Assembly: GCF_963921235.1 (NCBI RefSeq)
Contig: NC_086097.1
Coordinates: 131,380,001-131,444,000, forward strand
Length of the DNA: 64,000 bases
Source: Mobula hypostoma
Taxonomy: Eukaryota
Reading direction: 5' to 3'
The position numbers were made by a program, and so were the translations under genes. Numbering within the stretch: the stretch's first letter is position 1; each line of letters starts with the position of its first letter. The notes beneath the pieces are model-generated. The model ran no database searches, was not told where the DNA came from, and saw nothing but the letters and a program-made list of their open reading frames with translations. Below, one piece after another: positions 1-64,000 of the stretch.

Positions 1-1364
1 AACTGTAGATCTCAGGTGCCAACAGTACCAGAACCATGCTTAAAAGAAAAAGGAAGCGTAAAAGAAATGAAGTAAGCAGTTTTGTGACCACTTGGAGGAT
101 GTCGCCCATGGCAGCATTGTTCGCTAGTGCCATTTTAACCCAACCTAATTTTCAGTTCTATTGACTTTAGTTGGAGACTAAATTGGCAAGGTGCAAAGCA
201 AGATCCCAGTTCAGTAACTCCCTATACCTGTCTGCCTGGTTATTAATGCTGAACTGATCCTCCCCTAAGGGGGTATTGTTCAAAGAGAACATGATTTGTA
301 AATAGCATTGATTAGTTTGATGACACAATGAATGCATTGACTTGATGACACAATGAATGTAAAGAAAGTCATATACAGATTATATTGTAATAATTGGTAC
401 TTGATTTACTATGGTCACATGTACCAAGGTACACTGAAGAGCTATTGTTTGCACATCACCCAGACAGATCATGAGTACATTGGAGTAGTGCAAAAGGAAA
501 AGAAAACAGAAAGCAGAATATTGTGTTACAGTTATAGCTAAAGTGTATGCATGTTGATAAATTAAGTCTATAGGCCTCGAAGAAGTAGATTGAATTCATC
601 TTTAATGTATAAGAAGTCTATTCAAGAGACTTATAATAGCACAATAGAATCTGCCTTTGAGACTGGTGGTGCTTGTTCTCAAACTTTTGCATCTTCTGCC
701 TGATAGGAGGGAGGAGATGAGAAAGTAGGTCCTTGTTTCCCAAATACGTATTTTAAAAACAAAGTTTGTTTTTGAATTAAAGAAAATTCTCCTTATTTCG
801 CCATCCACCTGCAACATTCTTCATTCCCTAAAGCAACTGATAGTACTGAAGCAATCAAATATCACTTCAGTTCAAATAACCGTAGATACTTCTGTGATAA
901 CAAGTTTTGGAACTATAGTTCCAAACTCCAGATCGATGTTTCCCAGTCATTTCTGGTTTGATCAGCTACAGATTTAAGGGGAATTCATTTCCTCTAAGTT
1001 TCCTCCTATTAGATAGCAGGTTGCTTCTCTATAGCAAAAAGCTTTGATTTCTATGCTGTCATACCAATCATTTCAGCAAACCACTACTTTGAGGAAGGAC
1101 AAAGGAAAAGCTATAGCAGAAGGTAGAATATACGGAGCAGACTGACAATAAAGTGCAAAGACATGGTGTGATAGATTGTGAGTTCCTGGGATTTACTTAA
1201 TCAACGTAAAAAAGGCCAATAATTTCCTCCAGGAACTTTGTATGCAGAACTAATTTTAAATTGCTTGTGTATGTATTTATGGCAAAAAGTATTCTTTAAT
1301 CTACTGACAAAATCTAAAATTGTTTCGATTTCCCAGCGTGACTAAATGCAACTAAATACACTCC

Positions 1365-1800
1365 ACTATAAGAAAGGTGCCATTAAGCTAGAATGAGTGC
1401 AGAGGGGCTCTATGTGGCTGTTGTCAGAACTCAGGGGACCAAGTTATGGGGAGAGGTTGAGCAGGTTAGGACTTTTTTCAGTGGTTAATGTGAGGTGATC
1501 TCAATCTTCTGTTGAGTATTTTATTTTTTTAGTGCCAAATAGGCACTTCTGGCCTTTCAAGCCACATCACCCAGCAGCTACTGATTTAAGCCCAGCTTAG
1601 TCAAGGGACAATTTACAATGAACAATTAACCTACTAACCGGTACATCTTTGGACAATGGGAAGAAACCAGAGGACCCAGAGAAAGCCCACTTATTTCATG
1701 GGGAGGATGTACTTATTATATAGAGGTGTATAAAATTATAAGGGTCATGATATAGCATCTGAAACAATTAAACCCTCCATGAACATCACCAAAGAACAGT
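1365..1800 (+). mobile_element. Old CR1-type LINE 3' fragment interrupted by a minus-strand V-SINE-like fragment (~1540-1715)
   Basis: Degenerate ORF2 C-terminal codons (HYRK..LE*VQR; IEVYKIIRG at ~1718-1745) flank a SINE-like segment (caatttacaatgaacaattaacctactaacc...gaaaccagaggaccc). Confidence 0.55.
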
Positions 1801-3139
1801 TGATAGTAAGACAGTTGACTAAAGGAGAAAGTTTTAAGAACAGTCTTAAAAGAGGAGAGAAACAGATAAGGGAACGATTTAGGGGATTGGGAGATGGGGT
1901 CATTCCATAGCAACTCAATTTATGGATATTGGTGATGGAGCAATTATGCTTAGGGAAGCAAAGGAGGCCAGAATTAGAAGAATGCAGAGATTATTTGGCT
2001 TGCAAGACTCAAAAGAGTCTACAGAGAAGATAACTGGGAGCAAGGAGGCATTTGAAAACAAGCACAAGGGTTTTAAATTGAACCAAACTAATATGTGATA
2101 CCCAGATGAAGTCCAGTGTGGTGATTAGGATCTGCTGATACCTTCTCCCAGTTTGTGTGTTTACTCTAATATTGTTAAGGCTGATAGCCCCTTCTAATCA
2201 TTGGCAAACCTCCCCACTCTTCACCATCTGAGAGGTTGCATACCTCATGTTTTAACCCCCTGGTGTCCATCCAGCTGGGAAGATTTGGAGCATTGCAATC
2301 ATGGACCCACACTAACCAAACATAGGCAAAACAATAAACCAGCGATGCTTTCAAGACTCAATATGATACTGCTTCCCTTTCAGTAACTCTGGGATCTCCA
2401 GAGTGAGTTGGTTAATATAATTTCTGATCTCCAGCAATGATTGAAAGAAGGTGTGATGTAGAGTTAACATAAAACACTTTGTAGCAATGAGGTGGATAAA
2501 GTGTGGAACATACCATTATGAGTGTGATTTATCAATCACCCTGAGTTAATGCTGCACTTTATCCACCTTATTCATGCTCTGATCTTTACATATGTGTGAG
2601 TGTTCCACAACAGATGTGCAGAATTGGGAATAATCATTGAAAGGTGAATCTCCCGTCATGTGGTGTACAATGAGCTGGTCTTGTGACTCGTTTAAAAATA
2701 GAACGATCACATAAAATGTTTACTATTAAGTTTGCAGTTCACAAAGTTTCCCAAGGCCCCATCAGTACAAAGATCAGAAAAGCCGTGTGCTGCTTTTGAC
2801 GAGAATGATTAGTTGTTTTCATGTTTCCCAGGAAACATCATTCCTTAAGACTTTAAGCCAGGCCAGGAATCAAATATTACATTTTGTTGAATACCAACTC
2901 AATAGAAAATCTGCTTTGAAAAGAAGTTAAGTTTTTCTGCATTCTTTGAGTTGTGAGATGATTTTAATCTTATTTCTTCCTCAATAACCATGAGATCAGG
3001 CATATCACACTCATCTGGGTGATTTATGAATGAATCACCTCTACCCTGTTTCTTCAGAGTGTATTGCTTCTTCATGTCATATAGAGGGCTTCTATCTTCT
3101 ACATCAACAAGCAGGCTGGCCACAAGGTGAAAGTGGCCA

Positions 3140-4190
3140 CAAGGTGAAAGTGGCCACATTAAGTAAATATGGAGTTAAAGAAGGCATCTAGCATGCTTGT
3201 CGAGGTGAAAGTGGCCACATTAAGTAGATAGGGAGTGAAGGAAGGCATATAGCATGCTTGTCTTCATTTGTTGGGACACTGAGTATAAGAGTAAGGAAGT
3301 AATGCTGGAGTTAAATAAAACCTTAGTTAGTCAGCACTTGGATTGTTGTGTGCAACGCTGGTTGTCCTATTAAAGGAAGGATGCAGAGACAGAAGAGCCT
3401 TAGCATGCAGTAGCATAGTGGTTTGTGCAATCGCTTTACAATGCCAGTGATCACTGATTGAGATTCTATTCCCACTGCTCTTTGTAAGGAATTTGTACGT
3501 TTTCTCTGCGACCACATAGGTTTCTTTCGGGTGCTCTGGTGCCCTCCCACATGCCAAAAATGTACAGGTTAGGATTAGTAAATTGTTCGCTCTTGCAGGT
3601 TGCAGGTTGCCCTGTCACAATCCTTATACTGCGTTGATTGTTGATGCAAAATTACACACTTTACTGTATGCTTCGATGTACTGTACATGTGACAAATAAA
3701 GCTAATCTTTATCTTTTGCTTTAAATCAGTGGGATGCTGCCTGGATTAGAGGGTATGAGCTATAAGATGATGTTTATAAACCTCATTTGTTTTCTCTGCA
3801 GTGCTGGAGGTTGAGGAGAGACCTACCCAAAGTTTATACAATTATGAGAGGTATAGATGGGTAGACAATCATAATTCTTCCCTATTCTATACCAGAGGAC
3901 ACATATTTAAGGTAAGAAAGGGCCTGTTTTAAGGGTATGTGTGGAGCAAGTTTTTTTTACACAGAGAGAAGTGGCTGGCTGCAATCGGCTGCCCTAGCTG
4001 GCGGTGGAAGCTACAGTAAATGATAGGAGCATTTAAGAGGGTGTTAGACAGATATATGGATATGCAGGGAATGAAGGATATGGATTATATGCTGGCAGAA
4101 GAGATTTAGCTTAGTTTAGCACCGTGTTCAGCACAGACATTGGGGACCAAAGGGCCTGTTTCTCTGCTGTATAGTTTTATGTTCTGTGTT
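3140..4190 (+). mobile_element. CR1-type LINE 3' fragment with nested SINE
   Basis: Degenerate ORF2 tail (LNKTLVSQHLDCCVQ; MLPGLEGMSY) and 3' UTR ending gggcctgtttctctgctgtatagttttatgttctgtgtt. Confidence 0.7.
3400..3720 (+). mobile_element. V-SINE-like tRNA-derived SINE nested in CR1
   Basis: A-box-like tagcatagtgg; V-domain motif ggtttctttcgggtgctctggt..ctcccac; tail tgtacatgtgacaaataaagctaatcttt. Confidence 0.65.
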
Positions 4191-4304
4191 TTAACCCACT
4201 ATCTTCTCTGTTTTCCTCCAACTACAGCCACCTGAGCTACTCGAGTTCCATAGTTCAACTGCTGAAACCCCTGCCTTTTCTTGCCTATGATCAAAATTCT
4301 GGAA

Positions 4305-4480
4305 AAATAAATGGAAATGCTGGAAACACTCAGCAGGTCAGGCGGCATCTGTAGAGCGAGAGCCAATGTTAACGTTGCAGGTCAATCACCTTTCATCAAC
4401 TTTTAGGTCATTGACCTGAAATATTGCACCCTATTTCTCCATTGATGCTGTCTGAGCATTTTCAGATTTTTCTCTGTTTC
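4305..4480. mobile_element. Penelope-type pseudo-LTR fragments in fold-back arrangement, degenerate hammerhead region
   Basis: aaatgctggaaacactcagcaggtcaggcggcatctg ... inverted gatgctgtctgagcattttcaga; ttgcaggtcaatcacctttcatca pairs with ttgacctgaaa. Confidence 0.55.
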
Positions 4481-4489
4481 TCTTTATAA

Positions 4490-4770
4490 ACCTCTCTGCC
4501 TTTACAAATTTCTCTAAAAAGTTCTACCCAAATTTCCAAGTAATCTATAATTTGCTGTTGCCTGAGGCAACTATCATGGCTATCGACAACACCACCTATT
4601 TTTGTATCATCTGCAAACCTAGTAATTGTACTTCCCACATTCACATTCAGATCACTAATAAATTTCAGAAAGCAAAGGTTCTAGCACCAGTTCCTGTAAT
4701 ACACCACTAGCCACAGACTTTGAATCAGGAAAAATCCTTCCAGCACTACCCTCTGCCCCCTATCACCGAG
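4490..4770 (-). mobile_element. CR1-type LINE RT fragment
   Basis: ORF 4462-4644(-) contains TRFADDTKIGGVVDS, the CR1 RT catalytic FADD motif. Confidence 0.8.
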
Positions 4771-5228
4771 ATGTACAGCTGAGTCAGACTGTCCGGTATA
4801 ATTGGGCCCTTGGTCAATTCAGATAGATGAAGTTCATACCAGCTGAAATGGTTGTAGGTGAGAAAGGCAGACCTTTTGTTCAATCATTCTGATAGTGATT
4901 TTGGAGTTTGTCATGGAAATAAAATAGATGGTACACTGAAGATCCACTTCATCTGGCTCCTTTGCCATCAGCTTGCGTAAAGCTGTTCAGTAAAGGAACA
5001 TCTATGTAGCATCAAGGATCCCCATTGTTGGGCTGTGCTCTCTTCTTGTTGCTATTGTCGGGCCAAAGATCCAGAAACCTGAAATTCCACACCACCAGGT
5101 ATAGGAACGATTAGTTTCCTACAACGATCAGTTCCTGATCTAACCCGCACGACCCTCATCTTACCTCAGCAATGGAACACTATAGGCCACTTCTTGAACT
5201 ATGATGGATATGTCTGTGATTATTTGTT

Positions 5229-5530
5229 GGCGCGTGGCCAAGTGGTTAAGGCGTTTGTCTAGTGATCTGAAGGTCGCTAGTTTGAGCCTTGGCTGAGGCA
5301 GCGTGTGTGTCCTTGAGCAAGGCACTTAACCACACATTGCTCTGTGACGACACCAGTGCCAAGCTCTATGGGTCCTAATGCCCTTCCCGTGGACTACATC
5401 AGTGTCATGGAGAGGGGAGACTTGCAGCACGGGCAACTGCTGGTCTTCCACACAACCTTGCCCAGGCCTGCACCCTCGAAACCTTCCAAGGCACAAATCC
5501 ATGATCTCATGAGACTAACGATGCCTAATA
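5229..5530 (+). mobile_element. tRNA-derived CORE-like SINE with RTE-like 3' end (copy 1)
   Basis: A box TGGCCAAGTGG, B box GTTTGAGCC, CORE-like gtccttgagcaaggcacttaacc; highly similar to 49870-50184; probable TSD atttgtt (5222-5228/5531-5537). Confidence 0.85.
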
Positions 5531-6847
5531 ATTTGTTTTGAACTAATGTCTTGACTTTCACTGTCTTTTTCATCACTATGTTTTATGTTCTGTATCCACA
5601 TGCTTGTAATGCTGCTGCAAACAAGTTTTCACTGTAACTGTAATCTCATATATTTGTTCAACATGACCATGAACTTAACATGAATTCTCTTCCAACTTCA
5701 CTGTGGGGTTGTGAATTTACAAAGATGTTTGGAAGAAGTGGTGGAGTAGAGGGTGATAGCAACCACTTGTAAATCCAACTCTTTATTCTGGAATGATCAT
5801 GTTTCTCCTCAGACCCTTCAGCAGTAATATGGGCAAGCACCGTGGAAGTTCATGGCGTAGCCACAGTTGTCAGTACAAATGCTCTCGCTCAAAACTTACA
5901 GACTTCCCGTCTGGAGTTCAGACCACTATAAACCAAACAGTTTCGTTTATCACCTTCTGACACTGGACTAAGCAGATGCTTCAAGCTAAAGGGGAACATG
6001 ATGGTTAAAAAGGCAATATTGGACAGGGCTGTGTGTAAATATGCAATTGCTTCTGCAGTTCTCTGGTGTTATGTCATTAATTTGGGATAAGAAAATGCCA
6101 TTTCATCTGTCTCTCTTATCCTGCTAATATTCTAAATAAAGTAGAAAATATATGAAGTAAACTTTCAAGACAACTGCTAGTGAGCTGTCAGACTTGGATC
6201 TGTGATCGTGACAAACTTCTCAGAACTTTTGCTATGTCATTTGTAATTATGTAAATCTGTAAAAATCTTGTAAAAACTGTATAATTTAGAATATGCTTAG
6301 TTTTTTTTGTGAATGCTGCTTGTATGATGTTATGTGTCTGTGATGCTGCTGTAAGTGAGTTTTTCATGTAACCTATACATCCAGGTGTGACAATAAACTT
6401 GAACTTTGTCTGGATGTGGCCATTATAACACATACTTTTGGCTAACCTTCTATCTTGTCCTCTCTGTAAATGTGAGCTCATCCCAAGCATTGCTGTCCAT
6501 GTCCGAACTCACACCTATTAGCCTTGACTGATGTAGGTTGATGTCAGGATTGGTAATGCTTTTATTTTAAAATTCGTATCTTTGTTAATTTCTTTCATGC
6601 CCTCTCTCCCGCCCATCTCTGTATGCTTGCCAGCCAACTTTGTTTGATCCAATTCTGAATCCTGTCTGATCCTCGAATTTAATCCCTCTGCTATTGGCAG
6701 CTGTGCCTTCAGCTACTGAACGCTTTTGCTTCAGCATTTCTTCCCAAAACTTCTCCACTCGGAGTAACACCTGTCTTAGTGTCTCCATAATTGCCTCTTT
6801 ATTTTTTTTCTGCATTATTGCAAAACGCACTGTGTTGTTGAATTAAC

Positions 6848-7205
6848 TAACAATCTGCTGGAGGAACTCTGAAGATCAAGTAGCATCTGTTGGGGGAAAG
6901 GAACTGTTGATATTTTGCGTTGATACCCAACGTCAAAACTCACAAAAGAATGCAGATGCTGGAATCTGGAGCAACAAACAATTTGTTGGAGGAACTCAGT
7001 AGGTCAAGCAGCATCTGTGGGGGGTGGGGGGGAGGGGGAAGCAATTGTTGGCATTTCAGATAAAGACCCTGCACCGTTTAGGTTTTGACATGAAGTGTTG
7101 ATAAAACCTCTCCCTCCACAGAGGCTGCTTGACCTACTGAATTCCTCCAGCAGTTTATTCATTGCTCCAGCCGGATTCCTGTGCTTGAAGCCTCTTGTGC
7201 CTCTA
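6848..7205. mobile_element. Penelope-type pseudo-LTR cluster: two tandem minus copies plus one inverted copy
   Basis: Repeated caatctgctggaggaactc..tcaagcagcatctgt units at ~6850 and ~6975; inverted acagaggctgcttgacctactgaattcctccagcag at ~7120-7155. Confidence 0.65.
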
Positions 7206-10200
7206 GTGTGCAGTTGAAAGTTAAATTCAAATTAAAATTGTTGCTGTGCAGTGCCTAAGAATAATATGCCCATGCACTGAAATTCTTTAAGCTGTCAGTG
7301 TCATATCCACAATCCACTTTCATTTTTCCAGCCATCCACCTCTGGCAGGCCTAAGCCCCCCACCTACAATAGCAACTAAATTGCTGACAAACACATAATC
7401 CTCACAGCTTGCCACCAAAGAGAGAGTTGAAGCTGTCCATCAGCAACATAAATGACATAGGACTACAAGGAACAGAGAATTAATATGGTTCAACGAGGCG
7501 GAAAGCACAGGTTAACCACCAAGAAGTGGCTTTTTTTAAAAAGCAGCTTCTGGATATGTTAACAGTTCCACATGCCAACCTTTTATCTCTGTCTGAATGC
7601 ATCTGAAAAAAAAAGCCCCTTGCATACTCTTTTTTATGAGGTTGTTGATTAAGGGTGGTCACCATCTGTGCAAACTGTCTCAAACAGTGACCTTCCTCCC
7701 AAAGCCAGGAAGTGTACAAAATGCCTTAGAACAAAAAGCTGTGATAAGTTTGAGTGGGAATGGGTTTATTACCTGGGTTCAGAAGGCATCTTCGTTTGAG
7801 CAATTTGCCATTTATTATTGATTCTGCTAGTTATGAAAGTTCTGGGGCATTTTGAGAATGACAACACCACCCACATTTAAAGAGCAAGTTGCCTTTGCAC
7901 GCACTAAATGTAAACACACACTCTCAGGAAGCTGGAAATACTGAAACTAGAAAGGCGAAGAGTTCAACTATTTAAAGTATCACAACAAATTCCACTGATA
8001 ATGAATATTAAAATTTAAAAAAAATCAAGATTCATGGGAATACAATTTGTAAGAACGCGCATTACCTAATTGATATATTTAAAATGTGCGCAGTTACAGT
8101 GGTTATCCCTGCCCATTCTGTACCTAAATTAATTGAGCTCACTCAGAACTCTGTGGTAAGTGCCACTCACTCTTGGTTTTGATCCACACTGTCTCCCAGT
8201 TACAATGCCAAATGCTGTTTTCACTTCCCTCCTTGGTTCCCCACCTCCATAACTCTGTAATCTTTGCCAGCCCTATGACCAAGATAACACACACAAAATG
8301 CTTATAACCAAGATACTTGCATCCCTCCAATTCTGGCTTCTTTGATCATCTTCAAACTGAACTATTGGTGGCTGCATACTTCTTTCTCTTCCTTTATAGT
8401 ATTCCTAACAGCCTAACTCCTGGATTAGGCTTTTGGTCATCTGCCCCAGTACCTCTCTCATTCTGCAGCTTGCTGTTAATTTTTTATTCAATAATGTCCC
8501 TGCAATCAAATTGGAACATATTGGTACGTTAAAGGTGCTGTGTCAAGGGAAATTATTATTTTTGATAAAGCAATAATAATTGGACACGAAAAAATTTAGG
8601 ATTGCCTCCGTGAATTAAGTTGCACCGCTTGTTTTCACATTTCACTTATTTTCCTTCTTTAAGGTAGCAAATATAGTTTGCATATAAATTCTTTGCATAA
8701 TTGAATGTGAGTGTTTTCCTTTGCATTTAAGGAACAGATGGTAAAATGGCATCACAGCCCCTTGCCGTTTAATACTGCTTGTTTTTCTTTGAAACAAGAA
8801 TTTAGTCTGATCTGCTTTCTGTGTGAAGAAAAAGAAAAAAGGCAGCAATGGTCAATCATTAGTGCTCTTTTGCAGTAATAAAATGTCTAGACAGCAATTA
8901 ACATCTATTTCCCTCAAGAATTTAACTGTGTCATCAGTGACTCCTCATAGCTTGCAGTTACCAATTTGAAGATGTTTTATCATCAATCAAATTCTAAATT
9001 TGAACAGTATTTGCTTTCAAGAATGCCATTGTCTTCCACACCTCCACCCACCCAAACCCCCCCCCCCCCACAACCTCCCTCCGCTGCTCAACAATCTCAA
9101 TCCTTCCTGTCCTGACAGGAGTGCAGAAAAATGATAGTCTTAGGCTGGACTCAATTAGTACAGCTCGGAGGTAAAATGTGTGAATTCCAAAGACTGAGTG
9201 CTTAATTACCTCCAAGATGGAAATTGTCATATTTCCTTGTAATCTTCACCCAATTCCACTAGAAACATGAATCAAGTGGGTGAACAAAACAATGAATTCC
9301 TTGTTTACCTGTTGCTTTCTCTTACTGAGTAATCATGCCATTATTTCATGGAGCCAGTCAAATAGAAGCGGACGGCCAAGTGCACAGCCTGTTTTCTGGA
9401 CATTGTTGCTAAGATTATAAATAAACTTGCCACCAGTGCGATGAAGGGAAGCAGTGTTGCCAGATTTGGAAGAGGACAGTGAAGTTTTAATTATGCCACT
9501 GTGGTGTGAGTCAAGTCCTCTGCAATGGCCGATTTAATCGGCATCTGTTTTTCGCTGCAGAATGGTCTGTTTTGATGCCAGATATTTTCTTGAGTGTTTG
9601 GAGATAATTAAAACAATCTGTTTCTCACGAGAGCCAATGTCCTATCAATTGTAGCTTAATAGGCCCATTATATAGAAGATATTTAAGTCCAGCTTTAATC
9701 AAAGGAAGGGAACAATGAAGTCCCCTACTAGATTATGTATTCCAGTTAAACACAAACTATTAAAATTTTTACACAAACCAATCAAAGTCTAACTCTGGCT
9801 CAGTGAATCTGTGTTGCAATTGATTTCTCACAATGTAAAGTTCTCTAAAAATTGCAGAATGTGATCAAATGTTGAGAAAATGCACCAGCTGAAATCACTT
9901 GAGTCAGTCTTCAAAAGAATTTGAGGGCATTGCCAAGGTGTGCAGAAAGTGACCAGGTTTATTCAATAACCCCCCAAGGTATTCTTAACAGGATTCATCT
10001 GTCTTGCAACCATTTCCTTGTCTGCTGAAAATTCTTCCTGATTCTATATTTATTGTTTGTCTGACTGAGTGGTGATGGAGAAATTCTCTTGTTGCATTGA
10101 TCATTCCCAGACTGGTGTAACTCGGATAGAATTTTAGGTTTGCTCCATGATATTTGTGATCCTACTATTTAGGTCTGTTGTAAACCCCTGAATTTAGTTG

Positions 10201-10274
10201 TTCTACCTAGACACTAAGGTCTGGAACTCTCAACTTGAATAAAGCTCAGCTCAGATATAAAACTGAAACCCAAA

Positions 10275-10515
10275 CCAAAGCCAATGTGAGCATGGCCAAT
10301 CTGAACTTGACTGTTACACAGCCAGTTTGAGTAGAACCCAGTCCATGGCTAATCTGAACCCCACCTGACCACAACCAATGCAATCCTGATGTGTACATGG
10401 TCAATCCAAACTCAACTTTTATGTGGCCAAACTGAGCTTGATTCAACATCAGCTGACCTGACCTGACCTTGAAGAATCCAAACCTGACAGACCCTGGCTA
10501 ATCTGAACCAGATTT
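10275..10515. repeat. Decayed ~26-bp minisatellite, consensus core (CA)TGGCYAATCTGAAC
   Basis: TGG of the motif at 10293, 10346, 10398, 10424 and 10495; weaker units near 10319 and 10372 fill the 26-bp period. Confidence 0.55.
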
Positions 10516-10671
10516 AGGCTTGATAGCCATAACCTCTTCCATGGAGTTGCATTAAATAGAATAATCCTAAAAGTGCTATAGATCTGTTTGAGGATAGAAC
10601 AATAAATATTGATCCAGAACAGAGGATACAATGGAAATAAATGCCGCCTCATATAGTTAAAGAACTGAACT

Positions 10672-11343
10672 GGACCATAGAAACCATAGAAAAACTACAG
10701 CACAGAAACAGGCCTTTTGGTCCTTCTTGGCTGTGCCGAACCATTTTCTGCCTAGTCCCACTGACCTGCACACGGACCATATCCCTCCATACACCTCCCA
10801 TCCATGTATCTGTCCAATTTATTCTTAAATGTTAAAACAACCCTACCTTTACCACCTCATCTGGCAGCTCATTCCATACTCCCACCACTCTCTGTGTGAA
10901 GAAGCCCCCACTAATGTTCCTTTTAAACTTTTCCCCCCTCACCCTTAACCCATGTCCTCTGGTTTTTTTTCTCCCCTTGCCTCAGTGGAAAAAGCCTGCT
11001 TGCATTCACTCTATCTATACCTATCTTAATTTTATATACCTCTATCAAATCTCCCCTCATTCTTCTACGCTCCAGGGAATAAAGTCCTAACCTATTCAAC
11101 CTTTCTCTATAACTGAGTTTCTCAAGCCCCGGCAATATCCTTGTAAACCTTCACTGCACCCTCTCAACCTTATTAAGATCCTTCCTGTAATTTGGTGACC
11201 AAAACTGAATACAATACTCCAGATTCGGCCTCACCAATGCCTTATACAACCTCATCATAACATTCCAGCTCTTATACTCAATACTTTGATTAATAAAGGC
11301 CAATGTACCAAAAGCTCTCTTTAAGACCCTATCTACCTGTGAC
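10672..11343 (-). mobile_element. CR1-type LINE 3' fragment (relatively young)
   Basis: ORF 10923-11135(-) MPGLEKLSYRERLNRLGLYSLERRRMRGDLIEVYKI; short tandem tail accatagaaaccatagaaa. Confidence 0.9.
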
Positions 11344-11875
11344 CAGTATTATCAAACAGAGGAACTGTGAAGATACCTTGAAATCTACTTCTTGTCTCAG
11401 TGCATTTCTCTTTGCTTTTTGACAAGTTTTGTTTGATCATCACTGCCCTTCTTTCTGTCCCATAACAGTTCCATAATTCTATATGATGGCTAAAATCTAG
11501 TTCATTGCTTGTTTCTGAACAATTATACTTTGTCACTTCTCCTGTGGAGATCGCTCATCGCTTCAAATTAAGATTTTGCATCCATATGACACTTCATGAT
11601 TTACACAGTCTAGAGTTACCCTGCCTCAGATTCCTGGATCTGCTATAAATATTACACACAGAATCAGAAGCATTGAGACAGGCCATTCAGCCTGTGCTGC
11701 TCTACATTTCCTCTCTCACTCTTCACATTACCTTCTACTTATATTTTGCTGTTCCCCCCATGTACAGCAAAGCAATTCACCTCCACTCATCCTTGAGGTA
11801 ACAGTTTTGATGTCCTCACTTATCATTTCTCCTGACTTCCCTGTTTTATTCACTAATGACAATATTGTACTGTCA

Positions 11876-12210
11876 TTAAAGTTCAAAGTATGTACACATT
11901 ACACTACCTTGATATTTGTCTCCTCACAGGCAGCCACAAAGCAAAGAAGCCAATAAGAACCCATCAAAAAAAAAACTGTCAAACACTCAACGTGCAGAGA
12001 GGGAAAAAAAAACAAATTGTGCAAACAGGGAAAGTAAGCACATGGCATTCCGAACAGAAGTGGGTGGGTAGAAGCGAAACCCGGAGCAGCCGAGCAGGCC
12101 ACCGTTTCAGCCTCAGTTCAGTGCAGAGCCAAGTAAACATCGTGGAGCAGCAAGCGGAACTGGCCCAACCCCTGCATTTTCAATCCATCTGGCCTGGCAG
12201 TTACCCAATC
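11876..12210 (-). mobile_element. Non-autonomous LINE-related repeat, 3' part (same family as 21380-21540)
   Basis: Shared string ttgagatttgtctcc.t.caggcagccacaaa.caaa..aacc...agaac and aaagttcaaag tail with 21380-21540. Confidence 0.55.
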
Positions 12211-13514
12211 CTTCCTTTATAACGTGGAATCATTTTTGCACACGAAGCTATTTCACATCTCCCCCTCCAGTACCCTTCCACCCCACCCCAACTCTCCCAG
12301 TCTCCCAGTCTGTGAAATCTTCCTGGTATTTTTTGAAGGCTTGAATTTGTAGACCTCCCTGGCATTCCATCATCTGACAAGTCAGCAAAGATATGGATGC
12401 ATCAACTTTGACTGTGATGGAAATACAATTCAGGCTTATTATTCATGCTTAATCATTAGGTATAGGTTCTTGCACTTTATCTGTCATTTGTTTGTCTTCT
12501 GCGTGCTGCATTAGGTATTCTTTGTGTAAGGTTATTTGAGAAGCTAATTTCAGTGTCAGAGCAGGGGATGATTTCTGAATAAACAAACAATTTGAGAAAC
12601 ATTTCTTCTCTTGTCTTATCAGGATCCCCAATCATCTTTAGCTAATTTTGAATGGGTTCTGGTAGCGTGCTGCTAACAGCAGAAACAGTGAAACACTGCC
12701 CAGTATCATTCCAGAGATACTTTTTTTCTGCAGCATCGAAGTTCCCAAATATTTCTCCTTCATCCCTTGGCGGACAGCTGGTGGTGAAGGAATGATTATT
12801 AATTCTGCAAGAAGCATTCATCACTTGCAACAATGATTGTGTGTGTATGCTGGGGGATGGGATAGGTCCATAATAACCCTTTGAAGTGGCTTTTTACTAA
12901 ACTTTCCAATGACTAACTTTGCCAGGAAGAAGAAGGGGAGGGGGAGGGTAGTATCACATGAAAAGGAAATGCAATAAAAGCTTCCTTATGACACCAATTT
13001 GCACATTTGTTATGCTTTGATATGCTAAACAGGTTTCATGGAATATAAAGCTGGATTGCCATAAACTCCATAGTTAGTGACAGTATATTCTGGGGGTGAG
13101 GGGCAGTGATCTGTCTCAAAGGACTACAAGGGCTTTGTAATGAGTGAGGGGTTATCTTCTCCACTGAGGCATATGGGAAACTAACACAATTTGAAAAGTG
13201 GGTTCTTTTCAGAGTCCAATCTATTATTAAACCCTCAAGCAACCCCACTGAAAGCTGCTGACCAATGTGCCATTACTATTTGCTGGGGCTTGCTGAGTGC
13301 AAATTGGGTTGTGCAAGTCCCTCCTCAATACCAGTGATATCTACACGAGGCACTGCCTCAAGAAGACAACATCTATAATTAAAGAACCTCACCACCCCAG
13401 GCTCTGCCATTTTTTCACAGCTACCATTGAAAAAGAGGTAAACAAAATTGGTTAAAATATTTATTATGGAAATTCAGTGAAAATGTTGTCTTGCATATTG
13501 TCCATATTGGTTAA

Positions 13515-14175
13515 ATTAGATTAGATTAGATTCAACTTCATTGTCATTGTGCCGAGTACAGATACAAAGCCAATGAAATGCAGTTAGCATCTAACCAGAA
13601 ATGCAAAGAATAGTGTTATTTACGAAATAACTGTGAATAAAAAGTAAGTGCTACAGCACACAAATATAAAAGTACTGAGACAGTACAATATGGGTGCAAT
13701 ACTGCTTAGTGCTGTGATGTGAGGTTCAACAGTGTCACAGCCTCAGGGAAGAAGCTCTTCCTGTGCCTGCTGGTGCGGGAGCGGAGGCTCCTGTAACGTC
13801 TACCGGATGGGAGGAGATAAAAAGTCCATGGTTAGGGTGAGATGCAACACTGATAATGCTTTTCGCCCTGCCCATGCAGCATTTATGGTAGATGTTCTCA
13901 ATAGTGGGCAATTGGGTGCTGATAATCCGCTGGGCAGTTTTCACCACACGCTGGAGTACTTTGCGGTCCAATACAGGACAATTGCCATAACACACTGAGA
14001 TGCAGCTGGTGAGTATTCTCTCAATGGTACAGAAGTAAAAGTCCGTCAGTATCCTAGGACAGAGGTGAGCTTTCTTGATGCTTTGCAGGAAATAAAGGCG
14101 CTGTTGCACCTTTTTGATCAGGATGGAGGAGTTCAGGAACTAGGTGAGATCCTCGGAAATGTGGACACCAAGGAT
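13515..14175 (-). mobile_element. Rex1/Babar-type LINE 3' fragment
   Basis: ORF 13735-14109(-) QQRLYFL..IKKAHLCPRILTDFY.CTIE.ILTSCISV.YGNC...LQRVVKTAQRII; (TCTAA)n tail seen as ttagattagattaga. Confidence 0.85.
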
Positions 14176-15075
14176 CAATTTGTAGATCAATTCATTACAA
14201 TAGTACATTGGGGTAGTACACGATAAAACCACAATAATGCAAAATATAGTGCTACAGTTACAGAGAGAGGTGATGCAGATAGATAATAGGGTGCAAGGCC
14301 ATATTGAGGTAGAGGACGAGGGGACTGTTCATTAATGACAATAAACTTACCTTTCATTTTTGGCTCCTTACTTTTATTGCAGCAATGACTGCATCTCAAC
14401 AGGGCTTTATTGGGAGTGAAGCCGCTGGTGCATACAGATGGTGTGATGTGGGTTATACAAATATTAATCCTCTCTTTGTTCTGATTGTTTTTAATCACAG
14501 GAGGCAAGAATTCTGTTGCCTGAGCAGTGTGTGCAAGATTATTAGTTCAGTCCCTCTGTGGTTGCTTGGAAATTGGATTGTCTAAGCTCAACTTATTGGA
14601 GGTTCCAACTTCGGCATGAGATGTTGAAATGAGACTTCGTCCATTATAACACAGAATAAAGAAAATAGAACAGTACAACACAGGAACAGGCCCTTCGGCC
14701 CACAATGTTGTGCCAAACTAATTAAATTAGTTACCAAGTGGCTAACTAACCTAATCTCTTCTGCTTATACAATGTCCATCTTCCATTTTCCTCACATTCC
14801 AGTGCCTATCTAAGCATCTCTTACAGGTCCCGAATGTATCTGCCGCTACTATCACCCCAAGCAATGCATTCCAGGCACCCATCACTCTTGTCCCTCACAT
14901 CTTCTTTGAACTTACCCCTCTCACCTTAAATGCATGCTCTCTGGTATTAGATATCTCAGCCCTGGGAAAAAGATATTGCCTGACTGCTCTATCTTTGCTT
15001 AAAAATTTATTAACCTCTATCAGATCTTCCCTCAGCCTCTGCCACTATAGAGAAAACAATCTAAGTTTGTCCAAC

Positions 15076-15245
15076 AACAGGAATTCTGCAGATGCTGGAA
15101 ATTCAAGCAACACACATCGAAGAGTTACTAACTCTTCCTTCAGTTAGTCCTGATGAAGGGTCTCGGCCTGAAACGTTGACTGTACCTCTTCCTAGAGATG
15201 CTGCCTGGCCTGCTGCGTTCACCAGCAACTTTGATGTATGTTGCT
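15076..15245 (+). mobile_element. Short Penelope-type insert with hammerhead motif and 14-bp TSD
   Basis: TSD taagtttgtccaac at 15062-15075 and 15246-15259; partial fold-back agcaacacacatc / gatgtatgttgct. Confidence 0.85.
15146..15181 (+). ncRNA. Minimal type I hammerhead ribozyme motif
   Basis: agtc CTGATGA agggtctcggcct GAAACGTT gact: stem I agtc/gact, both catalytic boxes intact, palindromic AACGTT stem III, GUU triplet. Confidence 0.7.
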
Positions 15246-15418
15246 TAAGTTTGTCCAACCTCTCGTTATAGCACATGGCCTCTAATCCAAGCAAATTCCT
15301 GGTAAGCCTCTTCTGTATCCTCTCCTAAGTCTCAACATCCTTCCTACAATGGGGCGACCAGGCTTTAGATGTGGCCGAACGAGAGTTTTATAAAGCTGTA
15401 ACATAACCTCATGACTTT

Positions 15419-15819
15419 GTTTTAACTCTTTCAATATTTTTATTAGTTTCTACATAGAAGAATACAGAGTACAAGAAAGTATATATAAAGGTCGAAAAAA
15501 AACAACTACCAATTGCATTGTATCTATTCATAATAACAATCTCATTACCCCGTATTCATGTAGGTTAGTCAAAGTTATATTGAAATATACTAATTTATTA
15601 CAAAAAAAAGAGTCTAACCTCAACCAAGACTGAAGCTGTTTGTTAAGGAGAAGAAAACGTAAAATACCTTCTCGTGTAAAAAAATTAATAATAGCCAACA
15701 CCTAAATTTAAACAACGAATTGAGGGTTTTGAAAGTTCTGAAAATAATTCAGAAAGGGTCCCCACAATGTTTGAAAGTCTTGACGAGATTCAGAAATTGA
15801 ACCATGAATCTTCTTTTGA
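15419..15819 (-). mobile_element. 5'-truncated L1 3' end nested in CR1
   Basis: Minus-strand translation KKIHGSISESRQDFQTLWDPF resembles the fish L1 ORF2 C-terminus; AT-rich 3' UTR with AATAAA; TSD atgacttt (15411-15418/15820-15827). Confidence 0.75.
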
Positions 15820-16569
15820 ATGACTTTTGAACTCAATGTAATTTATAAAGGCAAACATACCATATGCCTTCTTAACTGCTCTATCTAGCTGTGTGGCCAC
15901 TTTCAAGGAGTTGTGAATTTGGACATCAAAATCTCTCTGATTGTCAATATTGTTAAGGGTCTTTCCCCTAATAGTGTATTGTCTCATTACATTTGACCTG
16001 CCAAGTTGGAACACTTCACATTTGGCCATTGTCTCAAGTAAAAGATCCAACCCAGGAGGATGATTAAGTGAGTTTTCCCTAGCAACCCAGCTGATACCTA
16101 TCCCAACAACATCTAAACAAATTATATGATCGCCATTTCATTGCTCTTTGTGTAAGATGCCTTCTGAAACCCAATTAGCAGTCTCAACTTTTTATCTTTG
16201 TCCGCATATGGGGAGAAATGCTTTTAATAGAGAAAATATTACTGTATGTGAATATGTAGATATGTTGAGTGTGTGGTGTAATGGTGCCATTGAAATTTAA
16301 GCATATGTCCCAATGGATATTTTAACTTACAGTCAAGTGAACTCATTTTGAATCTAATGGATTCTCCTAGAGGTTATTATAAGTAGTTCAGCTAAGTGTG
16401 TCTGACTCAGAGACCATTTCTGTACAAACAATGCCTCTCATTTACGATCTAGAGGCAGAAGAAACTGCTGGTTGATTTTACTTTTTGACCTTAGTCAAAG
16501 GCTACCAAAGCCAATTCTGGCAGCTAATCATTGCCCTAGCCAAGATCAAAATTAAATCCAGATTTTTTT

Positions 16570-16695
16570 TTGCAACATTCAGCTGGAGGAAGTCGAGCAG
16601 CATCTGTGGAAGGATGGAATCGTTGAGGTTTCAGGCTGAGACCCTACTGCAGGACTGGATCTTCAGATTGCTTTAAATTCCAGAATCTGCTGTCT
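16570..16695 (-). mobile_element. Penelope-type pseudo-LTR fragment with degenerate hammerhead and short inverted tail
   Basis: gctggaggaagtcgagcagcatctgtgg...gtttcaggctgagaccctactgcaggact (minus strand: agtcctgcagtagggtctcagcctgaaac). Confidence 0.55.
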
Positions 16696-17059
16696 CCAAT
16701 TCAATTCAGCTTGGGTGGTATAGTGCACAGAGTTGAGTAAGTGCCAATCTCAGTGGTACAGGCACTGAAAAGGTGCGTCATTAAATTCCACAGATTCCAC
16801 TGTTTTCCTACTTTTATATCTCACACTTGTTTGTCAGTCTCAGCCACTCACAATGTATTGTAACTTCAGAAGCTTCCCTTTTCCTTATTCTCAGGCTCTT
16901 TCTTTTCCAGGCTAGGTTGTACTAAACTGAAGCAGATTCTGACTTGGTGATACATTAACGGCTCTGATGGGGAAATCCTTTGGTGGAATACCCTGTTATG
17001 TGCTAAAAGATAATTCATTGCTAAACACAAACAACATTGGTAAACTGATATTTGAAGAG

Positions 17060-17355
17060 CCTACCCCCACTTATCATCTACCAGCCATTGTCTCCCAATT
17101 GCATTCCTTCCTCTCCCCCTACTTAGCGCATCCCGCCTGTCATCTTTCACCCATCCTCAGTCCACCAATCATCTTGGCCTCCTGTCTCACAACTCCCCCT
17201 CTCCTCATTATTCCAGCCAACACTTTCAGTCCAGATGCAGAGTTTTGATCCAGAAAGTCAGCAGTTCTTTTCTCGCCTGCAGATGCTGCTAGGGAGTTCC
17301 TTCAGAAGATTGTTTGTTGCTCCAGATTCCAGCATCTGCAGTTTCTTCTGCCTCT
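17060..17355 (+). mobile_element. Penelope-type 3' fragment, old
   Basis: Pyrimidine-rich tract, then cagtccagatgcagag...gaaagtc, cagatgctgc...gagttccttcag...gctccagattccagcatctgcag. Confidence 0.6.
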
Positions 17356-17899
17356 AGTCCGCTAAGACTTCTCTGAGAATGCATGCAGAGCTTTCACTGC
17401 ACTGCAGAACACTATTACTACTTGTGAGGCATTGATGCTGTTATGATGTGACCTGAGGTATATTGTCTAACCATGTCCCTGCATAAGCAGTAGGAGGAGC
17501 AGACCATGTCACAAATTAATCATCTGCTTGTCTTGTCAGCCATCACCATCAGTAGAAAAGCCTGTAGTTCCACATTGGTCCCCTGAATCATCCTGGAGCT
17601 CATAAAACCAGAGTGGGGACAAGTCATTTCATGATCCTGAGGGACTGCCTAAAAGAAAGGTTATCTGACACCAATTCCTCAACAATGCTGTGCTTTACAA
17701 AGATTCTGTCTGAAATTAGAGTCACAATCGGATGCACGACAACTGTGGAAATATTTTCATGCCATTACTTCCTATAAAGTAAAACCTAAGAGAATAAATG
17801 GCAGTGATGCTTCGGTCTCCAATAAGTTCAACACTTTTTATGCACTCCCTGAAAGGGCGACTAACACCACACCTGTGTGTATCCCCACAGCATCCAGTG

Positions 17900-18300
17900 A
17901 CTCTGTGATCCCTGTTTCGGAGGCCAATGTCCCACATCCTTCAAGAGAGTGAAACCTCATAAGGTGTCGGGCCCCGATGGTGTACATGGCCAGTACAGAA
18001 AGCCTGTACGTATCATCAGCCTGGGGTGCTCAAGGACAAATTCAAACTGTCACTGCCGCAGGTGGAGATTCCCTTCAGCTTCAAGGGCAACAATCTATGC
18101 CAGTGCCCAAGAAGACTAGGGCGGGCTGCCTCAATGACAATTGACCAGTGACCCTCACATCTACCGTAAAGAAGTGCTTCAAGAAATTGGTTATGGCTAG
18201 AATGAACTCCTGGCTGAAAAAAGACCCGAATCTTCATCAATTCATCCACTGCCACAACAGGTCTACAGCAGAAGCAGTCTTACTGGCTCCCCATTCTGCG
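17900..18300 (+). mobile_element. Rex1/Babar-type LINE RT fragment
   Basis: Degenerate GPDG...LND..PVTLTSTVKKCFKKLV...DPNLHQF...NRST. Confidence 0.7.
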
Positions 18301-18834
18301 GCCTCTTGTGATTTGTCTTTGAGAATTTGCCTGTGAACTGCTTTCAGAAGTGTAATTTTCTGAGATGCCTCAGCAGGTTGCGAATGGAAGTTCATCATTG
18401 TCCAGCTGTAAAGTGAAGATTGCATTTCCCCTGCTCACATCAGAATCTTCTCTTCATCAAATGCATTTTCCCAATTGATCCCTTGTTCCATTAGCCAACC
18501 TTTATCTGATAATATTAGTTACTCACTGCAACTGGCTACCACACTTGACAGTTTTGACCACTGTCCATTATAACACATTATGTGGTTCATCTGTCTAAGT
18601 CCCCTGAGTACTTCACTGGTACCAACCATGCTCTTGATTAAAGGTAAATGGTTATACTTGCTCCTCCAGGTAGCTCTTCACATGATGGAACAACTTACTG
18701 CTGTATCAGTCTGTATTTCTAATGATTGATTGATGATCTACTGTGTAAAAATGGTTTAATGGTCTCTGCCATTTACACTCTTGCAGTAGGTCGGTGGTCT
18801 TCAGCTCCTCCCTGGCTTGCTCTACCTCAGCACT

Positions 18835-19310
18835 CACGAGAATGATCCCGGGAATGGAAGGGTTAACATTTGAGGAGTGTTTGATAGCTCTGGGCCTGTA
18901 CTTATTAGAGTTTAGAAGAAAAAGGGGGGCTCTAATTGAAACCTACCAAATGTTGGAAGGCCTGGATAGAGTGAATGTGGAGAGGATGTTTCAAATAGTG
19001 GGAAAGTCCAGGACCAGAATAGAAGGATGTCCCTTCAGAATAGAGTTTAGGAGGACTTGTGTTACAGCCAGAGAGTGGTGAATCTGTGGAATTCATTGCT
19101 ACAGATAGCTGTGGAGACCAAGTCATTGGGTATATTTAAAACGGATGTTGATAAGTTCTTTATCAGTAAGGGTGTCTATGGTGATGGGAGAAGGCAGGAG
19201 AATGGTGTTGAGAGGGAAAATAAATGAGCCATGATCAAATAGTGGAGCAGATTCGATGGGCCGAATGGCCTAATAATGCTCTTCTTATCATCTCATGATC
19301 TTATGGTTCT
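18835..19310 (+). mobile_element. CR1-type LINE 3' fragment
   Basis: TRMIPGMEGLTFEECLIALGLYLLEFRR..LIETYQML; 3' UTR gatgggccgaatggcctaa..tgct..atgatcttatggt. Confidence 0.85.
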
Positions 19311-19921
19311 ACAAATGATCCCTTCTGTGTTCCCTTGACAGGAAACTGCTCTCACCGTAAAACTTCGGTCTGATAGCAAGGATCCCTCCCTCTTGTACCT
19401 CATAAAGATCCAAAACTTGTTTGGGGAATAGAGAGTCCACTGCTGCCTGGTGACTTTTAACTGTTGTCATGTTTCCGTCTGGTCTTGGACAATTTTCATG
19501 ACATTTTTCAGTGCCATTTCCTTTAAATTTGCAATTTTGGAAACAAGGTCAAACATAAAATACTGTGTAAAATGACAAACAAAATTTGAGATTCAGGTTG
19601 CTTGCAAATCCAGTCTGCCGAGGAAGGTTAAGAATTTAACAAAGTTGCAAAGCTTTGATAAATGCTCTTATTCAACCAAATACGTTGACTAATTCTGCAC
19701 CTTTTTGATTCTATATGCCAAACTTGCAGCTCTCTGCAAACTCCAGAAGTTACTCATTGAAATAATTTTCAAATTTCCACACTAACTGAGATTTCTATGA
19801 CACTGCTGTTATGTTTAAGCAGATTCTCGGATTTGGTAAGTGGGACAAAACACACTGATTGCGAATAAGCATGTTAACTATTTATTTACAGCAAACAGTG
19901 AAATACTCAACCAAGTATCTA

Positions 19922-20350
19922 GTAGTTAGTTACTGCCTGTTATGCCGCTGGCAGCTAGGGCAGCAATGAAGGTCCACTATCTCTGTCTGTCCTTGGCCAT
20001 ATTCTCTATTGTGCCCCAGGTGTGGTTCAGGGTTCTCCTATGGTATGGCACCAAGTTGTCACATATCCTACGCCACTGAGGGGTCCAGTGAGGTGCTGTC
20101 TTAATGATGGAGTTGGCTTTTCTTCTCATCACATGTCCAATCCATCTCCAGTGTTTCCTCATGATGATTGTGACCATGCCCTCTTGAAGGCACTGAAGGA
20201 GTAGGGCGTGGTTGGAGATCCTTTTTTGCTAGAAAAATATGGAGGATCTTCCGAAGGCTTGTGGTGTAGAATGACGACAGCTTGGCAAGGTCATTCTCTA
20301 ACAAATGCCGACATTCTGTCCACTACAAGAGTGTGGACAGAACAAAGTTC
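19922..20350 (-). mobile_element. RTE-clade LINE 3' fragment
   Basis: ORFs KLSSFYTTSLRKILHIF and WRWIGHVMRRKANSIIKTAPHWTP (RTE C-terminus); (TAAC)n-like tail gtagttagttac. Confidence 0.8.
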
Positions 20351-20804
20351 TGTTACAGCTTCACCTTGGCATGGACCAAGCATCTATTCAAACAATTACT
20401 TACCTAAGTCACAAAAGCTACAACACTAAACATTCAACAAACAGGTACTTATCTAAGTGTCATGTGGCCTTCCTATCTGCAGCACACTTTCCCAATGGTT
20501 CTTCAGCCCTGATCACAATCCAATTTGGAAGGACCTACAAGTGAAAAAGAGACAGAGCATCTTGCATGCACTCTTCTTATACCCCTGGGGTGCTCAAAAC
20601 TGGAGGCCTGTGCTGTGGCGTGAAATCCCAGCCAATGGCAGAAAGCTGCCACATCCTTTGAATGGGTCAATCAGCGACTGGCATGGTGGAAACAGCTTTT
20701 GATCAGCAAGTAAGTAAGCCCTTTACTTTACAATTGCCTGTTTAGTAATCATGTAATTGGTCTCATGTACCTTTGTGTAATGTGTCTCATGTGTAATTGT
20801 CTTC

Positions 20805-21250
20805 ATGTATGGCTTAGCTACCAAACCTGGCGGAGCTGCTTTTATTGACAGGAGAAGGGGCAAGGACATGTCACTGGCACCTTAAAACCAGTCACTTTGG
20901 GCAGGAAGGGGCTTGTCAGTCAGAGAAGGAAAACTCTGATCTCAAACCTCAGCTGCCTTGTGGTTATGCCCACTCATGGGGAAGGCTTCAGGAGTAAACC
21001 CCAAGGGAAAAATCTGGGGCTGGAGTCTGTGAGGCAGTTGTACATTGAGCTGGCACTGGCAACCCCTGTGACGCTGCTGGTGCCAAACGGTATCAGTCCC
21101 TGCCGTTCCTTTAAGTTCATCAGTTGTGTGGAGACGGGGAGCTTGCTACATGAGCAACAGCTTGCTCTCCATATTGTACTGCCCAGGCTTGCATATCTAG
21201 ACAGCTGGGACACAAAATCCATGGTCAGTTCTGACCGACGGAAGTCTCAG
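20805..21250 (+). mobile_element. Non-autonomous RTE-derived (bipartite) element
   Basis: RTE-5'UTR-like gagaaggaaaactctgatctcaaacc; 3' part tggagacggggagcttgctacatgagcaac...tgcccaggc...aaatccatggtc homologous to the 3' half of the SINEs at 5229 and 49870. Confidence 0.65.
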
Positions 21251-21379
21251 ACTCAGAACTGGTCTCAAAGATAGCCTTCTTAGACCCTCTGGCAATATTC
21301 AGTGCCTATACATTTTTTACATGCATCCTCTACTCCTACAGTATTATTAGCTGTAAAGAACATTCCCATCCTTTCCAAA

Positions 21380-21540
21380 ATTCAAAAAGTTCAAGGTTCG
21401 AAGTATGTATATATTATACAACTTTGAGATTTGTCTCCTTGCAGGCAGCCACAAAACAAACAAACCCGAAAGGACACATAAAAAAGACCATCGAACACCC
21501 AACGTGCAGAGAAAAAAAACAAGCTGTTCAAGCAATAAGT
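21380..21540 (-). mobile_element. Non-autonomous LINE-related repeat, 3' fragment
   Basis: Homologous to 11876-12040. Confidence 0.5.
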
Positions 21541-22449
21541 GTGGCAAGACCATCATTAGTCTTATTTCCAGTCACAACTGTTAATAAGTGGTCCAGTGCT
21601 AGCTTTCTAGGCTCTTGAATGAAGGATGACTGACCGATGCAATAATGGTTCCAAGAAAATTGGGATTTTGTACATTCTCCCTGTGACCATGTGGATTTCC
21701 CTATGCCTCCCAAAGATGTGCCATGGCTGCTGTAAATTGTCCCCAGTGCATGGATGAGCAGTAGAATCTGCTCAGCTGATGGAAAAGTGGGGTGAGTAAA
21801 ACATGTGATTAATCCAGGATTAGTGTTAATGAGTGGGTGACAGCCAAGAAGGACTTAATGGGTCAAAAGGCTATTTCTATGTGGCATCTCTCTATGACGC
21901 TATGATTCTAGGTTAATAACTTCAGGGAAAGAATGAGAAATAAAATGAATAAGGAGAAAAACAATACTGAAGAACAAATTTCTCTACTGTGATATAATAT
22001 ACATTTCTGACCTTGTTTCATGGAAGGAGTAGTTTCCGATCTAAACTCGTAACGCCGCTGCCCAGGCCATGCTCTCTTCTCATTGCTGTTATCAGACAGG
22101 GAGAGCAGGAGTCTGGAGATCCACAGCTCAAGGTTCAACAAGAACTTCTTCCCCATTATGATCCGGTTCTCAAACTGACCTGAAGCACCCGAACATCATC
22201 TCAGCCTGCATTTCCCCAAACTTGCACGAATGATGTTATATTTATTTTGCTGTTTAAGTTAATGTATTATTTATATTTTTGTAAGTTTTTGTTAATTTAT
22301 GTTAGTCACGTTTGTAATATGCTGCTGCTGCAAAAAGCTAATTTTCATAGCATTTACAGAATACCATGGGAATGTACAGTATGCTCACGATAATAAACTT
22401 GAAATTGAGTTTATGATGTTTCACAAATGGCACATTCTGTTATGTCTGC

Positions 22450-22755
22450 GGGGTGCCACAGTAGCATAGCAGTTAATGCGATGCTTTTACAGCTCAGGGT
22501 GTTGAAGTTCGGAGTTGAATCCTGATGCCGTCTGTAAGGACTTTGTGTGTCCTCCCCGTGAACGCATGGATTTCCTCCGGATGCTCTGGTTTCCTCCCAC
22601 ATATCAAAGATGTACTGGTTAGAAGGTTAATTTGTCATTGTAACTTGTCAAATTGTCCTCTGATTAGGCTAGTTTTAAATAGGTGGGCTGCTGGGTGCTG
22701 TGGATTGTTGAGCTGGAAGGGCTTGTTTCATGCTGTATCTTTAAATAAAATAAAT
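22450..22755 (+). mobile_element. V-SINE
   Basis: tRNA-like head, V domain tggatttcctccggatgctctggtttcctcccac, tail gggcttgtttcatgctgtatctttaaataaaataaa. Confidence 0.8.
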
Positions 22756-23168
22756 CAGGCCTCCTCAACAACGGACTCAATTTTCTAACCTACTCATACC
22801 TCCAGAAGCTCTGGCCTCCATCTTAGCCACAGGTGGGATCTTTGGTCTGAACCTCAGCCTTAGAATGGGGACTCCAATCTGAACCACTACTCCACCACTC
22901 TGCATGTTCTCAGAACCCAAACCTGCCCATTATTGCAAAACAACTTAGAAACCAAATCAAGTCTATCACTGGCTGGGACAATGGAATATAGTGCCTGAAG
23001 AATGTGCAATAAAAAAAAAGTTAGTGACAAAAAATAGATTTTATGGCATTATTTAAGTGATTTTAAATTATGATAAATGCTTATATATTCAATCTGCTTT
23101 CTCCCAAAAATACAAATATGCCTTCTGACGTTTCCAAGTTACTTAATAAAAGTAATTATATCTAATCT

Positions 23169-23562
23169 CTGACCGGGTGCACGACATCCTGGTATGACAG
23201 AGAAAGCAACCAGAAGTCGTGATACATGTTGGCACCAACGAAATAGGCAGGAAGAGGGATGAGGTCCTGAAGTGTGAGTTTCGGGAACTAGGCAGAAGGC
23301 TGAAGAACAGGACCGCAAGGGTGGCGTTCTCAGCATTGCCGCCAGTGCTACGTGATGGTGATGGTAAGAATTGGAAGAGATGGCAGTTGAATGCGTGGCT
23401 GAGGAGTTGGTGCAGGGAGCAGGGTTTTAGATTTTTGGATCATTGGGATCTCTTCTGGGGAAGGTGGGAACTGTAAAGATTGGATGGGTTGCACCTGAAC
23501 TTGAGAGGGAGAAATATCCTAGCAGGTAGGTTTACTAGCATGGTTCGGGAGGGTTTAAACTA
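23169..23562 (+). pseudogene. CR1 ORF1 C-terminal SGNH/GDSL esterase-like domain (disrupted)
   Basis: IHVGTNEIG...LNAWLRSWCREQGFRFLDHW...DGLHLN, the GTND and DGLH motifs of CR1 ORF1 esterases; in-frame stops. Confidence 0.85.
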
Positions 23563-23694
23563 ATTTGCAAGGGGGATAGGCCCTGGAGCGATAGAGCAGT
23601 GGAAGAAGTGCATGGAGTAAAGCCAGATCTAACATATAAAGAGGCTTTGAGGAAAGAGAAGCAGAATAAAGGGTGTAAAGGTAGTAAGGTAGAA

Positions 23695-26493
23695 GGGCTA
23701 AAGTGCGTGTACTTCAATGCAAGAAGCATCAGAAAGAAAGGTGATGAACTGAGAGCTTGGATACATACATACATGGAATTAAGATGTAGTGGCCATTACA
23801 GAGACTTGGCTGGCACCAGGGCAGGAATGGATTCTCAATATTCCTGGATTTCAGTGCTTTAAAAGGGATAGAGAGGGGAGAAACAGGGGAGGAGGGGTGG
23901 CATTACTGGTCAGGGATACTATTACAGCTACAGAAAGGAAGGGTAGTGTAGCAGGATCCTCTTTTGAGTCAGTATGGATGGAAGTCAGGAACAGGAAGGG
24001 AACAGTTACTCTATTGGGAGTATTCTATAGGCCCCCTGGTAGCAGCAGAGACTCCGAGGAGCAGATTGGGAGTCAGATTTTGGAAAGGTGCAAAAATAAC
24101 AGGGTTGTTATCATGGGTGACTTTAACTTCCCTAATATTGATTGGCACCTGATTAGTTCCAAGGGTTTGAATGGGGCAGAGTTTGTTAAGTGTGTCCAGG
24201 ACGGATTCCTGTCACAGTATGTTGACAGGCCGACCAGGGGGAATGCCATACTAGCTCTAGTACTAGGTAACGAACTGGGTCAGGTCACAGATCTCTCAGT
24301 GGGTGAGCATCTGGGGGACAGTGACCACTGCTCCCTGGCCTTCAGCATTATCATGGAAAAGGATAGAATCAGAGAGGACAGGAAAATTTTTAATTGGGGA
24401 AGGGCAAATTATGAGGCTATAAGGCTAGAACTTGCGGATGTGAATTGGGATGATATTTTTACAGGGAAATGTACTATGGACATGTGGTTGATGTTTAGAG
24501 ATCTTTTCCAGGATGTTAGGGATAAATTTGTCCCAGTGAGGAAGATAAAGAATGGTAGGGTGAAGGAACCATGGGTGACAAGTGAGGTGGAAAATCTAGT
24601 CAGGTGGAAGAAGGCAGCATACATGAGGTTTAGGAAGCAAGGATCAGATGGGTCTATTGAGGAATATAGGGTAGCAAGAAAGCAGCTTAAGAAGGGGCTG
24701 AGAAGAGTAAGAAGGGGGCATGAGAAGGCCTTGGTGAGCAGGGTAAAGGAAAACCCCAAGGCATTCTTCAATTATGTGAAGAAAAAAAGGATGACAGGAG
24801 TGAAGGTAGGACCGATTAGAAATAAAGGTGGGAAGATGTGCCTGGAGGGTGTAGAAGTGAGCGAGGTCCTCAATGAATACTTCTCTTCAGTATTCACCAA
24901 TGAGGGGGAACTTGATGACGGTGAGGACAATATGAGTGAGGTTCATGTTTTGGAGCATGTTGATATTAAGGCAGAGGAGGTGTTGGACTTATTAAAATAC
25001 GTTAGGACAGATAAGTCCCCAGGGCCTGACGGAATATTCCCCAGGCTGCTCCACGAGGCGAGGGAAGAAATTGCTGAGCCTCTGGCTAGGATCTTTATGT
25101 CCTTGTTGTCCACGGGAATGGTACCGGAGAATTGGAGGGAGGTGAAAGTTGTCCCCTTGTTCAAAAAAGGTAGTAGGGATAGTCCGCGTAATTATAGACC
25201 AGTGAGCCTTAGGTCTGTGGTGGGAAAGCTGTTGGAAAAGATTCTTAAAGATAGGATCTATGGGAATTTAGAGAATCATGGTCTGATCAGGGACAGTCAG
25301 CATGGCTTTGTGAAGGGCAGATCGTGTCTAACAAGCCTGATAGAGTACTTTGAGGAGATGATCAGGCATATAGATGAGGGTAGTGCAGTGGATGTGATCT
25401 AGTTGGATTTTAGTAAGGCATTTGACAAGGTTCCACACAGTAGGCTTATTCAGAAAGTCAGAAGGCAGGGATCCAGGGAAGTTTGGCCAGGTGGATTCAG
25501 AATTGGCTTGCCTGCGGAAGGCAGAGGGTGGTGGTGGAGGGAGTACATTCAGAATGAAGGACTGTGACTAGTGGTGTCCCACAAGGATCTGTTCTGGGAC
25601 CTCTACTTTTTGTGATTTTTATTAACGACCTGGATGTTGGGGTAGAAGGGTCTGTTGACAAGTTTGCAGATGACACAAAGGTTGGTGGTGTTGTAGATAG
25701 TGTAGAGGATTGTCAAAGGTTGCAGAGAGACATTGATAGGATTCAGAAGTGGGCTGAGAAGTGGCAGATGGAGTTCAACCCGGAGAAGTGTGAAGTGGTA
25801 CACTTTGGAAGGACAAACTCCAAGGCAGAGTACAAAGTAAATGGCAGGATACTTGGTAGTGTGGAGGAGCAGTGGGATTCGGGGGTATATGTCCACAGAT
25901 CCCTGAAAATTGCCTCACAGGAAGATAGAGTGGTTAAGAAAGCTTATGGGGTGTCAGCTTTCATAAGTCGAGGGACAGAGTTTAAGAATCGCGAGGTAAT
26001 GATACAGCTCTATAAAACTCTTGTTAGGCCACACTTGGAGTACTGTGTCCAGTTCTGGTTGCCTCACTATAGGAAGGACGTGAATGCATTGGAAAGCGTA
26101 CAGAGAAGATTTACCAGGATGCTGCCTGGTTTAGAGAGTATGCATTATGATCAGAGATTAAGGGAGCTAGGGCTTTACTCTTTGGGGAGAAGGAGGATGA
26201 AAGGAGACATGATAGAGGTGTACAAGATATTAAGAGGAATACTTAGAGTGGACAGCCAGTGCCTCTTCCCCAGGGCACCACTGCTCAATACAAGGGGACG
26301 TGGCTTTAAGGTAAGGGGTGGGAAGTTCAAGAGGGATATTAGAGGAAGATTTCTTACTCAGAGAGTGGTTGGTACGTGGAATGCACTGCATGAGTCAGTG
26401 GTGGAGGCAGATACACTAGTGAAATTTAAGAGACTACTAGACAGGTATATGGAGGAATTTAAAGTGGGGGGTTATATGGGAGTCAGGGTTTGA
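23695..26493 (+). pseudogene. CR1 ORF2: APE endonuclease plus reverse transcriptase (frameshifts and stops)
   Basis: YFNARSI, ITETW, GDFN, SDH (APE); [32 protein letters not shown] (RT); broken near 23770-23790 and 25400-25560. Confidence 0.95.
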
Positions 26494-26844
26494 GGGTTGG
26501 CACAACAATGTGGGCCGAAGGGCCTGTGCTGTGCTGTACTATTCTATGTTCTATGTTCTTTGTTCTATAATCTGTAATTTTGTCTGTCTTTATCACAAAC
26601 ACAGCCACAATTTTTTAAATTCATCCCACATTTTAAGTGGGGGTTTTTACATGACATATATATTTGTAAAAGAGAGATTGCATTTAGATAGCTCCTCCTG
26701 TGTTCCTTCCAGCACATCAGATGTGGTTTACAGCAAGTACAGAGTTGAAATGAAGCTGCTGTTTTAATGTACGATAGATAAGCTGGAATCAATTTGCATA
26801 AAACAAGTTCTCACAATTAGCAATATAATAATGACCCATACTGG

Positions 26845-27040
26845 AAACACAAGAAACACTGCGGATGCTGGAAATCTGGAGTCAAACACAAAATGCTGGA
26901 GGAACTCAGCGGAGCAGGCAGTATCTACGGAGGGAAATGGACATTTGTCTGGATGACTTGGTTCAGCCTTGATGAAAGGTCTCAACCTGAAAGGTCGACA
27001 GATGATGCCTGATTGACAGAGCTCTTCCAACAGTTTGTGC
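26845..27040. mobile_element. Penelope-type fold-back insert with degenerate hammerhead (26964-27000, +)
   Basis: acactgcggatgctggaaatctggag...caaaatgctggaggaactc, then cagcc TTGATGA aaggtctcaacct GAAAGGTC gaca and inverted gagctcttccaacagtttgtg. Confidence 0.65.
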
Positions 27041-28127
27041 GGTGCTCTTAATAATGGCCATAATTTTATTTTAATTATTTTGATAGTGGGAAATATTGAC
27101 TTGGATACTGAAGAAAACCATCCCGTTCTACGTTGAAATTGAACTATAAAATTTTTACATCCATTCAAGGAACAGACTGCTTAGTCTCTGGCAGTGCAGC
27201 ATTCCCTCAGCACTACACTGGACAGTCAACCTAAACTTTGGTGCACAAGCCTATGAAATTAGATTTAACCATGGAAACATTTATCATTCGGGTAAGTTCA
27301 ATAAGTAAGTGGGTCCCAAGTAGTTATATGAGAACAATTAGCTACCAACTGGCAGTCCTTGGGTTGTGAGAGGAAACCAGAGCTGATGAAGGAAATCCAC
27401 AGGGTTACAGGGAGATTGTGCAAACCGGTAATTATCTAACTTGATGGGAATGGGTCAGGTTAGGCCAACAATCCCCATAAGAGATAAAAGTTGAACTTGA
27501 TTTGCATTCCAGTAATTTGCAATGAGTACAGCTGTCTTATGAGCGCAAATACCTTATAAATTCATTCAACCACATGGCCCTACCCCAAATAAAATTAATT
27601 TTATTTTAACAACAATACTTTTTGATAGAAAGTAGCCAAAGCAGAATGGTTGCACATCATTAAGATCTGTGATGGATTCAAGATGTAGAGTATGCAGTAT
27701 TTTAGCTATTATGGATGGTTTATATATTATGTCTCCAGCTCTGGCACTGTCTGTGCTTCCCTTACACATCTCAATTAGCCGTCTTGGAGACAGGATTCAG
27801 CGTGGTGTACAGGAATGACTAAAAGGGGCCTGAAATATGTTTCTCCCGATAAATGCAGCTAATCCTTCAGACTAGTCTCAAAGATACAGCACATGAATGG
27901 GCCTTTCAGCCCAATGAATCCAGGCTGACAACTCATTGAAACTACTCCTATGTATTCTGCATATTTTATTTTCCCTGCATTTTCATCTGTCCCCCATGCC
28001 CCCCAGATTCCACAACTCACCCACACACTAGGAGCAATTTAACTGCCAAATCACATGACGAATGATGTGGGAGGAAATCAGATCACTTGAAGGAAACTTA
28101 AATGGTCATGGGGAGAACTTTCAGACT

Positions 28128-30420
28128 GATGTGACAGTCTTGGGGATTCTTGGAGAAGATGTGGATATCGTCAAGGTAGACCAACGCATATCTGTATAGC
28201 AGGTCTCGGAAGATCTCATTAGTGAAGGCTTGGAAAATGGTTGGACTGTTTGAAGTTTTGAAAGGCATCACCAAGTATTCGTAGTGGCCAGTAGGAATTA
28301 TGAACACTGCCTTCCACTAACCTGGCGGATGCAGATCTAGCTGATCCAGTTTGGTAAAGATCTGGGCCCCGCAGAATGTTTCAGATGTGCTATCCATTAA
28401 GGGGAGGGGGTAGCGTTTCTTATTGGTGATCATATTAAGTCCACGGTAGTTAATGCAGGGACGAAGACCTGCATCTTTATTCTCGACGAAGAAGAATCGA
28501 GCATCTGCTGGGACTGGATTGGTCGAATTAAGCCATCCTGTAGCTCTTTGGTGATGTAATTCATGACTTGGGTCTCAGGAAGGCAGAGGGAGAACAGGCG
28601 GTCTTGGGGAGGGGTCGTACCTGGGAGGAGGTCTATCGCACATTTGTGCGGACTGTGATCCCATTTATTGAAGGTGATGTCTGAGTTGAGGTATTTCTGT
28701 GGGATGTTGGCTTTTGTCGGGCGTTTCTGCCGTCTCCATGGATTTACAGGGAGAGGTCAACTAAGGTTGCAGTCAGCTGGTCTGGTAGGTGAGTCCTCAG
28801 TTCAGCAGTGCACTGGATGACCGGAGGAAGTGAGGGACGTGAGTAGAAAGCCAGGGGTAACCCAAGATGACAGGAGTGTTAGGTGACCCGAGCAGGAAGA
28901 ATCAGACGGATTGGTAGTGCTCTCTGCTGCTCATGTGCACAGGTCATGTCCCAGACCCCAGGGGACGTCCGTCAATGGCCATTATCGTTGAAGGGGCGAG
29001 AGGTTCGGTATAGAGTCCAATCTGCACATGCGGAGTCTGGTCCAGAAGTTGACTGCTGTGCCGGAATCCACCAGAGCATCCTGTGCGTAGAGCCGATGGA
29101 GTGTGGAGCATAGAGAGGGTGATATAGGCTATGGTCCTGGAACGAGGGACCGGGGAGAACTTGCCAGACAGGAGGTCCCTTGTCTCTACCTGGAGGTGCC
29201 ATCTTGTATGCAGTGGATGTGTTGGTGGTCGACCACTCCACAGTAGGTGCACAAGTTGTTTCTCCACCAACGCTCGTGCTCATTGGAGGTGGGGGGGGGG
29301 GGAGACATTAGGAAGTCCTCTCTACCTGTCTGGGTTCTGGAAGCATTGGTGATAAAGATCCTCCAGGCTGAAATGGTTTTGAGAACCCAAATGGTGTTCT
29401 GACTGATGATCTGGAGAGTCATTCCATAAGACACTTGTCAATTTGGAAGGCCAGAGTGATGAGGCTTTCGAGGTCGGTGGGCATCTCCCGGGCAGACAGC
29501 TCAACTGACAAGTGCACCGAGAGGTTGTGTTGATAATGGGTCAGCAGCGCTTCCATATTCCAGCTGAACTCCACCGTGAGGGTCCTGAATTCCATTATGT
29601 AATCCAGTACAGAGCGTGAGCCTTGATGTGGGTGAAGTACCTGAGCCACTGCCTCCCTTCCATTTCCTGCATGGTCAAAAACCCAACACATTTCAGTGGT
29701 GAAATCCCCATATTTGTGGCAAATGGGGCATTTATTGTTCCAGTTGGTGGTGGTCCAGGTCAGAGCTCGCCCAGTCAACAGAGATGTGGAAGCCAATCTT
29801 GGCCCAGCCTGCAGAATACAGAGACAGCTGGAGCACAACGTATAAGATGCACTAAGACAGGTAGTTGCAGCATTGGGTTGGAGATCCATTGAGCCGTTTG
29901 GACACAGGAATCCGTGGCTTTGAAGGAGGAGATTGACTGGTGCAGAGCTGCTGCACTGAGGCGGTGAGTAGGAAGAGAATGGCGAGCAGATGGAGAGTGG
30001 TTTTCTGTTGCTTCAGGATCATGTCTCTTGTTGGCGGACAACTTCCTTTAGGTGAGCATACTCTGCTGGGTCAATCAATCGTTCACTCATCCTGTCAGGA
30101 AATGTAGAGGAGGCTTGACCCAGAAGCAGAGCAGCGGAAATGATTTGGCTTTAATATTAGATTGCAAAATAACAAGTCCTGAGGGCCCACAAAACAAGAG
30201 AGAACAGAAACCACACAGAACACACAACAAGGTAAACTTTCGGCAGGGACTGTGAAAACCAGGACCAACTGGTTGAGGTCGACTGGTTGGATGAGTGAAC
30301 AAATACTGTAGATGAGAACTGGGGTTAAATAGGCTGCAGGTGATGAGTTTGAAATGAGCAGTGGGTGACTCCTATTAGCTGGGAGGAGACTGGGAGGTGC
30401 CTGCATCTGCGGACCTGAAA
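28128..30420 (-). mobile_element. Ty3/Gypsy (Sushi-like) LTR retrotransposon remnant: partial 5' LTR, gag, protease, N-half of RT
   Basis: gag DYIMEFRTL..W.MEALL..Y...L; zinc knuckle CTYCGVVDHQHIHC; protease [37 protein letters not shown] edge TGTCA at 30093. Confidence 0.9.
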
Positions 30421-30478
30421 GGTGCCTGAATGCTCTGCCAGGGGTAATTGTGGAGGCAGGTATGATAGAGGCATTTAA

Positions 30479-33400
30479 CATAGAACATAGAACATAGAAT
30501 AGTACAGCACAGTACAGGCCCGTCAGCCCACAATGTTGTGCCGACCCTTAAACCCTGCCTCCCATATAACCTCCCACCTTAAATTCCTCCATATACCTGT
30601 CTAGTAGTCTCTTAAATTTCACTGGTGTATCTGCCTCCACCACTGACTCAGGCAGTGCATTCCACACACCAACCACTCTCTGAGTATTCCTCTAATAGCC
30701 CCCTTGAACTTCCCACCCCTTACCTTAGAGCCATGTCCTCTTGTATTGAGCAGTGGTGCCCTGGGGAAGAGGCTTTGACTGTCCACTCTATCTATTCCTC
30801 TTGATGTCTTGTACACCTCTATCATGTCTCCTCTCATCCTCCTCCTCTTCAAAGAGTAAAGCCCTGGCTCCCTTAATCTCTGATCATAATGCATACTTTC
30901 TAAACCAGGCAGCATCCTGGTAAATCTTCTCTGTACCCTTTCCAATGCTTCCACATCCTTCCTATAGTGAGGCGACCAGAACTGGACACAGTACTCCAAG
31001 TGTGGCCTAACCAGAGTTTTATAGAGCTGCATCATTACTTTGCGACTCTTAAACTCTATCCTTGACTTATGAAAGCTAACACCTCATAAGCTTTCTTAAC
31101 TACCCTATCTACCTGTGAGGCAACTTTCAGGAATCTGTGGACATGTACCCCCAGATCCCTCTGCTCCTCCACACTACCAAGTATCCTACCATTTACTTTG
31201 TACTCTGCCTTGGAGTTTGTCCTTCCAAAGTGTACCACTTCACACTGGGTTGGGTTTCAGGGCTGGGTTGAACTCTATCTGCCACTTCTCAGCCCACTTC
31301 TGCATCATATCAATGTCCCTCTGAAATCTTCAACAGTCCTCTGCACTATCCACAACACCACCAACCTTTGTGTCATCTGCAAACTTGCCAACCCACCCTT
31401 CTACCCCAACATCCAGGTCGTTACTAAAAATCATGAAAAGCAGAGGTCCCAGAACCGATCCTTGTGGGACACCACTAGTCACAATCCTCCAATCCGAATG
31501 TACTCCCTCCACCACGACCCTCTGCTTTCTGCAGGCAAGCCAATTCTGAATCAATCTGGCCAAACTTCCCTGGATCCCATGCCTTCTGACTTTCTGAATA
31601 AGCCTACCATGTGGAACCTTGTCAAATACCTTACGAAAATCCATGTAGATCACATCTACTGCACTACCCTCATCTATATGCCTGGTCACCTCCTCAAAGA
31701 ACTCTATCAGGCTTGTTAGACACGATCTGCCCTTCACAAAGCCATGCTGACTGTCCCTGATCAGACCGTGATTCTCTAAATGCCCATAGATCCTATCTGT
31801 AAGAATCTTTCCCACCAGCTTTCCCACCACAGACGTAAGGCTCACTGGTCTATAATTACGCGGACTATCCCTACTACCTTTTTTGAACAAGGGGACTACA
31901 TTCGCCTCCCTCCAGTCCTCTGGTACCATTCCCATGCACAACGAGGACATAAAGATCCTAGCCAGAGGCTCAGCAATCTCTTCCCTCGCCTTGTGGAGCA
32001 GCCTGAGAATATTCCGTCAGGCCCCGAGGACTTATCTGTCCTAATATATTTTAATAACTCCAACACCCCCTCTGCCTTAATGTCAACATGCTCCAGAACA
32101 TCAACCTCACTCATATTGTTATCAAGTTCGCTCTCATTGGTGAATACCGAAGAGAAGTATTCATTGAGGACCTCGCTCACTTCTACAGCCTCCAGGCACA
32201 TCTTCCCACCTTTATCTCTAATCAGTCCTACCTTCACTCCTGTCATCCTTTTGTTCTTCACATAATTGAGGAATGCCTTGGGGTTTTCCTTTACCCTACT
32301 TGCCAAGGCCTTCTCATGCCCCCTTCTTGCTCTTCTCAGCCCCTTCTTAAGCTGCTTTCTTGCTACTCTATATTCCTCAATAGACCCATCTGATCCTTGC
32401 ATCCTAAACCTCATGTATGTTGCCTTCTTCCACTTGACTAGATTTTCCACCTCACTTGTCACCCATGGTTCCTTCACCCTACCATTTTTTATCTTCCTCA
32501 CCGAGACAAGAGATCCCTAAACATGCAAAAACATCATCCCAATTTACACCCGCAAATTCTAGCCTTATCATCATTATCATCATCATCATCATCATCAGGT
32601 GCCATGCCCATTTTGAGCTTTGACTGCCATGGCCCACACACTCCTGTTTCGGGTCAAGTGGATCAATTCATTGGTATTCATTTCCAGTTCTCTGGCTGCT
32701 GTCTCCATCATCATTTGTCTTTGTCTTCCTCTTGCTTTCTTCCCTTCAATCTTTCCCATAATTACCGTGCATTCTAACTGCTGTTTCCTAATCACATATC
32801 CAATGAAGTTACGTTGCCTTTTCATGATTTCATACACTATTTCTCTTTTCATGTTTGCTCTGTTCATGACATCCTTGTTAGATATTCGTTTTATCCATGA
32901 TATTCTTTGTATCCTCCTCAAAAACTACATCTCTGCTACTTCAATTTGTTTCCTCATGTTACTAGATATTGTCCAACATTCTGAGCTGTATAACATAACT
33001 AGATAAATGATCTAGCCTTATAGCCTCATAATTTGCCCTTCCCCAATTAAAAATTTTCCTGTCCTCTCTGATTCTATCCTTTTCCATGATAATGCTAAAG
33101 GCCAGAGAGCGGTGGCAACTGTCCCCCAGATGCTCACCCACTGAGAGATCTGTGACCTGATCCGGTTCGTTACCTAATACTAGATCTAGTATGGCATTCC
33201 CCCTAATCGGCCTGTCAACATACTGTGACAGGAATCCATCCTGGACACACTTAACAAACTCTGCCCCGTCTAAACCATTGGAACTAATCAGGTGCCAATC
33301 AATATTAGGGAAGTTAAAGTCACCCATGATAACAACCCTGTTATTTTTGCACCTTTTCAAAATCTGCCTCCCAATCTGCTCCTCGGTATCTCTGCTGCTA

Positions 33401-34267
33401 GCAGGGGGCCTATAGAATATTCCCAACAGAGTAACTGTTCCCTTCCTGTTCCTGACTTCCACCCATACTGACTCAAAAGAGGATCCTGCTACACTACCCT
33501 TCCTTTCTGTAGCTGTAATAGTATCCCTGACCAGTAATGCCACCCCTCCTTCCCTTTTCCCCCTTTCCCCCCCTCTCTATTCCTTTTAAAGCACTGAAAT
33601 CCAGGAATATTGAGAATCCATTCCTGCCCTGGTGCCAGCTAAGTCTCTGTAATGGCCACTACATCATAATTCCATGTGATGTATCCAAGCTCTCAGTTCA
33701 TCACCTCTCTTCCTGATGCTTCTTGCATTGAAGCACACACACTTTAGCCCTTCTACCTTACTACCTTTACACCCTTTATTCTGCTTCTCTTTCCTCAAAG
33801 CCTCTTTATATGTTAGATCTGGCTTTATTCCATGCACTTCTTCCACTGCTCTATTGCTGCGGTTCCCATCCCCCTTACAAATTAGTCTAAACCCTCCCGA
33901 TCCATGCTCGTAAACCTACCTGCTAGGATATTGCTCCCCTTCAAGTTCAGGTGCAACCCATCCAATCTTTACAGGTCCCACCTTCCCCAGAAGAGATCCC
34001 AATGATCCAAAAATCTAAAACCCTGCTCCTTGCACCAACTCCTCAGCCACGCATTCAACTGCCATCTCTTCCAATTCTTACCATCACTTTCAAGTAGCAC
34101 TGGCAGCAATGCTGAGAATGCCACCCTTGAGGTCCTGTTCTTCAGCTTTCTGCCTAGTTCCCGAAACTCACACTTCAGGACCTTATCCCTCTTCCTGCCT
34201 ACGTCGTTGGTACCAACATGTATCACGACTGCTGGTTGGTTTCTGTCTTGTACCATACTTAAATCAT
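30479..34267 (-). mobile_element. CR1-type LINE, same family as copy A (copy B), inserted into an older CR1 3' fragment
   Basis: ORF pieces near-identical to 23169-26567; tail aacatagaacatagaacatag; TSD atttaa at 30473-30478/34268-34273; host fragment reads through across the insertion (30420-30478 joined to 34274-34400). Confidence 0.95.
32569..33010 (-). mobile_element. RTE-clade LINE 3' fragment nested in CR1 copy B
   Basis: ORF RRIQRISWIKRISNKDVM...FIGYVIRK...GKIEGKKARGRQR; (TGA)n tail; 11-bp TSD tctagccttat at 32558-32568/33011-33021. Confidence 0.9.
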
Positions 34268-35647
34268 ATTTAAGATACTCTTAGATAATTACATGACTAT
34301 GTAGGGAACAGAGGGATATGGACCACGTGCAGGCAGAAGGGATTAGTTAATTAGGTGTCACTAGCTTCATTCATTCCTGTGGTTTACTGTTCTATGCTCT
34401 AATTCAAGAATTATTTTTGCATTTATAATTGATCAATTCTCTGTTGTGCTAACATTTTTATTAACTTCTGTTCATAACAGTTAAACACTTCAGGACTTTG
34501 TAGATAATTTCTCATCTCCTAAATTGGTCACTTTGACTGTGCTCTTGATCCTTTAATGTTTTAATTACTACATTTTCCATGCCGAGCTGGTTTGCTAAAA
34601 CTGGAGAGTAACCACATCCCTCTCACCCAACAGCTCTACAGTAATGCGTATTGGCTCCTGAACAGGCAATGCCCAAAATGTCATTCTTCATTTGTATTCA
34701 TTAATGGCAACTCCCACCACCCTATACTCTGACCCTATTCCACCTTTGAACCTTCCACAATCTCTATCACGAAAGTTAGTGGCTTGTGCTCTTTCTTATT
34801 GACACCAGTTTCCCATTGAACGTAAGATGAAAATGTTTCCCTGCCAAAACTTATCAGTTACTTGGATTATATAGAAATCAGTAGCCAAATGAGATCCAGC
34901 TTAAAGTTCATATCAACTTATGTTCATCATGTCTGCAATTTTCTGCTCTGTTACTGCCAAAAGATCATATATACTTGGTGTATTTTTGCCTATGTCAATA
35001 AACTGCACTTGAGCTTGAATAAAAGTGAACTTTTCTGGCAGAGAACCCCTCCATTGTGTAAGATACAACCTAGCGCATAGGAACTGGTGTGATAAAAGCA
35101 TGAGAGAGACAGAATCGTTGAGCAGTGCAGTGCTGAAACAAGCTCTTTAACCCACCCATGGAGGAGTCACCTAGTACACCATGCCTCTGGTTTCCACGTT
35201 GTAATGGGAAGGCTGCATGCCTAAGGTGTTAAAATCATATCTACTGCAGATAAAAGTGATTTATTCTTTAAGTATGGACATCCACACAGAATAGCCATGA
35301 CAGGCAAGGACAAGAAAATACTGTGACATTATATTTCAGCACAATAATGTAATACCTTTTTGGAGGAAGGACTGGTTTGCCAATCTTTTTTTTTGTCATT
35401 TATTTTTTATTGAATTTCATCATCAAGCAAACATTTCCACAAGATGTATTTCAGACACTGTACATATATATCATATAATCATATTTGTCACAAATCTCCA
35501 CATAATACTTATCTGAGGCATACACTTATAGAAAGAAGAGGAAAGAAAGAACAATCGAAAGAAGAAAACTATGTACAGAGTAGGGAGTGATTTTTTTTTT
35601 ACAACATATTCATTGACTTGTGAGAATAAAATCAGGCCTATGAGGTG

Positions 35648-38600
35648 TTATGTAGTTAAACCATTTTTCCAGTCCGAATAAAATTGTTCCAACTTATGAT
35701 TAACAGATGCTGTTATCTTCTCTATTTTGTAAATGTCCATTGTAATTTCCATCCACACCTTTAAAGTTGGGCTCTCCTGTGATAACCATTTCCTGGTAAG
35801 GGTCTTTTTACCAGCCACCAGCAGTATATTCATTAAATATTTATCTCTTTTCAACCATTCTTGAGGGATAAACCCAAAATATATGGTCTTACTCTCTAAG
35901 AGTATTTCACATTTAAAGATGTTTTGTAGGGCATTATGTATCCCACTCCAATAGTCTTTGATAATGGGGCATTCCCAGAAATTATGATAATGGATTGCAT
36001 TTTGATTTCCACAATTTCTCCAGCAAACAGGGAGGTTACTATCATAATGGGATTTCTGAGAGGGTGTAATAAAATATCTTATCAAGTTTTTCCACCTGAA
36101 CTCCCTCCACTTCTGTGAACTGGTACACTTCCATTGATACCTCCATATTATTGTCCATTCTTCCTTAGATACTATTATCCCTCCTTCCTTCTCCCATTCT
36201 GTTTTAATGTATGAAGTTGAATGTGTTTTAAGATTTGACAAGCCCTTGTACACGCTTGAAATTATTCTACTACCATTGTCTGAATTATATGCTTTTCTAA
36301 ATAGCTCTATCAGACATGTACTTGCCTTGGTTACATTTTTAACCGACCTATTAACATACTATCACATTTGTAAATACCGATAAAAGTCTTGTTTTGTAAT
36401 AAGTGTTTCTCTTTGAGCATTTCAAAACTGAACAGTGTTCTTTCTTTCATTATATTGCAAATAGCTGTTATTCCTTTAGCTGTCCAGTCCTTAAATCTAG
36501 CATCCAGTTTGTTCGGCGTAAAATCCGAGTCATATGCACACCATTTAAGAATTGCAATGTCTCTCTCTAGTTTATATTCTTTTATAATAGTTTTCCATAT
36601 TTTAAGAGTCCATTTCACCCATGGGTTGTCAATATTATTTATGTAACTTTGTAGGTTGTTATGAGCCAAAATTGCTTGTATGGGGATGGAAAGTATCCTC
36701 TCCTCAATGTTTTACGATTGAGCGTCATGTGATGGGTTGCACCAGCATATCACGACCCTCAACTGTGCTGCAAAATAATAATCTTTAAGAGATGGTAGGC
36801 CCCATCCCCCCTTTTCCTTGGCTAATTGCAAAGTTTTGAGACGAACCCTAGACCTTTTACCTTGCCATATATATCTTGATAGCATCTTGTTCCATTCATT
36901 GAATTGATTTTGGTTAATCTCTATTGGTAGGGTCTGAAAGAGATATAGTAGTCTGGGCAGTATATTCATTTTAATAGATTCAATCCTTGAACTGAGACCA
37001 AGAAAAGTAATTAGGTTCCATCTTGTTATATCTTCCTTAATTTTTTTATATATAGGCTGATAATTGCATTCTGATTATTTTGCCAAATCTTTTGGCATGG
37101 TGATGCCCAAATATTTGACAGACTCTGTTTACCATGCCCAAGGATATCTACTTTCAATTTCTCTTGGTGGGCTATAGTTATATTAAAGTAGTTGGGTTTT
37201 ATCTATGTTGATCTTGTAACCTGATAATTGGCCATATTGTTCAAAGGATTGCATCAATTTAGGTAAAGAGTATGTTGGTTGTCCTAGATAGATCAAAATG
37301 TCATCTGCGTAACTGGCCAATTTATGCTCTGTCCCTTTAATAGTAATTTCCCTGACATTTTCATTTTGTCTGATGTATTGAGCTAATGGTTCCAGATATA
37401 GCGTGAAGAGTAACGGTGACCATGCACAACCCTGTCTCGTGCCTATTTCTAGGGTAAAACTATTAGATAAATATCTATTGATTTTAATCCTGGCAGTAGG
37501 ATTGGCATATAATGCCTGCATAGTTTTAATAATTGTGTCATATAGACCAAATCTATGTAAAACTCTGCAAAGAAATTCCAATTAACCGAATCAAATGCCT
37601 TTTCAGTGTCCACGCTTATCACTATTGCTTCAATTTCATTTTTTAATATGATCCATAATGTGAAGTGTCCTTCGTATATTGTCTTGTGTTTGGCATTGTT
37701 GTATAAAACCTGTCTGATCATTATGTATCAATATGGGTAGAAAACCTTCTAATCGTTTTGGCCATGATAGGGGTAAATATTCTATAATCCACATTAAGAA
37801 TAGATATTGCTCTAAATGACCCACATTCCATTTTATCCTTGCCTTCTTTCGGTATAGCTGAGATTATTGCCTCCTTCCAGCTGGGTGGCATTTGTCCCTT
37901 TCTTAGGGCCCAGTTCAGTGTGGGAAGTAAAACAGGACTTAACTCACTTCTAAACTCTTTATACCACTCTGCCATATATCCACCTGATCCTGCTGACTTG
38001 CTTAATTTAAGCCTACTAATTGCAGTTTTTAGTTCAGCTTCAGTTATGTCAGCAGTCATTGTTTTATCTTGTTCTTTGCTTAAAGCGGGTAACTCTAAAG
38101 AATTCAGGAAGGTGTCAATTTGGGTTATGCTTCCCCCTGGAACTTTTGGAATATAGAGTTTTGTAAAACATTTCAAAAGCTTCTTGAATTTCACTTAGCT
38201 TATTTTTTTTTTATCACTTTTGTTCTTGGATCCCTAATTCTATGAATTGTATTTTCTGCTATCTTTTTTTTTTCAGTTTCCATGCCAGAACGTTCAAAGA
38301 TTTAGATCCACTTTCATAGTGTCTCTGTTTCAGAAACATTAAATTGTTTCTAATTTCTTGTGTAGCCAAACTATTAATTTCATTCCTAATTTTTAAAATT
38401 TCCTCTAGTGTGTCCTGTGCCAAACTCAATTTGTGTTTTTTTCTAGTTCCTTCAGCTTATTTTGTAATCCCTCTAATGTTTTATTCCTTATTTTTTTCTT
38501 ATATGAAGACATCGCTATAATTTTCCCTCTTAAGACAGCCTTCAGAGTATCCCGTAGAATGGGAGGTGAAACCTCTCCATTATCATTAAATTCTAAGTAA

Positions 38601-39402
38601 AGACCAATTTCTTTTTTAATTTGTTCCTTAAAGTAGGGATCATTGAGTAGACTTGAATTTAGTTTCCAAATAGTATTCTTTGTTTGTAGGTCAAAATCAA
38701 CAGATAAATATATAGGTGCATGGTCACTTACATCTATTGTCCCAATTATTTTGTCTCTATCTTTTCCAAATGTTATGAAATAGTCTATTCTTGTACGTAC
38801 ACAATGGGGGGCAGAATAATGAGTGTAATCCCTTCTGTTGGGGAAAAGGTCCCTCCATATGTCAATAAGACCAACATCCTCAAAATGAGTGTTATCTTTC
38901 TTATGTAAGGATTTGTTTCATAAGTTTTTCTATTGGAAGAGTCTAACTTTGGTTATAATTGTAAATTTAAGTCTCCCCCACATATCAAGACACCTTCTGT
39001 TTCTGTTACCATAACATTAGTAATTTTCTGGAAGAAATTAATATCACTTCCTGGGGGTGCGTATATATTCAATAAAGTAACTGGATTTTCATCTATATTT
39101 CCCCTTACCAGAATATATCTGCCCTCCTTACCTTCCATTTCGAATACTTTTTCAAAATTTAGCTTGCTTGAGATGAGAATAGCAACCCCTCTTCTATGTC
39201 CTGATTTATATGACGAGAAAAATAAATTAGTGAAGCTCATTCTCTTTAATTTCCCATGCTCATTATCACTTAAGTGAGTTTCCTGTAAATATACTACATG
39301 GGCTTGTTCTTTTTTCAGTTTTGATAGAATTTTACTGAGCTTGACTGGATTCAACAGCCCATTAACATTAAAAGAAATGAACTTTACTTTGTCCTTAGCC
39401 AT
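35648..39402 (-). pseudogene. L1 ORF2: APE, RT and cysteine-rich C-terminus (multiple frameshifts)
   Basis: [68 protein letters not shown]...HNFWECP. Confidence 0.92.
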
Positions 39403-39860
39403 GTGTATTTATCTGTTAGTATATCATTGAAATTTGCAGAATATAACTTAACTGATCTACTGTATTCCCTGAACGAATAAAAGCCAAGAAACATGAATAA
39501 TAACAAAAAGGTAACGATGGTGTGATTCCAAGGCTGGGGTCTCTGGATGACCCTGGGTTGGGCTAGAAGAAACGTCTAGCAGAGGGGATAGCTCCTCCTA
39601 CCTGTGAATTGAGGGTCCCCGCTGCAGTACCTATAAAAGTAAGTAAAAAAATCTATGTCCATTAAACAAAAATGATTTCCCTGTGTATTCCTCCAATGTA
39701 TATATTCTCATTTAGGTGGGGAAAAAGGAATGAATAAATGAATTTTTAAAAACTGAGTAATATAAAATCCACATTATAATACGTATTTATTGAGATAGGT
39801 ATATCACCGTCTATTTTTGCTTCTGTTTAGTTTATCAGCACTTTTAAATCTAGCCAAACC

Positions 39861-40868
39861 TTATGGCTCTTCTGGAGGAGGCAAGGGCTGTCCTCAGAGA
39901 ACTGACAGTCTCTTCCTAATATCCTTCTCTCGTCCTGTTCCCGTCCCCTGCTTTCTCGGTTCTCTTACTATTTCCCAAGCAGTTCGGGATAACTGCTCAG
40001 CCAGACTTTCCCTTGGTTTGACCACGCTAATGGACAGTCCTCTGTTGTTCATGTCTGTAGCCGTCTCTTCCACCGTCTGGTATAGTCGTATCCCCTCTTG
40101 GTAAAATACCCTCAGTTTAGCAGGGAACAGGGTTTGGAATTTAATCTTTTCTTGCTTTAATATTCGTTTTTCTTTGGAATATTCCTTCCGTTTCTGTAAG
40201 ACCGTTGGGAGGTAATCATGATCAAAGTATATTAACTTCCCGTTCCAAAAAACCCTCTTCTTACCCCAGGCCCTTCGTAGAATCTCTGCCTTGCTCTTGA
40301 ATCGAAGGAACTTAAGTATTATTGAGAGCGGTTTACTTTCTCTGTCTCCGGAGGGCCGTGGGACGAGCGAACAATGTGCCCTCTCAATTTCAATCTCCAT
40401 AGTCTGGGGAATCTCCAGTGCTTCCCACAGCAGCTTGTCTACAAAGTCCATCATCGACAATCCCTCCGCTCCTTTGGGAACATTATAAATCCTGATACTT
40501 TTTCATCACAATCTTCCCTCCTGGTCAAGCAATTTACTTTCCTGTTGATTTAATATTTTTATCATCTTACCTAGTATCTGTTCCACGTTTTGCATGTGAT
40601 CTTCCACCTTCTCAATTCGAGGCTTTGCCACTGCTATTTTCTGATTGACGTTGGCGAGCTCTGACTTCATATCATTGTATATCTGTTTTATATCTTTTTG
40701 GACTTCCCTTATCTCTTCCAAAATCCTTATCATATTTACCGCCTTGTCTGCACGAGGCCCAGCGTCAACCTCGCCGCCATGCGCACGTGTAGGAGAGCCA
40801 CGCGCTGTACCTCTCTCTTCCATAGGCTCCGCAGTGGTGCTTTTTTTATCTCCATTCTTTCTCCCCAT
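39861..40868 (-). pseudogene. L1 ORF1 (coiled coil, RRM, CTD; Transposase_22-like), disrupted
   Basis: MGRKNGDKK start, heptad-rich segment, IEIERAH, IILKFLRF, IYFDHDY, FQTLFPAKLRV. Confidence 0.88.
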
Positions 40869-40964
40869 TCTTGCCCCCCTTATCAATTCAGATATTTTCG
40901 AAAAATCTTATATTTGATGGATTAATGGAGCAAAATATGCGTTTTTCTGGAGGAGCCGTTGATT

Positions 40965-41001
40965 TAAGCTGCCATTCTGAACGATGACGTCACCGGAACC
41001 A
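40965..41001 (-). promoter_or_regulatory. Putative L1 internal promoter motifs
   Basis: CRE palindrome TGACGTCA 40985-40992, ETS-like CCGGAA 40993-40998, YY1-like GCCAT 40971-40975, all at the element 5' end. Confidence 0.45.
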
Positions 41002-41142
41002 GTTTGCCAATCTTTAACACTTCTGAGTGGTACTTGCCTGAATGCAGAGTTCCAGAGTTTACTGCAAGGTTCTCCCCCCTCTCATTCCAACAGCAGAGAG
41101 AACATAAGGTCAAGTGCCAGTATCCTGCAGTCTCCGTGCATA

Positions 41143-41530
41143 AACACAAGAGATTCTGCAGAAGCTGGAAATCCAGAGCAACAGACGCACAAAATGCTGG
41201 AATAACTCAGCAGGTCAGGCAGCATCTATGGAGATTAATAAACAGTCAAGGTTTTGGGCCGAGAGCCTTCATCAGGACTGGAAAGGAAGGGGGAAGATGG
41301 TAGAATAAGAAGGTGGGGGACTGGGGAAAGAGGATAAACCAGAGGTGTAGCTGAAGTCAGCTGGGTGGGAGAGGTAAAGGGCTGGAGAAGAAGGAATCTG
41401 ATAGGAGACGAGAGTGGACCATGGCAGAAAAGGAAGAAAGTGGGGCACCAGAGGGAAGTATAGTTACAGTAGATGAAGAAAAAAGGTAAGCAGCCAAAAT
41501 GGGAGTAGAAGAAAAGGGAAGGAAGATGGA
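41143..41530 (-). mobile_element. Penelope-type 3' fragment with degenerate hammerhead (41243-41280)
   Basis: Minus strand cagtc CTGATGA aggctctcggccc AAAACCTT gactg (GAAA box mutated); typical tail ccagcttctgcagaatctcttgtgttt. Confidence 0.7.
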
Positions 41531-41539
41531 AATACAAAA

Positions 41540-42295
41540 GAAAAAAATAATAATAAATAAATAAGTAATAAATATCGAGAACATGAGATGAAGAATCCTT
41601 GAAAGTGAGTCAGTTGGCTGTGGGAATGATGGGGCAAGTGAATTTGAGTGAAGTTATCCCTTTGGTTGAAAAACTTGATGGTTGAGGGGTAATAACTGTT
41701 CCTGATCCTGGTGGTGTGAGTCCTGAGGCTCGTGTATCTTCTTACTAATGGAAGCAGTGAGAAGAGAGCATGTCCTGGGGTGGTGGGGGTCCTTCAAGAT
41801 GGCTGCTGTTTTCTTGCGACAACACTCTCTGTGGATGTGCTCAATGGTGGGGAGAGCTTTACCCGTGATGGACTGGGCCTTATCCATTACTTTTTGTAGG
41901 ATTTTCTGTTCAAGGACATTGATGTTTCTATAGTCACACCTTCAGGTTCAGGAAGATTTATTACCCCTCAACCATCAAGGACTTGAGCCAGAGGGAATAA
42001 CTTCTTTTAACTTCACTTGCCCTGTCACTCTTCCCTCAATCTAAGGACTCACTTTCAAGGACTCTTCATTTCATGTTCTTGATATTTATTGCTTATTTAT
42101 TTATTTTTCATTTATTTTTGTATTTGCACAGTTAGTTGTCTTTTGCATACTGGTTGTCCATCCTGTTGGTGTGGTTCATAACTGATTCTATTATGGTTAT
42201 TGGATTTATTGAGGATACTTGCAAGAAAATAAATCCAAGGGTTGTATATGGTGAAATATTATTATGTAATTTGATAATAAATTTAATTTGAACTT
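41540..42295. mobile_element. Two Rex1/Babar-like 3' fragments in inverted arrangement
   Basis: 41545-41930(-) DKAQSITGKALPTIEHIH..CCRKK.AAILKDPHHP; 41940-42295(+) repeats the same 3' UTR (ttattacccctcaaccatcaag...actcactttcaagga.tcttcat.tcatgttct). Confidence 0.7.
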
Positions 42296-42376
42296 TAATC
42301 TCCTCCTGCTTGCCAAATAGCACATCTGTCCTCATGATGTAAAAGACTCTAGCACAACTGAATGGATGATTCCTCC

Positions 42377-42798
42377 TGTCACCAGGTTCGGATATGGCCC
42401 CAGTGCAGAGTGAGAGACACTGAAGCAGGTCGATAGTTCACAGACTTTAATGCGAACAGTGTTAAACGGAAAAGAAAACAATAAATGCTAGGCCAAACAG
42501 GGCCGTTAACTAAAACTCTCGTATGGAAAATGAAGCCTACACTGCGGCTAAAAAGAACAACTAAGAATAAAACAAATACCTCTAGTCTTCAGAGCCAGTT
42601 GATGCAACAGTCCAATTTCTCAGGCAAGGCAGAATGCAAGCAGGCAGTGAAGAGTTACTGTGTCCAAGTCTCGACAAATACTATGATGGAATGAATGGAG
42701 TTAAATACTATAATAAAGAAATAGTAATTAGTTGACACCTGCATATTCATGAGGGCAATTGACGTATCTACTGTGCTGTCGAATTCGTGGTTGTGACA
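42377..42798 (-). mobile_element. Solo LTR (422 bp)
   Basis: Termini TGTCAC...GTGACA; 5-bp TSD cctcc at 42372-42376/42799-42803; ATTAAA signal on minus strand near 42445. Confidence 0.9.
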
Positions 42799-42939
42799 CC
42801 TCCAGCTCAAATGTTTTCATTGTAAATGGAAATGTACATTTGAAAACTGAGAAAATGCATGCTGTTTTTAATTATCTCTATGATTTGTCACCTGAGTTGT
42901 TACAGTAGTGGCCTGGAAATCTATGGAGGGAATATAGAA

Positions 42940-43415
42940 AGATTTAAAGATTAGTTTTATTTGTCACATGTATACAGTGGAATGTGTTTATGATCAATAC
43001 AGTCTGAGGATGTTCTGGAGGTGACTGTCACCATGTTTCCAGTGCCAACATTGCATAGTCACAGCTTACTAACCCTAATCTGTACATCTCTGAAATGTGG
43101 GAGAACCTGCAGGAAACCCACACGCTCACAGGGAGAACGTACAAGCTCCTGACAGACTGCGGGTGGAACTGAATCCTAAAGCATTGTGCTAACTGGTACG
43201 CTACCAAGCCACATTCTGGTCAACATTCCCAGATGCCACCACCACGCTAGCTCACCTTGCTGCTGAGGGAGGAAACCGGAGGATCTGGAGGAAACGCATG
43301 TGGAAAAAGAGAGAATGTGCAAACTCCACATAGACAGCACTGAGGATAAGGAGTGAACCTGCGTGCCAGGCTCTGTGAGGCATCAACTCTACCAGCTGTA
43401 CCACTGTGTCACCCT
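42940..43415 (-). mobile_element. Two degenerate V-SINE-like copies
   Basis: gtgggagaacctgcaggaaacccacacgctcacagggagaacgtacaagctcc and ggaggaaaccggaggatctggaggaaac...gcaaactccacatagacagcac. Confidence 0.6.
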
Positions 43416-45175
43416 CTTGCCTCCCATAGTATTTCTGGCTATAATGTTCCAAAATCAGTTAATCTGGTGAAGGTGCAACTTGTTTTTTGTGGTAATTAAC
43501 ATGACTCAGTTACCCCTATAATCAACCACTGAATTTGGCAATTGGACAGGATTACTGTTGCATTGAATGGGAATTATCATGGCATGACAGATTTCAAGGT
43601 ATTTCATACAAATTTTACTGAAAGCTTGCTGAGAACAGACGTGGGGAAAGAAAGCATTTCACGATCATTATGGAAAATTTATGGAGTGCAGCTGGCATAA
43701 AATAAATACAATTTACATAAAGGCGTAAAACATAGCTGGAATGGACTGGTCTGGCAGGAAAGTTTGTACCTTCTGCCTGATGGTTATGAATTCTGACTTT
43801 GCTATGAACTATTCTTTGACGTTAGTTGGGTCATGAAGATTTGATCAGAAATTAATTTTATAGTAATTACTAAACAAATTCTTAGTCACGAAACCCAGCT
43901 AGCAAAGCAAGATAAGCCAGTGTGTGTTCAGGATGTGAATGCATACTGCAAGTGCAATGAGAATAATCCTTTAGAGTAGCAGTTAAAATGCCTCACTTAA
44001 TAATGCAGAAATGTTAATGCAATAAAGGTATAATGTAGATTTATTTACAACAGTCAACTGTTACTTTTATTGTAAAAATTACCACTGATAGATACATATC
44101 AGGTCCCAGCAACTTCAGGGTAAATAAGGAGAAACTGTTTTTGTTCGCAGACATTCAAAGATCAGATGATATAAGTTACAGTGATGATACAAAGATGTAG
44201 AGGTTACATGGGAAAGTGTTTTTCTATTGAGAATGTGAACTATAACTCATTGGTAAATTGGTAAATTGCTTTATTATTGTCAAATTACTGAAAAACAGTG
44301 AAAGACGTTGTTTTGCATAGGTCTGTACAGAGCATTTCATCACATCAGCACATTGACGTAGTAAGAGGGGGAGCAATAGCATGGAAGGATGGTGGGTACA
44401 GTGTAAATTGCAGCTTTTTTAAAAAAAGAAAACGGTAAGTCCCCAAGAGGGAAAGTTAGACTCTTGAGCGAGAGCAACTTGCAGGATGATGGGGAAAGAG
44501 AGGAGTGACTATATTACTCTAAAGGAGTTGATATCAATGGGACAAATGAAGCCCTTCTATAATGTACAGTTTCTATACTCCTCTGATTCTGCACTAGATA
44601 GGTCTGAAGCTGTAGTGAAGAAACACTGCAAGGAATAAATGATGTTTATTTGATGGGGGAAAAATGTGACAGTAATAAGCTTTAGTTTTTTTTTTAATCT
44701 GAAGGCTTAATTTAATGTTTACTGATATTATTTGAAGTTCTTCCAAATCTTGGTTCTTTTATTCCTATCCATAGCCTTGCTGAATAAAACCTGTTCTTCT
44801 AAGTTTTCAATATTATTTTTTGATATTGTACTCATTTGCCAATAAGATCCCTAACGAAGTGTTTCTGCTTTGATCCTATCCCTGCATTATCTATCTAGAC
44901 TTCTTTGAATACATTTCTTTCTGCCGGTAGAGCAGTCAAAATAATCAAGGACACCTTCCTACCCTCGACATGTTTTCTTTTTCTCCCATCAGGTAGAATA
45001 TACAAAAGCCTGAAAGACGTACCCACAGGCACAAGGATAGTTTATATCCTGCTGTTATAAGACTGTTGAATGCTCCAATGAAATGGATTCTTGACCACAC
45101 AATCCACCTCATTATGACCTTGCAACTTATTGTCTGCCTGCACTGCAGTTTCTCTGTAACTTTATTCTGCCCGTT

Positions 45176-45560
45176 ACATAGAAACATAGAAACATAGAAA
45201 ATAAGTGCAGGAGTAGGCCATTCGGCCCTTCAAGCCTGCACCGCCATTCAGTATGATCATGGCTGATCATCCAACTCAGAACCCTGTACCAGCCTTCCCT
45301 CCTTACCCCCTAATCCCTTTAGCCACAAGGGCCATATCTAACTCCCTCTTAAATATAGCCCATGAACTGGCCTCAACTGTTTCCTGTGGCAGAGAATTCC
45401 ACAGATTCACCACTCTCTGTGTGAAGAAGTTTTTCCTAATCTCAGTCCTAAAAGGCTTCCCCTTTATCCTCAAACTGTGACCCCTCATTCTGGACTTCCC
45501 CAACATTGGGAACAATCTTCCTGCACCTAGCCTGTCCACTCCCTTTAGGATTTTATACAT
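45176..45560 (-). mobile_element. CR1-type LINE 3' fragment
   Basis: ORF YKILKGVDRL...RKNFFTQRVVNLWNSLPQETVEA; tail (acatagaa)n. Confidence 0.9.
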
Positions 45561-46544
45561 TTACTTGTACAACCTCAGTACACTGTGGAAATGATGGTAT
45601 GCAAAACAAAGTTATTCACTGTATCTTGGTACCTGCGACAATGATTTACCAATTTACCGATTTTGTCAACTCAATGGACTTGATGTCTACAATGCATTAC
45701 TTGCACTCTCGGTTGACTATCAACAGTCATTCTTAGTAGAGAAGATCATTTAAGTCCCGTTGACTGGTTACCCCTGTGCTTCCTTACCTGCCTTGGTTGC
45801 TGTACTCCTAATGTGTGAAATTAAAAATTATTCTTCTTGTACTCATATTCATCCATCATCTCATCCCTCCCTATCTCTGTAAACTCTGCAGCATTCCAAG
45901 ATTTCTACTGAGTCTCTAGACTCTGGAATTCCTTCCCTAAACCTCTCAATGCCTTTTAAGTCACTCCATAAAACCTAACACTTTGATTATGTTTCAGAAT
46001 GCCTCTCCTTAAACAATCATTTTCAGTTTGTCTTGAACTCTGATTGCCTGCACTCTCGTGAAGTACCTAGTATGTTAAAAAGGGTCATATAAATTCGCAG
46101 CTTCAGGTCTGTTATTTTTAATGGACAGAAAAATCACAGGGATTGGGCTGTGAAGTCTGACCACACCAACTAGCCCTTTAAAATCATGAAAGATGCTGAT
46201 TTTAAAATAAATGCAATCATTAAATTCATCTAGATAACTCTATGACCAACTAACCATTGATCAGTGAAGCAATCTGCGAATTAACATTGATGATACAGGA
46301 AAAGGTAAGTTTGGTCCTGATTTTGTCTATGAATCAACATGATCAACAATTATAAAGGAAACTGAAAACTGATGTGATAAAATTGCTATAAACAGATCAA
46401 GTGATTCATCCTATTAAAAGTTCTGAAACTGAAGATTAAAGACCTTTCGTTTCAAACAAATGGATGTGTCACCTCTATATACTAAACCATGTGGTTTTTG
46501 CAGCAGAGCAATTAAAACGGGAATTGCCAGAAATTAACCGGCGG

Positions 46545-46885
46545 TCCTTGGGTACAGGGGAAAGTAACTGCTAGTAGAGCTGCTGCCTCATAGCCCCAGT
46601 GACCCTGGTTCAGTCCTGATCTCTGCCACTGTCTGTTTGTGTGGAGCTTGCATTGGAAGCTCCCTCTGACAAAACAGGTTTCCTCAGATGCTCTGCAGTT
46701 TTTCCTCCCACATCCCCAAAGATGTGTGGGATGATAGGTTAATTGGCCACTGTAAATTGCCCCTCATGTGTAAGTGAGAGGTAGAATCTGGGAGATTGAT
46801 GCATATGTAGAGAAAATAAAAGGGGATCATTGTCAGTGGATGCTTGAAGGTTGGTGAAGGGTCGATTTCTGTGCTGTATGACTTA
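46545..46885 (+). mobile_element. Degenerate V-SINE-like element
   Basis: gtagagctgctgcctca...ctggttcagtcctgatctc; ggtttcctcagatgctctgcagtttttcctcccacatcccc. Confidence 0.6.
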
Positions 46886-47079
46886 CATGCCACCAAAGGG
46901 AAAATCACATAAATTTCTATTGTTGAAAGTGGGTATTAGTCTATCCAGTGTTAGACTAAACTGGACAGACTTAAGTTTCCTATGATGAAAGTAATGCACT
47001 ACAATTTAGCTGAGCAGTTTGTCTTCATGAAGGGAACACTGCCCAGGGTTTCCTAACTTCATTACTGTTAGAATCCACT

Positions 47080-47520
47080 GCTGGACGGATGTACACTCCA
47101 GCATAATTTTCCAGCAGTCCAATAACCGCCGCCACCTTTCTTTTGCTCTTTATATATTTGAAAAATGTATCTTCTTTTATATTACTGGTTATACTACCTT
47201 TATATTTTTTTCTTTTCTCTCCTTATGGCTTTCTTAGTTGCCATCTGTTTGTTTTTAAAACCTTCCAAATCCTGTAACTTCCCACCAATTTTGCTATATT
47301 ACATACCTGGTCTCTGATGCTGTCTCTGACTTCCCTTGTCAGCCATGCTTACCTCATCCTCCCTTTAGAATACTTCCTCAGCATCTATCCTGCGCCTACC
47401 GAATTACCTCCAGTAACTCCAGCCATTGCATTCTGCCATCATTCCTTCTAGTGTCCCCTTCCAATCAACTTTGTCCTGCTCCTCTCTCATGTCTCTATAA
47501 TTCCCTTTGCTCCATTGTAA
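47080..47520 (-). mobile_element. CR1-type ORF2 internal fragment
   Basis: Minus strand resembles the post-endonuclease linker (GNYRDMREEQDKVDWKGTLEG; PWLTREVRD; WKVLK). Confidence 0.55.
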
Positions 47521-47574
47521 TATTATTCAGTGTGCTGTTTCTTTCACCAGCATACGATTCTGATTCTAACAGAT

Positions 47575-48375
47575 TCGGAGTGCGGAGCTTAGGATGATGG
47601 TGCCTAACAGAAACTCCTTTCTTTCATCTTCAGAAACAGCTCTATTTCTATCTTTAATATCTCTTTTTTTCTTTTACAGGTTTCTTTTGAAGACCCTGAC
47701 CTGGAGTTACATGCTGACGTTGGTTCTTTGTGGAAGTGGGACCTGCTGTCAGGGCCTCACGACTGGTTCCTTTTCGATGTGCCAAGGACGCGGCCTGGAA
47801 GATTAGTGCACCTTCAGGGTGCTGAGCTTTTGTGGCTCTAGAGGTGGGCAGATTCGAGGATGGTGCCACTGCCTGATGTGTAGTGGGAGTCCACGGAAGA
47901 TTGAAAGCAGTGAACTGGCTGCTGACTGTGTGCCCAGAGACCTGAGTTCTTTGGGCACAGAGCTTGGAAAAAGCAACGCAAGAGACTTTTAACAATGTAA
48001 ATCGGTGAGTTGTTTTGTTATGTCACCCCTCTCGCTGTGAAATGGTGACACCTCTTTTTCCCTTATTAGGGAGAGATAGAGTCTGTGGCATGTCAAATTA
48101 CTGGGTGAACGAGTAGTCTTTGGGGTACTGCAAGTCTGTGTCTTTATTGATGCTTTGCTGCATGCTTGAGTGCTCGGTGGAGGGTGCTGATGCCTTTTTG
48201 CTGGTGGGGGAGGAGGGTTGTCGTCGCTTTGCTGCAGCTTATGCGTGGGGGGGAGCTGTGCAGTTCTAACATTTAACTGTCATTCATTCTTCAAGGCATT
48301 CCTCTGTTTTCGTGGATGTTTGTGAAGAAAAAGAATTTCAGGATGTATATTGTATACATTTCTCTGACATTAAAC
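47575..48375 (+). mobile_element. Non-autonomous LINE-related interspersed repeat (~800 bp)
   Basis: GC-richer block starting gagtgcggagcttaggatgatggtgcc and ending in LINE-like tail aagaatttcaggatgtatattgtatacatttctctgacattaaa; no coding capacity. Confidence 0.5.
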
Positions 48376-49450
48376 CTTCCTATAACAACCTGTGTTCCCT
48401 ATGGTTCCTTGTTCCAAACATACCAGCGTGAAGAATCCCCACTATTGAAGGTGGTGGCATTGCCATGGAAGAGCTCCAGGGGTACAAAAGAGAGAAATTA
48501 AGAATAGCTTTATCTGTCTGATGAACATTGAACTATCAAATCAACAACCAACATAGTCTGAGGATGCTTTTGAGGGAGGACCTGCAGGTGTCGTCATGTT
48601 TCCAAACACCAATATAACATGCCCAGTTACTAACCCTAACCTTAACCTACATGTCTTTGGAAAGTGGGAGGTAACGTGAGCAGCCGGCGGAAGCCCACAC
48701 CATCACGAGAAAAAAGTACAAACACCTTAAAGACTGCGGCAGGAATTGAATCTGGAAGATTGATCTCTGGCTCTGAAACGTGTTGTGCTGACTACCACAT
48801 TGCCCTGCTGCTGTGTACCACACTAACATATCTGTAAAATATCGAACATCTGGCACAAGTTTGCCCAAGAACAAAAGTTCCAGCAAGAAAAGCAAGAACA
48901 GAAGTGCGATAAGCAACAAGAACTCTGAGACAAATGGTGTTCTATTTCAAAGCTCTTGCTACCAGAAGGCCCAAACAAACATTTCTTCGCTCTTTACTCA
49001 GCCTTCAGATTCGGGTGTACCTGGTAAGGCCAAGGTTTACTGCCCAACCCCAGTTGCTATGGTATAAAAAAGGCTGTTTCAAGTCAGTGATTTTTATGGA
49101 TCTGGAGCTTCCCTTCATGGGAGCTCATTATTTTCTGATTTCTGTAATTGTCTCCAGCTCCCTAAGCTGCTGCACTCTCTTGGTCCTCCAGTTATGACCT
49201 CCTCATCTTGTGATTTTAATGGTCTACCATTCACAGCCACCTTCTCCTCATCATATCCCTTTACCCTTCTGTCCTACTCTCTAATAGCTCAATGACAGAC
49301 TGAGTTTGATGATGCTCCTTTGGGGCATTTTACTACGTTAAAGGGTCAATGTAATGTAGATTGCTGTTGATGTATTAAACTAAATTCAAATTGAACTTTA
49401 TGCTTCCATGGCGATTTTGTAATTATGTTCAACTATATTGTTTGTCCTTG

Positions 49451-49555
49451 CCTCTGTTTTATTTGAACTAATAACATAACTACTACCTCTGTTTTATTTG
49501 AACTAATAACATAACTACTACCTCTGTTTTATTTGAACTAATAACATAACTACTA
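49451..49555. repeat. Perfect 35-bp tandem repeat x3
   Basis: cctctgttttatttgaactaataacataactacta at 49451, 49486 and 49521. Confidence 0.97.
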
Positions 49556-49559
49556 TTCC

Positions 49560-49697
<138 letters not shown>

Positions 49698-49869
49698 ACA
49701 AAAGAGAAAGTGGCCAATTGGCCCATTAGCTCCATCCTGGCTCCCTGCGAGAAATTCCATTCATCCCACTCCTCCCTTTTGTTATTTCTTTAATTCTTTT
49801 CAATATATTATCATTATTAATCAACTCTCAATGACTCTTTTTTGATTTTCTTTGCCATTAACCTACATG

Positions 49870-50184
49870 TTCCCATGTTGGCGCGTGGCCAAGTGGTTAA
49901 GGTGTTCGTCTAGTGATCTGAAGGTCGCTAGTTCGAGCCTTGGCTGAGGCAGTGTGTGTGTCCTTGAGCAAGGCACTTAACCACACATTGCTCTGCGACA
50001 CCGGTGCCAAGCTGTATGGGTCCTAATGTCCTTCCCTTGGACAACATCGGTGGCGTGGAGAGGGGAGACTTGCAGCATGGGCAACTGCTGGTCTTCCACA
50101 CAATCTTGCCCAGGCCTATGCCCTGGAAACCTTCCAAGGCACAAATCCATGGTCTCACGAGGTTAACGGATGCCTATAAAAAAA
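49870..50184 (+). mobile_element. tRNA-derived CORE-like SINE with RTE-like 3' end (copy 2)
   Basis: A box TGGCCAAGTGG, B box GTTCGAGCC; A-tail; 10-bp TSD aacctacatg at 49860-49869/50185-50194. Confidence 0.9.
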
Positions 50185-52367
50185 AACCTACATGAAGTTG
50201 CTAATTAGGACAAGGGAAGAAGCTAGAGCATTTGGAGGAAACTAAGTATAACCAAATACTCTTGAGTGTGCTAGGGAATGGTCTCCAGCATTCTCATAGA
50301 CAAGGACAGAACACTATCCTTCTTTATTCTTTGTGAGTAACCAAAGTAGGCTCTTGCCTGCTTGAATTCATTGTTCCAGACCAGACTGGTGAAATTTGTG
50401 GTAACTAGTTTTTGAACCAAGCCAAATTAAGTGGAGATTTGACTAATGGTTAAATTGGCTAAGAATATCTAGTCGAGGGCCAAGTCGTGAAGATTAAATT
50501 ATAGGACTAACGAGAGAAAGGGGAAAGTAATGAATACCTTTTTAAATGCTTTGAATGATGATGATTTGGAACTCACAAGTTCTAGAGTTGATGGACGCAG
50601 AATCAGAACTTTAAAAAAGGAATTGGATCAGCATTGGAGAGGGAATATTTGTAGGCTTCTGGGGAAATAGCTTAGAAAAGGAATTAAAAGGTTTTCCATT
50701 TTAGGAGACAACACATCCTGGTTGAGTCAAATAGCCTCAAAGTACAAGAATTCTATAATTCAGGGATTTTGCAATTCTATGAAGAGAGGACCGAATTATT
50801 TGTAAGTTGAATGGAGCTCATGTTGGTCCAAAACAACTGGCCTGCTTTCACTAGATTGAGATGTACTGAAGCTGGCCTTCTTATGACAAGGAGTTCAACT
50901 TGGCAATAAAATTACCAGTGTGTAACTAAGTGACCTAATGTTAGCCTGATCAAAGACAAGAAACCCAATGAATTACTCCTTTGCACTCCTGGATTTGACC
51001 ATAATCTTGATCTCAATGTTTTTAGGTAAATGCATCATATATTTAATCAGAATTAAAAGGGCCTCATCTAACAGATCCTTCGAAAAATATTCTGAGCTCC
51101 CTCAAAAGAAAGCTGACAACTGAGAAAGGTGCTTGAATAATCCCTAAAGCAAACAACAATAGTTAAATTGACAGTTTGTGTGGTCAAAATGTAAACCAGA
51201 AACTGAACTGGAACATGGAACATGAAAGAGTACAGCACAGGAACAAGCCATTTGGCCACAATGTTGTGCTGTAGCAGCTAAAAAGCAAATCAAAAACACT
51301 CAAACACTATTCCCCTCTACCTACACCATGTCCATATTCCTCCATCCTCCTTCTTTTTATGTGCCTATACAAACGTCTCTTAAAAGCCTCTAATGTATTT
51401 GCCTCTACCACCATACCAGGTAGTGCATTCCAGGCATCCTCACTCTCTGAATAAAAAACTTGCCTCTCACATCCCCCTTGAAGCTACTGCTTCTCACCTT
51501 CAATGTATGCCCTCTGGTATTAAATATTTCAACCTTGGGAAACAGATACTCTCTGTCCACTCTATCGACACCTCTCATAAACTTGTAGACCTCTATCAAA
51601 TCTCTCCTCAGCCTCTGACGCTCCAGAGAAAACAGCCCAAGTTTATCCAGCCTTTCCTGATACCATATGCCCTCTAAACTAGGCAGCATCCTGGCAAACC
51701 TCTTCTGCACCCTCTCCAAAGCCTTAATATCTTTCCTTTAGTGGTGCAACCAGAACTGTATGCAATACTCCAGATGTGGCCTAACCAGAGTTTTGTAAAG
51801 TTGCAACATAACCTCTGACTTTTGAACCCAGCGTTTCGACTAATAAAAGCAAACATTCCATGAACCTTCTTACCCACCTTATCGACCTGTGTAGCCACTT
51901 TCAAGGAGCTATGAAGTTGTATCCCAAGATCTCTTTGCTCAGCAACACTGTTAAGGACCTTGCCCTGCCTTGTCTCCTTGCATTTGCTTTACTGAGGTGC
52001 AACACCTCACATTTATCTGGGTTTAACTTCTGCCATTTTTCAGCCCATATCTACAACTGGTCTATATCATGCTATATTCTTCCCCAGTCTTGTACACTAT
52101 TCACAACTCCATCAATCTTGGTATCATCCACAAATTTACTAACCCAACCATCTACATTTTCATCCAGGTCATTTATATACATGACAAACAGCAGAGGTCA
52201 CAGCGCAGATCCCTGTGGAACTCCACTAGTTACAGACATCCAACTCAAATAAGTCCCTTCAACCACTATCCTCTGTCTTCTATGTGCAAGCCAGTTCAGT
52301 ATCCAAACAACTCTTTCAGTACGCTGGATGAACTCAGCAGGTCGATCAGCATCAGTCAGAAACGATA

Positions 52368-52403
52368 AGTCGATGTTTCGGGCTGGAACCCTTCGTCAGG
52401 ACT
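52368..52403 (-). ncRNA. Minimal type I hammerhead ribozyme motif
   Basis: Minus strand agtc CTGACGA agggttccagccc GAAACATC gact. Confidence 0.65.
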
Positions 52404-52471
52404 GAAGAATGAAAGATGAATTCTTTCATCAAAAATGAATTTAAAAAATCCTTCCCCATCTTTCATTCTTC

Positions 52472-52507
52472 AGTCCTGATGAAAGGTTCCGGCCCGAAAT
52501 GTCGACT
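52472..52507 (+). ncRNA. Minimal type I hammerhead ribozyme motif
   Basis: agtc CTGATGA aaggttccggccc GAAATGTC gact (GUC triplet). Confidence 0.65.
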
Positions 52508-52695
52508 CATCGTTTCTGACTGATGCTGCCCGACCTGCTGAGTTCATCCAGCGTATTGAAAATGTTGCTTTGATCACAGCATCTGCAGATTATTTTGTGT
52601 TCAGTATCCAAACAGCCACTTTGCTGCAGATCCCAAGCACCTTAATCTTCTGGATTAGCCTCCCCTGACTGAAATCCATGTAGACAACCTACTCT

Positions 52696-54355
52696 TGTGG
52701 GTTCTCGCAAATAAAAGGCAGAGGTGTTTTGTGTTTCAGAAAAGCCATAGCAACTCATTTATTGCACATCAAAAAACTGAGCTCTAAAAGTGCGCTAAAA
52801 ACCCTTTACGTCATTACATCATCACGTCAGACCAGCCTCTTAAAGTGAAACCCCAACTCAGTGTTGGTGGTTGTGAATTATGTACATTTGTTCCAATTAC
52901 GTTACTGTACAGAGGACCCCCTGTAGTTCACAAAAACCGGCATTGTAAACCTGTCCAGAGCTTGCACGAGCCTCCTGGCTCGGGTCCGATGTTCCAAGGG
53001 TAGAGAAACAGCAGGTGCATCTTGCTCGTCCAGAGGTGTGTTGACACACTCATGGTGAAGTCGTGATGGCAGGTGCATGGTAACGGAATCCTCCAATCTT
53101 GGGGGGTGGGGAGGGTGCTGGTTTAAACACGTTCAGGTCTACCCCTCTTATCTATGATAAAAATCTTGCATCCCTGTTACAAAATGTGAAACGGGTCATT
53201 GTAAGGGCCCCTCAGGGGAGGTTTGTGTGCATCATGGCAGATGAAAACGAATGAGGCGGAGTGCAGGTCAACAGGAACCCAAGGGTGCTGTACGCCATGA
53301 TGGGAGGTAGGAATGGGTGCGAAAGAACTGAATTTACTGAGGAGTGTGGAACGCTGTTGAGAGGCCGACCTGGGTGGTGGTGGCACCAGGAATGAAACCA
53401 CCTGGCACTTGTAACGGTTGTCTGTACTCTATCTCAGCCATAGAGTCGAAGAGGCGAGTCCTCTTTTGGAGCTGTTCTGAGCCACACCAGCACCCATGGG
53501 AGACGATCATGCCAACACTCATCCATCAGGGAAGCCCTCAGAGCAGCCTTTAAAGGACAGTGAAACCTAAGGCATAGACCTTTGGGCTGCGGGTGAAAGG
53601 CCTCGGTGTGATGTAGCCTAATGGCGAGGTTCTGGGCCATCGCAGCCCAGAGATCTGATGTGAATTGGGGCCCGCGGTCGGAGGAAATAACAGATGGAGT
53701 GCCAAACTGAACAATCCAGGTGCTGATGAACGCCTGAGCCACGTCTACCTGTTGTACAGTCCACCATGGTAAGGAAGTGCGTGAAACCATGGGGGCGGGG
53801 TGCGCGGTGATGAGCGTAAGCAAAAGGAGAACCAACAAGGTCCACATTAACCTGGTCAAACTGTTGCTCAGGGACCTCAAAAGTTGCCAATAGTGTGTGA
53901 ACACGATGGTTTATTTTTGTCCACTGACACTCCACACAGGCTGCAGTCTAATCATGCACGCCCTTTTGAAGGCCATACCACACAATCTTCAGTGCAGCCA
54001 GTTTCTGTGAGGCCTTCTGGCCCGGATGCAAGAGGCCATGTATGGAGACAAGAACAGCACACCCCCAGTTTGCGGGCACGATGGGGTGAGGGTGACTGGT
54101 TGAGACGTCTCAAAGGAGAGAAATCCCAGCTTCCTCGAACTTAATGTTAGGCAACCGCAGGCCCATGATTGCTGTTCTGTAAGCCTGGACCTCTGGGTTA
54201 GTAGCTTGGCCAGCTGCCATGCCTGTATAGCCAACCCCTATATGTATGACCTCAATGTTTGGCTGTGAGAGGCAATTAGCCACAGCATTAATTTTCCCCT
54301 TGATATGCCATATATCAGGTATGAACTTGGATATGTAGGCCGGGTGGTGTTGCCT
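52696..54355 (-). mobile_element. Ty3/Gypsy remnant: RNase H end, integrase, probable 3' LTR
   Basis: AYISKFIPDIWHIKGKINAVANCLS; QVNVDLVG; FGTPSVISSDRGPQFTSDLW; FHPQPKGL..RFH..LKAAL; LPWVL..LRTAPKED; G-run before a putative LTR (~52696-52912) containing AATAAA on minus strand. Confidence 0.85.
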
Positions 54356-54990
54356 TACTATCTGAGGAGGGTGAAGTGAGTTGGACTACGCACATCCATA
54401 CTCATGTCATTCTGCAGATGCACAGTCGAAAACAACCTAACAAGCTGCATCAGTGCTTGGTACGGAAACTGCACTGAGGTGCACAGGAAGACTCTGCAAC
54501 AGGTAGTCAAAACTGCCCAAAGCATCAGCGACTCCAGCTTACCTGCCATCGAGGGCATGTATATAGAAAAGGGTCAGTAACATTATGAAGGATGCCACCA
54601 CCCTGCTCATGGACTGTTTGTTCCACTCCCATCAGGGAGGAGGCTACATAGCATCCGCGCCAGGATGACCAGACTCACTCAGAAATAGCTACGTTCCCCA
54701 AGCAGTAAGGCTGACCAACACCTCCATTCCTCCCTGACCCAAACCACCACGATTTTATTATTTCCCCTGAGTCAACTTATGTACAGACATTCCTGTGCCT
54801 AGTGTAACTTTATGGACATCCAATCAAACTAACTTATGTATTTGTACTTATTGTGTTTTATATTATCATTATTATTACTGTGTTCTTTATTTTTTTATGG
54901 GTTTCGTGCTGCATCAGATCTAGAGTAACAATTATTTCATTCTCCTTTACACTTGTTTACAGGAAATGGCATGAAACAATCTTAAATCAT
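54356..54990 (+). mobile_element. Rex1/Babar-type LINE 3' fragment
   Basis: Antisense of ORF 54358-54558 reads LRRVK..L.TSILMSFCRCTVENNLTSCISAWYGNC...RKTLQQVVKTAQSI. Confidence 0.8.
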
Positions 54991-55002
54991 GAATCTTTAA
55001 AA

Positions 55003-56188
55003 AAGCTTTTAGAGTTTTTTGAAGATGTAATCAAAAAGAAGATAAGGTTAGGGCAGTGGATGTTGTCTATTTGGACTTCAGCAAGGTTACTTACAAGATC
55101 TTGCATAGTAGCTGCTATGCAATGTACGGTCCGATGAAATCTAAAGAGAACGAGTTAGATGGATTCAAAATTGGCTCAGAGGTAGGAAGCAGAGGGTGGT
55201 GGTTGAAGGTTGCTCATTAGACTGGAGGGTAGTGGAGTGCCACAGTGGTCAATGTTGGGACCTTTATTATTCATTATTTATAAAAATGATTTGGATGTGA
55301 ATGCACAAGGCTTGATCAGTATGTAGCATTAAACTTGGATGTGATGTTGATTGTGTGGAAAATTATCGTAGATTACAGGGGGATCTTGATCATTTAGGAA
55401 GTGGGGTGAAAAGTGACATTGTGTGTGAGTGAGGTGCTGTAATATTTTGGAAAGTCAAACCAGCGGGCTACCTGGGAGTGTATTTGAATGGAAAAACTTA
55501 GGAGTACAAGTGCATAGTCCTTTGAAAGTGGTGCCACAGGAAGATGGGGTGATGAAAAAAACATTTAGTAAGCTGGCTTTCATCAGGCAAAATTGGAGTA
55601 CAGTATATTTATTATCAAAGGATGTACAACATGTCACAGTATAATACCTTGTCAGGACACTGAGCACAGGAGTTAGGACATAATGTAGCATTTTTTTAAG
55701 TCAGAGGTCAGGCTCTGCTTGTCGAACTGTGTACAGCTTTTAGGACACTTTTTTATTGGAAAAGTGTGGTTAAACTGTAAAGAATGCAAAGATTTACGTG
55801 GTTATTGCCAGGGCTAAAAGGTCTGGGTTATAGGGAGAGGTTGTCCAGGCTACACCTTTATTCCTTGGAACATAGTAGAATGAGTGGTGACCCGATAAAA
55901 TTATGTGAGGCAGAGGATGGTAACAATCTTTTCCCAAAGTGAGAGGCATCCAAAACTAGGAGGCACAGATTTAGGGGGAGAGGGGACTTGAGGGCCATCT
56001 TTTTAACGCAGAGGTTGGTGAGTATACACAGCAAAAGGATGTGTTTGAGGTAGGTGCAACAGCATCATTTAAGAATCATTTGGATAGTTACATGAAGGGG
56101 TAGGCTTTGAGGGATACGGGCCAAAGATCAGAAATTGAGACTAGCTGGGTGAGCTAAAAGGTCTTGTTTCCATGCTGTATTTCTCTAT
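55003..56188 (+). mobile_element. Old CR1-type LINE RT-to-3'UTR fragment
   Basis: LEFFEDV, AVDVVYLDFSK, WIQNWL.GRKQRVVV, SGVPQ.SMLGPLLF remnants; 3' ggtcttgtttccatgctgtat. Confidence 0.8.
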
Positions 56189-57348
56189 TAATAATAATAA
56201 ATACCTTATTGATCTCCAATAGGAAATCCTTTCATTACAGCAGCAACATTTGAAAACACACTTAGCAGTGTGCAGACTTAACTAATAATAAATACAGAAT
56301 AATAATATACACAATAATAATTTACCAGTGTGCAATAATTTGCAATAATGTACAATAATAATGTACAAAATAATAAAACAAAGACTATTGTACTATGATG
56401 TGTGTTCTCCTGTCACACAGAGATGAACTATTGTATATGCTTATTACGTTTGGTAGGAAAGATTTTCTGTAACGATCCTTGTGACAGCGGAGCTGAATGA
56501 ATGTGTTCGAAAGGGTGCTCGGCTGCTTATTCAGTAGGTCATGGAGAGGATATGCCCGATTGTTAATGGATAACAGTTTGTTTAGTGACCTCCTCTGCAC
56601 CACTAACTCAAAAGAGTCCAGGTTGTAGCCAAAGATGGATCCAGCCTTTTTTTATGAGTATATTTAGTCTTTTTGCATCACCAGCACTGATGCTGCTTCC
56701 CCAACATAAAGCTGCAAAGAAGACCGCACTTGCTACAACAGACTGGTAAAAGATCTCCAACATCCTGCTGCACACGTTTAAGGATCTCAGCTTCCTTAGA
56801 AAATAAGAGTCTGCTTACCCTCTTCTTGTAAACAGCCATAGTGTTGGTTTTCCAGTCAAGTCTGTCGTTGAGGTGAACACCCAAGTATTTGTACTCCTCT
56901 ACCACCACAACTTCTTCTCCCAGAATATATGCAGGATTCATCACAGTCCTTTTCCTCCTAAAATCAATCACCATCTCCCTGGTTCAGGAGTAGGTGATTC
57001 CTCCCGCACCACTCCACAAACTTGTCCACCAGTCCTCTGTACTCTGACTCCTGCCCATCTCTGATACACCCCACCGCCACAGAATTATCAGAGAACTTCT
57101 GCAAGTGACAAGACTCAGATTTGTACTGAACGTCTGAGGTGCACAGTGTGAACAGAAACAGAGACAGGGCAGTCCCTTGTGGTGCTCCAGTGCCACTCAC
57201 CACTGTCTCAGACAGAGAGCTACCCAGTCGTACAAAATGGGGTCTATCTGTCAGGTAGCCAGTAATCCAGGAGACAGTGGATTTGTCTACGCCCATCCTT
57301 TCCAGCTTCTCACTCAGAAGTAGCTGGATTGTATTGAAGGCACTACTA
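56186..57348 (-). mobile_element. Rex1/Babar-type LINE 3' portion
   Basis: SSAFNTIQ, WITGYLTDRP, GAPQGTALS.FLF, QKFSDN, MVIDFRR, YKYLGVHL; (TTA)n tail. Confidence 0.9.
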
Positions 57349-57631
57349 GGGATGGGCAATAAATGCTGGTTTATGCCCTCATCCTGTAAATAAATAAATT
57401 AAAAAAGAAAAATAAAAAAATGTGTATTACTAAGTCTAATTAACACTCAATAAAAATTAAAATACAACTAAACATTTTTAATACCCTTATGAAAGCTTTT
57501 TCCCTGTTTTCCTGTGGGATAGTTTTGGAGGTTAGTTCAATTCCTGGAAAGAATACAACTGCAACAAGAAGCAGAGGGAAGCATTTTACATAACATCTGA
57601 TTTTGAAAATCCTTTGCATCGTAAATACTTC

Positions 57632-57760
57632 CCTTATTCCAGATGAAGGGTCTCGACCTGAAATATAAATGATTTCCCTCCACAGATGCTGCCTGACCCA
57701 TTGACTTCCTCTTGCAGTTTGTTTAAGCTCCACGTTCCAACATCGCAGTCACAAGAGTCT
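57632..57760 (+). mobile_element. Penelope-type pseudo-LTR fragment with degenerate hammerhead
   Basis: attc CAGATGA agggtctcgacct GAAAT...cacagatgctgcctgaccc. Confidence 0.6.
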
Positions 57761-58687
57761 CTGTGGTAGCACATTTTAAACAAAATTCAAGACACAGCAG
57801 AGAGATAGAAAAGTTTGCAAAAAAAAAAATCACTTAGCAATTTGTGTTTGAAAATGTTTCCCATCAGAAGCCTGTACCCCTCTGAGACTTTACATGACGT
57901 CAATTATTAGGATTTGTTTAGCTTCATGAGCTTTAAGCAAGTTTCATTGATTTTATTTTTAACACACCTATTTAGAGTTAACAAAGTATTCTAATTATGG
58001 TTTTTATTCTAAAATGACTAGACTCAGTGAAATGCTTTGTTTCCAGTTCATACAGATCCTTCACTGCAGCTACAAAGAAGCCAATCTGATCTCCAAATAA
58101 GTCCCTATTTCTACAGTTCGTAGCAAGCCATGTTCTCAGTGTGAGCATATTAAGAACATACAGAGATATCCTGGGTACCTGAGTGATAAGGGCGCATTAG
58201 CAGGTTTCCACCACTTGCAGCTTGAAAGTCAGAAGTGTCTGTAGGTTTTGTAAAGGTGTGTTTTATGACTAAATTATTCCTTCAGTGTTATTAAACAGTA
58301 CATGGAGAGGTGGTGGTGAAAGGATACTGTCACTTTTGAAGCAGCTGCCCCTTGGCTGTACATGGCATGGTGGTACAGCAGTTAAAAAAAAAGATTAGCT
58401 TTATTTGTCACATAAACATCGAAGTATACAATAATATGACGTTTACTTTGAATCAGATCTGCAAAGTTAGCGCCACTCAGAGAACCAAATTCAAACCTGA
58501 GAGGGAAATGGATCAGCCATGAAGAAATGGCGGAGCAGACTGGATGGGCCAAGTGGCCTAATTATGCTCCTATATCTTATAGTGCTATGATCTTATCGTC
58601 CGATCTTGGCTACGGTCTGTGGAGTTTGAATGTTTTCTCTGTAATTGCGTGATACTTGTCTTGTTTCCTCTCATATTCCAAAAAATG

Positions 58688-58963
58688 GGCATCATGGTAG
58701 TGGTAGTGGTTAGTACAACGGCTTACAGTACAGGTGACCCGGGTTCAATTCCCGCTGCTGCCTGTAAGGAGTTTGTATGTTTTCCCCACGACCACGTGGG
58801 TTTCCTCCGGATGCTCCGGATTTCCTCCCACGGTCCAAAGACGTACGGGTGAGTAGGTTAATTGGTCAGTGTAAGTTATCCCATGATTAGGCTAGGATTA
58901 AACTGGAGGGAGGATTGCTGGGTGGCATGGCTCGAGGGGCCTATTCCACACTTTAATTCAATA
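58688..58963 (+). mobile_element. V-SINE nested in an older V-SINE
   Basis: B box GGTTCAATTCC; V domain gtgggtttcctccggatgctccggatttcctccca; TSD aaaaaatg at 58680-58687/58964-58971. Confidence 0.85.
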
Positions 58964-59149
58964 AAAAAATGTGCTGTTAGGTTACATGGTCATTACTCTT
59001 CAGCATAATAATGCAGTTAGAAATTCAATAATCTCACATAAGGTGTCAAGGTCACAGAAAGCATCATCAACAGGCAAGTGGAGGTATAAATAAAATGGAA
59101 TATAATGTGGGAAAATATGAACATAGAACATAGAATAGTACAGCACAGT

Positions 59150-59712
59150 GTTGTTCGTCCATCGTTGTCGTCGATGAAGACCTCAACACCATTATGATGG
59201 TGTTGAGACTAACGCTTGATTTGGATTTAAGTGAGGGAGAGTTGCGCAGCGTCAGCCTCACTCTCTCTTCCCAATTCCCATCTGGATCCAGCGGCAAGAC
59301 AAGAGTCGAGTTGGCTGGAGATGGGACTAGGTGCAGTGGATGACCAGGACGTCTTCTGTGTCTTGTCCTGCTCTACACATTCCACGACGCTTACAGAGAC
59401 CGCCTTCTTGACCGTTGGACCTTCCATTGGTCTCATCCGCTCAATCCGCCGGAGTCTGTCTTCACATGCTGGGATAGACAACTCCCTATCACACTGAGGG
59501 TTTGAGACCCGTCGGCTACCGTCACCTGGTTTAGCCGGCTTGTCGAAGCCGTTGCCTGGGGTGTGGCCGCTGTCGCATGCAAACAGCTACGGGGAGCCAC
59601 AGGTGAGAGCTGAGTGCCAGGTGGGGACCAAAGGTGGACTAACCGCCCTGAAAAGGACGCGACATGTTCCCCCACCAGAGGTGCTACCCCTCCCTGATAC
59701 CCCATACACCCC
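59150..59712 (-). mobile_element. Non-autonomous RTE-derived bipartite retroposon (~560 bp), apparently full length
   Basis: TSD (c)agcacagt at 59141-59149/59712-59720; CpG-rich; RTE-like 3' end ...gatggacgaacaac; from memory resembles marsupial RTE-derived short elements (ttggatttaagtgaggga...cagcctcact). Confidence 0.8.
59522..59712 (-). ncRNA. Putative HDV-like self-cleaving ribozyme
   Basis: Hand fold: P1 GGGGUGU/ACACCCC, P2 UCACCUG/CAGGUGA, P3 GGC/GCC, L3 starting UCC, P4 CGGCUU-cgac-AAGCCG, J4/2 GCUAAA. Confidence 0.65.
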
Positions 59713-61689
59713 AGCACAGTACAGGCCCTTCGGCCCACAATGTTGTGCCAACTCTCAAACCCTGTCTCCCATATAAGCCCCCACCTTAAATTCCTCCATA
59801 TACCTGTCTAGTAGTCTCTTAAACTTCGCTAGTGTATCTGCCTCCACCACTGACTCAGGCAATGCATTCCACTCACCAGCCACACTCTGAGTAAAAAACC
59901 TTCCTCTAATATCCCCCTTGAACTTCCCTCCCCTTACCTTAAAGCTATGTCCTCTTGTATTGAGCAGTGGTGCCCTGGGGCAGAGGCGCTGGCTATCCAC
60001 TCTATCTATTCCTCTTATTATCTTGTACACCTCTATCATGTCTCCTCTCATCCTCCTTCTCTCCAAAGAGTAAAGCCCTAGCTCCCTTAATCTCTGATCA
60101 TAATGCATACTCTCTAAACCAGGCAACATCCTGGTAAATCTCCTCTGTACCCTTTCTAATGCTTCCACATCCTTCCTATAGTGAGGCGACCAGAACTGGA
60201 CACAGTACTCCAAGTGTGGCCTAACCAGAGTTTTATAGAGCTGCATCATTACATCACGACTCTTAAACTCTATCCCTCGACTTATGAAAGCTAACACCCC
60301 ATAAGCTTTCTTAACTACCCTATCTACCTGTGAGGCAACTTTCAGGGATCTGTGGACATGTACCCCCAGATCCCTCTGCTCCTCCACACTACCAAGTATC
60401 CTGCCATTTACTTTGTACTCTGCCTTGGAGTTTGTCCTTCCAAAGTGTACCACCTCACACTTCTCCGGGTTGAACTCCATCTGCCACTTCTCAGCCCACT
60501 TCTGCATCCTAGCAATGTCCCTCTGCAATCTTTGACAATCCTCTACACTATCTACAACACCACCAACCTTGTGTCGTCTGCAAACTTGCCAACCCACACT
60601 TCTAGCCCCACATCCATTGGCTTCCATTGAGATCACTGACTTTGGTGAAAATAATGAGTATTTAGCTTAGTACTTTCCTTTAGGTAAGAATCAAAAGAGG
60701 GACTGATGGGCATGTGAGAGAAAGTAAGTTTCAAGGCCACAAGAGAACTGGAAATGGGACAGATGAAATTGCTCTGCTAGCAGTCATCACAGATATAGTG
60801 GGCTGAATAGTCTCTTTCAATCTTGTAGTAATTAAGTACAATGCCAATCCATTACAAGCAGCTTAGCCACAGAGGAGTTAGGACAGTAAGGTTTACTATC
60901 CCTCGTCTTGCTGCCGCTGGTTGCCTGCTGCCTGCTCCGATAACAGGATGGAACATGTCAGAGATTTCCATTCGATGTGTTTGGAAGATGGTGAAAGAGT
61001 TACAGAGTGAGCAGACACAGTGAGTGCAAGTGAGTGTATGACAGTGTGGACTGAAAGGCTGATGGGCTTATGATGGTGCTGCATCTCTCTAACTGGGAAT
61101 TCGTTCACACATACTGCGATACAGTGTAAAGTTGTGTTTGACAATGCAATCTGGACAGATCGTTCCAAACCTAAGTATATTGACGTAGTACAAAAAGGAA
61201 AACAATGACAGAATACAGAATATAGCTGTAACAGCTATAGAAGAGGTACAATGCAGGTGGACAAATAAGGTGCAGGGTTATGATGAGGTAGAACTCAGAG
61301 ATCAAGAATTTATCTTTACTGCACAAGAGGGCTATTCAAGAATCTTACAGAAGCTGAGTGGCACATGATTTAACTCTAATAATGAATTCAGAAATCTTTG
61401 GATTCAAGAGGCCTTATGTGATTCTTGCGGACTGTGAGGGCCAGTGTCTCGGATTTCAGCGCCAGCCAGTGGTACTAATGCAATTTGAAGTTTTGGTACA
61501 CATTGTATTCCAAAGTTCAGCACCATTGATCTGATAGCTTTAATGGATTGAACTGAATTTTGCCTTGGAAAATGAAGAAGACATGAAATAGATAAATCAC
61601 TCTCAACCTGTGATGCTATTCTAAGCACAGTAGAAGTGTTATGAGGTTTCTACATGATTATATAGACCTACTGTTGAAGTCAGAAGTTT

Positions 61690-61868
61690 TTTTTAAAATT
61701 TTATTTTTATTTGGATAAGGAATTCACAATTATCATGTACTTTTTTCACACATATAACCTTTTCCATTTTTTTATATGTATAAAACTACAATTATTTATA
61801 CATTCTTAAGTACACATTGAGATGATATAAAAGGAAAATAAACATTTAAATAGATAATTATGTACTGT
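61690..61868 (-). mobile_element. Short L1-like 3' UTR insertion inside the outer DR of the Tc1 left end
   Basis: Poly-T start, AATAAA on minus strand, 7-bp TSD gaagttt at 61683-61689/61869-61875. Confidence 0.75.
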
Positions 61869-62300
61869 GAAGTTTACATACATCTTAGCCAAATACATTT
61901 AAACTCAGTTTTTCACAATTCCTAACATTTAATCCTAGAAAACATTCCCTGTCTTAGGTCAGTTAGGATCACTACTTTATTTTAAGAATGTGAAAAGTCG
62001 GAATAATAGTAGAGAGAATGGTTTATTTCAGCTTTTATTTCTTTCATCACTTTCCCAGTGGGTTAGAAGTTTACATACACTTTGTCAGTATTTGGTAGCC
62101 TTGCTTTTAAGTTGTTTAACTTGGGTCAAACACTTTGGGTAGCCTTCCATAAGCTTCTCACAGTAAGTTGCTGGAATTTTGTTCCATTCCTCCAGACAGA
62201 ACTGGTGTAACTGAGTCAGGTTTGTAGGCCTTTTGCTCGCACACGCTTTTTCAGTTCTGCCCACCAATTTTCTATATGATTGAGGCCAGAAAATAACATC

Positions 62301-63266
<966 letters not shown>

Positions 63267-64000
63267 CAAAGTGTATGTAAACTTCTGACTCACTGGGAAA
63301 GTGATGAAAGAAATAAGAGCTGAAATAAATCATTCTCTCTACTATTATTCTGACATTTCACATTCTTAAAATAAAGTAGTGATCCTAACTGACCTAAGAC
63401 AGGGAATGTTTTCTAGGATTAAATGTCAGGAATTGTGAAAAACTGAGTTTAAATGTATTTGGCTAAGATGTATGTAAACTTCTGACTTCAACTGTACTTC
63501 CTGGCCTATGCCAATTGCCAAGTGCAACGTCATTACATTTGTTTGCGGTATGACCTATGGTCACAATGATGCTGACCCTTAACCCCTTTCACATCAACTG
63601 TAGATGCTTCAACCATGTGAGACAAAAAATTTACAATTTCCTTCATTTTTTTACAATGCCTCTTCATTTGCACTCAGGAAGTAGCACAACGGTTTTCAGC
63701 CAATGAATTTGTTCCAAAGTGATTTATAATTTTAGAATCATGGCATCCAGCTAATCCTACCAAATGGCAAAGTCTTTAATCTTTAAACAATAATTAATAT
63801 TATTTAGTAATATAATAATTAATCTATAAATAATTCATTCAGTGTTATTAAAGAGAAAATAGCAGCCAGAAGTCCAAGAAGACTTCCTTCACCTTCTTTG
63901 AAATAAGATAAATTAGTAAATTGATAACTAGGCTTGTTACTGACCAATGTACCAAGCTACAATGAAACCTTTTGTTTTGCATGCCATCCATACAAGTAAT

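Follow-up and report, generated by a model that had tools for sequence, protein, structure and literature searches.

The window, by which we mean the whole 64,000-nt stretch of Mobula hypostoma DNA that was analysed, carries on its minus strand, from 59712 to 59150, a TSD-bounded 563-nt copy of a high-copy element that we call family A. The TSD is 8 bp long (59720-59713 and 59149-59142), or 9 bp if G1, the first base of the element, is counted. The initial annotation had described a TSD-bounded insert with its motifs in the order of an HDV ribozyme, and every one of these motifs was found in place. The features are as follows:

59721..60666, minus strand: host repeat, which we take to be the 3' end of a CR1-type LINE, in the same orientation, its tail interrupted by the element
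59713..59720, minus strand: TSD, 5' copy, 8 bp
59150..59712, minus strand: whole non-autonomous bipartite RTE copy (family A), 563 nt
59706..59712, minus strand: P1 5' strand; predicted cleavage immediately 5' of the G at 59712
59610..59705, minus strand: J1/2, 96 nt, with a basal helix (59702-59693 with 59621-59612) and a G-to-A decay at 59698 in the window copy
59599..59609, minus strand: P2 5' strand
59596..59598, minus strand: P3 5' strand
59589..59595, minus strand: L3 core
59568..59588, minus strand: 21-nt insert in L3, able to form a hairpin of 4-6 bp; family D lacks it
59558..59567, minus strand: P3 3' strand and P1 3' strand
59556..59557, minus strand: P1.1 3' strand; 59557 is A here and G in the family majority
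59536..59551, minus strand: P4, 6 bp; three pairs changed on both sides among families A, B and C
59531..59535, minus strand: J4/2; the C at 59534 is the predicted catalytic base
59519..59530, minus strand: P2 3' strand; bulged C at 59529, and G-to-C at 59521 in the window copy
59194..59518, minus strand: remainder of the retained RTE 5' UTR
59180..59209, minus strand: junction hairpin, with its 5' UTR arm at 59209-59197, its 3' UTR arm at 59192-59180 and the deletion joint in the 4-nt loop
59150..59194, minus strand: RTE 3' end, a terminal stem-loop (59176-59160) and an AAC tail
59142..59149, minus strand: TSD, 3' copy

Family A and its autonomous parent

Family A has 4791 candidate places in its own 3.48-Gb genome, whose repeats seem to resemble those of cartilaginous fish, and the 40 that were scored are full length and 95-96% identical; 84 distinct copies, pooled from three genome searches, were available for the counts given below. 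Its copies possess TSDs of mostly 7-13 bp, variable AAC or CAAC tails, 5' truncations and 5' inversions, and the family has therefore spread by target-primed reverse transcription. Divergence from the family majority is 8.4% at CpG sites versus 1.6% elsewhere. Over the first 200 nt, three positions (59698, 59557 and 59521) distinguish the window copy from the majority; two other copies (L004 and L022) equal the majority over positions 1-195. Family A or its relatives are present in contigs from 11 organisms, and we found no report of the family in the text of the open-access literature.

The autonomous parent is a 4.1-kb RTE in the same genome with a single APE+RT ORF, and the element is the first ~518 nt of this parent joined to the last ~45 nt with an overlap of about one base. 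The evidence for this is a long element (L352) with a broken APE+RT frame, which matches majority positions 3-524 at 96.6% and then, ~3.5 kb further on, positions 518-553 again, so that the short element represents the two ends of the parent joined. The 3' match (518-559 or 518-562) is also found in L353-L357 and L359, and nearly all of 79 copies have one type of joint. With the 5' and 3' ends of one parent joined, no ORF and a unit that is mobile, family A is a bipartite non-autonomous LINE; Rfam and a motif scan revealed no tRNA, 5S or 7SL head and no A-box or B-box of a Pol III SINE in the element.

The parent has the organization of an RTE, that is, one ORF encoding APE and then RT, no ORF1, a short 3' UTR and a microsatellite tail. 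By eye, the segments of the element match positions 147-292 and 3854-3893 of RTE-3_AMi and the marsupial WALLSI, with similarity also to segments of RTE-1_PSi and RTE-3_PM (supplement of PMC5786205, used here in part). These matches and the shared ends of the parent bear out the RTE origin that had been proposed from the window alone. All family A ORFs that we saw were broken and no intact one was found, but the sibling family D encodes a 1069-aa APE+RT protein with 50-74% identity, measured in pieces, to those broken ORFs of A. A protein homolog search returned no clade names among its matches.

The lead to the long genomic elements was the continuation of a metagenome contig (L199; OFER01047403.1), which is 74% identical to majority positions 26-505 and then diverges. 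A first metagenome pattern search had given 0 matches and a second gave 120; of the 80 examined, 79 were due to chance and one, L199, was a true relative. In this relative (L199, 608-1083) the L3 insert is present, P4 is shortened and the P1 5' strand is missing; it is probably a decayed copy in the host DNA of another animal. A search of viral contigs found nothing.

Several other searches for the parent can be recorded briefly. RTEs of the DUF6451 type were rejected, since 50 loci showed no DNA similarity to the element, and a search for Exo_endo_phos_2 yielded no parent among 30 loci. One unrelated RTE-like lineage (L121:3260-6313, minus strand; APE, RT and DUF6451) has a 1018-aa open frame and, again, no DNA similarity. 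When the frame that is open in the 3' half of the element was used as a protein query, there was no match, which is weak evidence; in the parent, this frame belongs to the 5' UTR.

Two older non-autonomous families, B and C, came to light through a variant that occurs in contigs from other organisms. They occupy 835 places, are 69-83% identical over positions 1-380, and possess the same ribozyme head (1-380) with different 3' parts (B: L297, L300, L303-L305, L308-L310, L318 and L320; C: the others of L292-L321). No parents of families B and C were found.

The HDV-like fold

The first ~194 nt of the element are the 5' end of the parent and fit an HDV-like double pseudoknot. P1 (7 bp; 59712-59706 with 59564-59558), P2 (59606-59600 with 59528-59522), P3 (3 bp; 59598-59596 with 59567-59565) and P4 follow one another in the nested order of that fold. 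In the family majority, P2 has 10 bp plus a U-A pair behind the bulged C, J4/2 reads GCUAA, and P1.1, formed between the CC of L3 and the GG after P1, has 2 bp, as against 1 bp in the window copy. The predicted U...G reverse wobble of L3 has the canonical spacing and the C of J4/2 has an A two bases on, as the A, B and C majorities all show; among the family D places, the L3 G is kept in 5/7 and the J4/2 C in 7/7. The L3 core includes what we take to be U20, C21, C22 and G25 in HDV numbering, and these, both G residues of P1.1 and the J4/2 C are constant in the A, B and C majorities while neighbouring L3 and J4/2 bases vary.

A descriptor of the HDV fold, composed after the element was seen and tolerant of as many as 30 nt following the L3 G, matched once on the two strands of the 64-kb window (G1 at 59712, C at 59534), in 0/40 dinucleotide shuffles of the window and in 0/5000 shuffles of the 200-nt region. 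It still fits 22/39 of the copies that begin at G1, with the majority G, and misses 4/4 family D copies tested (each of them defective) as well as the CpG-decayed majority of family C. A comparison with the Rfam HDV-type models had been suggested at the outset, and the Rfam scan of the window gave no HDV-type match, presumably because the long J1/2 and the L3 insert lie outside these models.

The pairing was counted over 20 copies of families A, B and C, and 96.3% of 800 cells pair, versus 41-48% in slid registers; these copies are related, so shuffle counts should not be read as probabilities. Two C rows and five D rows were excluded from the count, the latter because MAFFT had misaligned their core, and D was compared by eye. 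The proposed search for covariation in P1-P4 gave a clear result in P4, where 3/6 pairs show a double-sided change among A, B and C, and one changed P2 pair, judged by eye, between A and D; within the 20 copies there was no family-level double-sided change in P1, P2, P3 or the L3 hairpin. The B and C copies had been selected by a pattern that fixes the P2 5' strand, the P3 5' strand, L3 and the 5' arm of the hairpin, and the invariance of these parts in B and C is therefore built in. An A at position 6 of P1, found uncompensated in 9/56 copies, counts against a strict need for P1.

The fold almost certainly has HDV-like ancestry. It is extremely improbable that we are dealing with a chance pattern in a G+C-rich repeat, or with a Vingi/Ingi rather than an RTE origin: the miss in Rfam and a possibly similar L3 insert in a Vingi element speak for this, but the shuffled sequences gave no match, family D has a canonical core, and a parent was found and matched to published RTE segments. 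A Vingi-type ORF-start pattern gave one ordinary copy, and a Vingi origin was rejected once the RTE parent had been found.

L3 departs from the short loop of 7-8 nt, a length norm rather than a part of the catalytic definition, and the difference marks a variant. The loop measures 28 nt in A, of which 22 follow the G, 26 nt in B and 7 nt in D; since D is a related RTE family, the 21-nt insert, placed behind the conserved L3 G, is a real difference between lineages. The initial annotation had spoken of a hairpin inserted in L3. The insert stands, but the hairpin (z = -0.19, no double-sided change) is only plausible as a predicted structure. Its loop (59580-59575) is a self-complementary hexamer in A and C, lost in most B copies, and one might speculate that it could allow loop-loop dimers. 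In the text of the open-access literature, we came across no HDV-like ribozyme described with an L3 insert, and we regard this insert as new here; it widens the HDV fold and would mean that ribozyme searches undercount.

The insert may instead have abolished or impaired ribozyme activity in A, B and C, with the fold serving as a protective or protein-binding module and the RNA being trimmed otherwise, an explanation that we consider quite unlikely. Such a loss would agree with an L3 hairpin that is not significant alone, with a second P1 5' strand at positions 10-16 that may compete, and with the L004 core, which without its P1 5' strand folds the P3 5' strand onto J4/2 and hides the catalytic C in the prediction of a program that excludes pseudoknots; it would not be expected to leave the catalytic bases listed above untouched while their neighbours change, nor to let three insert-bearing families reach hundreds or thousands of places and begin at the P1 strand. 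On the modelled fold, copies close to the majority would probably cleave in vitro.

In all four families, the J1/2 of 96-99 nt folds with short linkers and a basal helix that includes the second P1 5' strand (positions 10-16); in the window copy, the folding z is -1.1. A J1/2 of ~100 nt had been called atypical, a view that gives way to precedents: the long structured J1/2 domain of drz-Agam-2-1 speeds cleavage (PMC4908430, in part), and the J1/2 loops of R2 measure 216-498 nt (PMC3774820, in part).

The window copy itself is a poor representative. The A that follows P1, at 59557, occurs in 7/66 family copies where the majority has G, and the guess that it reflects CpG decay is confirmed by this majority and by the high divergence of CpG sites. 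This A removes one of the two P1.1 pairs, and the flanking U and C are able to pair with 59557-59556, which would lengthen P1 by two pairs; P1 extension is described as harmful to P1.1 (PMC3185411, in part). For these two reasons, the lost pair and the flank that can extend P1, the predicted ribozyme of the window copy is quite probably weak or dead.

5' ends of copies and the comparison with family D

Among the 84 distinct copies of family A, 39 begin at G1 and 27 further ones at positions 2-9. When copies were chosen by their last 121 nt only, 15 of 29 were found to begin at 1-9 (6 of these exactly at G1), 13 were truncated at 48-406, and one had an inverted piece starting at 1. Upstream of the 66 copies with a start at 1-9, the flanking sequences have nothing in common except one weak 28-nt AT-rich match. 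G1 is therefore a hard outer limit and not the exact start of all copies; the claim that the element starts exactly at G1 applies to the window copy and to the 39, and fails for the other 27. A T precedes G1 in 31/39 copies versus 20/43 other junctions (p = 0.003). In R2, bases are added as the RT runs off the template (PMC3774820, in part), and such additions would explain the T excess, as would an RNA starting one base upstream.

Family D offers a natural comparison. Its core, seen in 7 places, has a 7-nt L3, a U at the end of P1, a 12-bp P2 and GCGAA in J4/2. Host sequence replaces all or part of the ribozyme in 16/21 copies, joined right behind an AG of the element in 11 + 3 of them and behind a 4-nt P1 in 2; the other 5/21 are truncated, and an intact P1 was seen in 0/21. 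TSDs lie outside the host extension in L362 (14 bp), L367 (9 bp), L363 (11 bp) and L374 (12 bp, 611 nt upstream), and in one TSD check the 3' ends were covered in 2/5 copies. Five of the 7 core places have a cut P1 and share upstream DNA, and the remaining 2 begin at the P1 strand with unrelated flanks, one of them having at its start a 9-bp duplication with one mismatch (by eye).

The host sequences themselves are of several kinds. A GC-rich 5' extension is present in 11/21 D copies (L323, L325, L327, L336, L337, L339-L341, L343, L344, L349) and in L385, where (1-470) it begins with a Glyoxalase_4 domain frame, which we presume to be a methylmalonyl-CoA epimerase. An OTUD5-like coding stretch (E = 0.005) lies behind an AG inside P4 in L322, L334 and L338 (~790-1010, element orientation) and looks like a host first exon that splicing had joined to a source copy within an intron and that then moved with the element. 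In L362:407-850, L367:362-745 and L374-L376, the TSDs enclose 390-610 nt of upstream host DNA that includes a minisatellite, next to a P1 of 4 nt.

Host sequence inside the TSDs is what read-through transcription combined with self-cleavage predicts for copies that have a broken ribozyme or have lost it by splicing. Where the head is intact, families begin at P1, and ribozyme-less D copies carry host exons or upstream DNA, a contrast that supports host read-through and self-cleavage from within the genome. Release from read-through transcripts, as the initial annotation had suggested, thus gains indirect support from D, and homology would carry it over to A.

One should also consider an internal RNA polymerase II promoter that sets the 5' end, the HDV-like fold being a second function or a relic. 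Both mechanisms would give a fixed 5' end, copies bearing the P1 mismatch still begin at G1, and G1, in a run of four G, could be cap-derived; moreover, L1Tc/NARTc hold a promoter and a ribozyme in one 77-nt stretch (PMC3185411, in part). We nevertheless think such a promoter unlikely, given that the host exons and upstream DNA inside the TSDs of ribozyme-less D copies point to host promoters, that P4 has double-sided changes among families, and that the element has no TATA, A-box or B-box match and no tRNA head. By this reasoning, the element would be promoter-less.

The UTR helix and relation to known elements

The two retained parts can pair with each other in the parent: the last bases of the 5' part are complementary to the first bases of the 3' part, with ~3.5 kb between them. 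The resulting duplex has 13-14 bp, and 87% of 14 positions pair in 7 copies of A and 90% in 10 copies of D, versus 15-48% in slid registers. Five pairs are changed on both sides between A and D, and most D copies have one mismatch; an unanchored longest-run test was significant in 3/17 of these decayed copies. In the short element, the same arms form the junction hairpin (z = -6.1). Similar complementarity was seen by eye in RTE-3_AMi/WALLSI1A, RTE-11_AMi/SINE2_Gav and BovB/BovA2, although in BovA2 the joint lies away from the helix tip (supplement of PMC5786205, in part).

We found no report of an RTE UTR helix in the text of the open-access literature, including the portions of PMC7245038, PMC13708176 and PMC6007223 that were available, and a UTR duplex with double-sided changes and a deletion at its tip is new here. 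We infer that it has a role in template recognition and in the deletion. Tentatively, and with somewhat less than even confidence, we would join two propositions: that RTE RNAs clasp both UTRs through a conserved 9-14 bp helix, located just upstream of the terminal stem-loop and recognised by the protein, and that HDV-like ribozymes tolerate a hairpin in the catalytic L3. If this is true, the RTE protein recognises the UTR helix among other features; this would account for the need of RTE-mobilised SINEs for a 5' as well as a 3' piece, and for the recurrence of deletions at one point in ray-like fish, marsupials and crocodilians; ribozymes with an L3 hairpin would be a class missed by current descriptors and Rfam models. 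Kojima 2018 (PMC5786205, in part) leaves open why few clades make bipartite derivatives, and the helix is a testable answer. RTE UTRs serve as template modules in gene-writing systems (PMC13708176, in part).

Family A is very probably an internally deleted non-autonomous RTE with a self-cleaving head that is mobilised in trans. Source copies would be transcribed within host transcripts, and the ribozyme, its 21-nt insert bulging out after the conserved U-G of L3 and tolerated there, would cut 5' of G1 and free the unit RNA. An RTE protein acting in trans would bind the 3' end, probably along with the 5' UTR/3' UTR helix, and copy this RNA into new sites. The deletion would have arisen where the long-range helix brings both UTRs together, and the short element, deleted at the helix tip, would for that reason still contain the helix, now in the form of a local hairpin.

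LINEs that have an internal deletion and a ribozyme head are already known. Kojima 2018 described non-autonomous RTEs of the bipartite kind with a retained 5' end, and also stated that ribozymes occur at the 5' ends of RTEs (PMC5786205, in part); a review states the same (PMC6765202, in part), and both cite the RTE HDV-like ribozymes of Ruminski 2011. Like WALLSI3, RTESINE2, MAR4_MD, RTE-N2_Lch and Bov-A, family A consists of a 5' UTR part and a 3' end with no ORF and no tRNA head, and the joint of WALLSI1A/WALLSI2 relative to RTE-3_AMi (147-292, 3854-3893) is, by eye, at the same place. In the portion of PMC5786205 used here, no ribozyme structure and no pairing between the two parts is given for the bipartite RTEs, whereas family A keeps a complete 5' end with a modelled ribozyme.

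The R2 SIDEs of Drosophila (PMC3414825) and NARTc of Trypanosoma cruzi (PMC3185411), both cited in part, are likewise internally deleted LINEs with an HDV-like ribozyme at the 5' end that borrow the protein of their parent. Their cleavage was shown in vitro, whereas the family A ribozyme is predicted; they belong to the clades R2 and Ingi, and the SIDEs are site-specific in 28S rDNA, whereas family A is dispersed, RTE-derived and high-copy, with an L3 insert. A similar structure is that of drz-Agam-2-1 (PMC4908430, in part), which has a nested double pseudoknot, a long helix-closed J1/2, short linkers and an extended P2. From it and other RTE ribozymes, family A differs by the 21-nt L3 insert, a G1-C instead of a G-U pair, and the bulged C at the base of P2.

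Other probable mobile sequences lie elsewhere in the window. At 58690-58940 it contains a tRNA-like SINE head with weak mascRNA/tmRNA matches in Rfam, presumably resembling an elasmobranch SINE. Further frames were noted, which we take to be a Tc1/mariner transposase (62535-63266, plus strand), an L1-type LINE (37721-40502, minus strand) and a CR1-type LINE (23783-26493, plus strand).
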